Positions 1 through 64,000 of a stretch of DNA of 64,000 bases are shown piece after piece (positions within the stretch are counted from its first letter, which is position 1; each line of letters opens with the position of its first letter). The stretch comes from an uncultured Actinomycetes bacterium (GTDB lineage Bacteria > Actinomycetota > Thermoleophilia > Gaiellales > Gaiellaceae): contig OY970333.1 of NCBI GenBank assembly GCA_963717405.1, forward strand, positions 899,645 through 963,644, in the 5' to 3' direction. Position numbers and translations under genes: made by a program. Below the pieces are notes generated by a model. It was not told where the DNA came from and made no database searches. It saw only the letters and a program-made list of their open reading frames with translations.

Positions 1-61
1 AGGCCGCGAGGTAGGTAAGCCCCCCGACGGCGAGCACCCAGCGGCCGCGGTCGGTCAGCAC
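1..61 (-). CDS. DUF58-like protein, N-terminal fragment running off the left edge
   Basis: GTG at 61-59 lies about 16 nt after the moxR stop and is preceded by GGAG. It reads VLTDRGRWVLAVGGLTYLAA, a hydrophobic N-terminus like the DUF58 proteins that usually follow MoxR ATPases. Only 20 codons are visible. Confidence 0.3.
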   Translation of the reverse strand, partial: MLTDRGRWVLAVGGLTYLAA

Positions 62-77
62 GAACGGCTCCGCACGG

Positions 78-1055
78 TCAGACCGGAACCGGAGTTCGCT
101 CGACCAGGTCGCGGACGAGCTCGGGATTGTCGAGCCCGGCCGACCTCGCCTCCGGGGCCGCGATCAGACGGTGGGAGAGAACCGCGGGCGCAACTTCCTT
201 CACGTCCTCGGGCACGACGTAGTCGCGGCCGGCGACGAGCGCCCGCGCCTTCGCAACCCGGAGCAGGTTGATCCCGGCCCGCGGGCTGGCGCCGAGGTGG
301 AGCCTCGTGTCGCCCCGGGTCTGGCGGAGGAGCGTGACGACGTAGCGCGCGATGCTCTCCTCGACGTAGACGCGTCGCGCGTCCTCGATCGCCGCGATGA
401 CCTCCTCGGCGCTCGCCACCGGGCGCAGCGACTCGAGCGGCTCTCGCGTCGTCTGCTCGTCGAGCATCCGCGCCTCCGCCGCGAGCGGCGGGTAGCCGAT
501 CGCGATCCGCATCGTGAAGCGGTCGAGCTGGGCTTCCGGAAGCGGATAGGTGCCCTCGTACTCGATCGGGTTCTGGGTCGCCATGACCAGGAACGGCGGC
601 GCGAGCTCGTACGTGACGCCGTCGACGGTGACCTGGTTCTCCTGCATGCACTCGAGGAGCGCGGCTTGCGTTTCGGGGAGGTGCGGTTGATCTCGTCGAC
701 GAGGAGGACGTTGGTGAAGACCGGGCCCGGCCGGAACTCGAACTCGTTGGAGCGCTGGTCGAAGACGTTCACGCCCGTCACGTCCGACGGCAGAAGGTCC
801 GGGGTGAACTGCGATCCGGGAGAAGGACAGGTCGACCGAGCGCGCGAGTGCCTTGGCGAGCGTGGTCTTTCCGACGCCCGGGAGGTCCTCGATGATGAGG
901 TGGCCTTCGCTGAAGAGGCAGAGCACGGCGAGATCGAGCGTCTCGTCAGGCGCGTGCATGACGCGGCGGAGGTTGTCCGTCACGCGTCGATGGAGCTCGG
1001 CGGAACGCGTCGCCTCGACACGCTCGCCGACGCCGACCAGCTGCTCGTCCATCAA
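78..1055 (-). CDS. MoxR-family AAA+ ATPase, with the reading frame internally disrupted by a compensating indel pair
   Basis: Walker A '[14 protein letters not shown]' and '[24 protein letters not shown]' are typical of MoxR/AAA_3. About 46 central codons (roughly 672-811) are nonsense in this frame. The overlapping ORF 200..781 reads the expected '[36 protein letters not shown]' (Walker B). Confidence 0.85.
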
Positions 1056-2224
1056 TCTCCCTTCAGGAGGAGCGAAACTTCGTCGAGCACGGCCGCCGCC
1101 ACCTCCGTTTTCGATCGTTTGCCCACGGTTCGCTCGCCCCGCTCCGTGACGAGGACGACCTCGTTGTCCTCGGCGTCGAAGCCGATGTCCGAGCGGGATA
1201 CGTCGTTAAAGACGAAAAAGTTCCCCCCTTTGCTTGCGAGCTTCTCGCGTGCCCGTTCGAGCCCACGCTCGCCCTCGTCGGCGGCGAAGCCGACGAGCAC
1301 CTGGCCGTTCCGACGCCCAGAGGCGAGCTCCGCGAGCACGTCCTCGGTGGGTTCGAGCTCGAGCGTCCACGACTCCTTGGTCTTCGCACGCTTACCCTGC
1401 ATCGGTTCTCCCGGCCGGTAATCGGCGACCGCCGCGGCCATGATGACCGCGTCGGCGCCCTCCGCATGCGCGAGAGTCTCACGCCGAAGGTCGGCCGCCG
1501 TGGGCGCCTTCACCACCTCGACGCCGGGCGGTGGCGGGACAGCGGCATTGGCAAGAACGAGCGTGACGTCGGCGCCGCGGCGCCTCGCCTCGGCCGCGAG
1601 AGCGATTCCCATCCGGCCGGAGCTGCGGTTCCCCAGGAAGCGCACCGAGTCGATCGGCTCGCGCGTCCCGCCGGCGGTGACGACGATCCTCCGTCCCGTC
1701 AGATCCGCGTCTGCGAGACCCCTCGAGCCGACAAGCGCGAGGAGCCGTTCTACGATCGCCTCGGGCTCGCTCATCCGACCCGGGCCCTCCTCGCCCTCGG
1801 CAAGCTCGCCGGACACCGGCTCGACGAACTCAACGCCGCGCTCGCGGAGGAGCGTCACGTTCGACTGCGTCGCCGAGTGCTCCCACATCCGCACGTTCAT
1901 CGCCGGCGCGACGAGAAACGGCCCCCGGTAGGCGAGGGCCGTCTGCGTGAGGACATTGTCGGCGAGCCCGTGCGCGAGCTTCGCGAGCGTGTTCGCCGAG
2001 AGCGGTGCGATCGCGAGCGCGTCGGCGGCCACCAGGTGAGGGTAGAGCTCGCGCGGCGCCTTGCGGCGGGCGAGGGCCTCCAGCGTCTGGAGGCCGATGA
2101 AGCGCTCGGTTTCGGGGGTCGGGACCGGTACGACCTCGTGCCCCTCCCTGACGAGCAGCCGAATCGCCTCGCACGCCTTGTAGGCGGCGATGCTCCCGGT
2201 GACTCCGAAGAGGATTCTGCTCAC
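1052..2224 (-). CDS. coaBC: Bifunctional phosphopantothenoylcysteine decarboxylase / phosphopantothenate-cysteine ligase
   Basis: 390 aa. It has the N-terminal flavoprotein motif 'ILFGVTGSIAAYKA' and the C-terminal CoaB 'VTAGGTREPIDSVRFLGNRSSGRMG'. It follows rpoZ as in actinobacteria. Confidence 0.9.
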   Translation of the reverse strand: MSRILFGVTGSIAAYKACEAIRLLVREGHEVVPVPTPETERFIGLQTLEALARRKAPRELYPHLVAADALAIAPLSANTLAKLAHGLADNVLTQTALAYRGPFLVAPAMNVRMWEHSATQSNVTLLRERGVEFVEPVSGELAEGEEGPGRMSEPEAIVERLLALVGSRGLADADLTGRRIVVTAGGTREPIDSVRFLGNRSSGRMGIALAAEARRRGADVTLVLANAAVPPPPGVEVVKAPTAADLRRETLAHAEGADAVIMAAAVADYRPGEPMQGKRAKTKESWTLELEPTEDVLAELASGRRNGQVLVGFAADEGERGLERAREKLASKGGNFFVFNDVSRSDIGFDAEDNEVVLVTERGERTVGKRSKTEVAAAVLDEVSLLLKGD

Positions 2225-2275
2225 TCGATCCCTTCCAGAGCGCCGCCTCGACGCGGGCCTACCGGCCCCTGCCGG

Positions 2276-2506
2276 CTACTTGGCGTAGTCGTACGTGATC
2301 TTGCCCTCGGAGATTTCCTCAAGGGCCATCGTGAGGTAGTTCTTCGACCGCGACTCGACGAGCGGCGGCGGAAAGTCGTCGAACGTCCCCTCGCCGAGCT
2401 GGTGGTGGTAGTTGTTGATCTGCCGGGCGCGCTTGGCCGCGACGATGACGAGCGCGTAGCGGGAGTCGACCTCGACAAGCAAATCGTCAATGCGTGGATA
2501 GATCAT
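2276..2506 (-). CDS. rpoZ: DNA-directed RNA polymerase subunit omega
   Basis: 76 aa with 'SRYALVIVAAKRARQINNY'. It sits in the gmk-rpoZ-coaBC context. Confidence 0.9.
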   Translation of the reverse strand: MIYPRIDDLLVEVDSRYALVIVAAKRARQINNYHHQLGEGTFDDFPPPLVESRSKNYLTMALEEISEGKITYDYAK

Positions 2507-3090
2507 GTGCGGCTCAGTCTACCGACGCGCTCGAGCTCACCGCGCACGACGCCCTCGAGCTCCTCGACAGCACGCTCGAGGTCGTCGTTCAGGACCACCC
2601 GGTCGAACGCGTCGGCCTCTTCCTTCTGCTCCCGCGCCATCGCGAGCCGCTCGTCGATCTCTCCCATGCTCTCGGTTGCGCGCGCGTGGAGCCGCCGCTC
2701 GAGAGCCGGCAGCGGAGCATCCACGAAGACCGTGTAGCTGCCGTCCACCTCGTCCCGGACGCTCCTCGCGCCTTCCAGCTCGAGCTCGAGAACGGGCACG
2801 CGCCCGCTCTCGGCAATGCGGAGGATCTCGGAACGGAGCGTCCCTGAGCGCTGCCCCCAGGGAAAGCGAACATGCTCGAGGAACTCTCCCTCGGCGAGGC
2901 GGCGGTCAAACTCGGCGTCTGAGAGGAACCAGTAGTCGCGACCGTCGACCTCGATCGGCCGGCGCTCGCGCGTCGTCGCCGAGATCGCGAGCTCGAGCTC
3001 GGGCACTCGCCTGAGTATGCGCGCGATCAACGTCCCCTTCCCGGCCCCGGACGGACCAGTGACGACGAAGACCTTCGGTGCGCCGGTCAG
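2503..3090 (-). CDS. gmk: Guanylate kinase (start unresolved)
   Basis: P-loop 'VVTGPSGAGKGT' and 'ISATTRERRPIEVDGRDYWF'. The 307-aa track ORF (to 3426) overlaps mihF out of frame, and homology starts near 3085. The only start there is CTG 3090-3088, which overlaps the mihF stop. The next canonical in-frame start is GTG 3168-3166. Confidence 0.8.
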   Translation of the reverse strand: MTGAPKVFVVTGPSGAGKGTLIARILRRVPELELAISATTRERRPIEVDGRDYWFLSDAEFDRRLAEGEFLEHVRFPWGQRSGTLRSEILRIAESGRVPVLELELEGARSVRDEVDGSYTVFVDAPLPALERRLHARATESMGEIDERLAMAREQKEEADAFDRVVLNDDLERAVEELEGVVRGELERVGRLSRT

Positions 3091-3416
3091 CGGTGCAGGA
3101 GCCCGACCAGCTCCGTCCGCTGGCGATCGGAGAGACCGCCGACGGTCTTCGACTGGCTGATCCGGCACTGGTTGAGGAACCGGGCAGCCTTGACCCGGCC
3201 GAACTTGGGCACCGCCATCAGGATGTCGATCACCTTCGCGGTCTCGACATACTCCGGTGGGTCGCGAAGGACGGACTCGATGCCTACCGTTCCCGCCTTG
3301 AGGTCTTTCTTCAGCTGTGCACGCCGGACGCGGATCTCGTTGGCCCGCCGCAGGGCCTCCATCCGTTGATCCAGTGAACGGAGAGGCGCTTGCACCTGCG
3401 TCCTCGAAGCCTGCAT
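3087..3416 (-). CDS. mihF: Actinobacterial integration host factor
   Basis: From ATG 3416 the sequence reads 'MQASRT...LRRANEIRVRRAQLKKDLKAG...VPKFGRVKAARFL...GLSDRQRTELVGLL'. This resembles mIHF by eye, and it sits upstream of gmk as in actinobacteria. Confidence 0.8.
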   Translation of the reverse strand: MQASRTQVQAPLRSLDQRMEALRRANEIRVRRAQLKKDLKAGTVGIESVLRDPPEYVETAKVIDILMAVPKFGRVKAARFLNQCRISQSKTVGGLSDRQRTELVGLLHR

Positions 3417-3455
3417 GGCGCGGCATTCTAGCAGCGCCCCAGCCGGGTTCAAGTT

Positions 3456-4343
3456 TCAGGAATCAGGGCTATTTGCAGGCGATTTTGCCTTATCAGACAA
3501 CAGCCCCTCGCCGTCCACGTGCGCTAGACCGCGTACCTGGGCCGGGTCGGAGAGGCCCAGGAGCTCGAGCTCGCGCACGAGTTCGACCCTGATCCGGGCG
3601 GGCGCAGAGGGATCCGCGAAGAGCGCCGTCCCGACCGCGACAGCCGAGGCTCCGGCAGCGAAGAGGTCGAGGGCATGCCTGCCCGTGGAGACTCCGCCCA
3701 GCCCGACGATGGGAAGCGCGGTGGCGCGATAGCAGGCGTGAACGGCTGCCAGTGCGACAGGTCGAAGCACGGGCCCCGAGAAGCCTCCTGTGGCGGTCGA
3801 GAGCACCGGACGGAGGTCTCGGTCGAGCACGAGACCGCGCAGCGTGTTGACGAGCGTGAGCCCCGCCGCACCCGCCTCGGCCGCCGCGACCGCTGCCCAC
3901 GCGACGTCGGGAAGAGCCGGCGAAAGCTTCGCGTAGAGCGGCTTCCGGGTCGAAGCCCGCGCGGCAGAGACGATCTTCGCGGTCGCGGAATCCGGCGCCT
4001 TGACATTCGGGCAGGAGACGTTCAACTCGATGACGTCCACGGGTGCCGGGTCAAGCCGGTCGCACACCTCCGCGTAGTCGTCAGCGGTGAAGCCTCCGAC
4101 CGAGACCCAGATCGGGACGTCGAGCTTCCGAAGCGCCGGCAGAGTCTCGGCGAGGAAAGCATCGATCCCGGGGTTGGCGAGCCCGATCGAGTTCAGCATC
4201 CCGGCTTCCACCTCCGCGATCCGAACTGGTTCGTTTCCCTCCCGTGGGAGCGGGGTCACCGTCTTCGTCACGAAGGCGTCGAGTTGCCGCGCGACGTCGG
4301 GAGCAACGAGCGCGTCGAGACAGCCCGAACCGTTCAGGATCAA
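3456..4343 (-). CDS. pyrD: Dihydroorotate dehydrogenase, class 1B catalytic subunit
   Basis: 'NSIGLANPG', 'ELNVSCPN', 'GGFSGP' and 'GLGGVSTG' are present. Homology starts at 'LILNGSGC'. TTG 4343-4341 overlaps the pyrK stop (TTGA). The upstream part of the 366-aa track ORF overlaps pyrK out of frame. Confidence 0.85.
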   Translation of the reverse strand: MILNGSGCLDALVAPDVARQLDAFVTKTVTPLPREGNEPVRIAEVEAGMLNSIGLANPGIDAFLAETLPALRKLDVPIWVSVGGFTADDYAEVCDRLDPAPVDVIELNVSCPNVKAPDSATAKIVSAARASTRKPLYAKLSPALPDVAWAAVAAAEAGAAGLTLVNTLRGLVLDRDLRPVLSTATGGFSGPVLRPVALAAVHACYRATALPIVGLGGVSTGRHALDLFAAGASAVAVGTALFADPSAPARIRVELVRELELLGLSDPAQVRGLAHVDGEGLLSDKAKSPANSPDS

Positions 4344-5047
4344 GCTGCCACGTCCCTTGGAGCCAGGTCGAGGGTCTGACCCCTGACCTGGCCGCTGAGG
4401 ACGGGGCCTTCCACGCAGAGGCGCTTCAGGCTCCCCTGGATCTCCACGACGCAGCCGTAGCAGGCGCCGAAGCCGCATGCCATCGGCGCCTCCCAGGCGA
4501 GTTGGGCGCTCGGGGCAAGCCGGGCGACGGCGTCGAGCATCGGCTCGGGTCCGCACGCGAGAACATCGTGGCCGGGTGGAATCGCCTCCGTGACGAAGCG
4601 CGGCGCAAGAACTACCTCCTCGGCGCCGGGGAGGAGCGACGCCGCCTCGGCATGCGCCGGGCTTCGAAAGCCGACGAGCACCGGAGCACCGGGCAGGTGC
4701 TCGGCCAGATACGGGAGGGGCGCGATCCCGACCCCGCCGCCGACCAGGAGGGGGCGCTCGACGTCGAGCCGGAAGCCGCGGCCGAGAGGGCCGAGCACGT
4801 CGAGGCGCTCGCCCGGGGCGAGGCCGGCCAGCGCCGCGGTCCCCGGGCCGACGACGTCGACGAGGAACGCGAGCTCCCCGCGGGGCGCCAGGCAGAGGCT
4901 CATCGGTCGCGGCAGGACGTGACCCGGCGGGCGGAGCATGAAAAACTGCCCCGGCGCGCCCGGATCGAGCCCGCCGCGCGCGATGCGGAGGAGCCAGTAC
5001 TGGCCAATCGCCTCGACCGCGACGACGCTACGCGCTTCGAGCCGCAA
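4340..5047 (-). CDS. pyrK: Dihydroorotate dehydrogenase electron-transfer subunit
   Basis: 235 aa. It has a ferredoxin-reductase-type fold and the C-terminal 2Fe-2S cluster '[13 protein letters not shown]...RLCVEGPV'. Confidence 0.85.
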
Positions 5048-8000
5048 CTCGCTCCTGCAAGGTCAGCGCGCTCTCCCGACCCGCCCCAGCGAGCGCCTCG
5101 ACAGCCGCAAAGGCACCGGCAAGGGTCGTGACGCACGGGATGCGGGCGACGAGAGCCGCCTCGCGGATCCGGTAGCCGTCCGAGCGCGCACCGCGCCCGG
5201 CCGGCGTGTTCAGGACGAAGTCGCAGCGCTCGCGGCGGATGAGATCGACGACCGTGGGAGCGTCCCCTTCCTCCCCCACTTTGCGGACCGCGGTGACCGC
5301 GAGCCCCGCACCCGCAAGCGCGCGCGCCGTACCGGCCGTGGCGCAGAGATCGAACCCGAGGGCGGCGAGCCGGTGCCCCAGCTCGCACGCGGCGTCCTTG
5401 TCCGCGTCCCGAACGGAGACGAACACGGTGCCGGAGTCCGGCAGCGGCCGGCCGGCGGCCCGCTCCGCCTTGGCGAACGCCGTCGGGAAGTCGGCCGCCG
5501 TGGCCATGACCTCACCAGTCGAGCGCATCTCCGGGCCGAGCACCGGGTCTGCCCCGGGAAACCGCGCGAACGGGAAGACCGACGCCTTGACGCTGACGTG
5601 CGAGATCGTTCCCTCTGGCGGAAGGCCAAGCGCCACGAGCCGCTCGCCGGCCGCCAGCCGACAGGCCGCGTCCACGAGATTGAGGCCGAGCGCCTTCGAC
5701 GCGAAGGGAACCGTGCGTGACGCGCGCGGGTTCGCCTCGAGGACGAGGAGCCTGTCGCCCGCGAGAGCGAGCTGTACGTTCACGAGCCCGACCACGCCGA
5801 GTGCCTGCGCGAGGCGGCGCACAACCTCTCGAACCTCGGCGAGCGCGACGTCCCCGAGCGAGGTCGGCGGCAGCACGCACGACGAGTCGCCCGAGTGGAC
5901 GCCTGCCTCCTCCACGTGCTGCATGACGGCGGCGACGTAGGTCTCCTCGCCGTCACAGAGCGCATCGACGTCGATCTCCACCGCGCCCTCGAGGAACCTG
6001 TCGACGAGGAGCCGCCCGGCCGAATTGCCCACGGCCTCCAGGAGACCATCCGGCCCGTAGCAGACCCGCATCCGCGCCCCTCCGAGGACGTACGACGGGC
6101 GAACGAGCACGGGGTACCCGATTCGCTCGGCGATCGCGAGCGCCTCCTCCTCGCCGTCGGCCATTCCCCACTCGGGCACGGCGATCCCGAGCCCGTCGCA
6201 GAGCGCTGCGAAACGTTCGCGATCCTCGGCGAGGTCGACGGCGTCGTGCGGCGTCCCGAGGATCGGAAAGCCGGCCGCCTCGACAGCCCGCGCCAGCTTG
6301 AGCGGGGTCTGTCCGCCGAACTGGACGACGACTCCTGCCGGCCGCTCGCGTCGGCACACCTCGAGCACCTCCTCGACGCCGAGCGGCTCGAAGTAGAGAC
6401 GATCCGACGTCTCGTAGTCGGTCGAGACCGTCTCCGGGTTGCAGTTCACCATCACCGTGTCGAAGCCGAGCGTCCGGAAGGCCTTCGACGCGTGGACGCA
6501 GCAGTAGTCGAACTCGATTCCCTGGCCGATCCTGTTCGGGCCGGCGCCGAGGATCACGACAGCCGGCCGGCTTCGGTCCGGCAGCGGGTCGTCGGCCTCG
6601 CCCCAGGTGGAGTAGAGGTAGTTCGAGCTCGCCTCGACCTCGGCCGCGCAGGAGTCGACGCGGCGGTATGCGGGCCGGACTCCCGCGCTCCAGCGGGCGG
6701 AACGCGCTTCCTCCTCATCCGCCCCGCAGGCGTCGGCGACGTCCGCGTCACTCCAGCCCAGGCGCTTCAGGCGCGTCCAGTCCTCGGCGACGAGGTCGGC
6801 AAGCGACCCGACCCGGCCGAGCTCCTCCCGCGCCTCTGCGAGCTCCCGCAGGAACCAGGGGTGCACGCCGTCCGGGAGCTCCTCGAGAGAGGCCCACGGG
6901 GCTGCGGCTGCAGGCTCGAGCTCCCGGGAGCGCATCGACTTCAGGAACGCCTCGGTGAACGTGCGTCCGATGCCCATCGCCTCGCCCACCGACTTCATCT
7001 GCGTCCCGAGGGTCGGGTCGGCCCCAGGGAACTTCTCGAACGCGAAGCGCGGAAACTTGACGACCACGTAGTCGAGCGTCGGCTCGAAGCTCGCCGGCGT
7101 CGTGCCTGTGAGGTCGTTCGGGATCTCGTCGAGCGTGTAGCCCACCGCGAGCTTGGCGGCCACTTTGGCGATCGGATAGCCGGTCGCCTTCGAGGCGAGG
7201 GCCGAGCTACGGGAGACGCGCGGGTTCATCTCGATGACGCGCAGGTCGCCCGTGTCTCGGTGCCGGGCGAACTGGATGTTCGAACCGCCGGTCTCCACGC
7301 CGACGGCGCGAATAATCGCCTGCGCGGCATCGCGGAGCTCCTGGAGGGCTTCGTCCGGGAGCGTCATCTGCGGCGCAACCGTGACGGAGTCGCCGGTGTG
7401 GACTCCCATCGGGTCGAGGTTCTCGATCGAGCACACGACGACGACGTTGTCCTTCGCGTCGCGCATGACCTCGAGCTCGAACTCGTCCCATCCGACGAGG
7501 GACTCCTCGACCAGCACCTGGCCGATCGGGCTCGCGGAGAGGGCGAGCGCGGCTTTGCTCGCGAGGTCCTCGGCGTCGACGGCGATCCCGCCACCCTGGC
7601 CGCCGAGTGTGAAGGCCGGTCGCAGGATGACGGGAAAACTGAAGTCCTCGGGCAGGTCGTCGAGGCTCGTCACGATCCGGGACTCCGGCACTCGGAGGCC
7701 GACCGACTCGACGGTCTCGCGAAAGGCGAGCCGGTCCTCGGCGCGGAAGATCGCCTCCCGGCCCGCACCGATGAGCTCGACGCCGAGCTCGGCGAGGATT
7801 CCCTCGTCGGCGAGCGCCACGGCGAGGTTCAGCGCCGTCTGGCCGCCGAGCGTCGGAAGGAGTGCATGCGGACGCTCGCGGGCGAGCACACCGGCGACGG
7901 ACTCGAGGTCGAGCGGCTCGACGTACGTGCGGTCAGCGAACCCGGGGTCGGTCATGATCGTCGCCGGGTTCGAGTTGACGACAATCGTGCGGAAGCCCTC

Positions 8001-8117
8001 TTCCCGGAGGACCTTGAGGGCCTGGGAGCCCGAGTAGTCGAACTCGCAGGCCTGACCGATCACGATCGGGCCGGCACCGAGGACGCAGACGGACTCGAGG
8101 TCAGGCCGCCTCGGCAA
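5028..8117 (-). CDS. carB: Carbamoyl-phosphate synthase large subunit
   Basis: 1029 aa. The TTG start gives '[30 protein letters not shown]', with a second half '[20 protein letters not shown]'. Confidence 0.95.
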
Positions 8118-9144
8118 GGCTCACCTCCCTCACCCAGCCCGCGAGGATCGACCGCGCGTCGTGCGGGCCGGGACTCGCCTCGGGATGGAACTGAACGCTT
8201 CGCGCGCGCTCGCCGGGGAGGTCGATCCCTTCCACGGTGCCGTCGTAGAGCGAGACGTGGGAGACCGCGTCTCCGCTGCCCCGGACGCCGAACCCGTGGT
8301 TCTGCGAGGTGACGAGCACACGGCCGGTCGCGAGCTCGAGCACGGGATGGTTGGCGCCGCGGTGTCCGAAGGGAAGCTTGAACGTCTCGAGCTCAGCGGC
8401 GCGCGCAAGCAGCTGATGGCCGAGGCAGATTCCGAGCACCGGCACCAGGCCGAGCAGCCCACGCACGGTCTCGACCTCTGCGTCGAGAGCAGCCGGATCT
8501 CCGGGGCCGTTCGAGAGGAGGACGCCGTCGGGTCGCTCGGCGAGCACGTCTGCGGCACTCGTCGAGTGCGGCAGCACACGAACCGAGGCGCCTGCTGCGA
8601 CGAGCCGTCTCACGATCGACCGCTTGCAGCCGTAATCGAGCAGCGCAACTCGGGTCAGCCCGTTCCCGATCGTGTAGGGCTCGGCCGTCGAGACCTCGGC
8701 GGCGAGGGCGCGGCCCGCCATCGGAGGCTCCGCGGCAAGCTGGGCCTCGACCGCTTCGACCGAAGCCTCGCCCGCCACCAGCGCGGCCCGCATCGCGCCG
8801 TGCTCCCGGAGGCGGAGCACCAGGGTGCGGGTGTCGACCCCGTCGAGTGCGACGATGCCGTGGGCGGCGAGCCACGCCGGCCATTCGCGCCCGCCCGCGC
8901 GGCGCATGACGACGCCGCGGGCGTGCGGCCTCTCGGACTCGAGCCTGCTGTCGTCGACGCCGTAGTTGCCGACCATCGCAGCGGTGAACGTGACGATCTG
9001 GCGCGCGTAGCTCGGGTCGGTGACAACCTCCTGGTAGCCGGCCATCGAGGTCGTGAAGACGGCTTCGCCGAGCGCGATCCCGTCGGCGCCGGCCGAGCGG
9101 CCGGGGAAGACCGACCCGTCCTCGAGGAGCAGGAAGTCCCTCAT
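8101..9144 (-). CDS. carA: Carbamoyl-phosphate synthase small (glutaminase) subunit
   Basis: ATG 9144-9142 overlaps the pyrC stop (ATGA). 'GICLGHQLL' holds the catalytic Cys, and 'VQFHPE' is present. The first ~163 aa of the 510-aa track ORF are an out-of-frame overlap with pyrC. Confidence 0.9.
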
Positions 9145-10442
9145 GCCTCGAAGGCCGTCCGCCCGGCCGCGATTGTCAGCGCCACCTTGCCGGTCAGGGT
9201 GTGGCCGAGGAGCCAGGAGTTCGTGGACTTCGAACGGAAGCTCCGCTCCTCGGGCCGCCAGGCGGCGTCGAGATCGAGGAGGACGAGGTTGGCCGGCGCG
9301 CCGACGGCAACCCTCGGCCGCTCGAGGCCGTAGATCCGCGCCGGGCCGGCGCTCATCCGCTCCAGCAGGGTCGAGAGGCCGACCAGGCCGGGTTTGACGA
9401 GTCGCGTGTGGAGCGCCGCGAAGGCGGTCTCGAGGCCCGTGACGCCGAAGGGCGCCGCCTCGAACGGAACCTCCTTCTCGTGCCGGGCGTGCGGCGCATG
9501 ATCGGTCGCGACGGCGGCGATCGTCCCGTCGCGCAGACCGGCTACGAGCGCCTTGCGGTCCTCGTCCGCCCGAAGCGGCGGATTCATCTTCAGGTTCGGG
9601 TCGAGGCTCCGAAGTGCCTCGTCCGTCAGACACAGGTGATGCGGGGTCACCTCGCCGGTCGCCGCGACGCGAGCCGCCTGAGCGCGGGAGAGCGCCTCCA
9701 CGGATTCGCGCGAGGAGAGGTGCAGGAGGTGGAGCGGACGGCTCTCGTAGCCCGCCAGCGCCAGGTCGCGTTCGACCATGACGCTCTCGGCGACCGACGG
9801 GTAGCCCCCGAGGCCGAGCTCGGCCGAGACCTCGCCCTCGTGCATGTGCCCGCCGCGCGACAGCGTCGGCTCCTCGCAGTGGAGCGCGAGCGGCCGCCCG
9901 GCGGCGAGCGTGTACTGGAGCGCCCGCCGGAGGAGCGACGCGGATCGCACCGGCTGTCCGTCGTCTGAGAAGGCAGTAGCCCCCGCCTCGGCGAGCTCGA
10001 CCATCTCCGTCAGCTCCTCCCCCGCCTGCTCCTTGGTGATGGCCGCGACGAAGCCGACAGGAACCTCGGCCTCGGCGCGGGCGCGCTCGACCAGCGAGCG
10101 GAGGACGGCGGCGGAGTCCACGACCGGCTCCGTGTTCGGCATGGCGAGGATGGCGCAGTACCCGCCGGCTGCGGCCGCCGAGGTGCCCGACCGGAGATCC
10201 TCCTCATCCTCGCGTCCGGGCGTCCGAAGGTGGACGTGGGGGTCGACGAACGCGGGCGCCAGCACGAGGCCTTCCGCGTCGACGACGTGATGCTCGTTCG
10301 TGTCGAGCCCCGTGCCGAGCGCGGCGACGACCCCACCGTCGATTCTGACGTCGAGGATCGCGTCGACTTCCTCTGTCGGGTCGATGACGCGCGCGCCCCG
10401 GATCACGATGTCGTCGTGTCCCTGCTTGCCTGCGAGCATCAC
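9141..10442 (-). CDS. pyrC: Dihydroorotase
   Basis: 433 aa with 'VDPHVHLRTPG' and 'ATDHAPH' metal ligands. Confidence 0.9.
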   Translation of the reverse strand: MMLAGKQGHDDIVIRGARVIDPTEEVDAILDVRIDGGVVAALGTGLDTNEHHVVDAEGLVLAPAFVDPHVHLRTPGREDEEDLRSGTSAAAAGGYCAILAMPNTEPVVDSAAVLRSLVERARAEAEVPVGFVAAITKEQAGEELTEMVELAEAGATAFSDDGQPVRSASLLRRALQYTLAAGRPLALHCEEPTLSRGGHMHEGEVSAELGLGGYPSVAESVMVERDLALAGYESRPLHLLHLSSRESVEALSRAQAARVAATGEVTPHHLCLTDEALRSLDPNLKMNPPLRADEDRKALVAGLRDGTIAAVATDHAPHARHEKEVPFEAAPFGVTGLETAFAALHTRLVKPGLVGLSTLLERMSAGPARIYGLERPRVAVGAPANLVLLDLDAAWRPEERSFRSKSTNSWLLGHTLTGKVALTIAAGRTAFEA

Positions 10443-11437
10443 GCCACCTCCTCGATCTCGGCGACCTTTACCTCGACCGGCCCGTGCGTGAGGAGGTCGT
10501 AGAGAACGGCCATGCGGATGACGAGCCCGCTTCGCACCTGCTTCTCGATCAGCGCGTCGGCCATGTCCGCGACAGCCCCGTCGATCTCGACGCCCCGGTT
10601 CATCGGCCCCGGGTGCATGACTTTCTGACCGGGCCGGATCCGCTCGGCGGTCACGCCCCAGCGCTCGGTGTACTCGCGGAGGCTCGGCACGTAGTTGGCG
10701 CCGGCCAGCATGCGCTCCTTCTGCATCCGGAGGACGTACACGACGTCGGCCGTGCGAATCGCGTCGATGTCGTAGGAGACCTCACAGCCCATCGTCTCGA
10801 TCCCTCGAGGGATGAGCGGAGGTGGCCCCACGAGGGTCACTCTGGCGCCCATGAGCAGCAGCGCCTGGACGTTCGAACGCGCCACCCGGGAGTGGAGGAC
10901 GTCTCCGACGATCGCCACGTGCAGGCCTGCGATCCCGCCGAGCTCCTCCTGGATCGTGTAGAGGTCGAGCAGCGCCTGGGTCGGATGCTGCCGCTTCCCG
11001 TCGCCCGCGTTCACGACGTGCGCGCGCGTCAGGCGGGCCACGAGGTCGGGGGCGCCGATCTCCGGGTGACGGATGACGATGACGTCCGGGTCGTAGCACC
11101 CGATGGTGAGAGCCGTGTCCTTCAGCGACTCGCCCTTGTCGACCGCGGAGCCGGTCGCCTTGATCGACATGACGTCCGCAGAGAGGCGCTTCGCCGCGAG
11201 CTCGAAGCTCGACGAGGTACGAGTCGAGCTCTCGTAGAAGAGGTTCACGACGGTTCGTCCGCGCAGGGCGGGGAGCTTCTTGACCTCCCGCTCGAGTGAG
11301 CGCGAGAGCGTGCGGGCGAGCGCGAGCAGCCGCTCCACGTCGTCGCTCGTCAGGTCGGCGATCGAGATCAGATGACGCCGCGGGGGCGGGTCGGGCGGCA
11401 GGAGCTCGTCGCGGATCAGGGATCGGACTTCGGCCAT
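10439..11437 (-). CDS. pyrB: Aspartate carbamoyltransferase catalytic subunit
   Basis: ATG 11437 gives 'MAEVRSL...'. 'STRTSSSFELAAKRL' and 'HPTQALLD' are present. The longer track ORF (to 12025) overlaps pyrR out of frame. Confidence 0.9.
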   Translation of the reverse strand: MAEVRSLIRDELLPPDPPPRRHLISIADLTSDDVERLLALARTLSRSLEREVKKLPALRGRTVVNLFYESSTRTSSSFELAAKRLSADVMSIKATGSAVDKGESLKDTALTIGCYDPDVIVIRHPEIGAPDLVARLTRAHVVNAGDGKRQHPTQALLDLYTIQEELGGIAGLHVAIVGDVLHSRVARSNVQALLLMGARVTLVGPPPLIPRGIETMGCEVSYDIDAIRTADVVYVLRMQKERMLAGANYVPSLREYTERWGVTAERIRPGQKVMHPGPMNRGVEIDGAVADMADALIEKQVRSGLVIRMAVLYDLLTHGPVEVKVAEIEEVA

Positions 11438-11439
11438 GG

Positions 11440-12018
11440 TCACCTCTCGGAGGACGGGGTCTGCAGGAGCACGGCGTCGACCTCGTCGACCTCGAGAAGC
11501 TGCACGGTGACGCGCTCGTCCTTCGAGGTCGGGAGGTTCTTGCCGACGTAATCGGGGCGGATCGGGAGCTCGCGGTGGCCGCGGTCGGCGAAGACGGCGA
11601 GCTGGATGCGGGCCGGGCGGCCGTACTCGAAGAGCGCGTCGATCGCGGCGCGGATCGTGCGGCCCGTGTAGAGGACGTCGTCGACGAGCACGATCGTCTT
11701 TCCTTCGAGCGGGAAGTCGAGCCTGGTCGCCTTGACGACGGGCTGCGGGCTTCGCGGGGCCTCGCCGCCTCGAACGACAACGTCGTCTCTGTGGAAGGTG
11801 ATGTCGAGCGTGCCGAGGTCGACCGAGCGGCCGGTGAACTCCTCGATCAGCCGCCGAAGCCGCTGGGCAAGCGGGACGCCGCGGGTGTGGATCCCGACAA
11901 GCGCGACCGCGTCGAGCTCGGGGTTCCCCTCGACGATCTCGTGGGCGATCCGCCTCAGCGTCCGATTGAGGGCTTCCGCGTCGAGCAGAAGCCGAGCCGC
12001 CTGCGCGGGCGCAGCCAC
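11440..12018 (-). CDS. pyrR: Bifunctional pyrimidine operon regulator / uracil phosphoribosyltransferase
   Basis: 192 aa with a GTG start and the PRPP motif 'LVDDVLYTGRTIRAA'. It is the first gene of the pyr operon. Confidence 0.9.
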   Translation of the reverse strand: MAAPAQAARLLLDAEALNRTLRRIAHEIVEGNPELDAVALVGIHTRGVPLAQRLRRLIEEFTGRSVDLGTLDITFHRDDVVVRGGEAPRSPQPVVKATRLDFPLEGKTIVLVDDVLYTGRTIRAAIDALFEYGRPARIQLAVFADRGHRELPIRPDYVGKNLPTSKDERVTVQLLEVDEVDAVLLQTPSSER

Positions 12019-12032
12019 GATCCACTCCTTTC

Positions 12033-12048
12033 CGGTCTCACAGGACCG
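12033..12048 (-). promoter_or_regulatory. Candidate PyrR-binding hairpin next to the pyrR RBS
   Basis: The minus-strand RNA reads CGGUC-CUGUGA-GACCG followed by GAAAGGAG (RBS at 12030-12025) and GTG 12018. The loop region GUCCUGUGAGAC resembles the PyrR box (UCCAGAGAGG) as I remember it. Confidence 0.4.
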
Positions 12049-12097
12049 AGTTAAAGGGTCGGCGCGAGTCTAGGCGATGTGGTCGGACGGAGCCCGC

Positions 12098-13234
12098 TTA
12101 GCCCGCGCAGGGGCCGGCCGCGACCGGGCGGAGACGACCCTCGGCTGCGTCGCGCACGATCTCGACCGGGATCCCGAAGCCGCCCCGCTCGTCACGCGTG
12201 GCGGCGAACATCATCCCGACGACCCGGCCGCGGGCATCGACCGCGGGCCCGCCGCTGTCGCCGCGGCGGACCGCGCCTCGGAGCGGGACGACCTCCCGGA
12301 GGACTGGCCCTTCTCCGTACGCGTTCCGGCCGAGGATCCGCCGCGTCGGGCCCGCCGTGCCCGGTGCCGACACGAGCGGGCCGTCGCCCGGGTAGCCGAG
12401 GAGCGCGACGGTGCGTGGCTCGTCGCTCTCAGGGGCTCGGACGAGCGGGGCCGTCGCCAGTCCCGGGACGCGGAGGAGCGCGACGTCGTTCTGCGAGTCG
12501 GCGTGAACGACCGACGCGTCGAGGTCTCCTCCGCTCGGCGTGAGCACGCGAGTGTCTTCCTGGCCCGTCACGACGTGGACGTTGGTGGCCACGAGCTCCG
12601 GGGCGACCACCCAGCCCGATCCCGAGACACTGAGGCCACACGACGTGCCGATGACCTTGACCACGGCGGACTGCGCGGCGCGGGCACCCGCGGCTTGCCG
12701 AACGCTCGGATCCGGGGCCGGCAGCCGCGATCCCGGCAGGTCGCCGAGGAGCGGCAGCGGATCGAATCGCCCCAGGGCGTTCAAGACCTCGTCGGGAGGG
12801 ACTGCGCCGATGAGCCGCGGGAGGATCTCGGAGCGCTGAACGTCGCTTCGTAGGCCCAGGCTCGGCTGCTGGAGGGCGACTACCGCGAAGAGCCAGGCAA
12901 GGGCCAGCCCCACCGCGGCGCCGAAGAGCGCTCCTCCCACGGCGTCGACGATCCGTGCCGGCCCGATCGCCACCATTCGGAAGAGGGGCCGCCCGAGCGC
13001 CACGGACGCGGTCTGGAGAAGGATCGCCCCGACCACCGCCCCGATCAGCCCGGCGACCGGGACCCACGCGGACGTCGCACCGCCGCCGACGAGATGCGGC
13101 GCGATCCTCGAGCCTGCCAGAGCTCCGAGCGCGAGCCCGACGAACGAAAGAAGCTGGACGGCGAGGCCGCGGGCGGCGCCGAAGGCCGCAGCGGCTGCGA
13201 CGAGGAGGGCGACCAGGAGATCCGGAACGCTCAC
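12098..13234 (-). CDS. CvpA-family membrane domain fused to a trypsin-like serine protease (MarP-like)
   Basis: GTG 13234 overlaps the upstream stop (GTGA). There are four hydrophobic helices, then 'ATNVHVV', 'NDVALL' and 'GDSGGP' as the catalytic triad context. The 577-aa track ORF N-terminus is Arg/Pro-rich out-of-frame sequence. Confidence 0.8.
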   Translation of the reverse strand: MSVPDLLVALLVAAAAAFGAARGLAVQLLSFVGLALGALAGSRIAPHLVGGGATSAWVPVAGLIGAVVGAILLQTASVALGRPLFRMVAIGPARIVDAVGGALFGAAVGLALAWLFAVVALQQPSLGLRSDVQRSEILPRLIGAVPPDEVLNALGRFDPLPLLGDLPGSRLPAPDPSVRQAAGARAAQSAVVKVIGTSCGLSVSGSGWVVAPELVATNVHVVTGQEDTRVLTPSGGDLDASVVHADSQNDVALLRVPGLATAPLVRAPESDEPRTVALLGYPGDGPLVSAPGTAGPTRRILGRNAYGEGPVLREVVPLRGAVRRGDSGGPAVDARGRVVGMMFAATRDERGGFGIPVEIVRDAAEGRLRPVAAGPCAG

Positions 13235-13992
13235 GGGCGTTCGGCCACGAGGACGACCCAGCGGAGCTCGTTCGCCACGAGCTCGGGAAGCTCCGCCTCG
13301 GCCCGCTCGGTGCCGCTCGCCAGCTCGTCGGGGGGCACGAGTTGGAGCGTGGAGATGTACCGCCCGTGGATCCGCGCGAGGGCGTCCGCGCGGAGGAGCG
13401 TCTCCGACTGGGTGAGGCGCTCGACGCGCGGCGGCCGAAAGCCGGCGACCTCGAGCTCGTCTGCGAGCGCCTCGGGCGAAGGGAACCTCGCGGCGTCGAT
13501 CGTCTCGACTGAGGGGAAGAACCGATTGAGCCAGAAGCGCCGGAAGTGGGATGGATCGAACGTCCCGATGACGACGCGGCCTCCCGGGGCGAGGACACGC
13601 GCCAGTTCCGGCAGCGCTCGACGCCGGTCGACGAGGTGGACGACGAGGCGGAGCACTGCCCGCTCGAACCAGGCGTCCTTGAACGGAAGACATTCGGCGC
13701 GGCCGATCTTGAGGCCGACTGTCCGCCTGCCATGGCGGCGGGCGACCGCGAGCATCTCCTCGGACGCGTCGACTCCCCAGACCCGAGCTCCGCGTTCGGC
13801 GAGGGCCCGCGCGACCGCGCCGGTACCGCACCCGACATCGAGGACTCGCCTACCCGCCAGGTCGCCGGCCTCGACCATGAGGTCGAGGATCTCCGACCAG
13901 CTTTCGTCGGGAGGGCGGAGTTGGTCGTACGTCTCGGCGAGCAGACCGAAGTCGGGCGCTCTACGCGCCTTACGGGCCTCCAAGGAGCTCAT
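13231..13992 (-). CDS. Class I SAM-dependent methyltransferase
   Basis: 253 aa with motif I 'VLDVGCGTGAVARALAERG'. Confidence 0.8.
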   Translation of the reverse strand: MSSLEARKARRAPDFGLLAETYDQLRPPDESWSEILDLMVEAGDLAGRRVLDVGCGTGAVARALAERGARVWGVDASEEMLAVARRHGRRTVGLKIGRAECLPFKDAWFERAVLRLVVHLVDRRRALPELARVLAPGGRVVIGTFDPSHFRRFWLNRFFPSVETIDAARFPSPEALADELEVAGFRPPRVERLTQSETLLRADALARIHGRYISTLQLVPPDELASGTERAEAELPELVANELRWVVLVAERP

Positions 13993-14194
13993 TCGGATCT
14001 GTCATCGCCTCGACGGCATTCTGCGCCGCCTCAAGCGAATCCTCCGGCACGAGCACCTTGGTCGGAACGTCGTCGAGCGAGTCCGGCGGGTCATCACCCG
14101 CGCTCTCGAGCTGCGACGCGATCCCGGCCGACGTCAGGATCGCCTGGATCTCCTCGGCCTCGGCCAGATCCTGCGTCAATGCCAGCTGGACCAT
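13970..14194 (-). CDS. Small acidic protein, DUF2007-like
   Basis: From ATG 14194 it reads 'MVQLALTQDLAEAEEIQAILTSAGI...'. The track ORF starts at TTG 14203. GC3 codon usage looks native. It overlaps the RNase Z ORF tail in another frame. Confidence 0.5.
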   Translation of the reverse strand: MVQLALTQDLAEAEEIQAILTSAGIASQLESAGDDPPDSLDDVPTKVLVPEDSLEAAQNAVEAMTDPNELLGGP

Positions 14195-15173
14195 CGTCGC
14201 CAACCGCCTCGGCCTCCTCGTAGCGCCCGAGCGCCCCGCCCTTTACGAGCCGGGGTGCTCCCCTCTCCGGAAACGGGATGTCGATGATATCGAAGTCCCT
14301 GGGAACGATCGTTTCCGGAAAGACGACACGCGCCTCCCGGGCGATCTCCGGCCCGAAGTAGCGATTCGAGAGATGCGTCAGGACGAGCATCTGCACGCCG
14401 GCGTCCCGCGCGAGCTCGGCGGCCTGAACTGCCGTCGCGTGCCCGGTTTCCTCCGCCCGCTCACGCTCCTCGTCGCCGAACGTCCCATCGTGGACGAGCA
14501 CGCTCGCTGCTCGAGCAACGTCCTCGACGAATGCAGCGGCGCGCGTGTCCCCGGTGAGCACGATCTTCCTGCCGGCCCGCGGAGCCCCGAGCACCTGCTG
14601 GGACGTCACCCTGGATCCGTCGGGCGTCGTGACGGGCTCACCACGCTGGAGAGCCCCGAAGAGCGGTCCGCGCGGCACACCCAGCCTGAGCGCCTCGTCT
14701 TCGTCGAAGCGACCTGGCCGTGGACTCTCGACGAGGGCGTAGCCGTTCGAGGCCATGCCGTGCTGCACTCGGAAGACGACGATCTGGTACTCGCCTCGCT
14801 CGAGGACGTCGCCGGGCCTGAGCTCCTCGAGCTGGAGCCGGTACGTGAGCTTCCCGAAGATCCGCGCGAGCGACCCGAAGAGGTCGACGAGGCCCGGGGG
14901 CCCGTACACCGTGAGCGGGAGCTCGCGACCTCGGAGGGAGAACGTCTTCAGCATCCCTGGCAGCCCGAGGTAGTGATCGGCGTGGTAGTGGGTCACATAG
15001 ACCTCGGGCAGCTCCGGCAGCCCGACGCTGGAGCGCAGGAGCTGTCGCTGCGTACCCTCGCCGCAGTCGACGAGAATCCGCTCGCCGCCGCGGCGAATGA
15101 GCGTTGCGGCAGGCCCTCGCCGCGCCGTCGGAACCGAGCCGGACGTGCCGAGAAAGACGAGATCGAGATCCAC
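14094..15173 (-). CDS. rnz: Ribonuclease Z (metallo-beta-lactamase fold)
   Basis: 'LVFLGTSGSVPT' and 'THYHADHYLGLPG' are present. Homology appears to end near 'DIPFPERG'. The last ~45 aa are low-complexity and overlap the next gene. Confidence 0.85.
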   Translation of the reverse strand: MDLDLVFLGTSGSVPTARRGPAATLIRRGGERILVDCGEGTQRQLLRSSVGLPELPEVYVTHYHADHYLGLPGMLKTFSLRGRELPLTVYGPPGLVDLFGSLARIFGKLTYRLQLEELRPGDVLERGEYQIVVFRVQHGMASNGYALVESPRPGRFDEDEALRLGVPRGPLFGALQRGEPVTTPDGSRVTSQQVLGAPRAGRKIVLTGDTRAAAFVEDVARAASVLVHDGTFGDEERERAEETGHATAVQAAELARDAGVQMLVLTHLSNRYFGPEIAREARVVFPETIVPRDFDIIDIPFPERGAPRLVKGGALGRYEEAEAVGDDGPAGIDAGSGRGRGDPGDPDVGRDRVAARERG

Positions 15174-15253
15174 GGAGCCAGTCTACGGCGCTCCTCGAGC
15201 GCCCCACTCCTCGCCGCGCCGCCCTATAGGCGAGCCGGGATCTCGACGCCGAG

Positions 15254-15508
15254 CTAGCGGGGTACGAGGATCACGTCCCCCGGGCGCAGCTTCGAGCCCT
15301 CGAGTTTGTTTGCCTCTTGAAGCTTCCAGACGCCCTCGCGCGGGTCCCCCCCGTAGCGTGCCTCGGCGATCGCCCAAAGCGTGTCTCCGGGTTGCACCAC
15401 GTATCGCGCCTCTGGAGTCGCCCCGACCGACGGCCGCGCCGCCCCCAGCGCGAAAGCCGCGAAAAGCGCCAGGACGACTCCGAGAGATGTGAGACGCGAA
15501 ACGAACAT
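15254..15508 (-). CDS. Secreted LysM-domain protein
   Basis: 84 aa with a signal-like 'LTSLGVVLALFAAFALGAA' and the LysM motif 'YVVQPGDTLWAIAEARYG'. Confidence 0.8.
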   Translation of the reverse strand: MFVSRLTSLGVVLALFAAFALGAARPSVGATPEARYVVQPGDTLWAIAEARYGGDPREGVWKLQEANKLEGSKLRPGDVILVPR

Positions 15509-15556
15509 GCGTTCGCAACGGTAACGAACAGACGTTCGCGTGTCAAGGGTTCGACG

Positions 15557-16030
15557 TCACGAAACGGTGACGAGCCGCGCCCGGGCTCCGTCCCACGCGG
15601 CCATCGTCCTCGCGGGCGAGCGGCGGCGCTCCGTCGGGCTCCCGGGATTGACGATCCAGGTGTCCTCGACGCGGGCGACTTCGGGCGTATGCGTGTGGCC
15701 GTACGCGATCACATGGCAGTCCGGGAACCAGCCGAGGAGGCGCTCATGCCGGCCCGCGCCGGGTCCCGCGTCATGGACGAGACCGAATCGAGTCCCCTCC
15801 CACTCGACGACGAGCCGCTCGGCCAGCTCGGATTGCAGCGCCGGTTCGTCCATGTTCCCGGCGACCGCCCGCACCGGCGGGCCGAGAGCCCGAAGCCCCA
15901 CCAGCACCTCCCGGGTCGTCACGTCGCCGGTATGGAGCACGAGCTCCGCTCTCCGCAGGAGCTCCACACACACGTCCGGAAGCCGCCGCGAGCCTCGCGG
16001 CAGGTGGGTGTCGCCGAGGATGGCGATCAG
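15557..16030 (-). CDS. YfcE/MJ0936-type metallophosphoesterase (start unresolved)
   Basis: 'VAGNMD' and 'GHTHTP' are in the track ORF. Motif I 'LIAILGDTHL' is in-frame upstream of the track's first start codon. The only start there is CTG 16030-16028, which overlaps the upstream stop. Confidence 0.75.
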   Translation of the reverse strand: MIAILGDTHLPRGSRRLPDVCVELLRRAELVLHTGDVTTREVLVGLRALGPPVRAVAGNMDEPALQSELAERLVVEWEGTRFGLVHDAGPGAGRHERLLGWFPDCHVIAYGHTHTPEVARVEDTWIVNPGSPTERRRSPARTMAAWDGARARLVTVS

Positions 16031-17136
16031 ACCAGGCCGGGCAAGAAGCGCCCGTCCCGGTAGACGAGTTCCCCGTCGGCATAGACCTCGCTGCCCGAGC
16101 GCAGGTCGCAGACGAGATCCCAGTGGAGCGCCGACAGGTTCTGTCCCCCGCTTTCCGGATACGCCTTGCCGAGCGCGAGATGCACCGTGCCACCGATCTT
16201 CTCGTCGAAGAGCGTGTTCTTCGTGAACTGTGTGATCGCGTCGTTCATCCCGAAGGCGAACTCACCGGCGCGCCGGGCGCCGTCATCCATCTGGAGCATG
16301 CCGTCGAGGAAGTCCTGGCCGCGGGCGGCCGACGCTTCGACGACTTCCCCGCCGGAGAAGACGAGCCTGACGTCCTCCACGAGCCGACCCTGAAAGCTCG
16401 CCGGGTACGTGAAGTGGATCTCGCCTTCGAGGCTCGTCTCCACCGGGCCGGTGAACACCTCGCCGTCGGGAAAGTTCTCCTCGCCCCCGCAGGGGATCCA
16501 GGAGCGGCCTTCCACGCCGAGGGTCAGATCGGTCCCGTCGGCCACTACCCGGAGCTCGCGCTTCCCGCCGAGCCAGGATGCAAGGCTCCGAAGGTCGTCG
16601 CCGAAGCTCCTCCACTCCGCGACGGGATCCTCAGCGTCCAGGCGGCCCGCGCTATAGACGAAGTCCTCGTACTCGGCGAGCGACATCTCGGCGTCCTGAG
16701 CCGCTGCGTTCGTCGGATAGACGGTGATCGTCCACCGGAGCTCGCCGGCGGCGGCCCGCTCGAGGTAGCGGTCTCTGAGCGGCTGCCGAGCCTTGCCCGC
16801 GCGGGCGAGCCGAGCCGGGTCGACGTTCGTGAGCGCGCGCGTGTTCGTCTCCGCCTCGAGCACGATCCGGACGTCCGTGCGTTCGTAGTCCTCCACCCTC
16901 GCCGGGTTGACCCAGTCGAGCTGCGAGTCTGAGCCGAGCGTCAGAAGCGTCTCGGCTGTTCCTTCGAGCGCGATGCGGGCCTGCGGGAACGCGCCCACCT
17001 CGAGGATGCGGCGATGGACGGCTCGAACGAGAGGCGCTGCGGCTACCGGGCTCTCGACGAGGACGTGCTGGCCGGGCTGCACTGCCGTCGAGTAGTCGAC
17101 GAGCACGCGCGCGAGGCGCTCGACTCGTGCGTCCAC
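16027..17136 (-). CDS. M29 (AmpS/PepS-type) aminopeptidase, copy 2
   Basis: 369 aa with 'GGTVHLALG' and 'LHWDLVCDL'. The GTG start shares one nt with the upstream stop (TAGTG). Confidence 0.85.
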   Translation of the reverse strand: MDARVERLARVLVDYSTAVQPGQHVLVESPVAAAPLVRAVHRRILEVGAFPQARIALEGTAETLLTLGSDSQLDWVNPARVEDYERTDVRIVLEAETNTRALTNVDPARLARAGKARQPLRDRYLERAAAGELRWTITVYPTNAAAQDAEMSLAEYEDFVYSAGRLDAEDPVAEWRSFGDDLRSLASWLGGKRELRVVADGTDLTLGVEGRSWIPCGGEENFPDGEVFTGPVETSLEGEIHFTYPASFQGRLVEDVRLVFSGGEVVEASAARGQDFLDGMLQMDDGARRAGEFAFGMNDAITQFTKNTLFDEKIGGTVHLALGKAYPESGGQNLSALHWDLVCDLRSGSEVYADGELVYRDGRFLPGLV

Positions 17137-18263
17137 TAGACGGCCTGCACCTCCGCAGGCTCCTCGAGAAACGAGCCGGCCCGCCAGACGAGCTCGCCGT
17201 CCGCGAAGACCTCGCCTTCCTCACGGAGGTCGCAGATCAGATCCCAGTGGAGCCCTGACGTGTTCTGCCCGCCGGCCTGCGGAAACCCTGCGCCGAGCGC
17301 GAGGTGCATCGTGCCGCCGATCTTCTCGTCGAAGAGGATGTTCCGCGTGAAGCGGTCGATCTCGTAGTTGAGCCCGAACGCGATCTCGCCCGCGATCCGC
17401 GCCCCGTCGTCCATGTCGAGCAGCGATTCCAGGTAGTCGCCGCCACGCGCAGCCGCCGCCGACACGACACGTCCGCCCTCGAACCGGAGCCGCACGTCCT
17501 CGACCTCGCGCCCCTGGAAGATCGCCGGAAACGTGAAGCGGATCTCGCCCTCGGTCTCCGTCTCGACCGGGCTCGTGAAGACCTCCCCGTCGGGCATGTT
17601 GTATCGCCCTTCCGCCGCGAGCCAGGTGCGGCCCCCGACTCCGACTTTGAGATCAGTGTCCGGCCCGACCACGCGGAGCTCCCGCACCGACGCGAGCGAC
17701 GCCGCGCGCGCGCCGAGCTCCATCGCGACCTTGCGCCAGTGCTCGGCGGGGTTCTCCGTGTCCACGTGGCAGGCGCCGAAGACGAACGCCTCGTAGTCAG
17801 CGAGCGACATGTCCGCGTCCTGCGCGTGCGCGGCCGTCGGTTGCAACGTGCCGCACCAGGCCATCGCGCCCGCGGCAATGCGCTCCCAGCGCCGGTTCGA
17901 GAGCTGCCGGTGCGCCGCGATGTGGCGGCTGTGCCGCGCCGGGTCGACCCGCGACAGCGACCGCGTGTTCGCCTCGGACCAGACGGTCGCGAGCGCGTCG
18001 ATCGTCTCGATCTCCTTCCACTGCGTCGGCGAGATATAGGCGAGCTGCTCGTCCGAGCCCGAGTCGAGCAGCTGCTCCAGCAGGCCGTCGAGGCCGACAC
18101 TCGTATACGGGAGGGCGCCGACCGAGAGGGCGGAGCGGTAGATGGCGAGCATGAGCGGCGCCCCGGCGTCGAGGCCGTCGATCCGAACGACGTCGCCCTC
18201 CCCGAGATCGAGGGAGTAGCCGACGATGAGTTCTGCGAGCCTCTCCACGCGCGGGTCTGTCAT
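17136..18263 (-). CDS. M29 (AmpS/PepS-type) aminopeptidase, copy 1
   Basis: 375 aa. It is a paralogue of the adjacent gene ('GGTMHLALG', 'LHWDLICDL'). Confidence 0.85.
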   Translation of the reverse strand: MTDPRVERLAELIVGYSLDLGEGDVVRIDGLDAGAPLMLAIYRSALSVGALPYTSVGLDGLLEQLLDSGSDEQLAYISPTQWKEIETIDALATVWSEANTRSLSRVDPARHSRHIAAHRQLSNRRWERIAAGAMAWCGTLQPTAAHAQDADMSLADYEAFVFGACHVDTENPAEHWRKVAMELGARAASLASVRELRVVGPDTDLKVGVGGRTWLAAEGRYNMPDGEVFTSPVETETEGEIRFTFPAIFQGREVEDVRLRFEGGRVVSAAAARGGDYLESLLDMDDGARIAGEIAFGLNYEIDRFTRNILFDEKIGGTMHLALGAGFPQAGGQNTSGLHWDLICDLREEGEVFADGELVWRAGSFLEEPAEVQAV

Positions 18264-19315
18264 GCCGCCTTCGTTCCCGCCGGGGCCGGACCTATCCCCG
18301 CGGGGAGTCCGGCGAGAACGGCGTCGAGGAGCCGCTCGGCGCCGAAGCGCACCGGATCGTCGGTGGGAAGGCCTGTCTCGGACTCGATCTCGGCAATGGC
18401 GGCGCGGGCGTCGTCGTCTCCGAGCCGATGCGTGTTCACCGCGACGGCAAGCACCTCCGCCGGCCGCGCCGGGAGCGAAATCCGCTCGTGGAGCGCGATG
18501 AGCTCGCTGAGCCGAGGGATCGGGTGTCCTGGACAGCCTTCGAGCTCGGTCGCTCCCGCGAGGTGGCAGAGGACATAGGCGTGCGGGGCGCTTCCGTGCA
18601 TGAGCCCGAGGGTGACCCCGGAGTACTGGGGGTGGATGATCGCCCCCTGGCCCTCGACCCAGAGGAGCTCGCCGCGGGAGGCGCCTTCGACCACGAGCCG
18701 CTCGCTGGCGCCCGCGATGAAGTCAGCGACCACGGCGTCGACCGAGATCCCCCAGCCTGCGATCGCGATCCCGGTCTGGCCCGTGGGGACGAAGACCGAC
18801 CGAAGACCGCGCGCGCGGGCAGCGCGGTCGAGCTCCAGGGAGACGGTCATCTTCCCGATCGCGCAATCCGAGCCGACCGTGAGGACGGTGGCCGCCTCGT
18901 GGTCGAGATTCACCCCGGTCGGAACCGAGAGGTCCTCTGGCGGCCGGCGCAGGTCGCGGAGGGCGACGCCCTTCCGACGGGCGAGCTCGGAGAGCTCCGG
19001 ATCGTCGGTGAGGAAGATGTGCATCCCCGACTCGACGTCGAGCCCGGCTTCGATGACAGCTCGGAGCAAGCCCTGCCAGGCTGCCGGCAGCCGCCCGCCT
19101 GCAGTCGCCACGCCGACGAGCGCCGTGTCGGGCTCGTGGCGAAGTGCTTCGGCCACGGTGGCGACGATGGGAAGGCCGTCGAGCTCCTCACCCGCGTGTT
19201 CCGAGTCGAGAAGCGCCACGACCTCGTCACGCCGGTAGCGGAGGACGCCGCGCATTGTCTTCCCGTAGTGCGGGTCGAACACGTGGCCTTCAGCGAGGAT
19301 CAGGTACTGCTTCAT
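18260..19315 (-). CDS. DUF1611-family protein (DgcN-like N-acetyltransferase candidate)
   Basis: From ATG 19315 it reads 'MKQYLILAEGHVFDPHYGKTMRGVLRYR...VGSDCAIGKMT...VEGQGAIIHP', which looks like DUF1611 by eye. The track ORF N-terminus overlaps the epimerase gene. Confidence 0.7.
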   Translation of the reverse strand: MKQYLILAEGHVFDPHYGKTMRGVLRYRRDEVVALLDSEHAGEELDGLPIVATVAEALRHEPDTALVGVATAGGRLPAAWQGLLRAVIEAGLDVESGMHIFLTDDPELSELARRKGVALRDLRRPPEDLSVPTGVNLDHEAATVLTVGSDCAIGKMTVSLELDRAARARGLRSVFVPTGQTGIAIAGWGISVDAVVADFIAGASERLVVEGASRGELLWVEGQGAIIHPQYSGVTLGLMHGSAPHAYVLCHLAGATELEGCPGHPIPRLSELIALHERISLPARPAEVLAVAVNTHRLGDDDARAAIAEIESETGLPTDDPVRFGAERLLDAVLAGLPAGIGPAPAGTKAA

Positions 19316-20315
19316 GGACTCCCAGGCCCGGGCCGTCGGACGGCAGCTGGACTCCCTCCTCGAATGCCACTCCAGGCCACGGATCCTCTGCGAGGAGGAG
19401 GTTGCCGTCCAGGTCGACGTGGTCGCAAAGGCTCGCGACCTGCGCACCGGCCGAGATGCCGAGGCCCGACTCCACCATGCAGCCGAGCATGACGCCGAGC
19501 CCGAGGGCGCGGGCGGTCACGGCCATCCGGACGGCTTCACGGATCCCACCCGACTTGGCGAGCTTGATGTTGATTCCATGAGCCCGCTCGGAACACGGGA
19601 GGACGTCGGCGAGCGTGTGGCAGTCCTCGTCGACGTAGACGGGAAGCGCGGAGCGGCGCTTCAACTCGGCGCCGTCGGGGTCACCTGCCGGTAGCGGCTG
19701 CTCCACGTACTCGACGCCGAGCCGCTCGAGCTCCGCGATTGCCTCGATCGCCTCTTCGAGCGCCCAGTACTCGTTCACGTCGACCATGAGCGGTAGCTCG
19801 GTCACGGACCGAACGGCCCGAACGCGCTCGACGTCCAGCCCGTCGCGCCCTCCGAGCTTGAGCTTGAGGCGCCGGAAGTTCGAATCAGCGGCCTCGGCGC
19901 GGCGGGCCATGTCGTCGGGATCGCCGAGCCACACCGTCCACGAGGTCGGCGGGCCGACGGCTTCCAGACCGAGCAGCCGGTAGACCGGCAGGTCTGCGAG
20001 CTTGCCGCAGAGGTCGTGAAGCGCCGCATCGAGGGCAGCCTTGGCGGCGAGCTCGCCCTCGTGCTCGGCCAACCTCCGGCCGATCGCCTCGAGCGCGAAC
20101 GGGTCGTCTCCCAGCAGGCTCTCCGCTTCGGCCAGGAAGTTCCGCGCCGACTGAATCGACTCGCCGTAGTGCGCCAGCGGCGTCGCCTCGCCGAACCCGG
20201 AGCGGCCGCGGTGGCTGATCTCCACCCAGAGCACTTCCTCCTCGGTGCTGGTCTCGCGCGAGATCCGAAAGGGCGCCGCAAGACGCAGGGTGGCGGCGCG
20301 ATAGGTGAGCTCCAT
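19290..20315 (-). CDS. Enolase-superfamily dipeptide epimerase / N-acyl amino acid racemase homologue
   Basis: 341 aa with 'LKLKLGG', 'VEYVEQPL', 'VYVDEDC' and 'INIKLAKSGG', the MR/MLE metal and base motifs. Confidence 0.8.
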   Translation of the reverse strand: MELTYRAATLRLAAPFRISRETSTEEEVLWVEISHRGRSGFGEATPLAHYGESIQSARNFLAEAESLLGDDPFALEAIGRRLAEHEGELAAKAALDAALHDLCGKLADLPVYRLLGLEAVGPPTSWTVWLGDPDDMARRAEAADSNFRRLKLKLGGRDGLDVERVRAVRSVTELPLMVDVNEYWALEEAIEAIAELERLGVEYVEQPLPAGDPDGAELKRRSALPVYVDEDCHTLADVLPCSERAHGINIKLAKSGGIREAVRMAVTARALGLGVMLGCMVESGLGISAGAQVASLCDHVDLDGNLLLAEDPWPGVAFEEGVQLPSDGPGLGVHEAVPDPR

Positions 20316-20373
20316 GGGCCGGGTAGAGTATGGCTCCCGAGGAAACCTGCGCGATGAGGTTTCCTGCGGCGAA

Positions 20374-20446
20374 GCGCCTGTAGCTCAGGGGATAGAGCGC
20401 GCGCCTCCGGAGCGCGAGGTCGCAGGTTCGATTCCTGCCAGGCGCA
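20374..20446 (+). tRNA. tRNA-Arg (anticodon CCG)
   Basis: It folds by hand as GCGCCTG/TA/GCTC-AGGGGATA-GAGC/G/CGCGC-CTCCGGA-GCGCG/AGGTC/GCAGG-TTCGATT-CCTGC/CAGGCGC/A. It is 73 nt, and CCA is not encoded. Confidence 0.9.
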
Positions 20447-20499
20447 TTCTCCGACGCGAATCCGGCCGCCCGGCTGGGAACGTCGTTGGTGCCGAGGGT

Positions 20500-20709
20500 C
20501 TAGACCCGCGAGCCGTTGCGTCGCAGGACAACCTCGGCCCGGCCGTCGGCCGCGAGTCCAAAGCCGAGGGTGGCCGCGAAGACGAGCGCCGCAACCGAAG
20601 CTCCGGCGCCTGCCACGAGCGCAGACAGCGCCAGAGCCGTCGCCGAGCCCGCGGCGGCGAAGAGGAGGAGTGCGAGGGAGGCCTCTCGGTGCGGCGGCTG
20701 ACGATGCAT
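20500..20709 (-). CDS. Small hypothetical membrane protein
   Basis: From ATG 20709 it reads 'MHRQPPHREASLALLLFAAAGSATALALSALVAGAGASVAALVFAATLGFGLAA...', with two hydrophobic helices. No homology is recognised. Confidence 0.35.
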   Translation of the reverse strand: MHRQPPHREASLALLLFAAAGSATALALSALVAGAGASVAALVFAATLGFGLAADGRAEVVLRRNGSRV

Positions 20710-20725
20710 GATCGGGTTATGTGCC

Positions 20726-20751
20726 CCGGGGGACGCCCGTGCGTCCCCCGG
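20726..20751. promoter_or_regulatory. Perfect 11-bp stem / 4-nt loop hairpin in the corA leader
   Basis: CCGGGGGACGC-ccgt-GCGTCCCCCGG lies about 70 nt upstream of the corA ATG and 17 nt upstream of the divergent small ORF. Confidence 0.3.
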
Positions 20752-20822
20752 CGGAGGGAGGAACCTGGCGCGCGCGGGTAGAATCCAGCGCGAAATGCGA
20801 CTCGACGACCCGCTAAGTACCG

Positions 20823-21821
20823 ATGGCAAGGCCCACGCTTCCGAGACCGAGACTGCGGCGCGGCCGCACGCGCGGGGCTTCCGGCGAGGTCAGCGAGCTC
20901 GCAGAGCCGCGCATCGCTGAACAGAGCGCGAACGGCCTCACCTGGGTGCACGTCGACGAGCCGACCTCGCTCGAGGCGGTGGAGCTCGCCGAGCGGTTCG
21001 GCTTCCACGAGCTCGACATCGAGGACGTCCTCTCTAAGCGGCAGCGGCCGAAGATCGACGAGTACCCCGAGTACCTCTTCGTCGTCCTCCATTTTCCTTT
21101 CTACGACAAGACCGTTCAGCGTCTGAACGCCGCCGAGCTCGATCTCTTCATCGGTCCCGGCTTCCTGATCACGCTTCCGAACGTCGAGCTGCTTCCGGTC
21201 ACGTACCTCTTCAACCGGGTCGGCGAGGACGAGCGGCTCCGAGACGACCTCTTCTCCAAGGGCTCGGGCTACCTGCTCTATCACGTCCTCGACGACCTCT
21301 TCGACTACTGCTTCCCGATCCTCGACAAGATCGGCCACAAGCTCGACCGGCTCGAGGACGAGATGTTCGAGGAGCGAGCCGAGGAGATCGTCCGCGATAT
21401 CTCCAACGTGAAGCAGGAGATCATCGCCTACCGCAAGATCATCAAGCCGGAGCGTTCTACCCTGCGCGTGCTCGAGCGCTACATGGAGAGGTTCCTGCCG
21501 GAGGAGCTCGATATCTACTTCGACGACATCGTCGACGCCGCGGAGCGGATCTGGGATCTCCTCGACAACTACAAGGAGGTCATCGAGGGGCTCGAGTCGA
21601 CCAACGAGTCGGTGATCTCCCACCGGCAGAACGACGTGCTGCGCGTCCTCACGATCTTCAGCGCCACGATGCTGCCGCTGTCCGTCGTGGCAGGGATCTT
21701 CGGGATGAACCTCGCGTTCCCGGGTGAGGGAGGCGAGACGGCCTTCTGGGTCATCGTCGGATCGATGATCGGCATCGTGGTCGGAATGGTCAGCTTCTTC
21801 CGCTGGCGCCACTGGCTCTAA
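20823..21821 (+). CDS. corA: CorA-family magnesium/cobalt transporter
   Basis: 332 aa. The C-terminal two TM helices carry 'VAGIFGMNLAFP' (GMN motif). Confidence 0.85.
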   Translation: MARPTLPRPRLRRGRTRGASGEVSELAEPRIAEQSANGLTWVHVDEPTSLEAVELAERFGFHELDIEDVLSKRQRPKIDEYPEYLFVVLHFPFYDKTVQRLNAAELDLFIGPGFLITLPNVELLPVTYLFNRVGEDERLRDDLFSKGSGYLLYHVLDDLFDYCFPILDKIGHKLDRLEDEMFEERAEEIVRDISNVKQEIIAYRKIIKPERSTLRVLERYMERFLPEELDIYFDDIVDAAERIWDLLDNYKEVIEGLESTNESVISHRQNDVLRVLTIFSATMLPLSVVAGIFGMNLAFPGEGGETAFWVIVGSMIGIVVGMVSFFRWRHWL

Positions 21822-21832
21822 GGATCTAGACG

Positions 21833-23185
21833 ATGGCGCTTGAGCCCGAGGTTTTCAAGGCGTATGACGTCCGCGGCATTCATCCGGACGAGCTCGACGA
21901 GAACGGCGCCAGCCGGATCGCGCAGGCCTACGTCGAGGTGTTCGAGATCGACGCCATGGCGGTAGGACGGGACACGCGTCTTTCATCCCCCGCAATGGCC
22001 GAAGCGGTGATCGACGGGGCGCGAGAGGGCGGTGCCGACATCGTCGACATCGGTTTGGTCGGCACCGAGATGCTCTACTTCGCGGTCGACGAGCTCGAGC
22101 TTGACGGCGGGATCATGGTCACCGCCTCGCACAATCCGAAGGAATACACAGGGCTCAAGATCGTCCGCGAGGGCGCGCTGCCGATCGGGGGTGATTCGGG
22201 GCTTCTCGACATCCGCGACCTCGCGCTCGCCCACCCGCCCACCGACGGCGCCCGTGGAGATCTCCGTACGGAGGACGTCTATCCGGCCTTCACCGAGCGG
22301 GTTCTCTCGTTCGTCGACGTGGACGCGATCCGCGCTCTCCGAGTCGTCTTCGACGCGGCCAACGGCATGGCCGGATTGATGCTGCCGCCCGTCCTCGACC
22401 GACTGCCGATCGACGCCGTGCGGTGCTTTTTCGAGCCGGACGGCAATTTCCCGAATCACGAGCCGAATCCGCTTCTGCCCGAGAACCGCGGGTTCATCGA
22501 GCGCAAGGTCAGGGAGGCGAAGGCAGACCTCGGGATCGCGTTCGACGGCGACGCCGACCGCTGCTTTTTCGTCGACGACACCGGCGAGTTCGTGCCGGGC
22601 GACTTCGTGACGGCGCTCCTGGCCGAGGCGATGCTGGAGAAGCAACCAGGCGCGACGGTGCTCTACGACGTACGCGCCAGCTGGGCGGTTCCGGAGGTGG
22701 TCGAACGGGAGGGCGGAACGGCGCTCGTGAACCGCGTCGGACACGCGTACATCAAGCACAGGATGCGCGAGACGGGTGCGGCTTTCGCTGGCGAGGTGTC
22801 CGGGCACTACTACTTCCGGGACTTCAGCCAGGCCGACTCGGGAATCATCCCGGCGCTCCTCATGCTCGAACTCGTTTCGAAGAGCGAGGCGCCGCTTTCG
22901 GAGATCCTCCGGCCCTACCGGGAGCGTTACTTCCTGACGGGCGAGCTCAACACGCCCGTACGCGACGTGGGCGCGAAGCTCGAGGAGCTCGAGCGCCGCT
23001 TCGGGCCCGAGGGGCAGATCTCCCAACTCGACGGCATCTCCGTGGTAGCCGAGGACTGGCACATGAACGTCCGGCCCTCGAACACCGAGCCGCTCCTCCG
23101 ACTGAACCTCGAGGCTCGGAGCCAGGAGCTGATGGAGCGGAAGCGCGACGAGGTGCTGGGCGTCATCCGCGACGCGGCCTCGTAG
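21833..23185 (+). CDS. Phosphomannomutase / phosphoglucomutase
   Basis: 450 aa with the 'TASHNPKEYTGLK' phosphoserine loop and the 'FDGDADR' metal loop. Confidence 0.9.
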   Translation: MALEPEVFKAYDVRGIHPDELDENGASRIAQAYVEVFEIDAMAVGRDTRLSSPAMAEAVIDGAREGGADIVDIGLVGTEMLYFAVDELELDGGIMVTASHNPKEYTGLKIVREGALPIGGDSGLLDIRDLALAHPPTDGARGDLRTEDVYPAFTERVLSFVDVDAIRALRVVFDAANGMAGLMLPPVLDRLPIDAVRCFFEPDGNFPNHEPNPLLPENRGFIERKVREAKADLGIAFDGDADRCFFVDDTGEFVPGDFVTALLAEAMLEKQPGATVLYDVRASWAVPEVVEREGGTALVNRVGHAYIKHRMRETGAAFAGEVSGHYYFRDFSQADSGIIPALLMLELVSKSEAPLSEILRPYRERYFLTGELNTPVRDVGAKLEELERRFGPEGQISQLDGISVVAEDWHMNVRPSNTEPLLRLNLEARSQELMERKRDEVLGVIRDAAS

Positions 23186-23194
23186 GATCGGGGC

Positions 23195-23662
23195 ATGACG
23201 GTCACGCTCGGCCATCCCACCGACCGGCGGCCTCCGTTCAAGTTCTCGGCCCACACGAGGGTCGGATTCTCGGACACGGACGCCCAGGGCATCGTCTACT
23301 ACGGCCGCTACCTCCCCTACTTCGACCTCGCCCGGACCGAGTATCTACGGCACCTCGGTCTCCTCGCGAGCAGCGCCGCCGGGCATGAGTTCGTGATGCG
23401 GGCGCTCGCCGTCGTCTACGAGGCGCCGGCGCGCTTCGACGATTTGCTCGAGGTGTTCATCAGAACGAGTCGAATCGGCCGCTCCAGCGTGACAAACGCG
23501 TTTTGTGCGATTCACGAGGACGAAACCGTTATGTGCACGGCCGAGCAGACACTCGTTCTGGTCGACCTCGCGGAACGACGACCCGTGGTCGTACCGGACT
23601 CGTTTCGGACTGCAGTCGAAGCCTTCGAAGGCGCCGACCTCGAAGTCGCGGCCACCCGGTGA
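23195..23662 (+). CDS. 4HBT/YbgC-type acyl-CoA thioesterase
   Basis: 155 aa with 'RVGFSDTDAQGIVYYGRYLPYFD'. Confidence 0.8.
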   Translation: MTVTLGHPTDRRPPFKFSAHTRVGFSDTDAQGIVYYGRYLPYFDLARTEYLRHLGLLASSAAGHEFVMRALAVVYEAPARFDDLLEVFIRTSRIGRSSVTNAFCAIHEDETVMCTAEQTLVLVDLAERRPVVVPDSFRTAVEAFEGADLEVAATR

Positions 23663-24198
23663 GCCCACTCTCTGCCGACGCCGGCCACAGCGTGCTCGAG
23701 GTGGTCGAACGCCTCGCCGCGAGCGGTTCCGACCCGGCCGCGATACTCGACGAGGCCGTGCGATTGCTCGCAGACCGCTTGCCGCACTACTCCTGGGTCG
23801 GCATCTATCTCGTGGTGGGGGAAGAGCTCGTCCTGGGCCCGTGGCAGGGGCCGCACGAGACAGAGCACACGCGCATCCCGATCGGCCGGGGGATCTGCGG
23901 CGCAGCCGCCGCAACGGGGCGCACCGAGATCGTGGACGACGTCCATGCCGACGAGCGATACCTCGCGTGCTTTCCGTCAACGAGGAGCGAGATCGTCGTG
24001 CCGATCGCACACGAGGGCCGAGTCGTCGGCGAGATCGACATCGATTCGGACCTGCCAGCCGCGTTCGACGAGAACGACCGAACGTTCCTCGAGCAGGTCG
24101 CCGCGCTCGTATCGAGTCACGCGGCCGAGGCCGGAGCGTCTGCTGCCGCCGCCGCGGACTGCGGCCCCGCCAGCCCTGGCCCTTCCGGACGAGCCTGA
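23659..24198 (+). CDS. GAF-domain protein, free methionine-(R)-sulfoxide reductase-like
   Basis: GTG 23659 overlaps the upstream stop (GTGA). 'GRGICGAAAATG...DVHADERYLACFPSTRSEIVVPI' matches the fRMsr/YebR pattern as I recall it. Confidence 0.7.
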   Translation: MSPLSADAGHSVLEVVERLAASGSDPAAILDEAVRLLADRLPHYSWVGIYLVVGEELVLGPWQGPHETEHTRIPIGRGICGAAAATGRTEIVDDVHADERYLACFPSTRSEIVVPIAHEGRVVGEIDIDSDLPAAFDENDRTFLEQVAALVSSHAAEAGASAAAAADCGPASPGPSGRA

Positions 24199-24309
24199 GG
24201 TGCTCCCGGCCTCCTCCCCGCGTCGAGCCTACCGAGGCGCGACGCGCAAGTGTGTGCCGTTCGTGGCGGCATGCGCGCCGACCCGTGTCGAGAGACGCAC
24301 GGCCCTGAG

Positions 24310-24927
24310 CTAGCCCGATCGACGCACGCGCCGAGCGATCTGCGCGGCGCTCGCAGCAAAGACCGGCTCGCCGAGAACGAGGGTGCCGAGTTCGCTGGCC
24401 TGCCTGAGAAACGCGTCTCGCTCGGCCGCGAGCGACCCTCTCGCCACAAAGAGCGCGGCCCGGGAAGCGCCGGCCCAGCTCGCCACGGCGGCAAGGTCAC
24501 CACCCGACAGAGCGTCGGCCGTCTCGGCGAGCCTTGGCCGATCACGCATGTCCTCGGCGATGCGACCGGCTCGCGCGAGGAGGCGCACGGTCTCCTCATC
24601 TCTGGCGACGGCCCTCGCCAGGAGGCTCGTCCGGTGCTGGGGTGCCGCCCCGCCTCTCTGCCCCGCTCGGTCGCCGGCCGGGGAGTCCTTCTCGACCTCG
24701 ACAGACTCGGCTCGGACAGCCTCAGCGCGAGCCGCTTCGTCACGCTTGACCTCGAGCGGGGTGCGTTCTACCGGGGGGCGCACGAGAGATGCCACGAGCT
24801 CCACCGCGCGAATCCGGATCTCATCGACCTCCGCAGCGAGCTCGTCCAGCTCGGCCAGCGTTGCGGCGGCGGCGGAATCGGCACGCTCGAGCTCGTCGAG
24901 GAAGGCGAGCGCCCGCGCGTCCGCCAC
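24310..24927 (-). CDS. Hypothetical Ala/Glu/Arg-rich (coiled-coil-like) protein
   Basis: 205 aa. The GTG start directly abuts the relA stop. No family is recognised. Confidence 0.45.
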   Translation of the reverse strand: MADARALAFLDELERADSAAAATLAELDELAAEVDEIRIRAVELVASLVRPPVERTPLEVKRDEAARAEAVRAESVEVEKDSPAGDRAGQRGGAAPQHRTSLLARAVARDEETVRLLARAGRIAEDMRDRPRLAETADALSGGDLAAVASWAGASRAALFVARGSLAAERDAFLRQASELGTLVLGEPVFAASAAQIARRVRRSG

Positions 24928-27135
24928 TCAGGACGGCGTGAGGCGATAGGCGTCGAAGACGGACTCGATGTTCCGAAGCGCGGACAGAAGCGCTCGAAGA
25001 TCCTTCACGTCCCCGACCTCGGCCACGTACCAGTTCTTCGCCATCTGATCCTCGACGTGCCCGCCGTACTCGACGATGTTCGCACCGTGCTCGGCAAACG
25101 TCCGGGCGACGTCCTCGAGCAGACGCGGACGATCCCAGGAGGACACCGAGATCTGCACCCGGAAGCTCTGGGAGGCACCGCCGTCCCACTCGACGGGTGT
25201 GAACCGCTCCGGGTTCCGCCGAAGAGCCCGCACGTTGGGGCAGTCGTCTCGGTGGATCGTGATGCCCTTTCCGAGCGAGATGTAGCCGACGATGTCGTCG
25301 CCGGGAACAGGAGTGCAGCAACGCGCCAGCCTGACGAGCACGCCCTCGACGCCCGGCACGTGAATTCCGTAGTTGTCCGACGCGACCGCATGGCGAGCCT
25401 TGGGCCGGGTGGGAACCTTTTCCTCTTCCGCGACCTCGGCCGTCTTTAGCCGGTGCAGAACCTTGTTGGCGACCTGCGAGACGTGAAGCTTGCCCGAGCC
25501 CAGCGCAAGGTAGAAGTCCTCCGCCTTCTTGAAGCCCATCTCCCGGATGATCTGGGCCAAGAGCGGAGAGCTCGAGAGCTTCCGATAGGGAAGCTTGTGC
25601 TGCTTGAGGGCGTTCTCGAGCGTCTCGCGACCTCGCTGCTCCGCGTCCTCCTTCGTCTCGCGGCTGAACCACTGGCGAATCTTGTTTCTCGCCCTCGAGG
25701 AGGCAGCGAGCGAGAGCCAATCTCGAGACGGCCCGCGCCCGGCCTGCTTCGACGTGAGGATCTCGACGAAGTCTCCGCTCCGCAACGCGTAGTGGAGGGG
25801 GACGATCCGCCCGTTCACCTTGGCACCGACCGTCCGGTGGCCGACATCGGTGTGGACGGCATAGGCAAAGTCGATCGGGGTGGAGCTCGCCGGCAGGTTC
25901 TTCACCTCGCCCTTCGGCGTGAAGACGTAGACCTCGTCGGAGGCGAGCTCCGGGAACGCGCTCTTCAGCTCGCCGGGGTCGGTCTCCTCGGCCTGCCAGT
26001 CTGCGAGCTGACGCATCCAGGCCAGCCGCTCCGATTCGGTGGCCTTCGGACTGCCCTTGTAGACCCAGTGTGCGGCAATGCCGTACTCGGCCGTCGCGTG
26101 CATGTCGTTCGTCCGCACCTGGATCTCGAGCGGCTTTCCCTCCGGCCCGATGACGGTCGTGTGCAGTGACCGGTAGAGGTTGAACTTGGGCATCGCGACG
26201 TAGTCCTTGAACCGCCCGGGCATTGGTTTCCAGAGCGAGTGGATCGCGCCGAGCGCCCCGTAACAGTCGCGCTCGCCCTCCTTGCCCTCGTGCAGGACGA
26301 TCACGCGGAGGGCGGTCAGGTCGTAGATCTCGTTGAACTCCTTGCCGCGTTTCGCCATTTTCTCGTAGATGGAGTAGAAGTGTTTGGCGCGACTCGAGAT
26401 CTCCGCGGGGATCGAGAGCTTCTTCAGCTCCTTTCCGAGCAGGGCGCCTGCTTCGCTTACGAATTTCTCCCGGTCGGCCCGCCGCTCGTTCACCATCGCC
26501 TGGATCTCGGCGTAACGCCGTGGGTGCAGGGTCTGGAATGCGAGGTCTTCAAGCTGCCACTTGATCGTGTGGATACCGAGCCGGTGCGCGAGCGGTGCGT
26601 AGACCTCGAGTGTCTCGCGCGCCTTCTGGTTTTGCTTCTGCCGCCCCAGGTATTCGATCGTCCGCATGTTGTGCAGGCGGTCGGCCAGCTTGATGAGGAT
26701 GACCCGCGGGTCATCCGCCATCGCGATGATCATCTTGCGGTAGTTCTCCGCCTGGGCCTGCTCACGGCTCTGAAAGTGGATCCTCGTCAGCTTCGTGACG
26801 CCCTCGACGAGCCGCGCCACCTCCTCGCCGAACTCGGTGCGCACTTCCTCGATCGACGTGCCCGTGTCCTCGACGACGTCATGGAGGAGCGCCGCGGCCA
26901 GAGTCGCATCGTCGCGGCGGAGGTCGGCGAGGATCTGCGCGACGCCGAGCGGGTGGGCGACGAAGTCTTCCCCGCTTCGGCGAAGCTGCCCCTCGTGCGC
27001 GCGACAGGCGAACGCGTACGCACGCTCGACGAGATCACGGTCGACATCCGAGTTGTACGAGGCGACGTCGTCCAGCAGAGCCTCGAGCGCCTCCTGGTGA
27101 CGTCCCCGCGGAGTCTCGCGGATCGCCTGGGCCAC
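24928..27135 (-). CDS. relA: Bifunctional (p)ppGpp synthetase/hydrolase
   Basis: 735 aa with the HD motif 'LLHDVVEDT', a synthetase core, and TGS and ACT-like C-terminal regions. Confidence 0.95.
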   Translation of the reverse strand: MAQAIRETPRGRHQEALEALLDDVASYNSDVDRDLVERAYAFACRAHEGQLRRSGEDFVAHPLGVAQILADLRRDDATLAAALLHDVVEDTGTSIEEVRTEFGEEVARLVEGVTKLTRIHFQSREQAQAENYRKMIIAMADDPRVILIKLADRLHNMRTIEYLGRQKQNQKARETLEVYAPLAHRLGIHTIKWQLEDLAFQTLHPRRYAEIQAMVNERRADREKFVSEAGALLGKELKKLSIPAEISSRAKHFYSIYEKMAKRGKEFNEIYDLTALRVIVLHEGKEGERDCYGALGAIHSLWKPMPGRFKDYVAMPKFNLYRSLHTTVIGPEGKPLEIQVRTNDMHATAEYGIAAHWVYKGSPKATESERLAWMRQLADWQAEETDPGELKSAFPELASDEVYVFTPKGEVKNLPASSTPIDFAYAVHTDVGHRTVGAKVNGRIVPLHYALRSGDFVEILTSKQAGRGPSRDWLSLAASSRARNKIRQWFSRETKEDAEQRGRETLENALKQHKLPYRKLSSSPLLAQIIREMGFKKAEDFYLALGSGKLHVSQVANKVLHRLKTAEVAEEEKVPTRPKARHAVASDNYGIHVPGVEGVLVRLARCCTPVPGDDIVGYISLGKGITIHRDDCPNVRALRRNPERFTPVEWDGGASQSFRVQISVSSWDRPRLLEDVARTFAEHGANIVEYGGHVEDQMAKNWYVAEVGDVKDLRALLSALRNIESVFDAYRLTPS

Positions 27136-27283
27136 CCCCGGAGTGTAGCTCCGGGTGTCTCGGCCGCCCGCCGCCGGTGAGGCCGTTCCGTTCGTCTTCG
27201 GTGACCGATTCGGATCCGGGGTCGTCGTGTTTTCGCTCCCTCCTCCCCTCTCTTTCGGCTGTGAGGCCGGATTCGTTCAGCCC

Positions 27284-29185
27284 CTAGGCGGCGGCGGCGA
27301 GCGGGGCCTCGGTGAGGAGCGCCGCGAACGTCTCCGACTCCACGAGTGGGCGCCAGCGCGGCGGTTCGCTGTCGCCGTCGAGCCCAAGCTCCGCGAATAC
27401 GGCCGCGGCGGTCTCGTCGCGCTCGCCGGGATCCTTTCGCCATTCTGCAGCGAGCCAGCCCCGTAGCTCCGCGTAGCGCTCGGGTGTCTCGACGAGCCTC
27501 CGGACGACAAGCTGCGGAGCAACGGTGCCGTTCCAACGGTTTGCACCGAGCCGAAAGGCGACGTCCCACGCAACCGGTCGCCGGTACGAGTCCAGCCGGC
27601 CGCCCTGGCCGAAGGCGATTGCGCCCGAGCGGACGCCGTTCGCCGTAACCGCAAGCCTCAAATGCTTGCCCTCGCCCACGGCGCCGAGCTCCGACAGCTC
27701 ACACCCGACGGCGAGCAGCGTCACGGCCGGGTTTCCGAGGCCGAACGGGGCCAGACGCTCGAGCTCCTCGCAGAGGTCGAGAGTCAGCTCCCGACCGTCC
27801 GCGACGGCATCGACCCTGAGGCGCGGGACGAGGTCACCGTCCGAAAGCACCTCGTCGGTATGGGAGGCGAAGGCCTCGCTGAACGCCGCCAGGTTCTCCG
27901 GCATGATCGAGAGCCCCGCCGCGGCCCGGTGCCCGCCGAAGCGCTCGAGGTGGTCTGCGCAGACGCCGAGGCCGCTATGGAGGTCGAAGGCCGAGATCGA
28001 GCGGCCGGACCCCACCCACGCTCCCTCCTCAGTGCCTGCGATCAGAACGACCGGGCGGTTGAACCGCTCGACGAGCCGCGAGGCGACGATGCCGATCACC
28101 CCCCGGTGCCACTCCTCACCGGCGACGACGTATCCCCGCCGTCGCCGCTCAGGCTCTGGCCAAGACTCGATCTGGTGAACCGCGTCGCGGAGAATCCGGT
28201 CCTCGACCGCCTGGCGGTCTCTGTTCAGGACCTCGAGCTCGCCGGCGAGTCGCTCGGCCTCTCGCTCGTCGTCCGTCAGGAGTAGCTCGAGTGCCACGCC
28301 CGGATGGCAGAGGCGCCCGGCCGCGTTCAGCCGCGGGGCGAGCCGGAACCCCACCGAGCCCGAGTCGAGCGCCCCCGGGTCGACGCGGGCCGCCCGCATG
28401 AGCGCCCTGAGGCCGGGCTTCGTCGTCCGCGCCAGGCGCCTCAGACCCACCGCGGCAAGCGCCCGGTTCTCGTCCACGAGCGGCACGACGTCGGCGATCG
28501 TGGCGAGCGCGACGAGATCCAGGTGCTCCGCGAGCGCCTCTGCCCCGAGCAGCGCCTCCCCGAGCCGGAGCACCACCCCGGTCCCGCAGAGCTCGGGGAA
28601 CGGGTAGTCGGACGGCCGCGTCACCACGAGGGGACAATCCGGCAGCTCTTCGGCCGGCCGGTGATGGTCAGTGACGACCACCTCGAGGCCAAGCGCCTTC
28701 GCCTCGGCGACCTCTTCGACGGCCGTGATACCGCAGTCGACGGTCAGGACGAGGCCGCATTCCTCCCGCGCGAGCCGCGCCAGCGTCTCCATCGAGACGC
28801 CGTAGCCCTCTTCGAACCGGCTCGGTAGGTGCCAGTCGACGTCGGCCCCGAGCTTGCGGAGCATGAGGACGGCGAGCGCGGTGGCGCAGATCCCGTCGGC
28901 GTCGTAGTCACCGTGGACGCAGATCCGCTTTCCGGCCGCGATCGTCCGCCTGATCGCCTCGCACGCCGCTGCCATGTCTCCAAGGAGGAAGGGGTCGTGC
29001 GCGGGCCGCTCTGCCGCGAGGTGCACCCTCGCGGCGTCGGGGTCGCCGTAGCCCCGCCGGACGAGCACGCTGGCCGTCGTCTCCGAGACGCCGAGCTCCC
29101 TGGCGAGCGCGACAGCCTCGGGGCGGGGGCACGGACTGAGCGTCCAGGTGCCCTCCTGCATGGAAATCCACCGTAGGGGGCGCAC
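27284..29185 (-). CDS. recJ: Single-stranded-DNA-specific exonuclease RecJ
   Basis: DHH motifs 'VHGDYDADGI' and 'VVVTDHHRP', and DHHA1 'GGHRAAAG'. The start could instead be ATG 29161. Confidence 0.9.
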   Translation of the reverse strand: MRPLRWISMQEGTWTLSPCPRPEAVALARELGVSETTASVLVRRGYGDPDAARVHLAAERPAHDPFLLGDMAAACEAIRRTIAAGKRICVHGDYDADGICATALAVLMLRKLGADVDWHLPSRFEEGYGVSMETLARLAREECGLVLTVDCGITAVEEVAEAKALGLEVVVTDHHRPAEELPDCPLVVTRPSDYPFPELCGTGVVLRLGEALLGAEALAEHLDLVALATIADVVPLVDENRALAAVGLRRLARTTKPGLRALMRAARVDPGALDSGSVGFRLAPRLNAAGRLCHPGVALELLLTDDEREAERLAGELEVLNRDRQAVEDRILRDAVHQIESWPEPERRRRGYVVAGEEWHRGVIGIVASRLVERFNRPVVLIAGTEEGAWVGSGRSISAFDLHSGLGVCADHLERFGGHRAAAGLSIMPENLAAFSEAFASHTDEVLSDGDLVPRLRVDAVADGRELTLDLCEELERLAPFGLGNPAVTLLAVGCELSELGAVGEGKHLRLAVTANGVRSGAIAFGQGGRLDSYRRPVAWDVAFRLGANRWNGTVAPQLVVRRLVETPERYAELRGWLAAEWRKDPGERDETAAAVFAELGLDGDSEPPRWRPLVESETFAALLTEAPLAAAA

Positions 29186-29247
29186 CGGACGGAGCCTGGC
29201 CGCGCCCCGGTGCGGCGCAAGTTTCGACGCCCTTTCGACAGAGAGTC

Positions 29248-29724
29248 GTGACTATCCTCAGGCTCATGGCCGAGGCGAACTACGTGTCCGGGCACGACTA
29301 CGTCGTGGAGTTCCTCGGGTACCGATTCGCCTTCAGCTCCGTTGATTTCGAGGAACGGGTCGGCGCTGCGGCGATCAAGCTCGGCCTAGTCGAGCCCGGC
29401 GACCTCGACGAGGAGGAGACCGCCGATCTCGTGGAGCTCGTCTGGCAACAGCGGATCGCGGAACCCCGAAGCGCGCTCGGCGACTACCTCGTCCGCCAGT
29501 GGCAGCGTCTGGCGCTGGTCAACGAGGAGTCGCTCGTCTACTGGCTCCGGAAGCTCGTGTTCCGAAGCGCCTGGCTCGACCACCGGGTCAAGGAGAACCT
29601 CCTCGAAGTCGCCTGGGACGACGACTCGGCCGAGTTCACGTACCGGGATCCGGATGGACATCGGGCTCTCCTCGAGGTCGCCCCCGTGCCGTCCTGGCAC
29701 GAGCTGCAATACCGGCGCGCGTGA
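29248..29724 (+). CDS. Hypothetical protein (no family recognised)
   Basis: 158 aa with an ATG start and host-like GC3-rich codon usage. It is acidic and Trp-rich. It is divergent from recJ. Confidence 0.55.
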   Translation: MTILRLMAEANYVSGHDYVVEFLGYRFAFSSVDFEERVGAAAIKLGLVEPGDLDEEETADLVELVWQQRIAEPRSALGDYLVRQWQRLALVNEESLVYWLRKLVFRSAWLDHRVKENLLEVAWDDDSAEFTYRDPDGHRALLEVAPVPSWHELQYRRA

Positions 29725-29882
29725 CCCGCAGGCAACTCCTCCTCGCCGCGGGTGGCTCGATCCTCGCGGCAGGCGGGCCTCCTCGGCGACGTGCACGCGG
29801 TTGCTCCTCGAGCTGCCGTCAGGTTGGCTCTCCGGCTCGCGAGACCACGGAGACGTTCCCGACTGCCCTCTAGAGTCGGCGC

Positions 29883-30815
29883 ATGCTCATCCTGAGCCGA
29901 GCCGAGGTGGAGGCTGCGCTCGACGTCGACACACTCATCGACGCGCTCGAGCGTGCATTCGTCGAGGTCAGCGCCGGGCGCGCCTCGGTGCCGCCGCGGA
30001 TCGCCGCTCTGACGCCGCACGGCTTCCTCGGCGCGATGGCAGCGCACGTGGAAGGGACGCTCGCCTCCAAGCTCGTCTCGGTCTTCTCGGGGAACCACGA
30101 GCGCGGCCTGCCGTCGCACCAGGCGATCGTCACGCTCTTCGACCCGGAAGACGGCCTGCCACTTGCCGTCATGGACGGGACGTACATCACGGCGGTTCGC
30201 ACGGCTGCCGCATCGGCGGTCGCGACACGGGCGCTCGCGCGGGACGACGCGCGCGTCCTCGCCGTCGTGGGGGCGGGCGTGCAAGGCCGGGCCCACCTCG
30301 ACGTGGTCGGGCGCGTGCGGGCATTTGAGGAGATCCGCCTCGCCAGCCGGACTCGCGCGCACGCGGAAGACGCCGCAGCGCCGGCCGGCGCGGCCGTAGC
30401 CGAGACCTTCGAGGACGCCGTACGCGGAGCCGACGTCGTCTGCCTCTGCACGGACTCACCGGAGTCCGTGATCGCCCGCGAGTGGCTCACACCAGGCGTG
30501 CACGTCACATCCGTGGGTTACGCCGGGCAGGGCGGGGAACTCGGCCAGGACGTCGTCCGGGCGGGCCTCCTCGTCGTCGAGTCGCGCGTGGCGCTCGAGC
30601 CGCCGCCCGCGGGCGCGGACGAGCTCCAGGGGCTCGAGCCGGAGGACGTTGTCGAGCTCGGCGAGATCCTCTCCGGCGCGCATCCCGGACGGACGAGCGA
30701 GGACGAGATCACCGTCTACAAGTCGATGGGCCATGCTTCGGAGGACGCGGTCGCGGCGCGGCTCGTCTACGAGCACGCGCGGGCCAAGGGCCTCGGCACC
30801 GAGGTAGAGATCTAG
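29883..30815 (+). CDS. Ornithine cyclodeaminase / mu-crystallin family protein
   Basis: 310 aa with the Rossmann motif '[14 protein letters not shown]' and family-typical N-terminal '[10 protein letters not shown]'. Confidence 0.8.
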
Positions 30816-31828
30816 AAGAGTGAGTCGGCCGGCTCGATCGCGCCCGCGCGCTCTCGGCCCTGGCTCGTCAAGATCCGCCCGCGCGGCGTCCGCTGGATCA
30901 GTCCGAGCTGCAGGAGGTAGGGCTCGTAGACGTCCTCGATCGTGTCCGGCTCCTCGCCGAGCGCGACGGCGAGCGTCGAGAGCCCGACCGGCCCGCCGTC
31001 GAACTTCCGCGCGATCGCCGCGAGGAGGGCGCGGTCAGCGCGCTCGAGTCCGCCCTCGTCCACCTCGAGGAGCTCGAGCGCCTCTCGCGCCACCGCGAGC
31101 GTGACCGCGCCGTCGTGGCGCACCTCGGCGACGTCGCGAACCCGCCTCAGGATGCGGTTCGCCACGCGTGGTGTCCCGCGGGCTCGTCGCGCAATCTCCT
31201 CGGCGGCCTCGTCGTCGACCCGGACGCCGAGAATGCGGGCGGAGCGCCGGACGATCCGCGCGAGCTCTTCCGCCGTGTAGAGCTCGAGGCGGTAGGTGAT
31301 CCCGAAACGGTCTCGGAGCGGCGTCGTCAGGAGCCCGGTGCGCGTCGTCGCGCCGACGAGCGTGAAGGGTGGCAGATCGAGGGTAAGCGTTCGGGCGGCG
31401 GGGCCCTGCCCGACGATGATGTCGAGCCGGAAGTCCTCGAGAGCCGGGTAGAGGATCTCCTCCACGGCTCGGTTCAGGCGGTGGATCTCGTCCACGAACA
31501 GGACGTCCCGCTCCTCGAGGGAAGTCAGGATCGCCGCCATGTCGCCCTTTCGCTCAAGCGCGGGGCCTGCCACGGTGCGGATTCCGACGCCGAGCTCCTC
31601 GCGCACGATGAAGGCGAGGCTTGTCTTCCCGAGGCCCGGTGGGCCCGCGAGGAGGACGTGGTCGAGTGCCTCTCCGCGAGCCTTCGCCGCTTCGAGTGAG
31701 ATCGCGAGCTGCTCCTTGACGCGCTCCTGGCCGACGAACTCGTCGAGGCTCCGTGGGCGCAGCGACCCGTCGAGCTCGTCCTCCTCGGGCGCGACCACCG
31801 CGGCGGCCGTCACACGCTCTGCGCTCAC
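30812..31828 (-). CDS. ruvB: Holliday junction branch migration ATPase
   Basis: 338 aa with 'GPPGLGKTS' and 'LFVDEIHRL'. Confidence 0.95.
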
Positions 31829-32397
31829 GCCGCGCGGAGCGCCTGCCGGACGCGCTCGGCCGGCGGCAGTTCGGGGTCGGTCTCGGCGAGGCGCTGCTCG
31901 GCTTCGGCCGCGGTATAGCCGAGCTCGACGAGCGCGTCGCGGGCGACGACGTGGCCGTCCCCGCGGCCGAGGTGCGGCGATTCCTCCACCGCCGCGAGCG
32001 GTGTGATCTTCTCCTTCAGCTCGAGCACCACGCGCTGTGCCGTCTTGCGGCCGATGCCGGGGATCGTCTCGAAGAGGGCTGCGTCCTCGCGGACGATCGC
32101 CCGCTGGAGCTCACCCGTGGTGTAACCGGACACGATGGCGAGCGCGACCTTCGGCCCGACGCCGTTCACCGCGAGCAGCTGCTCGAAGAGCCGGCGCTCG
32201 TCGGGGTCGGCGAATCCGTAGAGCTGCAGCGCGTCCTCGCGCACGTGGAGATGCGTCTCGAGCACCACCTCGTCGGCGCCCTCGGCCTTCCGGGCCGCGC
32301 TCGGCGTCGCGGCGAGCCGGTAGCCGACTCCCCCGACGTCGAGTACGAGTCCCTCCGCATCCCACGTGACGGGCTTCCCGCGCAGCCGGGCGATCAC
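31825..32397 (-). CDS. ruvA: Holliday junction DNA helicase subunit
   Basis: 190 aa with 'MIARLRGK' and HhH '[10 protein letters not shown]'/'IPGIGRKTA'. Confidence 0.9.
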
Positions 32398-32891
32398 CGG
32401 GCCGCTCCCGCGAGCCGGGCGAGCGGCGGGGCGAGGGCATGGCAGATCGCGACCGCGAGGGCATCGGAGGCGTGGTGCGGCGTCGGTGCCTCGCTGAGGG
32501 CGAGCACTGTCCGCACCATCCGCTGCACCTGTTCCTTGTCAGCGCGGCCGTAGCCGCACACGGCTTGCTTCACCGTGGCAGGGGGGTATTCACGACACGG
32601 AACCTCGGCGGCCGCGCACGCGACGAGCACGGCGCCTCGCGCCTGCCCGACGGAGAGCGCGATGCGGGCGTCGGCGCCGACGTAGGACTCCTCGATTGCG
32701 ACCGCCTCCGGCTCGTGCTCGGCGATCAGGGCCGCCACCTCGTCGTGGATCCGCTTCACACGGAGGGCGATGTCCTGCCCGGCGGGCGTCTTCCACCAGC
32801 CGTGCACCACCGCTCGGAGGTTGTTTCCGCTTGAGTGGACGATCCCGTACCCGCACGCCGCCGTCCCCGGATCGATGCCCAGAACCTTCAC
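32394..32891 (-). CDS. ruvC: Crossover junction endodeoxyribonuclease
   Basis: 165 aa with 'MKVLGIDPG' and 'HASDALAVAICH'. Confidence 0.9.
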   Translation of the reverse strand: MKVLGIDPGTAACGYGIVHSSGNNLRAVVHGWWKTPAGQDIALRVKRIHDEVAALIAEHEPEAVAIEESYVGADARIALSVGQARGAVLVACAAAEVPCREYPPATVKQAVCGYGRADKEQVQRMVRTVLALSEAPTPHHASDALAVAICHALAPPLARLAGAAR

Positions 32892-32955
32892 GCATCGAGG
32901 TTAGGCATCGAGGCGGACGTTCCTTTCGCCGGCGTCTGCTCCTACGATCGGATCC

Positions 32956-33333
32956 GTGAACTCGCTGGTCGTCCTGACTCCCATCCTGTTCCTCGTTTCG
33001 GTCTGGGTCGTCGCTGAGTCCTGGGACACTGCTGCAACCAGGCGACAGGCGGCGACCATCATCCAAGCGGTGCTGGCCGCGGCTACAAGCGCAGCGCTGA
33101 TCCTGTACACGGCGAGCGAGGACGACTACCGCGACACCGGGGTGTCTCGCTGGGAGGCATACGACGCAAGAGCGATGACCGTCGCAGCTGCTCTCGCCGG
33201 AGCCGTCGCGTCCGCGGGCGCCCTGATCGAGGCAAGAAGGCGAGGCCGCCGCGCCCTCGTTCTCGTCGGGGCGGCGGGAATCGTCGCCGCCGTCCTGCTC
33301 TTCCTAGCGTTCGCCGCAAACTCCCTGAACTAG
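32956..33333 (+). CDS. Hypothetical membrane protein
   Basis: 125 aa with about four hydrophobic helices. No family is recognised. Confidence 0.45.
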   Translation: MNSLVVLTPILFLVSVWVVAESWDTAATRRQAATIIQAVLAAATSAALILYTASEDDYRDTGVSRWEAYDARAMTVAAALAGAVASAGALIEARRRGRRALVLVGAAGIVAAVLLFLAFAANSLN

Positions 33334-33347
33334 CTAATTCGTCCGGG

Positions 33348-34058
33348 CTACGGCACGTAGCTCCGCACCTGCGAGCGGTCGGAGCGGTAGTCGATCGGGA
33401 GGAGGTAGGGCCCCGGCTCCGAGCCGTGGCTGACGACCTTGCCGTTCCCGACGTAGACGGCGACGTGCGACGGCACCGACCCGCCGCCGTAGAAGACGAG
33501 GTCCCCCGGCCGCGGGCTGTTCGTCGTCTTCCCGTGCTGCACCTGGGTGCCCGTGTAGCCGAAGCCGTTGAAGCCGAGGCCGTTCGGGTCGGTGGCCCCG
33601 GCTGCCCAGTAGCACCACGTGGCGAAGGACGAACAGTCCTCCCAGGCCGGATGCTTGGGCGGGCGGATGCCTTCGCGGACGCCTTCCATGCGGCGCGCGT
33701 CCTGCGTGTAGTGAAGCGCCTCCTTGTGCTTGTAGCCCACGAACGCCGAGGCGACGATCTTGTGCCGGCACCCGCGGATCTTCGTCGTGTCCACCTGTGA
33801 GACGAGCCAGCGCTCGTAGCGCGAGTAGCTCGGGAGGAGCGAGCGGAACGTGATCGGCCCGACCTGGCCGTCGACCTCCAGTCCCTTGTCCCGCTGGTAG
33901 GCGCGGACGGCCGCGTCGGTCGCGGCGTCGAAGACCGGCCCGACCTCCCCGGCCGGCAGATCGAGGTACCCCAGCCGCCGCAGCGCGCGCTTCAGGGCCC
34001 GAACGTCGCGCCCCCGGGACTCGAGCTCGATCTGGCGGGGGAGCTTGAGCTCAGCCAT
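33348..34058 (-). CDS. Peptidoglycan-binding domain + NlpC/P60 cell-wall hydrolase
   Basis: PG_binding_1-like 'LKRALRRLGYL...AVRAYQRDKGLEVDGQVGP'. The NlpC/P60 Cys is in 'DCSSFATWCYW' and the His in 'SHVAVYVGNGKVVSHG'. Confidence 0.85.
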   Translation of the reverse strand: MAELKLPRQIELESRGRDVRALKRALRRLGYLDLPAGEVGPVFDAATDAAVRAYQRDKGLEVDGQVGPITFRSLLPSYSRYERWLVSQVDTTKIRGCRHKIVASAFVGYKHKEALHYTQDARRMEGVREGIRPPKHPAWEDCSSFATWCYWAAGATDPNGLGFNGFGYTGTQVQHGKTTNSPRPGDLVFYGGGSVPSHVAVYVGNGKVVSHGSEPGPYLLPIDYRSDRSQVRSYVP

Positions 34059-34272
34059 CGCTCCGCTCCTCGTGCACGCGATCGTCGCCCTCGTCCGCGG
34101 GCGGCGAGTCTGTCGACTCGCCCGCGAACGGGTCGAACTCGTCTTCGTCAGCGGTCAGCGGAAGGTCGCGGAGCGCTGTCCGGATGGAGTCTGTGACCCC
34201 CACGGCTCACCTCCAAGGTTGCGGCGAGACGAAGGTACTCCTTCCACCCGCTCGGGACAAGCCGCTGCAGAC

Positions 34273-35028
34273 CTAGGTGGCCGCGGCCTCGAGCACCCGC
34301 TCCGGCATGTCGAAGTTCGCATAGACGTCCTGGACGTCGTCGTTGTCTTCGAGGGCATCCATGAGCCGCAGGAGCTTGCGCGCAGACGCCTCGTCCTCGA
34401 TCTCGACGGTCGTCTTCGGAAGCATCGTCAGGTCGGCAGACTCGACCGGGATTCCGGCCGCCTCGAGTGCCTTGCGAACGGTCGGTAAGGCCTCGGGCGG
34501 CGAGGTCACCTGAAAGCTCGAGCCTTCCCTGCCGACATCGTCGGCACCGCCTTCTGCCGCGGCGAGCATCACGTCGTCCTCGTCGGCTCGGTCGGCGTCG
34601 ACCAGTACGAGCCCTCGCCGCTCGAAGAGCCAGGCCACCGAGCCGCTGGTTCCGAGGTTGCCGTCATGCTTGGCGAAGATGTGGCGCACCTCGGCGCTCG
34701 TGCGGTTCCGGTTGTCGGTGAGCGCTTCCACGAGGACGGCGACGCCGTTCGGCCCGTAACCCTCGTAGGCGATCTGCTCGTACGTCTGGCCGTCTGCTCC
34801 GGCGCCCGAGCCGCGGGCGACCGCGCGCTCGATGTTGTCCTTCGGCATCGAGTTGTCGCGCGCCTTCTGGATCGCCGTCGCGAGGGCGCTGTTCCCCTCC
34901 GGGTCGGGGCCCCCTTCCCTGGCCGCGACGATGATCGCACGCGAGAGCTTTGAGAAGAGCTGGCCACGCTTGGCGTCCGCTGCGCCCTTCTTGTGCTTGA
35001 TGGAGGACCACTTGCTATGCCCGGACAA
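34273..35028 (-). CDS. yebC: YebC/PmpR-family transcriptional regulator
   Basis: TTG 35028 is preceded by GGGAGGAG and reads '(M)[14 protein letters not shown]...'. The upstream part of the 290-aa track ORF overlaps pdxT. Confidence 0.9.
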
Positions 35029-35575
35029 CGCTCTCCTCCCGGACGAGCTCGAGGAACCGCTCGTGGACGCGGGTGTCGTCCGTGAGCTCGGGATGGAAGG
35101 CCGCGACGAGGATTCTGCCGTCGCGGAGGAGCACGGGGTCGCCACCGTGCTCGGCGAGCACCTCGACGCCCGGCCCGATCCTCCGGACTCGCGGCGCGCG
35201 GATAAAGATGCCCCGAAGCGGCTCCGTCTCGTCGGCGAGCTCGAGGTCTGCCTCGAAGCTCGCGACCTGACGGCCGTATGCGTTTCGCTCCACGCTCAGG
35301 TCGGTCAGGCCGAGATGCTCACGGTCGAGGAGAATCATGCCGGCGCAGGTCCCGAAGACGGGCCGGGCGAAGCGCCTGATCGCCTCCTCGAGCCCGTAGA
35401 GCCGCGCGAGCCGCGCGATGGCCGTCGATTCCCCGCCGGGAATGACGAGGCCGTCGAGCTCGTCGAGCTCTTCGGGCTTGCGAACCTCGACCACGCGTGC
35501 CCCGAGCCGCCGCAGCATCGCTGCGTGCTCGCGGAAGTTTCCCTGCAATGCCAGAACACCGATCCGGGGTGTCAT
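35015..35575 (-). CDS. pdxT: Pyridoxal 5'-phosphate synthase glutaminase subunit
   Basis: 186 aa with '[10 protein letters not shown]' and '[11 protein letters not shown]'. Confidence 0.9.
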
Positions 35576-35680
35576 CGCGCGTGAAACTGTACCCCCGGGG
35601 GTCTCCGGCCCCTCGCCCCCGCCTCTGAGCCTACGACGGAAATTCTCGCGTGTGGGCGCCGGAGCGTGCCGACTCTCGCG

Positions 35681-36565
35681 CTACCAGCCGCGGGTTTCGA
35701 GGAGCTCTTCGGGCGCGAGCGCAGCGGCGTCGAGGCCGCGCATCGGCTCGCCCAGATCGGTCGAGACGCGAGCCAGGATCTCGGGATCCTCGAAGTGCGT
35801 CGTCGCCTCGACGATCGCCTTCGCGCGGGCCGCCGGATCCGTGCTCTTGAAGATGCCCGAGCCCACGAACACGCCGTCGGCACCGAGCTGCATGCAGAGC
35901 GCGGCGTCCGCCGGCGTCGCGATCCCACCGGCCGTGAAGGTGACGACCGGAAGACGACCATGCTCAGCCACCCAGCGGACGAGCTCGAGGGGCGCCTGGA
36001 GATTCTTGGCCTCCGTGTAGAGCTCCTCCGGAGGGAGGGCGCCCAGGCGCTTGATGCCGCCGAAAACAGCCCGCATGTGGCGCACAGCGTTCACGATGTC
36101 GCCCGTGCCGGCCTCGCCTTTCGTCCGGATCATCGCCGCGCCCTCCGAGAGTCGGCGCAACGCCTCACCGAGGTTCCTGCAACCACAGACGAACGGGACG
36201 TCGAAGCCCCACTTGTCGATGTGATTCTCCTCGTCGGCCGGCGTCAAGACCTCGCTCTCGTCGATGTAGTCGACCTCGAGTGCCTGGAGCACCTGCGCCT
36301 CGACGAAGTGCCCGATCCGGGCCTTCGCCATCACCGGGATGGTCACGGTCTCCTGGATCTCCTGGATCTTGGTCGGGTCGGCCATGCGCGCGACGCCGCC
36401 CTCCTTACGGATGTCGGCCGGGACGCGTTCGAGCGCCATCACCGCGACCGCGCCCGCGTCCTCGGCGATCCGTGCCTGGTCGGCGTCGGTCACGTCCATG
36501 ATCACCCCGCCCTTCAGCATCTCGGCGAGGCCGCTTTTGACCCGCATGGTTCCTAGCTCGGCCAC
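35681..36565 (-). CDS. pdxS: Pyridoxal 5'-phosphate synthase lyase subunit
   Basis: 294 aa with 'LKGGVIMDV', '[10 protein letters not shown]' and '[15 protein letters not shown]'. Confidence 0.95.
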
Positions 36566-36722
36566 GACGCCATTCTAGCTCGGCACAGGCGAGCGCCGAG
36601 GCCGCCCACCACGATGGCGGGAGCCCCCTAGGGGGTGCGGGCGCCCCAGAGAGAACGCTAGCCCCAAGGGTGTGCCTGGTGTCGCGCAGTTTGCACCGGT
36701 TGTGGGACGGAAGAGGGCCGCT

Positions 36723-37319
36723 TCACGCCGCGTTCAACTCCTTGCGTGCGCGGACTTGCTCCCGCTCGACCTCCGCACGGACCGGACAGCTCACGACGTG
36801 GTCGTTCACGAGCCCACAGGCCTGCATGAGCGCATACGCCGTCGTCGGCCCGACGAACCGAAAACCGCGACCCTTCAGCTCCTTCGCGAGCGCCGCCGAT
36901 TCCGGTGTCACCGCCGGTAGATCCTCGAGCGAACGCGGCGCGGCTCTCTCCGGCCCGGGCGCGAACGACCAGACCCGCAGCGAGAGCCCGCCCCCGGCGC
37001 GCAGTTCGACCACGGCTCGCGCATTTGCCACGGTTGCCTGAATCTTTGCCCGGTTCCGAACGATGTCCGCGTCCCCGAGCAAGCGCTCCACCTCACGGGC
37101 TCCGAACCCCGCCACGGCCTCGGGATCGAAGCCGGCGAACGCCCGCCGAAAGCCCTCGCGCTTCCGCAGGATCGTCGCCCACGAAAGCCCGGACTGGAAC
37201 GCTTCCAGACTCAGCCGCTCGAAGAGCCCAACCTCTTCGGTGACCGGTCGACCCCATTCCTCGTCGTGGTAGGCGGCGAGCTCGTCGCCGACAGCCCAGG
37301 CGCAACGCAAGCCGCTCAT
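36723..37319 (-). CDS. tag: DNA-3-methyladenine glycosylase I
   Basis: 198 aa with 'YHDEEWGRP', 'FQSGLSWATILRKRE' and 'MQACGLVNDHVVSC'. Confidence 0.9.
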   Translation of the reverse strand: MSGLRCAWAVGDELAAYHDEEWGRPVTEEVGLFERLSLEAFQSGLSWATILRKREGFRRAFAGFDPEAVAGFGAREVERLLGDADIVRNRAKIQATVANARAVVELRAGGGLSLRVWSFAPGPERAAPRSLEDLPAVTPESAALAKELKGRGFRFVGPTTAYALMQACGLVNDHVVSCPVRAEVEREQVRARKELNAA

Positions 37320-39136
37320 CCGAGGAGCTCGAGCGCCGCCTCCGGCTCCTTGAAGGGCGGAATGACGTAGATGCCGGCAGCCCGCTCCCGTGCGGCCTCG
37401 ATCAGCTCTCGCGCGACCTCGAGACCCACCGCGGCCGCGTCCGGACCCGCGTCGGACAGCCGCTGTTGAACATTCTCGGGAATCACGATTCCCGGCACCT
37501 CGTTGTGGAGCCGGAACGCGAGCTCGTAGCTGCGCACGGGCCAGATCCCGACGAGGAGCGGGATCGGCGACTCGCCGCCGAGCGCATCAAGAAAGCGGTC
37601 GAGATAGGAGGCGTCGAAGAGCGCCTGGGTCATCGCAAACCGCGCGCCGTTCTCGACCTTACGGCGAAACCGTTCGAGCTCGTGGTCGAGTCCCTCCGAG
37701 GATGGGTTGACCGCGACGCCGACGTAGAAAGAGGTGGGCGCGTCGATCGCCTTCCCCACATAGTCCTCCCCCTCGTTCAGGCGCGCGAGGATCGCCGTCA
37801 GGCCGATCGCGTCGACGTCATAGACCCCGCGTGAGCCCGGGTAGTCGCCCACGTGCGGGGGGTCGCCGGTGACGACGAGGACATTTCGGATCCCGTCCGC
37901 ATGGGCGCCGAGGAGCTGCGACTGCAAGCCCATGATGGACGAGTCGCGCGGAGTCACATGCGGGATCGTCTCGAGACCGACCAGCCGCTCGATCGACGCT
38001 GCCGCCATCAAGGCCGAGAGCCGCGCCCGCGCCATCGGGTTGTCGTTGATGTCGACTGCGTCCACGCGGCCCGAGTCCTTCAGGAGTTGCGAGACGCGCA
38101 GCATGTTCTCCGTATTGGTTCCCTTCGGTGGATCCAGCTCGACGGATACCACCCACTCTTTCGCCTCGAGCTTCTGCTGGAGCCGGGTCTTCGCGACCGA
38201 GCGGACGATGGGCACGACGATGTCGCGCTCGAGGACGGAGAGCGTGAGGCGCGGCTCCCGGCCCTCCTCGACAGCCTGGCGGATGGCGGCGATCTGCGAC
38301 GGCGTCGTGCCGCAGCAGCCGCCGATCACGCGCGCGCCGAGCCGTCGCGCCTGAGCCGCGAACTCAGCGAAGTAGTCGGGCGTCGCATTCGGGTACACGA
38401 GCCGCCCGCCCGTTCTGCTCGGCATGCCGACATTCGGCTGGGCGGTCAGCATCAAGCCGTTCTCGCCGACGAGCTCCGACATCTCGGCGAGGGCGGCAAG
38501 GGCGGCCTGGGGACCAAGCCCGCAGTTCGCGCCGAGCGCAGTCAGCCCCGCACCCCGAAGCCGCTCGGCCGCGTCCCGGGCGGAAACGCCGGCCAGAGTT
38601 TGCGCATCCTCGTCGAAGGTGAGCTGAGCGATGATCGGGAGGCTCGAGACGCTCTTCACGGCCGCGATCGCGGTCTCGAGCTCGTGGAGCTCGAAGAACG
38701 TCTCGACGAGAAAGAGGTCGACGCCCCGTCCTTCGAGGAACGCGGCCTGCTCGCGGAAGACCTCGTACGCATCCTCCGCCCCGCTCGTGCCCTCGAGGTC
38801 TCCGAGCGGCCCGATCGAGCCGCCGATGAGAACCGGCGAGCCCGCCACGTCCCGCGCCTCGCGCGCGAGCTTCACGCCGGTTTCGACGATCTCCTTCAGC
38901 CTGTCGTCGAGGAGCTGCGCCGAGAGCTTGCGCCGGTTCGCGCCGAAGGTATTTGTCTCGATGAGCTCGGCGCCGGCCTTGATGAACGCCAGGTGGACGC
39001 CCACGACGGCCTCGGGCGCCTTCAGGTTCGCTTCCTCGGGACAGCGGAGGCGGGGCACGCGCGTCGTCAGAAGCGCGCCGGTGCCGCCGTCGCCCACGAC
39101 GACAGGACCGTTTCGCAGGCGTTCGAGCACGTCCAC
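37316..39136 (-). CDS. Bifunctional homocysteine S-methyltransferase / 5,10-methylenetetrahydrofolate reductase (YitJ-like)
   Basis: 606 aa. The N-terminal S-methyltransferase domain ends in 'GGCCGTTP'. The C-terminal MetF domain has 'VSVELDPPKG...VTPRD...VVTGDPP'. Confidence 0.85.
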   Translation of the reverse strand: MDVLERLRNGPVVVGDGGTGALLTTRVPRLRCPEEANLKAPEAVVGVHLAFIKAGAELIETNTFGANRRKLSAQLLDDRLKEIVETGVKLAREARDVAGSPVLIGGSIGPLGDLEGTSGAEDAYEVFREQAAFLEGRGVDLFLVETFFELHELETAIAAVKSVSSLPIIAQLTFDEDAQTLAGVSARDAAERLRGAGLTALGANCGLGPQAALAALAEMSELVGENGLMLTAQPNVGMPSRTGGRLVYPNATPDYFAEFAAQARRLGARVIGGCCGTTPSQIAAIRQAVEEGREPRLTLSVLERDIVVPIVRSVAKTRLQQKLEAKEWVVSVELDPPKGTNTENMLRVSQLLKDSGRVDAVDINDNPMARARLSALMAAASIERLVGLETIPHVTPRDSSIMGLQSQLLGAHADGIRNVLVVTGDPPHVGDYPGSRGVYDVDAIGLTAILARLNEGEDYVGKAIDAPTSFYVGVAVNPSSEGLDHELERFRRKVENGARFAMTQALFDASYLDRFLDALGGESPIPLLVGIWPVRSYELAFRLHNEVPGIVIPENVQQRLSDAGPDAAAVGLEVARELIEAARERAAGIYVIPPFKEPEAALELLG

Positions 39137-39185
39137 GGGGCCAGTCTAGGCCGGAGTCAGAGGCCGGCCGCGCCCGCGGGTGGCT

Positions 39186-39803
39186 CTATGGCACGAGGTC
39201 GGTGTGGTCGGCCCTCGCGCTCTCGTGATCTCGCTCTCGCGGCCGTACCAGAACGTCCTCGAGCTGAGCGGCGACGTCGCGCAGGCTCTCGAAGGCGCGC
39301 TGCCGCCGGTCGTCGAGGAGCCGGATCTCTTGACGGAGATCGTCGGCTCGCCGACGCGCCTCGGCCTCGATGTCACGGGCCATGGCCTCGGCCGCCTCGC
39401 GCATCGCCCGCGCCTCCTCCTGCGCTTCCGCCCGGGCGCGCTCGGCCTCCTCGGCAGCCTCACGCCGCTCCTGCGCCGCATAGGCGTCGACGGCGAGGCG
39501 GATGTCCGAGGCGTAATCGTCGGCCTCGCGCCGAGCGCGGTCAGCCTCGTTGGTCAGCTCCGAGATTCGCTCCTGCGCGACCTGCTCGGAACGGGAGCGA
39601 ATGGACGCCGCCTCGTCGCGCGCTTCGGCGCGCACCGCGTCGGCCGCCTCCTCTGCCGCTCGCAGGATGGCATCCACCTTGTTGCCGACGTCACCGAGAC
39701 GGCGCGATGGCGCCTGGTTCTCTTCACGCCTTGTGTCTGGCTCCAGCACAGGAATGCTCCCCCTCGTCGCTTGCCGCGGGCGCGAACCTACCCGATTGGA
39801 CAT
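39186..39803 (-). CDS. Hypothetical Ala/Glu/Arg-rich coiled-coil protein
   Basis: 205 aa of continuous heptad-like 'AEEAADAVRAEARDEAASIRSR...'. The start is uncertain. Confidence 0.4.
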   Translation of the reverse strand: MSNRVGSRPRQATRGSIPVLEPDTRREENQAPSRRLGDVGNKVDAILRAAEEAADAVRAEARDEAASIRSRSEQVAQERISELTNEADRARREADDYASDIRLAVDAYAAQERREAAEEAERARAEAQEEARAMREAAEAMARDIEAEARRRADDLRQEIRLLDDRRQRAFESLRDVAAQLEDVLVRPRERDHESARADHTDLVP

Positions 39804-39839
39804 CGATAGGCAACGCAGACGCCCTGTACCCGGGCGGGT

Positions 39840-40538
39840 TTACACGGCGTCGCACACCCCGAGCCGGGCCGCGCGACGCTGCACGTCTGCGGCGTACTGG
39901 AGGACAGCGCCGGTCGGGGCGCCGCCGGATTTCTCCACGGCTCCGGGACCCGCGTTGTACGCCGCGAGCGCGAGCGCCAGGTCGCTGCCGTAGCGCTCGA
40001 GGAGACGCTCGAGGTACGTGGCCCCCGCGAGCACGTTCGAGGCCGGCCGCCGCGCGCCGTACCCGACCTCACGCGCAGTCGCAGGCATGACCTGCATGAG
40101 CCCGAGCGCCCCTGCCGAGGAACGCGCGCCTGCATCCATTGCGGACTCCTCCCATGCGACCGCGGCGAGCAGGGACAGGGGCACGCCCGTCTTGAGACTC
40201 GCCTCTGCGAAGGCGCTTCGAAAGCGCGACGGGATGGGGCAGCCGGCGGGAACGACCGCTGCTCCCGACCCCAGATTTACCCGAACAGACCTTGCGCCCG
40301 ACTGGGAGGGATCCGAGTCCGCAGCCGCGAGCGAGAAGCCCGCCCCGGTGACTGCTGCTGCAAGCAAAGCGCCGAGCGCGGCGATCCGGAGGCGGCTCGG
40401 GCGGCCGAGCCTCGACGGGCGACGACGACGAGCGTCGGCCAGCTCCCGCGAGCGCTCGAAGGCAGCGTCCATCTCGGCGAGGGTGTCTGGGGCGTCGGCC
40501 ACGGGGAGCCGGTCCCGTACCCGCCTCCTGCGCGGCAA
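39840..40538 (-). CDS. Lytic transglycosylase (SLT domain), secreted
   Basis: 232 aa with a membrane anchor 'IAALGALLAAAVTGAG'. The catalytic region is 'AVAWEESAMD...GALGLMQVMPATA...AAYNAGPGAV'. Confidence 0.8.
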   Translation of the reverse strand: MPRRRRVRDRLPVADAPDTLAEMDAAFERSRELADARRRRPSRLGRPSRLRIAALGALLAAAVTGAGFSLAAADSDPSQSGARSVRVNLGSGAAVVPAGCPIPSRFRSAFAEASLKTGVPLSLLAAVAWEESAMDAGARSSAGALGLMQVMPATAREVGYGARRPASNVLAGATYLERLLERYGSDLALALAAYNAGPGAVEKSGGAPTGAVLQYAADVQRRAARLGVCDAV

Positions 40539-40565
40539 AACGGGCAGTGGCGCGAAAGGTTGGGC

Positions 40566-41927
40566 CTAGAGCCGTCGGCGGACGATGCGGGAGACCTCGG
40601 CTGAGACGTTCCAGCGTGTCACGTAGGCCTTCCCGTCGAAAAGCTCAGTCGTCCAGAACCAGTAGTCGGTCTCGGGGCGCGCGACGGTGACGAGCTCGCG
40701 AACGGGTCCGCCCGCGAGCTCGCGGACAAAGAGCGTCGAGCCGCTCGGCAGGTCGCGCACCCAGGCCACCCGAGTCCTTGAGAGGGCCGGGTTGGCGAGG
40801 CGAGCGATCTCCGTCTTGAACGGAGCGGATCGAGCCTCCGTGGAGATCCGGTAGACGACGATCCGCGACCCCCTCGGCCCTGCGACGTGCCAGGCGATTC
40901 GATCGCCCGCGATCGTGGGCCGCCCGATCTCGACACCGTCGGGCTTCGAGGCGAGGAGGCGCTCGGTGTTGTCCTCCAGGTTGTAGAGGTGGAGCGTGTA
41001 GCGCTCGTGGCCGCCGTGATCTGGCCTGTTCAGGAAGGTGCGTTCGTGGCCGTAGAATTTCCTGTAGACGAGCCAGGGCCACTGCAACGCAGGCTCCTCG
41101 GCCGGGCCCGAGAGGCGCAAGACCTCCTCGGCGGTCCGCCAGCGGACGACTCGGACTCCGGCTGCGTCTTCGTAGGCGAGCACGCCGCGGTGGACGGCGG
41201 GTGACTCGGCGTCGGGGAAGACGACGTTTGGGCTGCCGTCTGCGGGCCGGACAACGACGCTCGGCGTCCCCGCGAAGCGCTGCGTGTAGGCAAAGGCCGG
41301 CGCATGCGCCGACGGGTCCATCTGGTCTCCGGGCCCGAGCGGCATCACGCCCGCACCGGCGACCGGGGACGCCGCGAGCAGGCACGCACAGGCGCCGAGC
41401 GCGACGGCGTTGACCCGCAAGACCGTGCTGCGCTGCGCAGACAGCCCTTCGGCGATCGCAGCCGGATCCGCACCGCGACGCGCCGGCAGCAAGAGCACGA
41501 CCGCCCGTCCGACGCCGTAAAGCGCGAACGCGACGGCGCCTGCGACCGGTCTTCCCAGAGCGAGAGCGGCGGCGCAGGCGACCCAGAAGGTCGCCACCGG
41601 CTGATACGTGAAGACGCCCAGGCCGAGTCCGGCTCCGTAGCCGACCGACCAGACGGGAAGAGGCAGCTCGGCCCGCCAGCGCTCGGGCACCTGGCGGCGC
41701 GACTGCGGGAGCGGCACCCGGAGGACCCCGGCCTCCCGAAGCGTCCCGAGGACGGCGAGAACGAGCGCCAGAACGAGAGCCGGCCCCGTGCCAACAGCGG
41801 CTCCGGCGAGGCCGAGCACGGCTCCGAGCGCGGCCGACGCGGCCACGGCGCCGAGCGCGAAGAGCGCGAGTGCGACGAGCTGGCGTTTGCGAGTCCCGCA
41901 CCCGGCGGGCGTGATGGTCTCCACCAT
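40566..41927 (-). CDS. Polytopic membrane domain (about 6 TM) fused to a ~260-aa extracytoplasmic repeat/beta-rich domain; third gene of the Mau-like module
   Basis: 453 aa. There are six hydrophobic segments in residues 15-195. After these come repeated patterns such as 'RVVRW', 'RIAWHV', 'RIVVYR' and 'RVAWVR', suggestive of propeller-like blades. No family is assigned. Confidence 0.6.
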   Translation of the reverse strand: MVETITPAGCGTRKRQLVALALFALGAVAASAALGAVLGLAGAAVGTGPALVLALVLAVLGTLREAGVLRVPLPQSRRQVPERWRAELPLPVWSVGYGAGLGLGVFTYQPVATFWVACAAALALGRPVAGAVAFALYGVGRAVVLLLPARRGADPAAIAEGLSAQRSTVLRVNAVALGACACLLAASPVAGAGVMPLGPGDQMDPSAHAPAFAYTQRFAGTPSVVVRPADGSPNVVFPDAESPAVHRGVLAYEDAAGVRVVRWRTAEEVLRLSGPAEEPALQWPWLVYRKFYGHERTFLNRPDHGGHERYTLHLYNLEDNTERLLASKPDGVEIGRPTIAGDRIAWHVAGPRGSRIVVYRISTEARSAPFKTEIARLANPALSRTRVAWVRDLPSGSTLFVRELAGGPVRELVTVARPETDYWFWTTELFDGKAYVTRWNVSAEVSRIVRRRL

Positions 41928-41998
41928 CGAGAGCCCTCAGGGGCTCCAGGCGCCCGAGATGCCCGCGACGAGTGCGGCGGTGCAGACCGCGGCCTCGA

Positions 41999-42601
41999 TC
42001 AGCACGGGAGCCCGGTGTCGTAGTACATGACGCAAAACACGTTTCGGGGCGCGTAGCAGTAGCCGCGGAGCGACGCGTCACCGTTGATCCGGATCCTGCT
42101 CTTGGAGCAGCAGTCGACGAGCTTGCGGATCTGGTCGTCGCAGCAGCGGTACCAGGCGCCCTGGATGATCGCGTCCTTGTGGCCGTAGCGCTCCTCGACC
42201 CACTCGTTGCAGATACGGGTTCGGGGCCCCTTCGGGAGCCGGCGGCCGTCAGGTCCGCGCAGACGCCGGCCTTCAGCGTCGATCGGGTAGCCGTTGGCGT
42301 TCACGAGCCGGCCGAGGTTGTCGATCGGCCTGCCGTCTCGCGGGCGGAGCGGGTAGCCGGCGGTGTCGATCCGGGGGAGGCGGTACGGGCTCGGGCACGA
42401 GCCGGTCGTGTAGATGTGGCCGCAGAAGTGGTAGGCGGACGCGTCCTCGGGCTTGACGGCGGCCGCGACGGCGCCTCCGCCGACGATGCCGAGCGCCGCG
42501 GCCCCGAGCCGCCCCAGGAACGAGCGTCGCGTCATCCCGGCGGCGAGGCCCGTGGCGAGAGCCTCACCCGCCTCCGCGAGGAGCTCGTCAGGCCGCCGCA
42601 C
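41999..42601 (-). CDS. Tat-signal, Cys-rich homologue of methylamine/aromatic-amine dehydrogenase light chain (MauA-like)
   Basis: Twin-arginine signal 'MTRRSFLGRLGAAALG' (alternative start ATG 42535). The mature ~145 aa contain 10 Cys. 'HFCGHIYTTGSC', 'CNEWVEERYGHKD' and 'WYRCCDD' align by eye to MauA 'RHCSIDGNIC', 'ASWVASCYNPTDG' and 'AYRDCCG'. Confidence 0.7.
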   Translation of the reverse strand: MRRPDELLAEAGEALATGLAAGMTRRSFLGRLGAAALGIVGGGAVAAAVKPEDASAYHFCGHIYTTGSCPSPYRLPRIDTAGYPLRPRDGRPIDNLGRLVNANGYPIDAEGRRLRGPDGRRLPKGPRTRICNEWVEERYGHKDAIIQGAWYRCCDDQIRKLVDCCSKSRIRINGDASLRGYCYAPRNVFCVMYYDTGLPC

Positions 42602-43469
42602 GCACGCTCCTCGCTGTTCCGACGCTGATCAGGCCCTCGAGCTGCTCGAGGGTGTTGACGAGCCCCTTCGCGGCGACGACCCCGTCGACGACGTGGACGA
42701 CGAACGGGCTCCCCGGTACGTTCCAGATGCGGAACGCATCGGGCTCCCGAGCCTCGTCCACAACGTGGACCGAGACGCCGTCCCGCCCGAGCGCCAGGAC
42801 GCCCGGCAAGAGCTCGTGGCAGAGCCGGCACGTCGGCGAGACAAAGGCGATGAGCTCGGAGCCACGGCTCCCGAGCGCAGCGAGCCCGGGAGCCCGGGAG
42901 CCGAGCTCGGGGCCCTCTCCCTCCAGCTCGAGCGCCCCCTGGGCGGGCCCGATCCGGAGGTGCAGAAGCCCGACCTGGCGGTAGAGCGCGAGGACGAGCA
43001 CGGCGAGGGCGAGCACGGCGAGGGCGAGCACAGCGACAGCGGCCAAAAGCCCGGCCTCACGGGAGATCGGCGGGGATCCGTAGGCGGTCGCCGCGGCGGC
43101 GAGGCCGGCGAGGCCGGTAAAGGCGAGCGCGCGGGCGAGGAGGAAGCCCGTCGAGCGTTCCGCGCCACCGAAACAGCCACAGCGAAGCCGTTGCACCCCC
43201 GAGGCGCGTACGCGTACGACTGCAGCCACGAAGACGAAGCCGAGCCCGGTCGCGGCGAGCGAGGCCGCGAGAGGCGCGACACCGGCAAGGAGCAGACCCC
43301 CCAGGACTGCTTCGGCCCCGACCAGCGTGGCGGCGGCGGGCCCGGCGAGCTCTGCTCGGAGCCCGTAGCCGCGCATGACCTCCGGCAGGTCCGCGCGGGA
43401 GCGCGCCTTGGCCGCGGCCGCGGCAAGCAAGACGAGTCCGACCCCGAGGCGGAGGGCGACGTCCACCAC
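42588..43469 (-). CDS. MauE-type membrane protein fused to a MauD-like thioredoxin-fold domain
   Basis: 293 aa. The N-terminal part is multi-TM with 'RLRCGCFGG' (MauE CGCFG motif). The C-terminal part has 'FVSPTCRLC' (CxxC) and 'AKGLVNTLEQLEGLI' (MauD-like tail). Confidence 0.75.
   Translation of the reverse strand: MVDVALRLGVGLVLLAAAAAKARSRADLPEVMRGYGLRAELAGPAAATLVGAEAVLGGLLLAGVAPLAASLAATGLGFVFVAAVVRVRASGVQRLRCGCFGGAERSTGFLLARALAFTGLAGLAAAATAYGSPPISREAGLLAAVAVLALAVLALAVLVLALYRQVGLLHLRIGPAQGALELEGEGPELGSRAPGLAALGSRGSELIAFVSPTCRLCHELLPGVLALGRDGVSVHVVDEAREPDAFRIWNVPGSPFVVHVVDGVVAAKGLVNTLEQLEGLISVGTARSVRAAA
42988..43032. repeat. 15-bp in-frame tandem repeat, 3 copies, inside the MauE-MauD gene
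   Basis: The units are GCGAGGACGAGCACG / GCGAGGGCGAGCACG / GCGAGGGCGAGCACA. They encode the (LALAV)n part of the transmembrane helix 'AVAVLALAVLALAVLVLAL'. Confidence 0.8.
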
Positions 43470-43518
43470 GTTCAGGTTAACGCTCGTTCCGGCGGGTTTG
43501 GCAGGACTCTCAGAATCC

Positions 43519-46293
43519 TTACGGGTCGACGGAGGGGCGGATCTGGGACGTCTCGAAGAGGTGCAGGAACGCCTCGACTACGCGAGGGTCGAACTGCGTG
43601 CCCGAGTGCTCCCGGAGCCGCCGGAGCGCTTCCTCGACCGGAAGCCGGCCGCGGTAGGGCCGGTCGGTCGTCATCGCGTGGAAGGCGTCGCAGACGAGGA
43701 TGATCCGAGACTCGATGGGAATGCCCTCGGCCTTCCGCCCGTCCGGATAGCCGCCGCCGTCGAAGCGCTCGTGGCAATGGCGGACGATCGGCCTGACGTC
43801 GGCGAGACGGACGATCGGTGCCAGGATCCGCTCGCCGAGCTCCGGGTGGAGCTGCATGGTCTGCCGCTCCTCCTCGGTCAGCGGACCCGGCTTCAGGAGG
43901 ATCTCCGACGGAATGCCGATCTTCCCGATGTCGTGAAAGTGGGCGCCGAGCTCGAGCCGCTTCAGGCCTGCCGGGTCGAGGCCGAGCTCCGAGCCCACGC
44001 GGAGGGCCATGTCGGTGATCGCCCGCGTATGGGAGGAGGTGTCCTCGTCCCGTGCCTCGAGCGCGTTGGCGAGCGCCTCGACCGTTGAGAGGAAGGTCTG
44101 CTCGAGGCTCTCGTAGTTCGTCGCATTCGCGATCGCGAGCTTGGCCTGGTGCGCGATCCCGTCGAGGAGCCGCATCGTGCGGTCCGAGAGGCGCGGCTTC
44201 CGTGCATCCTTCATGACCGCGACGATGAAGCCCTTCCGCCCGCCGTCGAGAGGGATCGGCGCAACGGCGAACCGTCGTCCGTCGTCGGCCGAGTCGATAT
44301 CCGGGAGGCCCTCGAGCTCCTCGGGCGTCAGCGTGAAGGGCCGCTCGCGCCTGACGAGCCGCTCCACCGCCGAGGAAGGGATCCGGAGCTGCTCGATCCG
44401 CGACCGCTCCTCCCCGTCGTAGCCCCAGAAGGCTCGCACCGAAATGTCGCCGCCGGTTGTCTCTTGCATCCAGAACGAAGTGCGGGACGAGCCGAGAATC
44501 TTGGTCGTCTGCCCGACGAGCCGCTCGAGGACCAGGTCGAGATCCTCGGCCTGAGCGAGCTGACGCGAGAGCTGGAGGAGCGCGTTCGCGATCTCGGCGC
44601 TCTCCTTCGCGCCCTCGGCCTCCCGCCGCTGCGCTTCGTAGAGCCGCGCGTTCTCGATCGCGACCGAGGCGTGGCCGGCGAGTACCTCGAGGAGACGCAC
44701 GTCGTCGTCGTCGAACTGGCCCACGCCGAGCTTCGAGATCACGACTACGCCGATGATGCGGGCGCCGTAGCGCAGGGGCACGGCGACCATCGACTCCTCG
44801 ATGTCGTCGGTGCCCGGAATCGTGACGGCGAACGCGCACTCGAGCGCGTTCTCGACGAGGAGGGACTCGCCGGTCACGCCGACCCGTCCGGTGATCCCCT
44901 CGCCGAGCTTGCAACGGAGCGCCTCGGCGGTCTCCTCTCCGTACACGTCGGCGTCGTCGCGGAACGCGACCGGAATGAGATCGTCGTGACCCTCGCGCAC
45001 GTAGACACGGCACGCGTGGTAGTCCAGGAGGCCGCGAAGCTCGTTCACGATCACCTCGCCGATCCTGGTGACGTCGTTCAGCCGGTTGAGCTTGCCGGCG
45101 AGGCTCTGGAGCATCTTGAGGTGGGCGATGGAGCGCACGTCGCGTGGGCGCGGCGACTGGATCTCCGGCCGGCCCTCGGTCAGGTCGGCGAAGACGACGG
45201 CCTGGTCCTTGCCCTGGGACTTGGCGGTCATCATCGCCGTCTCCGCGTAGGCGACGAGCTCGCGCGGATTCGTGGCGTCCCCTGGCCCCTCGGCGATCCC
45301 GGCCGAGACGGTGATCCTGCCTACGCCCTCTAGCTCTGCGCGGGCGAGCCGCGCTGCGATTCGCTCGGCGAGCCCCAGCGCAGAGGCCGAATCCGAGGAG
45401 GGCAGGACGACTGCAAACTCCTCGCCACCGATCCGGCAGACGATGTCGGAGCCCCGGACCACGGAGCGCAGAATGTCCCCGAGCGCGACGAGGACGTGGT
45501 CTCCCGTCCCGTGGCCGTGGACGTCGTTCACCTTCTTGAAGTCGTCGATGTCGAGCATGAGGATGCTGACCAGGTCCTGGGCCCGGCTGGCCCGTGTCAG
45601 CTCGGCGCGGATCCGGTCGTGGAAGAAGCGGTGGTTCCAGAGCCCGGTCAGGGAGTCGGTCTGAGCCTGCTGCTCGAGCTGGGCACGGATCTCTGCGTTG
45701 TCGAGCGCGAGCGCGACGGCGTCACCGCAACGCTTCACGAGCTCGAACTCCTCCTCGGTGAAGCGAGCGCCCTCGCCGAGGCGGTGGACGTTCAGGGAGC
45801 CCTTGACGGTGCCGCGCGCGACGAGGGGGACGACGATCATCGACTCGGGCTCGTCGTCGGGCGTGCCGGGTACGACGGTGAGGCGCGGGTCGAGGTGCGC
45901 GTCGTTCACGAGGACGGCCTCGCGTCGCTCGACCGCCCAGCCCGTGATCCCTTCGCCGAACGCGAGCGGCGACTCCATGATCTCGGCGGCCCAGCTGTCG
46001 CGGGCCATCTCGGGGACGAGCAGGCGGCGCGCCTCGTCGGTCCGGTAGACCGTCAGCGTGTCGCAGGGCACGAGGTCGGACACCGCGTCGAAGATGAGGT
46101 CGAGCAGGTCGTCGAGGCCCTGCTCGGAAAGGAGGTCGTGGAAGACGTCCGCCAGACGGAGGTACGGCGCGAGGGTGCCCTCGTGGTGCTCGCGCCCCTC
46201 TTCGAAACGCCGCGGCACGCGGCGGCCCCCGGCGCCTGGGAACCGGAGCAGGCGGGCCGTGCGGCCCGACGACGTCATGGCAGGATCCTCCAT
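43519..46293 (-). CDS. GAF-GGDEF-GAF-GAF-HD-GYP multidomain c-di-GMP signalling protein
   Basis: An active-site-type 'RIGGEEFAVVLP' is present. The C-terminal HD-GYP domain has 'HTRAITDMA...HFHDIGKIGIP...HHERFDGGGYPDG'-like motifs ('HCHERFDGGGYPDG'). The likely start is ATG 46293 or 46278. The track start at 46428 would overlap the divergent polX. Confidence 0.85.
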   Translation of the reverse strand: MEDPAMTSSGRTARLLRFPGAGGRRVPRRFEEGREHHEGTLAPYLRLADVFHDLLSEQGLDDLLDLIFDAVSDLVPCDTLTVYRTDEARRLLVPEMARDSWAAEIMESPLAFGEGITGWAVERREAVLVNDAHLDPRLTVVPGTPDDEPESMIVVPLVARGTVKGSLNVHRLGEGARFTEEEFELVKRCGDAVALALDNAEIRAQLEQQAQTDSLTGLWNHRFFHDRIRAELTRASRAQDLVSILMLDIDDFKKVNDVHGHGTGDHVLVALGDILRSVVRGSDIVCRIGGEEFAVVLPSSDSASALGLAERIAARLARAELEGVGRITVSAGIAEGPGDATNPRELVAYAETAMMTAKSQGKDQAVVFADLTEGRPEIQSPRPRDVRSIAHLKMLQSLAGKLNRLNDVTRIGEVIVNELRGLLDYHACRVYVREGHDDLIPVAFRDDADVYGEETAEALRCKLGEGITGRVGVTGESLLVENALECAFAVTIPGTDDIEESMVAVPLRYGARIIGVVVISKLGVGQFDDDDVRLLEVLAGHASVAIENARLYEAQRREAEGAKESAEIANALLQLSRQLAQAEDLDLVLERLVGQTTKILGSSRTSFWMQETTGGDISVRAFWGYDGEERSRIEQLRIPSSAVERLVRRERPFTLTPEELEGLPDIDSADDGRRFAVAPIPLDGGRKGFIVAVMKDARKPRLSDRTMRLLDGIAHQAKLAIANATNYESLEQTFLSTVEALANALEARDEDTSSHTRAITDMALRVGSELGLDPAGLKRLELGAHFHDIGKIGIPSEILLKPGPLTEEERQTMQLHPELGERILAPIVRLADVRPIVRHCHERFDGGGYPDGRKAEGIPIESRIILVCDAFHAMTTDRPYRGRLPVEEALRRLREHSGTQFDPRVVEAFLHLFETSQIRPSVDP

Positions 46294-46394
46294 CGAACGC
46301 GCGCGCGCGCCGGAATCGGCACTCGAGGGAGCATCGTGAGGTTCACCTCCTGCCTGAATAGCTCCGCCGGGGGAACCAGAGGCTACGACGCGGC

Positions 46395-48083
46395 GTGAGC
46401 GACTCCTCCCCCGAGCCTGCCGAAACACTCACCAACGCAGCCGTTGCGGAACGGCTCGAGGCCTTCGCCGGGCTCCTCGAGCTGGCCGGTGCGAGCCCGT
46501 ACTCGACGCGCGCGTACCGTCGGGCGGCGGAGCTCGCCCGCGCGGCTCGACGCACCGCTCGCCGAGCTCGTCCGGTCCGGCCGCGTGCGCGAGCTCCGCG
46601 GCATCGGCCCGGGAATCGAGGCGAGGCTCCGCGAGCTCGTCGAGACCGGACGGATCGCCGAGCTCGAAGAGCTCGAGCGCGAGGTCTCCCCCGCCCTGGT
46701 CGGCGTCGGCCGCTTGATCGGCATCGGACCGCAGCGCATGGTGGAGATCGGCCGGACGCTCGGGATCCGGACCGCAGCGGAGCTTCGGGAGGCCGCGCGG
46801 GCAGGCCGGCTCGCGGCCGTTCCCGGGATCGGCCCGAAGACGGAGGCCCGTATTCACGAGGCGCTCGAGCGGCCGACGGAACCGCGCCCGCCTCGCGCCC
46901 TCCTCCTGAACCGGAGCCGGCCGCTCGTCGAGGAGATCGCCGCGGCTCTCGGCGGAGAACCGGCCGGCGAGCCACGCCGCTGGCGCGACGCATCGGAGCG
47001 ACTCGCCGTGGTCGTATCGCCGAGGACCCGGCGCCCGCCTTCGCGGCCTTCGGCGCACTTCCGCAGATCGTCGCCGTCGTGGCGCGACGGAGGAGCGGCG
47101 CGCGACAGGCGTCACCGTCGAAGGCGTCCCGGTCGAGCTCGTCGTCGCGGAACCCGGACGGTTCGGCACCGAGCTCGTGCGCGCGACGGGCTCCCCCGCG
47201 TACGTGGCCGAGCTCGGGCCGCTGCCGGATGCACCAGACGAGGAGGGCGTCTACCGCCGGCTCGGCATCCCGTGGTGCCCGCCCGAGCTCCGGGAGTCGC
47301 CCTTCAGGGGCGAGCCACCGCGTCTCCTCGAGCTCTCCGACCTCCGCGGCGACCTCCACTGCCACACGACGTGGTCGGACGGCACGCGCCAGCGTCCTCG
47401 AGATGGCTGCGGCCGCACGCGAGCGCGGCTACGAGTACCTCGCGATCTGCGACCACACGCCCAACGTTCGCGTCGTGCCCGGGCCTGGACGCAGATGCGA
47501 TCCGCCGCCAGGGAGAGGAGATCGCGGCCGCGAACGAGGAGCTCGCCCCCTTTCGGCGTTCTGCGCGGCGACCGAGTGCGACATCCTGCCCGACGGGTCG
47601 CTCGACCTCCCGACGACGTCCTCGCCGAGCTCGACTGGGTGCAGGCCAGCCTGCACGCGGGCCAGCGGCGGCCGCGGCGGCGAGCTGACGAAGCAGGTCG
47701 TCGAGGCCGTGCGACACCCGTTCATCTCGTGCGCTCAGCCACCCCACCGGCCGGTCTGATCAACCACCGGCCTCCGAACGCGCTCGATCTCGACGAGGTG
47801 TTCGAGGTCGCCGTCGAGACCGGAGATCGCGCTCGAGGTGAACGGCCTCCCAGACCGGCTCGACCTGATCGGGGAGAACGTGAGGCGACTCGATCGCGGA
47901 CGCAGGCGTTGGGATCGTGGTCTCGACCGACGCACATTCGTTCGCGGGCTCGGGAACATGCAGCTCGCAGTGGCGACGGCACGCCGGGGGTGCGACTCGC
48001 GGCTGCCGACGTCCTCAACACGCAACCGCTCCCGGAGGTTCTCCCGCCCGCGGCTGACCGCGGGCGCCTCGACCAGGTGGTGA
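46395..48083 (+). pseudogene. polX: Family X DNA polymerase with PHP domain, disrupted by a dozen or more frame changes
   Basis: Recognisable PolX/PHP segments alternate among all three frames. Examples are 'NAAVAERLEAFAGLLELAGASPYSTRAYRRAAEL' (frame of 46395), 'LRGIGPGIEARLRELVETGRIAELEELE...VPGIGPKTEARI' (frame of 46444), 'VELVVAEPGRFGTELVRATGSPAYV...LHCHTTWSDG' (frame of 47177), 'ASVLEMAAAARERGYEYLAICDHTPN', 'TECDILPDGSLDLP', 'DDVLAELDWVQASLH', 'LINHRPPNALDLDEVFEVAVETG', 'ALEVNGLPDRLDL' and 'GLGNMQLAVATARRG'. The 3' end is uncertain. Confidence 0.8.
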
Positions 48084-48085
48084 CG

Positions 48086-49098
48086 TTGCGACTCGACGCC
48101 GAGGAGCGTGCGCGCGCCGCCCGCCGACTTGGCACGGTACGCCGCGATGTCAGCGGAGCGATAGAGGTCGTACGCGCCCGAGTGGGCTCTCGACGACCGC
48201 GCGATGCCGCCCGAGAAGCTGTACTGGCCCCGACCGAGCTCGGCGAGCCGATCCTGGGCGCGGTCGGCGATGAGGTCGTGCGTCCTCGGAGGCGCGGACG
48301 CCGGGCAGGATGACGGCGAACTCGTCGCCGCCCAAGACGGCAGGAGACGTCGGTCGCGCGCGTCGTCGTACGTGAGCGCCTCCGCAAGGGCCTAGAGCGC
48401 GTCGTCACCGGCGGGTGCCCACCCAGGTCGTTGATTCGCTTGAGCCCGTCGACGTCGATGACGAGCAGGCTGAGCTCCTCGCCGCTCCGGCGCGCTGCGG
48501 GCCACGGCCACGTCGAGGTGCTCCTCGAACAGCCGGCGGTTGTAGAGGCCGGTGAGACGGTCACGCGCTGCCAGCTCCTCGACCTCCGAGTAGAGCTGCG
48601 CGTTTCGAACGCGCGGTCGCGACGACGTCGCAGAGGGCACGGCAGAAGTCGATGTCGGAAGGGTCGAACTCGCGGTCGACGATGTCGATGATCTCCATGA
48701 GCCCGATCGTCTCGCCGCGCGCCACGAGCGGCAGCATGAGAAGCGTCCGCTGGCCGCGCCGCGTCAGGAGCTCTCGCTCGGCTGGGTCGGCGACCGGTCG
48801 GAGACACGCATCTGCGCCGGCTCCTGGGTCTCGAGGACTCGGCTTCGTCGCCGGGTACTGGCCGAGCGGATAGACGGCGCGCCCGCCGACGGTGATCTCG
48901 TCGCGGCCGTGCGATGTACTCGACCAGCATCACGATCGCGTCGTCGTCTCGCTTCCAGGACGAGATCTCGGCCGCGGTCGCGCCGGTCAGCTCGGCAGCC
49001 CGCTCGGAGAACTCACGCAGGATCTCGTCGAGGTCGAGCGTGGACGAGAGGCGATGCGAGAGGTCGAGGAGTGCCTGGAGACGGTTCGCGGGGGCCAC
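48086..49098 (-). pseudogene. GAF-GGDEF protein, disrupted by multiple frame changes and one in-frame TAG
   Basis: Segments lie in different frames: 'LDLDEILREFSERAAELTGATAAEISSW' (GAF start), 'NAQLYSEVEELAARDRLTGLYNRRLFEEHLDVAVARS', 'GEELSLLVIDVDGLKRINDLGGHP' and 'GGDEFAVILPG'. 'GDDAL' is followed by TAG at 48394-48392. The 3' end is uncertain and converges on polX. Confidence 0.75.
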
Positions 49099-49228
49099 GT
49101 GCCTCTACATCGGCGTCCGGCGGCCGCGTCTTGACAGGGGAGAGGGGTGAACCGGCCGCCGACCGGGTATGGGGGATCAGGGCTGCCGGGTGCTCAAGGG
49201 GTCGAGTGCCCGGCCCCTCAACTCGCCC

Positions 49229-49696
49229 TCACGCCGAAAGGGCTTCGACCACGTGCTCCTGGAGCCAGCTCAGGTAGGCGTAGAGCGCCCGCTCCTCGGC
49301 CTGCGGGTGGCGCGGATCGAACGGCTGGGCCAGGTCGGCTTCGGTCACGTCGAGTCTCGTGCCCAGGAAGAGACGCAGGTCGTTCAGGGCCCGAAGCCAC
49401 GCGTCGAGGTCGTCCTCCGTCAGGATCTCTCGCTCGAGCGACTCCTCGAACTTCCGGAGCCTGGCCTGCCGGCCGTCGAGAAGCTCCCCGGCCATGAGCC
49501 GTCGGTACTCGGCCTCGGCCCGCTCGTCCTCGGCGTAGGCGGGCGGGAAGAGCCGCCTCAGATCGGGATCGTCGGGCTGCTCGTCGAGCAGGCGCCCGAG
49601 CGCAGCCGGGAGGGTACGGAGCAGAGCCCGCTCCCGGCGACCGATTGCCAGCCGGAAGTCGCCGGCGGGCGTTCGCGCGAACGGAGGTCGGAACAC
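49229..49696 (-). CDS. DUF2017-family protein (ClpS-associated)
   Basis: GTG 49696 lies 4 nt after the clpS stop. It is an acidic helical protein in the position always taken by DUF2017 downstream of clpS in actinobacteria. Confidence 0.7.
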   Translation of the reverse strand: MFRPPFARTPAGDFRLAIGRRERALLRTLPAALGRLLDEQPDDPDLRRLFPPAYAEDERAEAEYRRLMAGELLDGRQARLRKFEESLEREILTEDDLDAWLRALNDLRLFLGTRLDVTEADLAQPFDPRHPQAEERALYAYLSWLQEHVVEALSA

Positions 49697-49700
49697 GCGT

Positions 49701-49997
49701 TCAGTCCTGCCGCATCGTCGCCCAGAGCCCGTGCGCATGCAGCCGGGCGACGTCGTGCTCCGCTCTCTCGCGCGGGCCCGACGAGACGACGGCCCTGCCG
49801 TCGTTGTGCACCTGGAGCATCAGCTCCGTTGCCTTGTTGCGGCTGTAGCCGAAGAGCTTCTGAAAGACCAGCGTGACGTAGGACATGAGGTTGATCGGGT
49901 CGTTCCAGACGATCACGATCCACGGCCGTTCCTCGATTCGGTCCTCGTCGTCGACGGGCTCCTCGAGCCTCACCTCGGCGGGTGCAATCGTGGACAC
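49701..49997 (-). CDS. clpS: ATP-dependent Clp protease adaptor
   Basis: 98 aa with '[27 protein letters not shown]...[16 protein letters not shown]'. Confidence 0.9.
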
Positions 49998-50019
49998 CCT
50001 CCTAGGGTATGACCAGGGC

Positions 50020-50589
50020 GTGCCACGCGCGCGCGTCGAGCCGGGCCCCCCACCGGGCCTTGCCTACCGGCCGGACTTCCTCGCCGAGCGCGAGGAGCTC
50101 GAGCTCCTGAGGCGGCTGGCGCGCCTGCGCTTCGATCCGATCGTCATCCGAGGGCAGGAGGCCCGGCGCACCGCGCGGCACTTCGGGCTCGACTACGACT
50201 ACGAGGCGCGCGGACGCCTGACGCCGGGCGAGCCGCTGCCGGCCTGGCTTCAACCGCTCCGGGCGCGGGTCGCCGAGCTCGCGTGCGTCGAGGCCGCTGC
50301 GCTCGTCGAGGCGCTCGTCCAGCGCTATCCGCCCGGCGCAGCGATCGGCTGGCATCGCGACGCACCGGCCTTCGGGCTCGTCGCGAGGGTGTCCCTGGGT
50401 GGAAGCTCTCGCCTTCGCTTTCGGACCGGCCCCGGCGAGCCGACGGTCCGGGAGGTCGAGCTCGAGCCGCGCTCGGCCTACGTCCTCTCCGGCGCTTCCC
50501 GCTGGGTGTGGCAGCACAGCATTCCGGCAGCGAAGGAGCTCCGGTACTCGATGACCTTCCGGACGCTCAGCCAGCCGGTGACGCCCTGA
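50020..50589 (+). CDS. AlkB-like 2OG-Fe(II) dioxygenase
   Basis: GTG 50020 is in-frame. 'IGWHRDAP' (HxD) and 'RWVWQHSIP' are present. The upstream part of the track ORF is antisense to clpS. Confidence 0.75.
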
Positions 50590-50610
50590 GCGCTCGCGGC
50601 TGAGCTGAGG

Positions 50611-50683
<73 letters not shown>

Positions 50684-50837
50684 GCGGTTCGTTGAGCGTA
50701 ACCGACCCGTCTGCGTGTCTCCGCGACGCCACTGCCTGAGCCGCGACTCGGTCGCGCTACATTTCCCAGAGCCGGAGAGAGGGGGCAGAATAGGCCTCCA
50801 TGCGAGGACGGGCTCGACGACCTGGAGGTAAGCGGAC

Positions 50838-51290
50838 GTGAAGGTGTTTCATCTTGAGCGCAGACTGAGGACCCGCGGCGGCCTCGAGATCAGAGACATC
50901 ACCGACGACGTCCGCGAGTGCGTCGCCGAGAGCGGGGTCGAGAACGGGATCGCGTGCGTGTACTCCCCCCATACAACCTGCTGCGTTCGGGTGAATGAGT
51001 TCGAGACAGGCTTCCTCGAGGACTTCGCGCGCATGCTGCGCCGTCTCGTCCCGAGCGAGAAGTACTACGCGCACGACGACTGGGATCGTCGTACCGAGAA
51101 TGTCTGCCCTGAGGACATGGAGTTCGGCAACGGCCATTCCCACTGCATGGCAATGCTCCTCGGAACCGCCGGCGAGTCCATCCCCGTTCGGGATGGAGAG
51201 CTCGCACTCGGCCAGTGGCAACGCGTCCTCTTTCTGGAGCTCGACCGCTCCCGCGATCGCCGCTGGGTCGTCCAGGTCGTCGGCGACTGA
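50838..51290 (+). CDS. yjbQ: YjbQ/UPF0047 family (secondary thiamine-phosphate synthase) protein
   Basis: 150 aa. GTG is preceded by GGAGGT. 'GIACVYSPHTTCCVRVNEFE' and 'NGHSHCMAMLLG' are present. Confidence 0.85.
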   Translation: MKVFHLERRLRTRGGLEIRDITDDVRECVAESGVENGIACVYSPHTTCCVRVNEFETGFLEDFARMLRRLVPSEKYYAHDDWDRRTENVCPEDMEFGNGHSHCMAMLLGTAGESIPVRDGELALGQWQRVLFLELDRSRDRRWVVQVVGD

Positions 51291-51320
51291 CGTAACCCGG
51301 GCGCTGGGCCGCTACGACAA

Positions 51321-51342
51321 GACGGGGCCCGTAGGCCCCGTC
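51321..51342 (+). terminator. Hairpin 31 nt after the yjbQ stop
   Basis: GACGGGGCC-cgta-GGCCCCGTC is a perfect 9-bp stem. There is no U-tract. Confidence 0.4.
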
Positions 51343-51359
51343 CGATCGAGTCGGGTGCT

Positions 51360-51412
51360 CCCGCCGCATCGGGGCCCCCTCCTCTGACGAGCGAGCCCCC
51401 GCCGCATCGGGG
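51360..51412. repeat. Two copies of the 15-nt motif CCCGCCGCATCGGGG spaced 38 nt apart
   Basis: Exact copies lie at 51360-51374 and 51398-51412 in the yjbQ / histidine-kinase spacer. Each is itself a small hairpin (CCCG..CGGG). Confidence 0.7.
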
Positions 51413-51542
51413 CGCGCTCGCTGGTGACTCAAGTCTGCCGTGAGGGGAGACCCGTGTCCCCCCTCCGAGGGAGTTGACCGCGTCACCCTTCCGCGGTTGA
51501 CCGCTTCACTTCACCCGGTTCACGGGCGACTCCGCCCAGCGG

Positions 51543-52808
51543 TTGGGATGTTTAGGCGCGGTTGGGCCAGGAACAAGGGCACGGGGGGAGGTTTTGGCGT
51601 TGGCTCAGCGACAGAAGCACGCAGGGGGCGCGGATGGGGCCCACGCGTTCAGGCTTCTGGCCGCCCGGTGCGCCGGCCGGCTCGATGACTCGGCCGGTGT
51701 TTTGGTGGCGATCCGGGAGACGGCTGAGGAGCTCCTCGGGGGTCCGGCCCTCTGCCTGCGTCTACTTCCCCAGACCCGCGAACTCGTCCCGGTCGGCGTG
51801 GAAGGCGGCGGCGGCGTCCTCGCGGACTCGAATCCACTTCCGATCGACGCCTGGCCAGCACTGGCCGTTGCGCTGGAAGAGCGCCACCCGGTGGCAGCTC
51901 CGAATCCTCCGGAGCCGGTTCGCCTGAGCGCCCCTGTCGCTGTCCCCTTGCTCGCGGGTGAGTGCTGCATCGGCGTTCTTCTGGCCGAGACGGCCGAGGG
52001 ACGGGCGCCGAACGACGCGGAGAGCGAGCTTCTCGGTGCGCTCGGCGCAATCGGAGGCACTCTCCTTGCGAGCGCGCTCGAGCAGGAGCGAAAGAACCGG
52101 CTCTCTGACTTGAAGGGCCAGTTCATCGCCCTTGCCGCCCACGAGCTTCGCGCCCCGTTCGCCGTCATGCACGGGATCATCAAGACGCTCAACGCGCGCC
52201 AGGACCTCCCGGCTGACCAGACCGCATCGCTCCGGACTGCGCTCGACGAGCAGAGCGACCGAACCGCCCGCCTCATCGACCAGCTCCTCGACCTCAGCCG
52301 TCTGGACGCAAGCTCGATCCGAATCGAGCGCGCACGGTTCCCGATCCGCGAGCGAATCGACGATCTGGTTCGCATGGTGGCCGGGGATCGCGCGCGCGAC
52401 GTCTCGGTGCAGGTCCCGGACGAGCTCGAGGTCGTCGCCGACCCGGGCGCCTTCGACCGGATCGTCTCAAACCTCGTCGTCAATGCCCTCCGGCACGGCC
52501 GCGCTCCCGTGACCGTCACAGCCCGCCAGCGCGACACCCATTTTCGCCTCACGGTTGAGGATCGCGGCCGCGGAGTTGAGAGTTCATTCGTTCCCAGGCT
52601 CTTCGACCGCTTCGCACGCAGCGGCAGGGCCGACGACGTGAAGGGCTCGGGCCTCGGCCTCTCGATCGCCCAGTCCTACGCACAGGCTCACGGCGGTGAG
52701 CTCGTGTACTCCCATGCCGACCCGCACGGCGCCAGATTCGAGCTCGTCCTGCCGCGGGCGGCTCAGGACGCCGCCGTGCGGAGCGTCTCCAGCACCTCGC
52801 CGGCGTAG
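51543..52808 (+). CDS. GAF-domain sensor histidine kinase (no cognate regulator adjacent)
   Basis: H-box 'LAAHELRAPFA', N box 'NLVVNALRHG', and 'EDRGRGV' and 'GSGLGLSIA' are present. The start is uncertain. TTG 51594, after GGGGGGAGG, is an alternative. Confidence 0.8.
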   Translation: MGCLGAVGPGTRARGEVLALAQRQKHAGGADGAHAFRLLAARCAGRLDDSAGVLVAIRETAEELLGGPALCLRLLPQTRELVPVGVEGGGGVLADSNPLPIDAWPALAVALEERHPVAAPNPPEPVRLSAPVAVPLLAGECCIGVLLAETAEGRAPNDAESELLGALGAIGGTLLASALEQERKNRLSDLKGQFIALAAHELRAPFAVMHGIIKTLNARQDLPADQTASLRTALDEQSDRTARLIDQLLDLSRLDASSIRIERARFPIRERIDDLVRMVAGDRARDVSVQVPDELEVVADPGAFDRIVSNLVVNALRHGRAPVTVTARQRDTHFRLTVEDRGRGVESSFVPRLFDRFARSGRADDVKGSGLGLSIAQSYAQAHGGELVYSHADPHGARFELVLPRAAQDAAVRSVSSTSPA

Positions 52809-54652
52809 CGCTCGAGCTTGGCCGGCCCGACTCCCGGGACGCCGGCGAGCTCCTCTGCCGATCCCGGCGCCCGTCGTACGATCTCCGCGAGCGTCGCGTC
52901 GTGGAAGACGACGTACGCGGGGACGCCGTCCTCCTTGGCGCGCTGCAGCCGCCAGCTCCGGAGCGCGCGAAACGCGGGCTCTTCGAGCTCCCCGGGCTCG
53001 GGCCGGCGCGAGGCCGCCCCGGCGTTCCGCTCCCGAACGACTCCGAGCTCGCCGAGGAACCGGCTCGCCTTCCCCCCGCTTCTCCAGGTCAGGCAGAGGT
53101 GCCGCCGGGCTCGTGTGATCCCGACGTAGAGAAGCCGTCGCTCCTCATCAACCGCCGCAGGCGTCCGTGCCTGCTTGCTGGGCAGCTGGCCCTCCTCCAC
53201 GCGCGGCAAGAAGACAGCGTCGAACTCGAGACCCTTTGCCGCGTGGTACGTGAGCAGGTTCACGCCCCGAGTCTCCGCCTCGCGGCCGAAGCGCCGGGCC
53301 AGCTCCTCCGCGAAGCCGGCGAGCGTCAGGACGCCGTCGTCGAGCTCACGCGCCAGGTCGACCAGGCGCCGCAGGTCGGCCTGGCGTACGGCCTCCTGCT
53401 CACCCAGCCGTTCGGGTGGGCGGGCCAAGAGCCCGTCCCGCTCACCGAGCTCGCGCACCGTCGCGGCGACGCGCGTCGAGTCGGAGCCCCGGACGGCTCC
53501 GAGCAGGCGGCGGGCAGCCTGCCGCTCGAGGAAGGCACCCGCCCTCACGACGAAAGGAATGCCCGCAGCCGAGAGGGCTTCCTCCCACTCGGCGGAGCGC
53601 GCGTTCGTGCGGTAGAGAATCGCCATCTCGCGGGGCTCGAGGCCGGCCCCCTGCAGAGCCCGGATCCGGTCGACGACGAAGCCTGCCTCGGCGCCCGCCT
53701 CGACGGAGCTGAGCTCGGGCTCGGGACCGGCCGGCCGTGTGGGACGGAGCGTCTTCGGCGCCCCGCCGAGCTGCGGCACGAGGCGGTTCGCAAGATCGAG
53801 GATCTCCGGACTGGAGCGGTAGTTGGCCTCGAGCCGGATCACGGCTGCGTCCCGAAAGCGATCGGGCGCCGAGAGCAGGTGGTCGGGTGTGGCGCCGATG
53901 AAGGAGTAGATCGACTGGTAGTCGTCGCCGACCACGCAGACGTCGTTCCGGCCGCCGAGCCAACGCTCGAGGAGGGTCTGCTGGAGCAGGTTGACGTCCT
54001 GGTACTCGTCCACCGTGAAGGCGAGGTAGCGCTCGTGCAGGGCCGCGCGCGCATGCGAGTCGTCCAGGAGCCGCACGGCGTGCTCGAGCAGATCCTCGAA
54101 ATCGACCTTCCCGAGTGCGGTCTTACGCCGTTCGTACTCGGCGAACACGCGCTCCATGAGGTCGACCGGAATGGGCGGCTCGTGCCCGTCCAGACCCCGG
54201 CGGTACGTCGCCGGTGTGAGCCGCCGGTTCTTCGCCCACTCGATCTCGGTCGCGAGATCGCCCGCGGGCCGGAACCGGAACGGCTTCGGCAGCCTGTTCC
54301 CGATGTGCCTGAGCATCATCGCCTTCGAAGGGAGCACCGAGCCCGGCGGCTCCGAGGCGAATGTCCGGAGCTGCGCGTATGCGGCGGAGTGGAACGTCCG
54401 CGCATCCACGCCCGTGACTTCGAGCGCCTTGAGGCGGCCCCGCATCTCGCCCGCCGCCTTGTCCGTGAACGTGACCGCAAGGATCTCGCGGGCCGCAAAG
54501 GCACCCGAGGCAACCTGGTTGGCAATCCGCCGGGTGATGGTGGTCGTCTTGCCGGAACCCGCGCCCGCGAGGATGCAGACCGGCCCGCGAACCGTCTCGA
54601 CGGCGCGTCGCTGCTCCGGGTTCAGGTCTCCCAGAATGTGCTCACGACCCAT
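52763..54652 (-). CDS. UvrD/PcrA-family DNA helicase with C-terminal HRDC-like domain
   Basis: 629 aa with 'AGAGSGKTTT', 'FTVDEYQDVN', 'TYHAAKGLEF' and 'LLYVGITRAR'. The C-terminus reads 'LRSWRLQRAKEDGVPAYVVFHDATLAEI...GVPGVGPAKLERYG'. Confidence 0.9.
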   Translation of the reverse strand: MGREHILGDLNPEQRRAVETVRGPVCILAGAGSGKTTTITRRIANQVASGAFAAREILAVTFTDKAAGEMRGRLKALEVTGVDARTFHSAAYAQLRTFASEPPGSVLPSKAMMLRHIGNRLPKPFRFRPAGDLATEIEWAKNRRLTPATYRRGLDGHEPPIPVDLMERVFAEYERRKTALGKVDFEDLLEHAVRLLDDSHARAALHERYLAFTVDEYQDVNLLQQTLLERWLGGRNDVCVVGDDYQSIYSFIGATPDHLLSAPDRFRDAAVIRLEANYRSSPEILDLANRLVPQLGGAPKTLRPTRPAGPEPELSSVEAGAEAGFVVDRIRALQGAGLEPREMAILYRTNARSAEWEEALSAAGIPFVVRAGAFLERQAARRLLGAVRGSDSTRVAATVRELGERDGLLARPPERLGEQEAVRQADLRRLVDLARELDDGVLTLAGFAEELARRFGREAETRGVNLLTYHAAKGLEFDAVFLPRVEEGQLPSKQARTPAAVDEERRLLYVGITRARRHLCLTWRSGGKASRFLGELGVVRERNAGAASRRPEPGELEEPAFRALRSWRLQRAKEDGVPAYVVFHDATLAEIVRRAPGSAEELAGVPGVGPAKLERYAGEVLETLRTAAS

Positions 54653-54757
54653 GCTTCGAGCCTAGAGCGGCGGTCGGCCGTCCCGGCGCCGATTTGCCGG
54701 GGCGTTACCTATTTGGCGCAGATCCGCGGCACATCTGGCCGCAGCTACCATCGAATC

Positions 54758-55387
54758 GTGACCGGGCAACCATCCGAAAATGGTTCTGCGACGCTCGACG
54801 CGATCTTCGGCGCGGTTTGCCGCAGGACGCACTGCACGCCGGAGCGGACGCAGGCGCTCGAGCACGTCATCCTCCTCGCCGCCGAGATCGCGCGCGAGGG
54901 CCGTGAGGGTCGAAAGATCGGAACCCTCTTCATCGTCGGCGACACCGAGACAGTCCTCGGTCACTCCCGCCCGCTCCTCCTTGACCCGCTCTTCGGGCAC
55001 CCGCCTGAGCTCCTCCACGTCGAGCGCCCGGACTTCCGGGAGACGGTGAAGGAGCTCGCCCAGCTCGACGGCGCGTTCGTGGTCGCCGACGACGGCACCT
55101 TCATCGCCGCCGGCCGCTACATCGACGTCGACCTGTCCCCGGAGAACTTCCTGCCCGGCCTCGGGACTCGCCACGCGGCCGGCGCCTCCATCACGGGCGA
55201 GTCGAGCGCCGTCGCCGTGGTCGTCTCGTCGAGCTCCGTCGTCCGTGTCTTCGCGCGCGGCGAGCTCCGGGCCGAGATCGTGCCGGAGCTCTTCCTCATG
55301 TCCCGCGCGCAGCTCCTGACGCCGCTCGCCGACGTCCGCCAGCTGCCCGAAGCCGGTCTGACGGTCGCGGTCGCCGGCGAAGACTAG
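54758..55387 (+). CDS. Stand-alone DisA_N/DAC (diadenylate cyclase-like) domain protein
   Basis: GTG 54758 is in-frame but the start is uncertain. 'RKIGTLFIVGD', 'LDGAFVVADDG', 'GTRHAAGASIT' and 'VAVVVSSSS' are present. Only the last 630 nt of the 828-aa track ORF are believed to be coding. Confidence 0.7.
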   Translation: MTGQPSENGSATLDAIFGAVCRRTHCTPERTQALEHVILLAAEIAREGREGRKIGTLFIVGDTETVLGHSRPLLLDPLFGHPPELLHVERPDFRETVKELAQLDGAFVVADDGTFIAAGRYIDVDLSPENFLPGLGTRHAAGASITGESSAVAVVVSSSSVVRVFARGELRAEIVPELFLMSRAQLLTPLADVRQLPEAGLTVAVAGED

Positions 55388-55390
55388 GTG

Positions 55391-57385
55391 CTACGCACTC
55401 GCCGTCAGCGCCGCGGAGTCCGAGCGAAGGCGGGTTAGCGCCTCCTCGAAGTCTTCGTGCGAGACGGCCGGCGTGGAGCCCGCGCCGTCACGTGCCATCG
55501 CTGCCAGCGCGGCCTCCTGCGCCAGCGACCGTAGGTCAGCGGGCGAGAAGCCCTCGGTCTCGCGCGCGATCTCCTCGAGACGAACTCCGACGGTCGGCAT
55601 CCGCGCGGTATGGAGCTCCAGGATCGCGAGCCGCCCGGCCTCGTCTGGGAGCCCGAGGACGATCGTCCTCGAGAGCCGCCCGCCACGGAGGAGTGCCGGG
55701 TCGATCTGATCCGGGCGGTTGGTGGCCCCGACGACAAAGACCCCGCGCTGGCCGCTGACGCCGTCGATCTCGGCCAGGAGCTGGTTCACGTGGCTGTCGT
55801 GGGTGCCGAGGGACTCGCCGCGCCGGCCGGCGACCGCATCGATCTCGTCGATGAAGACGATCGAGGGCCTGTTCTCGCGGGCGCGCTCGAAGAGCTGCCG
55901 GATGTTCCGCTCGCTCTCGCCGACCCACTTCGAGATCACGTCGGCTCCTGAGATCGGGTAGAAGCTCGCGCGCGCCTGCGCGGCGAGAACCTTCGCGACG
56001 GAGGTTTTTCCCGTGCCCGGGGGGCCGGCGAGCAGAAGGCCCGTCGGCGGCTCGACGCCGAAGCGCCGGGCCGACTCCGGATCCTCGACGACAGCCTGGA
56101 GCTGCTGGAGCTGGCCCTTGATCGCCTCGGGTAGGACGAGCGAGTCCCAGGTCCAGCGCTCCACGGTCGGCCGGTCCTGACCGCCGTAGCGCTCGAGGGC
56201 AGAAAGCAGATGCTCCGTGTCGAGCTCGAGGCTCTGGCCGGATTCGGTCGCCTCACGGAAGACCTCGAGCGCAGCGCTGTTCACGATCTTCGAGATGGCG
56301 GCAGGAGTCATGCCCTCGGTGCGCTGCACGAGCTCGTCGAGGTCGATTCCCGCCGCGGCCGGACGGTCGTCGAGCTCGGTCTCGAAGATCTCCCGTCGCG
56401 CCTCCGCATCGGGGAGGTCGATCCTGATGTGGCGGTCGAACCGGCCTGCGCGGATCACCGCCGGATCGAGATGCTCGAGCGAGTTCGTCGCCGCCATGAC
56501 CAGAAGCTCGCGCTCGTCGCGGTTGGCCTCGAGCGCCGTCAGGAGCTGGTTCACGGTGCGCCTCGACTCCTGGTCGGGAGTGTTGTCGCGCCGCTGCGCG
56601 ACCGAGTCGAACTCGTCGAAGAAGAGAAGGCACGGCAGGTTCTGGAGGGCGGTCTCGAAGGCCTTGTCGATGTTCTGGGCGGACTGGCCGACCAGGGAGC
56701 CGACTAGGTCTCCCGTGGAGACGTGCATCAGGTTGAGGCCGTACTCGCCCGCGATCGCGCGCGCGAAGAACGTCTTGCCCACGCCGGGCGGCCCGAAGAG
56801 CAGGATTCCATTCCAGTCGATCCCGTAACGCTCGGCGTCGTCCGGATGCTCGAGCACGAGGCCGACCGTCTTGCGGACCTCTTCCTTCAGGCCTTCCATC
56901 CCGCCGACATCCTCGAACGTCGTGAGCTCCTCGGGCGGAATCACGTCGAAGTTGCCGCTGCCGCCGCCGGCTCCACCCATCATCCCTCCTCCGAGCAGCT
57001 GCCCGAGCGGATTCGCGGGCTGAGCCTGCTTGCGGCGCGCCGCCGGCCTGCGCTTCTGCCGCCGGCGGCCCTCCTCCCCGTCGGCCGCCGCAGGTTCCGA
57101 CTCGGGCTCGGGCTCGGGGACATGGCCGCTGATGTCGACCCACTCCCCGGTCTCCGGGTCGTACTCGTAGGAGCGCGCACCTCCGAGCATCGCCTCGAAG
57201 ATCCCTCCGAACGGCAGCATCGCGAACGGCGCCATGTCGGCGTCAGGATCTCCGCCCGCGCGCCGGAGCTCTTCCTCGCGGATCTCCTCTGCTTCGATCG
57301 CCCGGCGTCGCGCCGACCGCGCGGTCATCGAGACGATCACGACCATCACGAGAAGCATCAGGAGCGGAAAGAGCAAGAGGCTCAC
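55391..57385 (-). CDS. Membrane-anchored tandem AAA+ ATPase (CDC48/FtsH-like AAA modules)
   Basis: 664 aa. The N-terminal TM helix is 'LLLFPLLMLLVMVVIVSM', followed by a ~130-aa low-complexity linker. Two AAA modules follow: 'GPPGVGKT'/'LLFFDEFD' and 'GPPGTGKT'/'IVFIDEID'. Confidence 0.85.
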   Translation of the reverse strand: MSLLLFPLLMLLVMVVIVSMTARSARRRAIEAEEIREEELRRAGGDPDADMAPFAMLPFGGIFEAMLGGARSYEYDPETGEWVDISGHVPEPEPESEPAAADGEEGRRRQKRRPAARRKQAQPANPLGQLLGGGMMGGAGGGSGNFDVIPPEELTTFEDVGGMEGLKEEVRKTVGLVLEHPDDAERYGIDWNGILLFGPPGVGKTFFARAIAGEYGLNLMHVSTGDLVGSLVGQSAQNIDKAFETALQNLPCLLFFDEFDSVAQRRDNTPDQESRRTVNQLLTALEANRDERELLVMAATNSLEHLDPAVIRAGRFDRHIRIDLPDAEARREIFETELDDRPAAAGIDLDELVQRTEGMTPAAISKIVNSAALEVFREATESGQSLELDTEHLLSALERYGGQDRPTVERWTWDSLVLPEAIKGQLQQLQAVVEDPESARRFGVEPPTGLLLAGPPGTGKTSVAKVLAAQARASFYPISGADVISKWVGESERNIRQLFERARENRPSIVFIDEIDAVAGRRGESLGTHDSHVNQLLAEIDGVSGQRGVFVVGATNRPDQIDPALLRGGRLSRTIVLGLPDEAGRLAILELHTARMPTVGVRLEEIARETEGFSPADLRSLAQEAALAAMARDGAGSTPAVSHEDFEEALTRLRSDSAALTASA

Positions 57386-57490
57386 CCGCCCCTCCTACCC
57401 GCCCGGCGCAGGACTAACGCGCGGCGTGTTTCAGCGCGAGAAGGACCGGCTAGACCCAGCTTCACAACCAATAGCCGCGAGGAGGGGTTC

Positions 57491-58063
57491 ATGAGTCAGA
57501 CACAGAGCCAGCAGACGTCCGCGCTGGACCAGGTGCAGGACAAGGCCCAGGAGGCCAAGAGCCAGGTGGGCGGACAGATCCGCGAGCAGGTCGACAGTCG
57601 CTCGACGCAGGCCGGCGAGCAGGTGAGCTCGATCGCAGACGCGTTCAAGCGGACGGCGAGCCAGCTCCGCGAGGACGGCAAGGAGCAGCCGGCCGGCCTG
57701 CTCGAGCAGGGCGCCGAGCGCGCCGAGCAGCTCGGCGGGTATCTCCAGAGGATCGACGCGGACACGCTTGTTCACGACGTGGAGGGCTTCGGACGCCGTC
57801 GCCCGTGGGCTATGGCCGCCGGCGCGGCTGTCATCGGTTTCGCCGCGTCCAGGTTCCTGCGTGCCTCGAGCGAGCGTCGCTATCAGGCGTCGAATGGCCA
57901 GGGTGCGTACGGCGGCGAGAGCTTCGGCGACGCCACCTACCGCCGCGTCCCGTCGCCGAGCGTCTCGGCGCACTCGGACACAGGCTCCGACAAGCCCTGG
58001 CGCGGTCCGGACGCCGACCTCGGCGAGCAGGTCCGACGGTCGACCACCGGCCAGCCGTCCTAG
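57491..58063 (+). CDS. Hypothetical protein with Gln/Glu-rich N-terminal half and one C-terminal TM helix
   Basis: ATG 57491 is preceded by GAGGAGG. It is 190 aa, with 'WAMAAGAAVIGFAASRFL' as the TM helix. Confidence 0.55.
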   Translation: MSQTQSQQTSALDQVQDKAQEAKSQVGGQIREQVDSRSTQAGEQVSSIADAFKRTASQLREDGKEQPAGLLEQGAERAEQLGGYLQRIDADTLVHDVEGFGRRRPWAMAAGAAVIGFAASRFLRASSERRYQASNGQGAYGGESFGDATYRRVPSPSVSAHSDTGSDKPWRGPDADLGEQVRRSTTGQPS

Positions 58064-58073
58064 GAGGTCGAAG

Positions 58074-58490
58074 ATGACGCAGACTCAAGAAGAGCTCCGC
58101 GATCGGCCCGTCGGAGAGCTGCTCCGTCAGCTCGCTGACGAGACGACGACGCTCGTGCGACAGGAGCTCGAGCTCGCAAAGGCGGAGATGACCGAGAAGG
58201 GCAAGAAGGCGGGCCTCGGCGTCGGCATGTGGGGAGCCGCCGGGGTCGTCGGCCTCCTGGCTCTCGGCGCCCTGACCGCGGGACTCATCCTCGCGCTCGA
58301 CGGGGCGATGCCGAACTGGGCGGCTGCGCTCCTCGTGGCCGCCGTCTACGGCGCGATCGCCGCGTTCCTCTACTTCAGAGGGAAGGAGCGCGTCGAAGCC
58401 GCCGGCACACCCGTACCCGAACAAGCCATCGAGAACGTGAAGGAGGACGTGGAATGGGCCAAGACCCGAGCCAGATCAGGTCGGACATAG
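58074..58490 (+). CDS. Actinobacterial holin-X / DUF1469-like membrane protein
   Basis: ATG 58074 is preceded by AGGAGG. It is 138 aa, with 'LLRQLADETTTLVRQELELAKAEMTEKGKKAG' followed by two TM helices. Confidence 0.65.
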   Translation: MTQTQEELRDRPVGELLRQLADETTTLVRQELELAKAEMTEKGKKAGLGVGMWGAAGVVGLLALGALTAGLILALDGAMPNWAAALLVAAVYGAIAAFLYFRGKERVEAAGTPVPEQAIENVKEDVEWAKTRARSGRT

Positions 58491-58990
58491 AGGAAACGCG
58501 CGGACGCCTCGGCGAGACCGCAGAGGCGATCGGCTACAAGAGCGACGTGAAGGGCCGTGCGAGCGGCTGGGTGTCCGACAAGAAGGACGCAGTCACGTCG
58601 CGCGTGAGCGGCGCCGTCGACACCGTCACAGGCGCGGTGCCGGACGCCGAGCAGGCCAAGGGCCAGGCCCGGCGCGGCGCCAGGGTCGCCCGCGAGAACC
58701 CGATGGGGCTCGCTGTCGCGGGTGCTGCCGTGGGGTTCCTCGCGGGTCTGGCCGTTCCGTCGACGCGGATGGAGAACCAGCGCTTCGGCGAGGCGGCCGA
58801 CCAGGTCAAGGACGCCGCGAAGGAAGCTGGCCAGGAGGCCTTCGAGCGCGGCAAGACGGTCGCGCAGGAGGCAGGTCAGGCCGCGGTGGAGACCGCCAAG
58901 GAGCGCGGCAGCGAAGAGAGCGAGGAGCTCAAGTCGAGCGTGAAGGAGTCGGCCCAGGAGGTCGCTCCCACCTCGTCGGCGTCGAAGTAG
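58454..58990 (+). CDS. DUF3618-like protein
   Basis: ATG 58454 is preceded by AGGAGGA. It starts 'DPSQIRSDIEETRGRLGETAEAIGYK', typical of DUF3618, and has one central TM helix. It overlaps the previous gene by 37 nt. Confidence 0.65.
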   Translation: MGQDPSQIRSDIEETRGRLGETAEAIGYKSDVKGRASGWVSDKKDAVTSRVSGAVDTVTGAVPDAEQAKGQARRGARVARENPMGLAVAGAAVGFLAGLAVPSTRMENQRFGEAADQVKDAAKEAGQEAFERGKTVAQEAGQAAVETAKERGSEESEELKSSVKESAQEVAPTSSASK

Positions 58991-59002
58991 AGAGACGTGA
59001 GG

Positions 59003-59036
59003 CTGCGGCGGGCCGCCCACAGGGCGCCCGCCGCAG
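59003..59036 (+). terminator. Strong GC hairpin 13 nt after the DUF3618 gene stop
   Basis: CTGCGGCGGGC...GCCCGCCGCAG forms an 11-bp outer stem plus a 4-bp inner stem with an ACA loop. There is no U-tract. Confidence 0.45.
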
Positions 59037-59145
59037 GACTACCTCGCTGCCCCAGAAAGAGGAGCGTCCATACTGGGCAACGCCCCGGCTCCGCGTCGTC
59101 TGCTGACCGGCCGCCCGGCCGGGCCGCCCGACGAAAGGAGCAGCG

Positions 59146-60126
59146 ATGCAGATCGTCCTCAGTGACTTCATGAGCCTCGACGGTGTCGTCCAGGCGCCCG
59201 GCGGTCCCGAGGAGGACACGGACAACGGCTTCGCCCACGGCGGGTGGTCGATGCCGTACTTCGACCCCAAGGCGATGGGGCCCGCATTCGACGAGGCCTT
59301 GCAGTCGACCGACGCTCTCCTCTTCGGCCGCCGCACGTGGAAGGTGATGGCCGACGCCTGGCCCGGCCGCGCCGGCGACCCGTTCGCCGACCGGATGAAC
59401 GAGCTTCCGAAGTACGTCGCCTCGCGAACGCTCTCCGAGGCCGACATGACGTGGAACTCGCAGCTCCTCCCCGGCGACGACGCGATCGGCGCGATCCGTG
59501 ACCTGCGGGCTCAGGAGGGCGGCGCGGTACAGGTCATGGGCAGCTCCTCGCTCGCCCGCCAGCTCGTCGAGCACGACCTCGTCGACGAGTACAGGCTGAT
59601 GCTCGAGCCGATCCTCCTTGGCGGCGGCAAGCGTCTGTTCCCGGACGACGGTCGTGGCCGCCCGCTCGAGCTGGTCTCGACGACGACAGCCGCGACGGGC
59701 GTCCTGATCTGCACGTACCGGCCGGCCGGCGCGCCCTCGGATCCTTGTCGTCCGGCGAGCGCCGAGCGGATGCGTTCGAGCGCTTCCCCCTCCGCCTGCT
59801 CGCCGCCTCCGGCCGCGTCCGCGATGGATTGCGTGACCTCGAGGACGGAGCTGCGATACGCCTCCACCTCGTCCGCAGCCTTTGTCTCGAGGATCGACAC
59901 GGCCTCTCGAAGCGCGGCGAGCGTTTCACGCTCCAGCTCCTCGGGCTGGGTTGTCAGCGAAAAGCCCGTCCCGCGCTCCTGCGCCAGCTCGCGAACGAGC
60001 TCGCTCGAGCCCTCGCGCCGCGCCTCGGCGAGATGGCGGCCGAGCGCACCCGCCTCCTTGATCGAGTCGAAGAGGCTTCGGTCGCTCAGAGAGACGAGCA
60101 ACGCCGAGCCGGTCACCCCCTTGTGA
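59146..60126 (+). CDS. RibD C-terminal/dihydrofolate-reductase-family protein (homology ends near 59740; ORF has no stop until 60126)
   Basis: The family pattern runs 'MQIVLSDFMSLDGVVQAPGG...LLFGRRTWKVMADAW...VMGSSSLARQL...EYRLMLEPILLGGGKRLFPD...LICTYRPAG' (~195 aa). The remaining ~130 codons are antisense to the next gene. Confidence 0.65.
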   Translation: MQIVLSDFMSLDGVVQAPGGPEEDTDNGFAHGGWSMPYFDPKAMGPAFDEALQSTDALLFGRRTWKVMADAWPGRAGDPFADRMNELPKYVASRTLSEADMTWNSQLLPGDDAIGAIRDLRAQEGGAVQVMGSSSLARQLVEHDLVDEYRLMLEPILLGGGKRLFPDDGRGRPLELVSTTTAATGVLICTYRPAGAPSDPCRPASAERMRSSASPSACSPPPAASAMDCVTSRTELRYASTSSAAFVSRIDTASRSAASVSRSSSSGWVVSEKPVPRSCASSRTSSLEPSRRASARWRPSAPASLIESKRLRSLRETSNAEPVTPL

Positions 60127-60170
60127 AGCGTCTCCCACTCCTGCTCGCTGAACTCCGATTTCCCGGCCAT
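59511..60170 (-). CDS. Conserved-looking hypothetical protein (plausible coding part about 59730-60170)
   Basis: 'MAGKSEFSEQEWETLHKGVTGSALLVSLSD...' has native codon usage for ~145 aa. The tail is antisense to the DHFR-family gene, and there is no stop until 59511. Confidence 0.5.
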   Translation of the reverse strand: MAGKSEFSEQEWETLHKGVTGSALLVSLSDRSLFDSIKEAGALGRHLAEARREGSSELVRELAQERGTGFSLTTQPEELERETLAALREAVSILETKAADEVEAYRSSVLEVTQSIADAAGGGEQAEGEALERIRSALAGRQGSEGAPAGRYVQIRTPVAAVVVETSSSGRPRPSSGNRRLPPPRRIGSSISLYSSTRSCSTSWRASEELPMTCTAPPS

Positions 60171-60281
60171 CCCGCCTCCTCAGTCGCAGTTATCGGGGCG
60201 TCACCCTTCCCGAATCGGCCGCGCGGCGAACCCGCATGCCCGGAGGCTCAGGGCCGGCAACCCGCCGTCCCGTGGGGTCCT

Positions 60282-61271
60282 CTAGATCCAGTGTCGGCGC
60301 TTGAAGATGACGTACAGGGTCAAGGAGACGAGCAGCATCAGTCCGAGCGCGAAGGGGTATCCGAACCGCCACTCGAGCTCGGGCATGTGGTCGAAGTTCA
60401 TCCCGTAGATCGTCCCGACGAGCGTCGGAGCGAAGAGGATCGCGCCCCAGGCCGAGATTCTCTTCACTTGCTCGTTCTGCTGATTCGAGATCTCGCTCAA
60501 GGCCTTCGTCTCGAGCGTCAGGTTCACGCTCAGGATGTTCTGAAGGAGCGCCCGGAACCTCCGCACCTGCTCCTCGGTTCGCAGCGCGTGATCCTGGACG
60601 TCGCTTAGATAGCGACGCTCCTCGTCCCCTTGCTCGTCGCGAAGCTCGTCCATCAGGCGCGCGAGCATCGGGGGCAGCGGCTCGATCGCGCGTTCGAACT
60701 CGATGACCTCCCGCGTGAGCTCGTAAATCCGGCGCGAGACGGTGGGGCTGCCGCGGAAGACCTCGTCCTCGATCTCGTCGATGTCGTTCTCGAGGCCCTC
60801 GACCACAGGTACGTACCCGTCGACCACGTAGTCGAGAATCGCGTGGACGATGGCCGAAGCCCCGCGTAGAAGCAAGTCCGGACGAGCCTCGAGATCACGC
60901 CGAACGTGCGTCAGCGCCGGACTCTCACCATGACGGACCGTCACCACGAACGACGGCCCTGCGAACACCTCCAGCTCGGCAAAGAGGACTGTCTCCGTCG
61001 CGTCGAGGTAGCGCGCCGTACGGAGGACGAGGAAGATGCTGTCTCCGTAGCGTTCGAGCTTGGCGCGCTGGTGCGTCTTGACGGCAGCCTCGACTGCGAG
61101 CTCGTGTAGACCGAACGTGGCCGCTACGTCGGCGAACTCCTCGCTGGTCGGCTCGAACAGCCCGAGCCAGACCACTGCTCGACCGTCTCGGACGAGCTCC
61201 GGGAGGAGCGCCAGGTCACACTCCGCAGAGTCGCGGCGACTACCACGGTAGACGGAGCAGTCCTCGATCAC
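60282..61271 (-). CDS. corA: CorA-family magnesium/cobalt transporter (second paralogue)
   Basis: 329 aa with 'LVGTIYGMNFDHMPE' (GMN motif) and two C-terminal TM helices. Confidence 0.85.
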   Translation of the reverse strand: MIEDCSVYRGSRRDSAECDLALLPELVRDGRAVVWLGLFEPTSEEFADVAATFGLHELAVEAAVKTHQRAKLERYGDSIFLVLRTARYLDATETVLFAELEVFAGPSFVVTVRHGESPALTHVRRDLEARPDLLLRGASAIVHAILDYVVDGYVPVVEGLENDIDEIEDEVFRGSPTVSRRIYELTREVIEFERAIEPLPPMLARLMDELRDEQGDEERRYLSDVQDHALRTEEQVRRFRALLQNILSVNLTLETKALSEISNQQNEQVKRISAWGAILFAPTLVGTIYGMNFDHMPELEWRFGYPFALGLMLLVSLTLYVIFKRRHWI

Positions 61272-61351
61272 GAGCTCGCACCGTAATGCCTATCCAACTA
61301 GGCAAGCCTGCCGCGCGTCACGAACAACCGGCGCGAAAGTTCCCGAGACCG

Positions 61352-61963
61352 CTAACCAAATCGATGCCGCACGGCCACTCGGACTCCCTCGATCCCCAGG
61401 GCGGCTCCGATCACAAGGGCGGCGGCAGGGTCAGCCCACCACCAGCCCAGCGCCGAGTTCACTAGCAGAGCTGCGAGGGTCACACCCGCGAGCGCAGCAG
61501 CCGCGAGGGTCAGAATGCCATCGCCCCGAAGCGCCCCACTCGAAAGCCCCGACGCCACCCGCAACTTGCGCACTCCAAGCCAGGGCAAGACCGCGAGGGA
61601 GATTGCGGCCAAGACGACTCCGAACGCCGAGTCGCCCGCGTGTGAGCCGCCAATGAGAGCGCGAACAGCTTCGACCATTACGTACACGCCGATGACAACC
61701 ATCGCTACCGCAATCCACACGTGCGCACGACGTTCGAGCCTTTCCGCAGCCGACGAGTCGCGCTGCTCGGTTCTGAAGCGCCAGACAAGGACGATCGAGG
61801 CCGACGAATCGAGCAGAGCGTTGAGAGCGAAGGCAGCGAGCGCCGGGCTGCCTGCGATGACCGCGGCGACCAGAGCCGCCGCCCCAGTCGAGCCATTCCA
61901 GACAACCGTGAAGTACGAGAGGCGGAGAGCGGACTTGAGCAGCGGGAATCGGTCGCCCCCCAT
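61352..61963 (-). CDS. Cation-efflux (CDF)-like membrane protein, transmembrane domain only
   Basis: From ATG 61963 there are about six TM helices. 'GSPALAAFALNALLDSSASIVLVW' resembles the CDF TM2 region. Confidence 0.5.
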   Translation of the reverse strand: MGGDRFPLLKSALRLSYFTVVWNGSTGAAALVAAVIAGSPALAAFALNALLDSSASIVLVWRFRTEQRDSSAAERLERRAHVWIAVAMVVIGVYVMVEAVRALIGGSHAGDSAFGVVLAAISLAVLPWLGVRKLRVASGLSSGALRGDGILTLAAAALAGVTLAALLVNSALGWWWADPAAALVIGAALGIEGVRVAVRHRFG

Positions 61964-62101
61964 GGAAGCCGAGTCTAAGGCTGCTACGCCACGGGGGCGG
62001 TTAGCCCTAGCGGAAGCACTCTCGAAGAAGGGCGTCGATCCGTAGCCATTCGGACGCGTCCCTGCGGGCATGCGAGACGTGGGGCGACAGGCTCCCGTGC
62101 G

Positions 62102-62983
62102 CTAAGCGCTGCGTTGCCAGTACGCAATCGAGCGGTCGACCCAGACGGGCTCCTCGGTGATCCCTTGCTCCGCCCGGTAGTCCTCGACCGCGGCGCGGCA
62201 GTTCGGAAGCCAGTAGTCGTCGACGATCACATAGCCGCCGGGCGACAGCTTGGGATAGAGGAAGCGAAGCGCCTCCATGGTCGAGCCGTACATATCGCCG
62301 TCGAGGCGGATCAGGGAGAGCCGCTCGATCGGCGCTTCGGGAAGCGTCTCGTGGAACCACCCGACCAGGAATCGCACTCGCTCGTCGAGGAGGCCGTAGC
62401 GCTCGAAGTTCCGCTTCACGGTCTCGAGCGGAATCTCGAACCACGACTCTTCGACCCAGGAGTCGTCACCCTCGTCTTGTGGGTACAGCGTCGCGGCCGG
62501 ATGCGGGAGACCCGCGAAGGAGTCGGCCGCCCACACGACCCGCTCCTCGTCGCCGTAGGCGGCGAGTGCGCCGCGCATGAAGATTGCTGCCCCGCCGCGC
62601 CAGACGCCGGTCTCGATGAAGTCGCCTTCGACGCCGGCGTCCAGAACGTCCTCGATACACGACCGCAGGTGTGCGAGGCCTACCGGGCCGATGAGCGTCT
62701 CCGCCGTTCGGATCTGCTGTATCGGCGGGCTATCGAGAAAAGCCTCGCGCGAGTCGATCCGGCGCGCGAGCACGAGCCCGCGAGGCTCGAGCGCGCGGCG
62801 CATCGCGGCCGCGACCCGAGCCTTCAGGGATGTACCGCCCGGATCCACCGGAACGAGGTTCTCGTCAAAGAGGCTGCGCGTCAGGGCGCCCTGGAGCAGA
62901 TCAAGGTAGAGCGTTGCAGCAGCCCTATCCGCGCGTGCACCCACGAGGGCCAACCTAACGAGAAGGGAAAGACGCCGTACCAC
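62102..62983 (-). CDS. TylF/macrocin-O-methyltransferase-family SAM-dependent methyltransferase
   Basis: 293 aa with 'GDFIETGVWRGGAAIFMRG', 'RLDGDMYGSTMEAL' and 'GGYVIVDDY'. Confidence 0.85.
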   Translation of the reverse strand: MVRRLSLLVRLALVGARADRAAATLYLDLLQGALTRSLFDENLVPVDPGGTSLKARVAAAMRRALEPRGLVLARRIDSREAFLDSPPIQQIRTAETLIGPVGLAHLRSCIEDVLDAGVEGDFIETGVWRGGAAIFMRGALAAYGDEERVVWAADSFAGLPHPAATLYPQDEGDDSWVEESWFEIPLETVKRNFERYGLLDERVRFLVGWFHETLPEAPIERLSLIRLDGDMYGSTMEALRFLYPKLSPGGYVIVDDYWLPNCRAAVEDYRAEQGITEEPVWVDRSIAYWQRSA

Positions 62984-63129
62984 CTGTGGTCACCTGACGC
63001 CACCGCTCCCCGCGCGCGGCAATCGCCGCCGCTCGCCCCGTCGTGGCGCTTTGCCGTCGAGCGTCGCGCCCGCAAGCGCCACCTTCGCTCTAGGGCATCG
63101 CAGAGAGCGAGAAGGGGCCGCTCAACGAA

Positions 63130-63163
63130 GAGGGGCGGCCCTCAAGAAAGAGAGCCGCCCCTC
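63130..63163 (-). terminator. Hairpin in the 385-nt spacer between the phosphatase and methyltransferase genes
   Basis: GAGGGGCGGC-(14 nt)-GCCGCCCCTC. On the minus strand it is followed by UUCGUU. It lies about 205 nt downstream of the phosphatase stop. Confidence 0.3.
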
Positions 63164-63368
63164 GTGGTGCTGGTGATGGGTCGAGGCTGCGGCCCCCGCG
63201 ACCCAACGATTCAGGTATCGCCCGCGCCGCCCGTGGGCTCGTCCCTCGTTCGAGGGCCATTCGGGCTCAAACCGCGCCGGGTTTTGACCCTCGGTGCGGC
63301 CGGTCGCCGCCGCCTGTCGTGCGAGCCTACCGTAGTTCCGGGGCTGGGCTGAACCAGCGGTTCTTCGG

Positions 63369-64000
63369 TCAGCCGTTCTGGAGTCGCTCGCCGAGCAAGC
63401 GAGCTCTGACCCGCTCGACGTCAGCTGGAGACGCGCCTGCGTGGAGAAGGTAATGCTCGGCCGAACCATGCTCCTTCTCCACTGCCGCGACTACCTGATC
63501 GATGACGTTTCGGGGCGCAGCGTCTACGAGCCCCAACCGAGCGGCGCTACGCACGTAGTCAGCGTCAACCACCTCGGTCGCAACGCCGACGAGCCGAAGC
63601 AGCAGCGCCGCAAGGAGTCCCATTCGATCCTTACCCTGCGCGCAGTGCAGGAGCACACCCCCGCATTGGCGCTCGCCAGCAAGCTCAGCGCCTCGGCGAA
63701 GCGAGGCGCGTCAAGCTCGAGCGCCTCGAGGTACAGGGTCCGGTACTGCTCGGCAACGTCACGATCAGAGACGCGGGCAGTGAGATCGATCCGATATGCC
63801 GGGTCGCCGTCGAAGTGGTCAAACAGTGAGACCCTCGCCTGCTTGACGTCGGGATGCAGAGGAGGGTCGGCGACGCTTTCAGCGGCCGCACGCAGATCGA
63901 GGATGGTGCGGATCCCGTACTCCCAGGCGCTCCGCCAGCCGGCGTCGGTCAGATTGCGGGCGTTATCAGCGCGTATGACAGCGCCCAGTGCGGTCGTTCG
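63369..64000 (-). pseudogene. Tyrosine/serine protein phosphatase (Y_phosphatase3-like), frame broken at a C5/G5 run; runs off the right edge
   Basis: The downstream part, 'VLLHCAQGKDRMGLLAALLL', holds the CX5R active site. The upstream part, 'RADNARNLTDAGWRSAWEYGIRTILDLR...LSLLASANAG', is in another frame. The junction is the run of five C at 63658-63662. Confidence 0.7.

Follow-up and report, generated by a model that had tools for sequence, protein, structure and literature searches.

A three-gene operon of the Thermoleophilia

The window, by which we mean the whole 64-kb stretch of DNA that was analysed, contains three consecutive genes on its minus strand, referred to here as P1, P2 and P3:

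42588..43469, minus strand: P1, 293 aa, a fusion of a MauE domain to a thioredoxin (MauD-like) domain (ORF call, PF07291, TIGR02661)
41999..42601, minus strand: P2, 200 aa, from a family without a name, with a predicted Tat leader followed by a mature domain of 144 aa (P2 from here on)
40566..41927, minus strand: P3, 453 aa, a fusion of a membrane domain to a beta-propeller (ORF call, AlphaFold2)

The three ORFs coincide exactly with those of the original prediction, have GC3 values of 0.86-0.92, as real genes of this genome do, and each have homologs numbering hundreds to thousands; a P2 homolog is present in at least 578 species genomes. The neighbourhood survey that the original prediction called for covered 82 related Thermoleophilia loci (from Gaiellales, Solirubrobacterales and Miltoncostaeaceae), in which P1 is present without exception, P3 is present in 80, and the trio is collinear in 80. 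Stop and start codons of neighbouring genes usually overlap across these loci: the start of P2 overlaps the stop of P1 by 14 nt, an overlap found identically in 30 of 49 loci, P2 and P3 overlap by 7 nt in Solirubrobacterales, and in-frame fusions of P1 to P2 are found among the homologs. The flanks of the trio are reshuffled between lineages, and the trio itself stays intact. P1, P2 and P3 form a genuine operon, which is conserved across the Thermoleophilia, a class of actinobacteria.

The neighbours of the operon are core genes (PdxS/T, YebC, MTHFR, LepA, MurJ and LeuS), and a cupredoxin gene lies near it in one lineage only. An SLT gene beside the trio had been read as a hint of a role at the cell envelope; this hint does not hold up, because the gene accompanies the trio in just 2 of the 82 loci, an instance of synteny within one lineage, and so falls outside the module. 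As originally noted, the window encodes no MauB, MauG or amicyanin, and none of these was found in the Pfam-annotated neighbourhoods that we examined. No window ORF carries two CxxCH motifs, the sign of a di-haem MauG, and neither a LodB/GoxB-type flavoprotein nor a QhpD-type radical-SAM partner lies beside the trio in the neighbourhoods examined.

A MauE-thioredoxin fusion and a ten-cysteine protein

Within P1 the following features can be delimited:

43092..43460, minus strand: MauE domain, residues 4-126, TM1-TM4, with K21 and E53 (Pfam match)
43173..43181, minus strand: MauE CXC motif C97-G-C99, followed by F100-G101, in the TM3-TM4 loop (sequence, ortholog conservation)
42993..43049, minus strand: TM5, residues 141-159, matching the N-terminal membrane anchor of MauD (hydropathy, start of the TIGR02661 alignment)
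42591..42992, minus strand: thioredoxin-fold domain, residues 160-293 (weak sequence matches, conserved CxxC and cis-Pro)
42819-42830, minus strand: C214-R-L-C217, the CxxC motif (54/54 orthologs)

That P1 joins a MauE part to a MauD part, as had been proposed, is borne out, with the MauD half in need of some qualification. The N-terminal domain matches PF07291 with E = 5.5e-18 (65.9 bits, where the Pfam gathering score is 27; residues 4-126 on model positions 6-127 of 128) and carries the full published catalytic signature of MauE, namely a Lys in TM1, a Glu in TM2 and C-x-C-F-G, here within the loop sequence RCGCFGG. K21 is kept in 53 of 54 orthologs and E53, C97, C99, F100 and G101 are each kept in all 54. 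The match to the MauD model TIGR02661 (E = 1.7e-13, 50.5 bits) lies below the equivalog cutoff of 188.6 and spans residues 141-234 only, or model positions 2-107 of 189; judged from these alignments, the C-terminal region is MauD-like, with an anchor helix and a CxxC, and is not a MauD equivalog. It bears the marks expected of a thioredoxin fold, a CxxC and a cis-Pro loop (P252-G-S-P255), with C214, C217, P252, G253 and P255 each kept in 54 of 54 orthologs; similarity to Thioredoxin_3 is weak (E = 0.052), as is the best PDB sequence match, to DsbP, which is aligned around the CxxC (E = 0.048). Hydropathy predicts five TM helices with the CXC loop and the thioredoxin domain both outside the cell, the latter because TM5 would place it there. 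P1 thereby resembles the VKOR-thioredoxin fusions of Actinobacteria and Cyanobacteria, such as Synechococcus VKOR, in which a four-helix quinone-linked core is followed by a fifth helix and an external thioredoxin domain, but its membrane domain belongs to the MauE family, its CXC replaces CXXC, and its gene is tightly linked, within an operon, to that for one specific Cys-rich protein.

MauE has recently been described as a DsbB-like generalist disulfide-forming enzyme that complements an E. coli dsbB deletion and requires its CXC for activity, the residues highlighted being the CXC with the F-G that follows it, the TM1 Lys and the TM2 Glu (bioRxiv 10.64898/2026.03.05.709764). In that work thioredoxin-fold fusions make up 8.2% of MauE entries and MauA is present in only 10.2% of MauE-bearing species; the proteins tested were stand-alone ones from Calditrichota and Thermodesulfobacteriota, with no fusions and no Actinomycetota among them, and no conserved client operon for MauE is described (bioRxiv 10.64898/2026.03.05.709764). 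P1 is one of the roughly 8% with a thioredoxin-fold fusion and, as in about 90% of species, comes without MauA. Against this background, it is misleading to call the trio an "orphan" or a cut-down Mau cluster, as the original description did.

The gene that follows P1 is divided as follows:

42434..42601, minus strand: P2 leader, residues 1-56 (alignments, Tat-signal model)
42512-42532, minus strand: twin-arginine motif T24-R-R-S-F-L-G (alignments)
42002..42433, minus strand: mature P2, residues 57-200 (alignments)

The leader consists, in order, of a conserved 22-residue n-region helix, the twin-arginine motif, an h-region (residues 32-50) and A54-S-A56, the presumed cleavage site, ahead of Y57. 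R25 and F28 are invariant in the alignments, R26 is at least 90% conserved, and the Rieske Tat-signal model UCR_Fe-S_N is weakly matched by 4 of 17 family members (best E = 0.0021). The leader thus has the motifs of a Tat substrate and P2 is predicted to be exported by that route, in keeping with the twin-arginine, ten-Cys protein first described. All ten cysteines are invariant across the family and lie within the 144-residue mature domain, whose invariant positions are C60-G-H62, C69, C131, W150-x-R-C153-C154, D163-C164-C165, N173-G-D175, Y181-C182, C190 and C200; residues 75-125 contain short G-Y/F-P ... D-G-x-P repeats. Among 2,233 homologs (265 representatives at 50% identity) there is no Pfam domain and no name. 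We found no heme motif in P2 and no match to a metal-binding family in Pfam or NCBIfam.

P2 had been aligned by eye to the light chain MauA and taken to be quinoprotein-like, and this part of the original prediction is not supported. P2 matches neither PF02975 (Me-amine-dh_L) nor the NCBIfam light-chain model, the outcome that the original prediction had itself named as refuting its idea, and 0 of 17 family members match PF02975 even at E <= 10. The family profile retrieves no MADH or AADH light chain from PDB sequences at E <= 10; true MauA retrieves 11. Comparison of the P2 family with the MauA light chain by hhalign gives a probability of 0.2%, and the Smith-Waterman score of P2 against MauA is 32, compared with 30.6 +/- 5.0 for shuffles (z = 0.29). 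P2 has 10 cysteines to the 12 of MauA, differently spaced, and W150 is its sole invariant Trp, W134 being lost in divergent members, whereas MauA has two conserved TTQ tryptophans. The AlphaFold2 model of P2 (pLDDT 55, with moderate-to-high confidence at residues 80-130 only) is too poor to exclude a MauA fold, and Foldseek found nothing with it. With the Pfam/NCBIfam, PDB-profile, hhalign and Smith-Waterman comparisons all negative, we reject P2 as a MauA homolog. Nor is the operon a remnant of methylamine dehydrogenase.

A membrane domain fused to a beta-propeller

P3 has two parts:

41358..41927, minus strand: membrane domain, residues 1-190, distantly DsbD_2-like (weak DsbD_2 matches)
40569..41330, minus strand: six-bladed beta-propeller, residues 200-453, without Cys (AlphaFold2, Foldseek)

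A fusion of a multi-TM domain to a possible propeller had been suggested, and the AlphaFold2 model of P3 (mean pLDDT 85.8) agrees with it: residues 1-190 are helical and residues 200-453 are all-beta, modelled as a propeller of about 25 strands with pLDDT > 90. P3 has 415 homologs. In Foldseek the propeller matches the C-terminal propeller domain of TolB with an RMSD of 4.0-4.3 A over 235-245 columns (probability 1.00) and the propellers of S9 peptidases (acylaminoacyl peptidase) with E = 2e-9. Sequence identity to these matches is only 13-17%, and the propeller matches neither PD40 nor any other repeat in Pfam. P3 lacks both the TolB N-terminal domain and a peptidase domain, and we regard the modelled propeller as TolB-like by fold only and not as a sign of TolB orthology; to our knowledge there is no Tol-Pal system in Actinomycetota, to which the Thermoleophilia belong.

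The membrane domain begins with the motif M-V-E-T-I-T-P-A-G-C10-G and has a conserved P-Q-x-R-R-Q-V-P-E-x-W loop and Y-G-x-G-L-G-x-G helix. Its N-terminal Cys is near-universal, being replaced by His in some lineages, with invariant Glu residues nearby. Similarity to DsbD_2 (PF13386) is weak: the window protein reaches 11.5 bits, short of the Pfam cutoff of 24.9, 12 of 41 family members reach E < 1 (best 8.5e-4), and one divergent ortholog passes the cutoff (26.0 bits, E = 9.9e-6). Of the HMM comparisons first envisaged, that of P1 with MauE succeeded, that of P1 with MauD did so in part, that of P2 with the light chain gave no match, and that of P3 with a DsbD-like family gave weak matches, with one ortholog above the cutoff. 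Although P3 shares with DsbD/CcdA and DsbD_2 proteins a multi-helix membrane domain, its fusion partner is a Cys-free propeller and not a thioredoxin-like or Ig-like domain, and the two relay cysteines of DsbD/CcdA (PF02683) are not conserved as a pair among 48 orthologs, of which 27 have C118 and some have a single Cys in the membrane domain. Several P3 homologs are labelled CcdA by JGI, and P3 of Solirubrobacterales has an extra first helix with a W-S-P-C-G motif. The propeller is the sole part of P3 found in every lineage; the membrane domain is missing in two loci (L071 and L074), and in Miltoncostaeaceae P1, P2 and the propeller remain without it.

A predicted disulfide-forming enzyme and its putative client

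We consider it probable, with room for other readings, that the operon encodes an extracytoplasmic module of the Thermoleophilia consisting of a dedicated oxidative-folding enzyme (P1), its disulfide-rich client (P2) and a propeller protein (P3) that probably partners the client. By homology, P1 would be a quinone-linked MauE-type disulfide-forming enzyme whose external C-x-C loop re-oxidises the CxxC of its own fused, membrane-tethered thioredoxin domain, making P1 the MauE counterpart of the VKOR-thioredoxin fusions, or DsbB and DsbA in one chain. P2, made from an overlapping frame, is probably translationally coupled to P1; the coupling of the genes suggests that, after export via Tat, its ten invariant cysteines are oxidised by P1 to five disulfides. 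The even number of cysteines and the lack of a heme motif in P2 count in favour of a disulfide client. The strict co-occurrence of the genes suggests that the Cys-free propeller, which the DsbD_2-like membrane domain may anchor in most lineages, would keep folded P2 at the membrane surface. The confident propeller model and the persistence of the propeller where the membrane domain is lost speak for this part of the model, and we favour a binding or structural role of the P2/P3 pair in the cell envelope over catalysis. If so, the operon offers a natural client, P2, for the newly recognised disulfide-forming enzyme MauE. The general idea of a separate system for export and disulfide folding, as opposed to a split MADH, is supported.

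The action of P1 on P2 would mirror that of MauE and MauD on MauA in the mau cluster of Paracoccus and Methylobacterium, even though P2 is no MauA homolog. Both clusters place a CXC-bearing MauE and an anchored CxxC thioredoxin-fold protein beside a Tat-exported, disulfide-rich small protein, and both encode a beta-propeller protein. In the Thermoleophilia operon, however, the MauE and MauD parts are fused in one chain, the small protein lacks homology to MauA, the membrane-anchored propeller has six blades and is TolB-like where MauB is seven-bladed, and MauG, amicyanin and other mau genes are absent from the window and the neighbourhoods examined. We note that proteins sent through the Tat pathway have usually folded or taken up a cofactor in the cytoplasm beforehand, and that the formation of disulfides only after export is hard to square with this; MauA provides a precedent for the combination. 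The dispensability of the P3 membrane domain in Miltoncostaeaceae also speaks against the model as drawn.

Since MauE is described as a generalist, P1 could serve many clients, and its linkage to P2 and P3 could reflect co-regulation only. P1 might then be the housekeeping equivalent of DsbB and DsbA, with P2 and P3 as two of many clients or as unrelated neighbours kept by inherited synteny. The argued generalist nature of MauE (bioRxiv 10.64898/2026.03.05.709764), the setting of the operon among core genes, its near-universal presence in the class and the lack of any further DsbB, VKOR or DsbA within the 64-kb window all fit this reading. We nevertheless think it unlikely, if worth keeping in mind, as the trio persists with overlapping frames between reshuffled flanks, P1-P2 fusions exist, and ten invariant cysteines in 144 residues make P2 unusually Cys-rich; a general and a dedicated role of P1 are also compatible, so that the two readings do not exclude each other. 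It is improbable, though not negligibly so, that the system handles metals, with the DsbD_2-like domain moving a metal, Cu or Ni for instance, and P2, exported via Tat, binding it as a metalloprotein or metallochaperone through the invariant C-G-H and some of its cysteines. The relationship to the DsbD_2 family, which InterPro names "UreH-like" and which is often fused to HMA domains, points in this direction, as do the exchange of Cys for His beside invariant Glu in P3 (a pattern more typical of metal ligands than of thiol relays), the typical use of Tat export by cofactor-bearing proteins and the nearby cupredoxin gene. That gene is confined to a single lineage, however, P2 resembles no metal-binding family, a disulfide-oxidase partner argues that its cysteines are oxidised and not free ligands, and Miltoncostaeaceae keep P1, P2 and the propeller without the membrane domain.

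Two further readings seem to us very improbable. One pairs oxidation with isomerisation, in the manner of DsbB/DsbA and DsbD/DsbC, and gives the P3 membrane domain the part of a CcdA-type transporter of reductant, by which wrong disulfides in P2 would be corrected. The JGI labels, the weak DsbD_2 matches and the W-S-P-C-G motif of Solirubrobacterales would fit, but a single near-universal N-terminal Cys/His and a C118 kept in little over half of the orthologs do not make a two-Cys relay, the propeller lacks Cys, a second thioredoxin-fold acceptor is missing, and the membrane domain is dispensable in some lineages. The other makes P2 a MauA-like TTQ or CTQ small subunit with the propeller as its heavy chain, in a new amine-dehydrogenase-like quinoprotein. 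The architecture is indeed analogous to that of MADH and its maturation proteins, and invariant W150 stands three residues ahead of an invariant Cys-Cys pair, but none of the homology tests links P2 to the MauA or AADH light chains, P2 differs from MauA in its Cys and Trp pattern, P3 members do not match the heavy-chain (MauB) model at E <= 1, the propeller has six TolB-like blades and not seven, and neither MauG nor a flavoprotein or radical-SAM partner of the types named above is found in the neighbourhoods examined. Alongside the preferred model of enzyme, client and propeller, we give slight credence to the idea that P2 and the P3 propeller form an unknown membrane-tethered extracytoplasmic enzyme or sensor of the Thermoleophilia, in which P2 bears a cofactor or cross-link made from its own residues, such as a Cys-Trp link at W150-Y-R-C-C, that forms without MauG; if true, the pair would be a convergent analogue of the light-chain/heavy-chain design of MADH.

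The three-gene operon

The three genes stand as consecutive minus-strand reading frames, and the coordinates predicted for them proved exact:

42588-43469, minus strand, P1, MauE-thioredoxin fusion, 293 aa
41999-42601, minus strand, P2, ten-Cys protein with a Tat leader, 200 aa
40566-41927, minus strand, P3, membrane domain plus beta-propeller, 453 aa

Their third-position GC, 0.86-0.92 where the window as a whole has about 70% GC, is as expected for real genes, and each has many homologs. The P2 start lies on the P1 stop with a 14-nt overlap, which is found in 30 of 49 loci, and in Solirubrobacterales P2 and P3 overlap by 7 nt. P1, P2 and P3 are collinear in 80 of the 82 related loci compared, the other two being cut off by contig ends, and the genes that flank them vary by lineage. 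A scan of species-representative genomes found a P2 homolog in at least 578 species genomes. When positions 39000-47000 were scanned, no promoter-like sites were found and terminator-like sites occurred at chance level. We found no published description of this operon, and no paper linking MauE with Thermoleophilia.

The MauE-thioredoxin fusion

By sequence, P1 belongs to the MauE family. Residues 4-126 match PF07291 (MauE; Pfam, E = 5.5e-18), and the MauE signature (CXC followed by F-G, a Lys in TM1 and a Glu in TM2) is conserved in 53-54 of 54 orthologs; the same holds for the CxxC and for the cis-Pro motif. The match to TIGR02661 (MauD; NCBIfam, E = 1.7e-13) covers only residues 141-234, that is the fifth helix and the CxxC region, and its 50.5 bits fall below the cutoff of 188.6; as an architecture, the description of P1 as a MauE-MauD fusion stands. 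A PDB sequence search with the thioredoxin domain returned no significant match. Hydropathy indicates five helices. The C97-G-C99 loop joins helices 3 and 4, helix 5 leads into the thioredoxin-like domain with C214-R-L-C217, and from this helix count and the motif positions both redox motifs are predicted to lie on the outer face. The signature and the fusion together mark P1, by homology, as an oxidase and thiol-disulfide carrier in one chain. We note that residues 214-218 (window 42816-42830) read C-R-L-C-H, the haem-attachment pattern CxxCH; this match within the thioredoxin active site is a chance one, as the His is not conserved, orthologs reading CRLCA, CRLCR and similar.

MauE has recently been shown to be a widespread DsbB-like enzyme. 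In a March 2026 preprint, MauE from two phyla replaced DsbB of E. coli, the CXC was essential for this activity, and the F-G after the CXC, the TM1 Lys and the TM2 Glu were found to be conserved (bioRxiv 10.64898/2026.03.05.709764). The same work reports a thioredoxin-fold fusion in 8.2% of MauE entries and MauA in only 10.2% of MauE-bearing species (bioRxiv 10.64898/2026.03.05.709764). MauE without MauA is therefore the rule, so that the orphan status which the original prediction had singled out is unremarkable.

The ten-Cys protein and the propeller protein

P2 carries a clear twin-arginine motif (T-R-R-S-F-L-G) with an A-S-A site just before Y57, and in family alignments the ten Cys, a C-G-H and W150-x-R-C-C are invariant in the mature part. 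The original prediction had likened this protein to MauA. We rejected that homology on the outcome of searches with Pfam, NCBIfam and, in the PDB, phmmer and profiles, of hhalign and a shuffle test, and of a comparison of Cys and Trp patterns. No TTQ light-chain match was found in Pfam or NCBIfam, none of 17 P2 family members matches PF02975 even at E ≤ 10, and the family profile retrieves no MADH or AADH light chains from the PDB at E ≤ 10; a genuine MauA, used as a control, retrieves 11 different MADH or AADH sequences there. The hhalign probability for P2 versus a TTQ light chain is 0.2%, the Smith-Waterman score of P2 versus MauA is 32 (shuffles, 30.6 ± 5.0), the Cys pattern differs from that of MauA, and divergent members do not keep the second Trp of P2 (W134). 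On these comparisons P2 falls outside the MauA family. The P2 profiles are thin and the AlphaFold2 model (22 sequences) is poor, having a pLDDT of 55 and yielding only noise in Foldseek against the PDB, so the negatives weigh less strongly against a remote likeness of fold.

The P2 family comprises 2,233 clusters at 90% identity and only 265 representatives at 50%. It has no name or domain annotation, and a profile search of the representatives gave no link to any named family, all intact representatives belonging to the same family. Where the source of a homolog is named, it is one of the Thermoleophilia or an unclassified actinobacterial MAG, except for two MAGs labelled otherwise, and P2 may be included in a 2019 list of Thermoleophilia-specific hypothetical (signature) proteins (PMC6544083). 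Many of the 50% representatives (P0137-P0261) are Arg- and Ala-rich chimeras read in the wrong frame, as frameshifts in high-GC metagenome assemblies typically produce; they inflate the apparent diversity of the family and create spurious fusions. Two other representatives (P0124, 453 aa; P0122, 277 aa) are in-frame P1-P2 fusions that include the former Tat leader; if these are real and not frameshift artefacts, the leader h-region would follow a thioredoxin domain that is already external, which raises a question of topology. P2 residues 75-125 (window 42227-42379), the sole stretch of the model with pLDDT > 90, also hold short repeats (G-Y/F-P-L/I-x-x-x-D-G-x-P-I/V-D and G-x-R-L-x-G-P-D-G) that resemble YD-type beta-hairpins.

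The AlphaFold2 model of P3 is confident (mean pLDDT 85.8) and agrees with the original prediction of a membrane domain fused to a beta-rich, possibly propeller-like domain: helices occupy residues 1-190, and a beta domain of about 25 strands (pLDDT > 90) matches, in Foldseek, six-bladed TolB (RMSD 4.0-4.3 Å over about 240 columns) and S9-peptidase propellers (E = 2e-9). A PDB sequence search with the P3 profile gave no significant match, and the model for the MADH heavy chain finds no P3 member at E ≤ 1. P3 is TolB-like in fold only. By sequence the membrane domain belongs to DsbD_2 marginally, if at all, with E < 1 in 12 of 41 members and one divergent ortholog above the gathering score. We rejected a CcdA-type thiol relay as the main reading because the two relay Cys that are the hallmark of CcdA/DsbD are not conserved; near-universal is one N-terminal Cys only, sometimes a His, and the propeller has no Cys at all. 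Solirubrobacterales P3 (L052, L061, L068, L079 and L082; ~8400-10000) begins with an additional helix, whose G-T-W-S-P-C-G-F-S stands immediately before the conserved M-I-E-T-I motif, and Cys10 of Gaiellales-type P3 is replaced by His, Thr or Ser, so that the Cys shifts position and is not lost. In two Miltoncostaeaceae loci, L071 (8606-9409) and L074 (~8620-9424; complete chromosome OY969782.1), P3 consists of a signal peptide and the Cys-free propeller without the DsbD_2-like domain, so that the propeller is the invariant functional part; L077, also from Miltoncostaeaceae, retains the membrane domain.

A proposed pathway and the neighbouring genes

Homology and conserved motifs show P1 to be a disulfide-forming enzyme of the MauE type to which a carrier domain is fused. 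The tight coupling of the genes suggests that P1 has in P2 a dedicated client, co-translated and exported by Tat, which would gain five disulfides, and strict co-occurrence together with the propeller surviving alone suggests that P2 would then be seated at the membrane on the propeller of P3. Such a module would work much as mauE and mauD do on MauA, and as VKOR-thioredoxin fusions do.

Other readings were weighed. P1 might be a housekeeping oxidase with incidental neighbours, a reading against which the collinearity of the trio amid lineage-dependent flanks speaks. The trio might instead form a MADH-like quinoprotein; in none of the loci examined does it come with MauB, MauG, amicyanin, a flavoprotein or a radical-SAM partner. 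The predicted absence of the first three from the window was borne out, and no ORF there has two haem motifs. Metal handling and an oxidation/isomerisation pair were also considered.

We know of no natural MauE client apart from MauA, and the operon is a candidate natural client system for MauE, in which a MauE-thioredoxin fusion is tied genetically to one ten-Cys Tat substrate and a propeller across a whole, poorly studied class of soil actinobacteria. As a clean test case it could show how MauE fusions choose their clients and fold them, and whether oxidation of Tat substrates follows their export. P2 and P3 represent two unannotated class-wide families, each of them kept in at least 578 species genomes, and finding MauE with MauD should not be taken as evidence of methylamine metabolism.

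The trio has these neighbours, the last in two other Gaiellales loci:

43519-46428, minus strand, GAF x3 + GGDEF + HD-GYP-type HD_5 protein, 969 aa, ending 49 nt upstream of P1
39840-40538, minus strand, SLT lytic transglycosylase, starting 27 nt after P3
39186-39803, minus strand, DivIVA-like coiled-coil protein, following the SLT gene
37316-39136, minus strand, homocysteine S-methyltransferase-MTHFR fusion, 606 aa (Pfam assignment on the L001 and L002 orthologs)
L002/L012 5052-5579, minus strand, cupredoxin (PF13473/PF00127), about 1.6 kb upstream of the MauE gene

No fourth conserved gene was found, the commonest neighbours (S8 protease in 19 loci, VOC-fold protein, ABC transporter genes, GGDEF-HD, NadA, MurJ, YkuD) each being confined to single lineages. 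The GGDEF-HD gene may be co-transcribed with the trio in the window and is outside the conserved module, accompanying it in only 12 of 82 loci, the most closely related ones. The SLT gene, once read as a hint of a cell-envelope role, is with the trio in only 2 of 82 loci, and we rejected it as part of the module. Cell-wall neighbours occur elsewhere (MurJ in L083, YkuD L,D-transpeptidase in L084, the S8 protease), an envelope theme that is loose and unproven. The cupredoxin, superficially amicyanin-like, is restricted to one Gaiellales lineage and is not conserved with the trio. In Gaiellales, the S-methyltransferase-MTHFR fusion lies downstream of the trio together with Tag, PdxS, PdxT and YebC.

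What the first reader, a model, noticed from the sequence alone, without database searches (positions are those of the whole stretch)
41999..42601. The MauA-like protein keeps the quinone Trp position but apparently not the cross-linking Trp
I aligned this protein by eye to my recollection of Paracoccus MauA (W57 in 'ASWVASCY', 'AYRDCC', W108 in 'DIIWCFG').

- 'CNEWVEERYGHKDAIIQGAWYRCC' places a Trp at the W57-equivalent position, with matching V58, Y62, D66 and Y74-R75-CC.
- The W108-equivalent position falls on 'RNVFCVMYY', which gives Phe instead of Trp.
- There are 10 Cys rather than 12, and a ~55-aa Arg/Pro/Gly-rich insertion ('RLPRIDTAGYPLRPRDGRPIDNLGRLVNANGYPIDAEGRRLRGPDGRRLPKGPRTR').

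This would be compatible with a different cross-link (for example Cys-Trp as in CTQ enzymes) or with no quinone at all. Either outcome would be new for this fold.
Basis: inference. Interest (0 to 1): 0.6.

Follow-up and report, generated by a model that had tools for sequence, protein, structure and literature searches.

The report
Exported ten-cysteine protein, not MauA
This gene encodes an unannotated, widely conserved, exported ten-cysteine protein. It borrows the export leader and helper genes of methylamine dehydrogenase, but it shows no detectable likeness to that enzyme's small subunit and cannot carry its two-tryptophan quinone cofactor.

Summary
The ORF (41999-42601, minus strand, 200 aa) is real, and every quoted string is present. 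The headline claim fails. The Trp taken as the quinone Trp (W134) is found in only 109 of 204 family members, and in 2 of 21 homologues from other classes. Many members have a single Trp, so TTQ is impossible.

- **Invariant residues:** the only invariant Trp is W150 (G-x-W-x-R-C-C). Also invariant are ten Cys, D163-C-C, R-I-N-G-D and Y181.
- **No MauA match in the mature part:** Pfam, NCBIfam, PDB sequence and profile searches, HHalign (probability 1.5-2.4%) and Foldseek on a good AF2 model all fail to link it to MauA.
- **What is MauA-like:** the roughly 56-residue twin-arginine leader (HHalign 95-96%) and the operon. The operon holds a MauE(CXC)-MauD(CXXC) fusion upstream and a true MauF homologue downstream (HHalign 98.8%).
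- **TTQ machinery missing:** MauB, MauG and MauA are not found here, nor in four 95-99% complete carrier genomes.

My best reading is a disulfide-rich exported cargo of a stripped-down Mau-type maturation module, without TTQ. A new cofactor on W150 is not excluded.

In passing, the MauF gene carries an in-frame TGA at a Cys/Sec position.

The scan has met this family before in other genomes.

The parts
42588..43469 (-). MauE-MauD fusion protein (293 aa). It has a DsbB-like membrane oxidase domain fused to a thioredoxin-fold domain. It overlaps the target's start by 14 nt.
   Evidence: PF07291 MauE 5.5e-18 over residues 4-126. TIGR02661 MauD 1.7e-13 and Thioredoxin_3 are weak hits. It is the only MauE in the genome.
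43173..43181 (-). C-G-C motif (residues 97-99) followed by F-G. This is the MauE active-site CXC.
   Evidence: Position. The motif and its role are described in preprint 10.64898/2026.03.05.709764.
42819..42830 (-). C-R-L-C (residues 214-217), the CXXC of the thioredoxin-like MauD domain.
   Evidence: The domain was called.
41999..42601 (-). The target gene: a 200-aa precursor of an exported ten-cysteine protein (GTG start).
   Evidence: There is no Pfam, NCBIfam or PDB sequence match.
42434..42601 (-). Leader, residues 1-56. It has a ~22-residue N-region, the T-R-R-S-F-L-G-R-L-G twin-arginine motif, a hydrophobic core, and a likely A-S-A cleavage site before Y57.
   Evidence: HHalign against the MauA leader gives 95.5-96.4% probability, E 1e-8 to 1e-9. 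The pre-RR segment alone gives 82%, E 1e-5. The cleavage site is inferred.
42215..42379 (-). Arg/Pro/Gly-rich 'insertion' (residues 75-129). It consists of about six 7-8-residue D-x-x-G turn units, predicted as stacked beta-hairpins.
   Evidence: AF2 gives pLDDT about 90-97 with beta bridges every 7 residues. Residues ~103-124 are absent from other-class homologues.
42200..42202 (-). It is not conserved.
   Evidence: W in 109 of 204 sequences, gap or other residue in 95. V/L/T/M/I in 19 of 21 other-class homologues. It lies in predicted helix 130-139.
42152..42154 (-). W150 codon, the only family-invariant Trp, in the motif G-x-W-[YS]-R-C-C.
   Evidence: 204 of 204 and 86 of 86 in the combined alignment. 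It lies in predicted strand 145-154.
42035..42037 (-).
   Evidence: F in 200 and Y in 4 of 204. It aligns to W108 only in the non-significant HHalign extension.
40566..42005 (-). MauF homologue fused to a ~250-aa extracytoplasmic domain. The revised gene model starts at GTG 42005, overlaps the target's stop by 7 nt (GTGCTGA) and gives 479 codons.
   Evidence: BLASTP against P. denitrificans MauF gives 2e-5. HHalign gives 98.8%, E 1e-16 over 141 columns. Orthologues show the same 7-nt overlap. The N-terminal extension was read.
41937..41939 (-). In-frame TGA in the motif W-S-P-[U/C]-G-L-S-M of the MauF homologue. It is a candidate selenocysteine codon.
   Evidence: The same column is TGC or TGT in 10 orthologous loci and TGA in 10. 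P. denitrificans MauF has W-S-P-C-G at Cys79. The genome holds selA, selB and tRNA-SeC.
41907..41936 (-). Hairpin directly after the TGA (inner stem GAUGGU/ACCAUC, loop GGAG). It is a SECIS-like candidate.
   Evidence: Fold. The inner hairpin recurs in the TGA-bearing loci and not in the Cys loci.

Best explanation
The gene encodes the exported, disulfide-rich cargo of a stripped-down Mau-type maturation module. It is not a functional, TTQ-bearing methylamine dehydrogenase light chain.

**Proposed sequence of events**
1. The precursor is made with a ~56-residue MauA-type twin-arginine leader.
2. It is exported and cleaved near A-S-A/Y57.
3. Its ten invariant cysteines are oxidised to five disulfides by the co-translated MauE(CXC)-MauD(CXXC) fusion. 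That fusion acts as a DsbB/DsbA-like pair and passes the electrons to the membrane quinone pool.
4. The MauF homologue acts in the same maturation step at the membrane. Its single conserved W-S-P-Cys/Sec-G residue probably works as a thiol or selenol proofreader or carrier.

**The product**
The mature ~144-residue protein is a compact domain made of a stack of short beta-hairpins, one helix and a three-stranded sheet. An invariant surface or core is built from H-x-C-G-H, W150, R152, D163, R-I-N-G-D and Y181. No quinone is made, because the second Trp, MauG and MauB are all missing.

**Shown:** gene reality, conservation pattern, leader homology, MauE/MauD/MauF identity, and absence of the TTQ machinery.
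**Inferred:** the disulfides, the order of events, the role of MauF, and the final function of the mature protein. I take that function to be a binding or structural envelope protein.
For: **Family and conservation**
- The family is large and tightly conserved, and it has no annotation.
- All ten Cys are invariant. W150 is invariant. W134 is not.
- 65 of 203 full-length members have a single Trp in the whole precursor. 15 of 21 other-class mature domains have a single Trp.

**Links to the Mau system**
- The leader is homologous to the MauA leader.
- The upstream gene is a MauE + MauD fusion with CXC-FG and CXXC motifs.
- MauE has been shown experimentally to replace DsbB through its CXC motif. 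About 8% of MauE proteins are fused to thioredoxin-fold domains (10.64898/2026.03.05.709764).
- The downstream gene is a true MauF homologue.

**Operon conservation**
- The three genes overlap.
- They travel together in unrelated neighbourhoods.
- They also stay together in other classes where the gene order is shuffled.
- The family was found in 50 of 401 genomes of the phylum, concentrated in a few families (24 of 26 and 11 of 22).

**A dedicated oxidase**
- The genome has a VKOR elsewhere and only this one MauE, so the MauE-MauD pair looks dedicated to this operon.
- TatC is present.

**TTQ machinery absent**
- MauA, MauB and MauG are not found here.
- They are not found in four near-complete carrier genomes either, with a positive control.
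Against: - No experiment bears on this protein. Disulfides versus metal ligation is an inference.
- I could not inspect the model's coordinates, so Cys pairing and the surroundings of W150 are unknown.
- A Tat-type leader usually signals export of a folded, often cofactor-bearing protein. That fits awkwardly with oxidation after export, although MauA itself is the precedent.
- The invariance of W150, D163 and Y181 is what one would expect of an active site, so an enzymatic or cofactor role is not excluded.
- This genome scores only 61% complete by marker genes despite being one contig, so absences in it alone are weak. For that reason I added the four better genomes.
Confidence: 0.7

Rival explanations
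1. It is a very divergent true MauA descendant whose invariant W150 is converted into a new protein-derived cofactor. Candidates are a Trp quinone, or a Trp-Cys or Trp-Tyr cross-link with C153/C154 or Y181. The cofactor would be made autocatalytically or by an unlinked enzyme, giving a small extracytoplasmic redox enzyme.
For: - W150, R152, D163-C-C and Y181 are invariant in 204 + 30 sequences spanning several classes.
- D-C-C is the one motif HHalign pairs with MauA's catalytic R-D-C-C (P about 0.02-0.03).
- The leader and the MauE/D/F helpers are those of a cofactor-bearing subunit.
Against: - The mature-domain similarity is not significant.
- No MADH chain appears among the Foldseek hits.
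- No MauG, flavoprotein or radical-SAM gene is in the operon, and MauG is not found in carrier genomes.
- The even, invariant number of Cys leaves none spare for a Cys-Trp link if all are paired.
Confidence: 0.12
2. It is a metal- or cluster-binding protein that is folded and loaded in the cytoplasm and exported by Tat. Some of the ten Cys and the H-x-C-G-H histidines would serve as ligands rather than forming disulfides.
For: - It has a twin-arginine leader, and TatC is present.
- The H-x-C-G-H-x-x-T-T-x-x-C-P-x-P motif is invariant.
Against: - It is tightly coupled to a dedicated disulfide-forming MauE-MauD pair even though a VKOR exists elsewhere.
- The C-C doublets and their spacing match no known Fe-S, heme or copper motif (my knowledge).
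- MauA shows that this leader type goes with disulfide-rich cargo.
Confidence: 0.08
3. It is a secreted RiPP-like or antimicrobial cysteine-rich peptide precursor. This would resemble the MauE/MauD-associated Cys-rich precursors proposed in Streptomyces.
For: decRiPPter found MauE/MauD homologues next to predicted precursors with at least 8 Cys in Streptomyces genomes that lack the rest of the mau cluster (PMC7794033).
Against: - The mature part is about 126-144 residues and predicted with high confidence as a folded domain.
- It is extremely conserved across genera and classes.
- It was single-copy in this genome and in the sampled carriers, apart from one genome with tandem copies.
- It is set among housekeeping genes with no protease, transporter or immunity gene.
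Confidence: 0.04

Closest known systems
Methylamine / aromatic amine dehydrogenase light chain (MauA/AauA; Pfam PF02975; TTQ cofactor; P. denitrificans mauA in locus L001)
   Same: - A long twin-arginine leader of about 56 residues with a conserved N-region (HHalign 95-96%).
- A small, cysteine-rich, exported protein.
- Encoded next to MauE, MauD and MauF homologues.
- A D-C-C motif is present.
   Different: - The mature part shows no profile or fold similarity.
- It has 10 Cys rather than 12.
- Neither TTQ Trp is conserved, and many members have one Trp only.
- There is no MauB partner, no MauG and no amicyanin.
- It carries a lineage-specific hairpin-repeat region.
- It occurs in Actinomycetota rather than in methylotrophic Pseudomonadota.
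MauE-centred oxidative folding pathway (MauE as a DsbB analogue with a CXC site; preprint 10.64898/2026.03.05.709764)
   Same: The upstream gene has the C-G-C-F-G motif and is fused to a CXXC thioredoxin-fold domain. This is the arrangement the preprint reports for about 8% of MauE proteins.
   Different: The preprint presents MauE as a generalist oxidase. Here it is the genome's only MauE, sits beside a VKOR-containing background, and is translationally coupled to one specific ten-Cys substrate and a MauF homologue.
MauE/MauD-associated cysteine-rich precursor clusters of Streptomyces (decRiPPter candidate RiPP families; PMC7794033)
   Same: MauE/MauD homologues sit next to a Cys-rich small ORF in Actinobacteria that lack the rest of the mau cluster.
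   Different: Sequence relatedness was not tested. Here the cargo is a ~144-residue folded domain with a MauA-type leader and a MauF partner, not a short peptide.
CTQ-bearing gamma subunit of quinohemoprotein amine dehydrogenase (QhpC), and LodA/GoxA
   Same: A small Cys-containing protein in which a Trp could in principle be cross-linked to a Cys.
   Different: - There is no sequence match.
- No radical-SAM (QhpD) or flavoprotein (QhpG/LodB) gene is in the operon.
- The even Cys number fits disulfides.

Membership tests
MauA / TTQ light chain (PF02975, TIGR02659) | Sequence match of the mature domain to the family profile | tested here: not met
   - No PF02975 hit at E<=10.
- No NCBIfam hit.
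- No six-frame hit in the genome.
- HHalign of the mature parts gives 1.5-2.4%.
- Reciprocal HMM searches give a best E of 0.014 among 239 sequences.
MauA / TTQ light chain (PF02975, TIGR02659) | Two conserved Trp that form TTQ (W57 and W108 in P. denitrificans numbering) | tested here: not met
   - Both Trp are invariant in 24 MauA sequences (W114 and W165 of the precursor).
- In this family only W150 is invariant.
- W134 is present in 109 of 204.
- 65 of 203 precursors have one Trp.
MauA / TTQ light chain (PF02975, TIGR02659) | Twelve Cys forming six disulfides | tested here: not met
   There are ten invariant Cys with a different spacing. The pairing itself was not testable.
MauA / TTQ light chain (PF02975, TIGR02659) | Long MauA-type twin-arginine leader | tested here: met
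   HHalign 95.5-96.4% over 33-35 columns. The pre-RR part alone gives 82%, E 1e-5.
MauA / TTQ light chain (PF02975, TIGR02659) | Heavy-chain partner MauB (PF06433) | tested here: not met
   Not found in the own genome or in four 95-99% complete carrier genomes. The P. denitrificans control scores 2e-212. BLASTP of the C-terminal domain of the MauF fusion against MauB shows no similarity.
MauA / TTQ light chain (PF02975, TIGR02659) | MauG di-heme enzyme for TTQ synthesis (PF03150) | tested here: not met
   Not found in the own genome or in the four carrier genomes. The control scores 2e-43.
MauA / TTQ light chain (PF02975, TIGR02659) | Adjacent accessory genes mauE, mauD and mauF | tested here: met
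   MauE 5.5e-18 and MauD 1.7e-13. MauF by HHalign 98.8%, E 1e-16, with a shared W-S-P-C-G motif. The genes stay together across classes.
MauA / TTQ light chain (PF02975, TIGR02659) | Light-chain fold | tested here: inconclusive
   The AF2 model is good for residues 71-200 (pLDDT about 90). Foldseek against the PDB gives no hit better than E 0.59, and no MADH or AADH chain is among the 50 listed. Foldseek is weak on small disulfide-rich folds, and I could not superpose coordinates.
CTQ proteins (QhpC of QHNDH; LodA/GoxA) | Dedicated modifying enzymes in the cluster (radical-SAM QhpD, flavoprotein QhpG or LodB/GoxB) | tested here: not met
   The operon holds only the MauE-MauD fusion, the target and the MauF fusion. 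Flanking genes differ between genomes and none is of these kinds.
Substrates of the MauE/thioredoxin-fold oxidative folding pathway | An exported Cys-rich protein encoded with a MauE bearing CXC-FG and a CXXC thioredoxin-fold partner | tested here: met
   C-G-C-F-G is at residues 97-101 and C-R-L-C at 214-217 of the upstream protein. The target has a leader and ten invariant Cys. Actual oxidation by MauE-MauD is not testable with these tools.

The most novel reading that the evidence does not exclude
The invariant W150 becomes a new protein-derived redox cofactor, perhaps together with D163 and Y181 or a neighbouring Cys. It would be made without MauG, turning this small exported protein into the catalytic unit of an undescribed extracytoplasmic oxidoreductase that is widespread in soil Actinomycetota. 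A selenocysteine-containing MauF would help to mature it.
Probability: 0.1. Interest if true: 0.85.

Novelty: new variant of a known kind. Interest (0 to 1): 0.42.

Why it matters
- **A natural experiment on the Mau helpers.** The roles of the MauA leader, MauF and the MauE/MauD pair in building the methylamine dehydrogenase small subunit have been unclear for about 30 years. Here the same leader and the same three helpers serve a different, much simpler cargo, with no heavy chain and no cofactor enzyme. This separates 'export and disulfide formation' from 'cofactor synthesis'.
- **A defined substrate for MauE.** The system offers a specific natural substrate for the newly proposed MauE oxidative-folding pathway.
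- **A reactive residue in MauF.** Cys/Sec interchange points to one residue in MauF as the reactive one.
- **A gap in annotation.** The cargo family itself has thousands of members and no annotation.
- **For the finding as written.** The specific tryptophan argument does not hold.

Tried and rejected
1. **Direct family and structure-by-sequence searches.** I ran Pfam at E<=10, NCBIfam, PDB phmmer and a PDB profile search. None gave a MauA hit.
2. **HHalign of whole proteins.** Only the leader aligns. With leaders trimmed, in local, greedy and global modes, and with a broader 86-sequence profile, nothing is significant.
3. **First AF2 run.** With 23 close homologues the model was too poor to use (pLDDT 55.7). 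The second run with 56 more diverse sequences was good, but Foldseek against the PDB found nothing.
4. **Model coordinates.** They are not readable in the Python box. I therefore could not derive disulfide pairing or contacts of W150, or superpose on a MADH light chain.
5. **Representative-library search with a family profile.** It found only family members, many of them frameshifted or fused gene calls, and no bridge to MauA among the 150 listed.
6. **C-terminal domain of the MauF fusion.** It has no PDB sequence match and no BLASTP similarity to MauB. I rejected the idea that it is a universal heavy-chain substitute, because other-class operons have a MauF of only ~196 aa without that domain.
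7. **Literature.** Searches for MauF with TTQ terms found nothing useful.
8. **Alternative mapping.** I considered W150~W57, D163~D76, Y181~W108, which earlier scan notes on other genomes favour. No alignment method produced it, so it remains an untested idea.

Full report
**1. The observation**

The ORF at 41999-42601 (minus strand, GTG start) encodes 200 residues.
- C-N-E-W-V...G-A-W-Y-R-C-C is at residues 131-154.
- R-N-V-F-C-V-M-Y-Y is at residues 186-194.
- There are ten Cys (60, 69, 131, 153, 154, 164, 165, 182, 190, 200) and two Trp (134, 150).
- An Arg/Pro/Gly-rich stretch spans about residues 75-129.

The gene is clearly real.
- A word-indexed search found 2233 homologues. The best 120 are 67-87% identical over the full length. 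All are unnamed or 'hypothetical' and carry no Pfam domain, and the few that are named come from Gaiellaceae and other actinobacterial MAGs.
- A second large subfamily was reached from a distant member. It includes Solirubrobacteraceae.

**2. Is it MauA-like?**

Direct tests say no for the mature protein.
- PF02975 does not match even at E<=10.
- NCBIfam gives nothing relevant.
- PDB phmmer and a PDB profile search find no MADH or AADH chain.

To make a proper profile comparison I took the genuine mauA from the P. denitrificans PD1222 plasmid. I collected 120 MauA relatives and aligned 24 of them (A2).
- HHalign of the family against A2 aligns only residues 6-38 with MauA 5-37, which is the leader (probability 95.5-96.4%, E 1e-8 to 1e-9).
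- With leaders trimmed, the best local match is 7-12 columns around V-D-C-C / R-D-C-C (probability 1.5-2.4%, P about 0.02-0.03).
- Reciprocal HMM searches of the mature parts give nothing significant.

Only when HHalign is forced to extend greedily does it produce W134~W57, F189-C190~W108-C109 and C200~C121. In that same alignment MauA's R-D-C-C pairs with D163-C164-C165, and the W-Y-R-C-C strand becomes an insertion.

**3. Conservation decides the Trp question**

I examined 204 full-length members.
- W150 is invariant (204 of 204).
- W134 is present in 109 and missing from the whole second subfamily.
- F189 is F in 200 and Y in 4.
- All ten Cys are essentially invariant.
- 65 of 203 precursors contain a single Trp.

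A six-frame search of 401 genomes of the phylum found the family in 50. It is concentrated in a few families (24 of 26 and 11 of 22). The homologues from other classes lack residues ~103-124. In 21 such homologues:
- position 134 is V/L/T/M/I, with W in only 2;
- W150 is invariant;
- the mature part has exactly ten Cys;
- in 15 of the 21 there is only one Trp.

A two-tryptophan cofactor is therefore impossible for much of the family.

Family-wide invariants are H-x-C-G-H-x-x-T-T-x-x-C-P-x-P, R77, G-x-W150-x-R-C-C, D163-C-C, R-I-N-G-D, G-Y181-C and V-F-C.

**4. Structure**
- With 23 close homologues AF2 was poor (pLDDT 55.7).
- With 56 more diverse sequences the mature part, residues 71-200, reached about 90 (mean 76.9, pTM 0.65).
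- The 'insertion' is predicted with high confidence as a stack of short hairpins with beta bridges every 7 residues. This matches about six D-x-x-G units seen in the sequence.
- Next come helix 130-139, which contains W134, hairpin 145-154/157-166, which contains W150 and both C-C doublets, and strand 187-199, which contains F189.
- Foldseek against the PDB gave no hit better than E 0.59, and no MADH or AADH chain among the 50 listed.
- The coordinates could not be read, so Cys pairing and the neighbours of W150 remain unknown.

**5. What is MauA-like: the leader and the operon**

The pre-RR N-region alone aligns to MauA's at 82% probability (E 1e-5). The RR core aligns at 96.6%, but that part is largely generic Tat motif. 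TatC is present in the genome.

*Upstream gene (42588-43469).* It overlaps the target's start.
- It is a MauE (PF07291, 5.5e-18) fused to a MauD-like thioredoxin domain (TIGR02661, 1.7e-13).
- It has C-G-C-F-G at residues 97-101 and C-R-L-C at 214-217.
- A 2026 preprint shows experimentally that MauE replaces DsbB in E. coli through its CXC motif, and that about 8% of MauE proteins are fused to thioredoxin-fold proteins (10.64898/2026.03.05.709764).
- This genome has a VKOR elsewhere and only this one MauE, so the pair looks dedicated to this operon.

*Downstream gene.* It is a true MauF homologue.
- BLASTP gives 2e-5.
- HHalign of 18 orthologues against P. denitrificans MauF gives 98.8%, E 1e-16 over 141 columns.

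*Operon conservation.*
- The three genes travel together in unrelated neighbourhoods.
- In other classes the parts are shuffled but stay together. One family has MauD, the target, a 196-aa MauF and a divergently transcribed MauE. Another has a MauF-MauE fusion.
- The ~250-residue C-terminal domain of the window's MauF fusion is therefore lineage-specific and not a universal partner. It resembles neither MauB nor any PDB sequence.

**6. TTQ machinery**
- MauA, MauB and MauG profiles find nothing in this genome.
- Because the genome scores only 61% complete, I repeated the three searches on four carrier genomes that are 95-99% complete, with the P. denitrificans plasmid as a control.
- The control gave hits for all three (3.6e-54, 2.4e-212, 1.7e-43). 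The four genomes gave hits for none.

**7. Reading**

The best-supported explanation is an exported, five-disulfide protein matured by a minimal Mau-type module of leader, MauE-MauD and MauF, without TTQ.

Homology of the mature part to MauA is possible given the leader, the helpers and the shared D-C-C, but it is not demonstrable.

The rivals cannot be excluded without chemistry. They are a new cofactor on W150, a Tat-exported metal protein, and a RiPP-like peptide as proposed for MauE/MauD-linked Cys-rich ORFs in Streptomyces (PMC7794033). I rate them 0.12, 0.08 and 0.04.

**8. Noticed on the way**

Following a lead from an earlier scan note on another genome, I translated upstream of the annotated start of the MauF gene.
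- The frame continues to a GTG at 42005, which overlaps the target's stop (GTGCTGA). It contains an in-frame TGA at 41939-41937 in the motif W-S-P-*-G-L-S-M.
- The same column is TGC or TGT in 10 orthologous loci and TGA in 10.
- P. denitrificans MauF has T-W-S-P-C-G at Cys79.
- The genome holds selA (4e-123), selB (2e-15) and tRNA-SeC side by side.
- A hairpin (GAUGGU-GGAG-ACCAUC) 11 nt after the TGA recurs in the TGA loci only.

The MauF homologue is therefore very probably a selenoprotein here, and this marks that residue as MauF's reactive centre.

**9. Earlier scan notes**

Earlier notes show that this family has been met several times in other genomes, with verdicts ranging from 'not a MauA relative' to 'divergent MauA with Tyr for Trp'.
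- My tests agree with the former for the mature domain.
- They also confirm the invariant Trp, Asp and Tyr reported by others.
- They do not reproduce any significant alignment that would make W150 the quinone Trp.

Noticed in passing
window 41937-41939 (TGA), 40566-42005 (-), hairpin 41907-41936: The MauF homologue downstream of the target starts 78 nt further upstream than the plain ORF, at GTG 42005, which overlaps the target's stop. It carries an in-frame TGA in W-S-P-*-G-L-S-M. Orthologues have Cys (10 loci) or TGA (10 loci) at this position, and P. denitrificans MauF has Cys79 in the same motif. A hairpin follows the TGA in the TGA loci only. This is a likely selenocysteine.
   Followed up: yes
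own genome G000:C1:1543163-1547452 (outside the window): selA (E 4e-123), selB winged-helix domain (E 2e-15) and tRNA-SeC (anticodon tca) lie side by side, so the organism can insert selenocysteine.
   Followed up: partly
L047:3605-4735 and L049:3497-4612 (other-class genomes); L039:2703-4544: In other classes of the phylum the same parts are rearranged. One family has a MauF-MauE fusion (about 375 aa) after the target. Another has a separate MauD-like gene, the target and a 196-aa MauF, with MauE transcribed divergently about 0.7 kb upstream.
   Followed up: partly
G236:C11:11166-12361 (locus L009): One same-class genome has two or three adjacent copies or fragments of the target gene (three matches in tandem).
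   Followed up: no
own genome G000:C1:2260502-2261123; the whole genome: A second TatC copy is split over two frames. The single-contig 2.7-Mb genome scores only 61% complete by marker genes. This suggests many indel errors or pseudogenes, so absences in this genome alone should be read with care.
   Followed up: no
window 43519-46428 (-): A 969-aa protein with three GAF domains, a GGDEF domain and an HD-GYP domain lies 49 nt upstream of the MauE-MauD gene on the same strand. In other genomes the neighbours differ, so a link to the module is doubtful.
   Followed up: partly
window 39840-40538 (-): An SLT-domain lytic transglycosylase (PF01464, 3.6e-26) lies directly downstream of the module on the same strand.
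   Followed up: no
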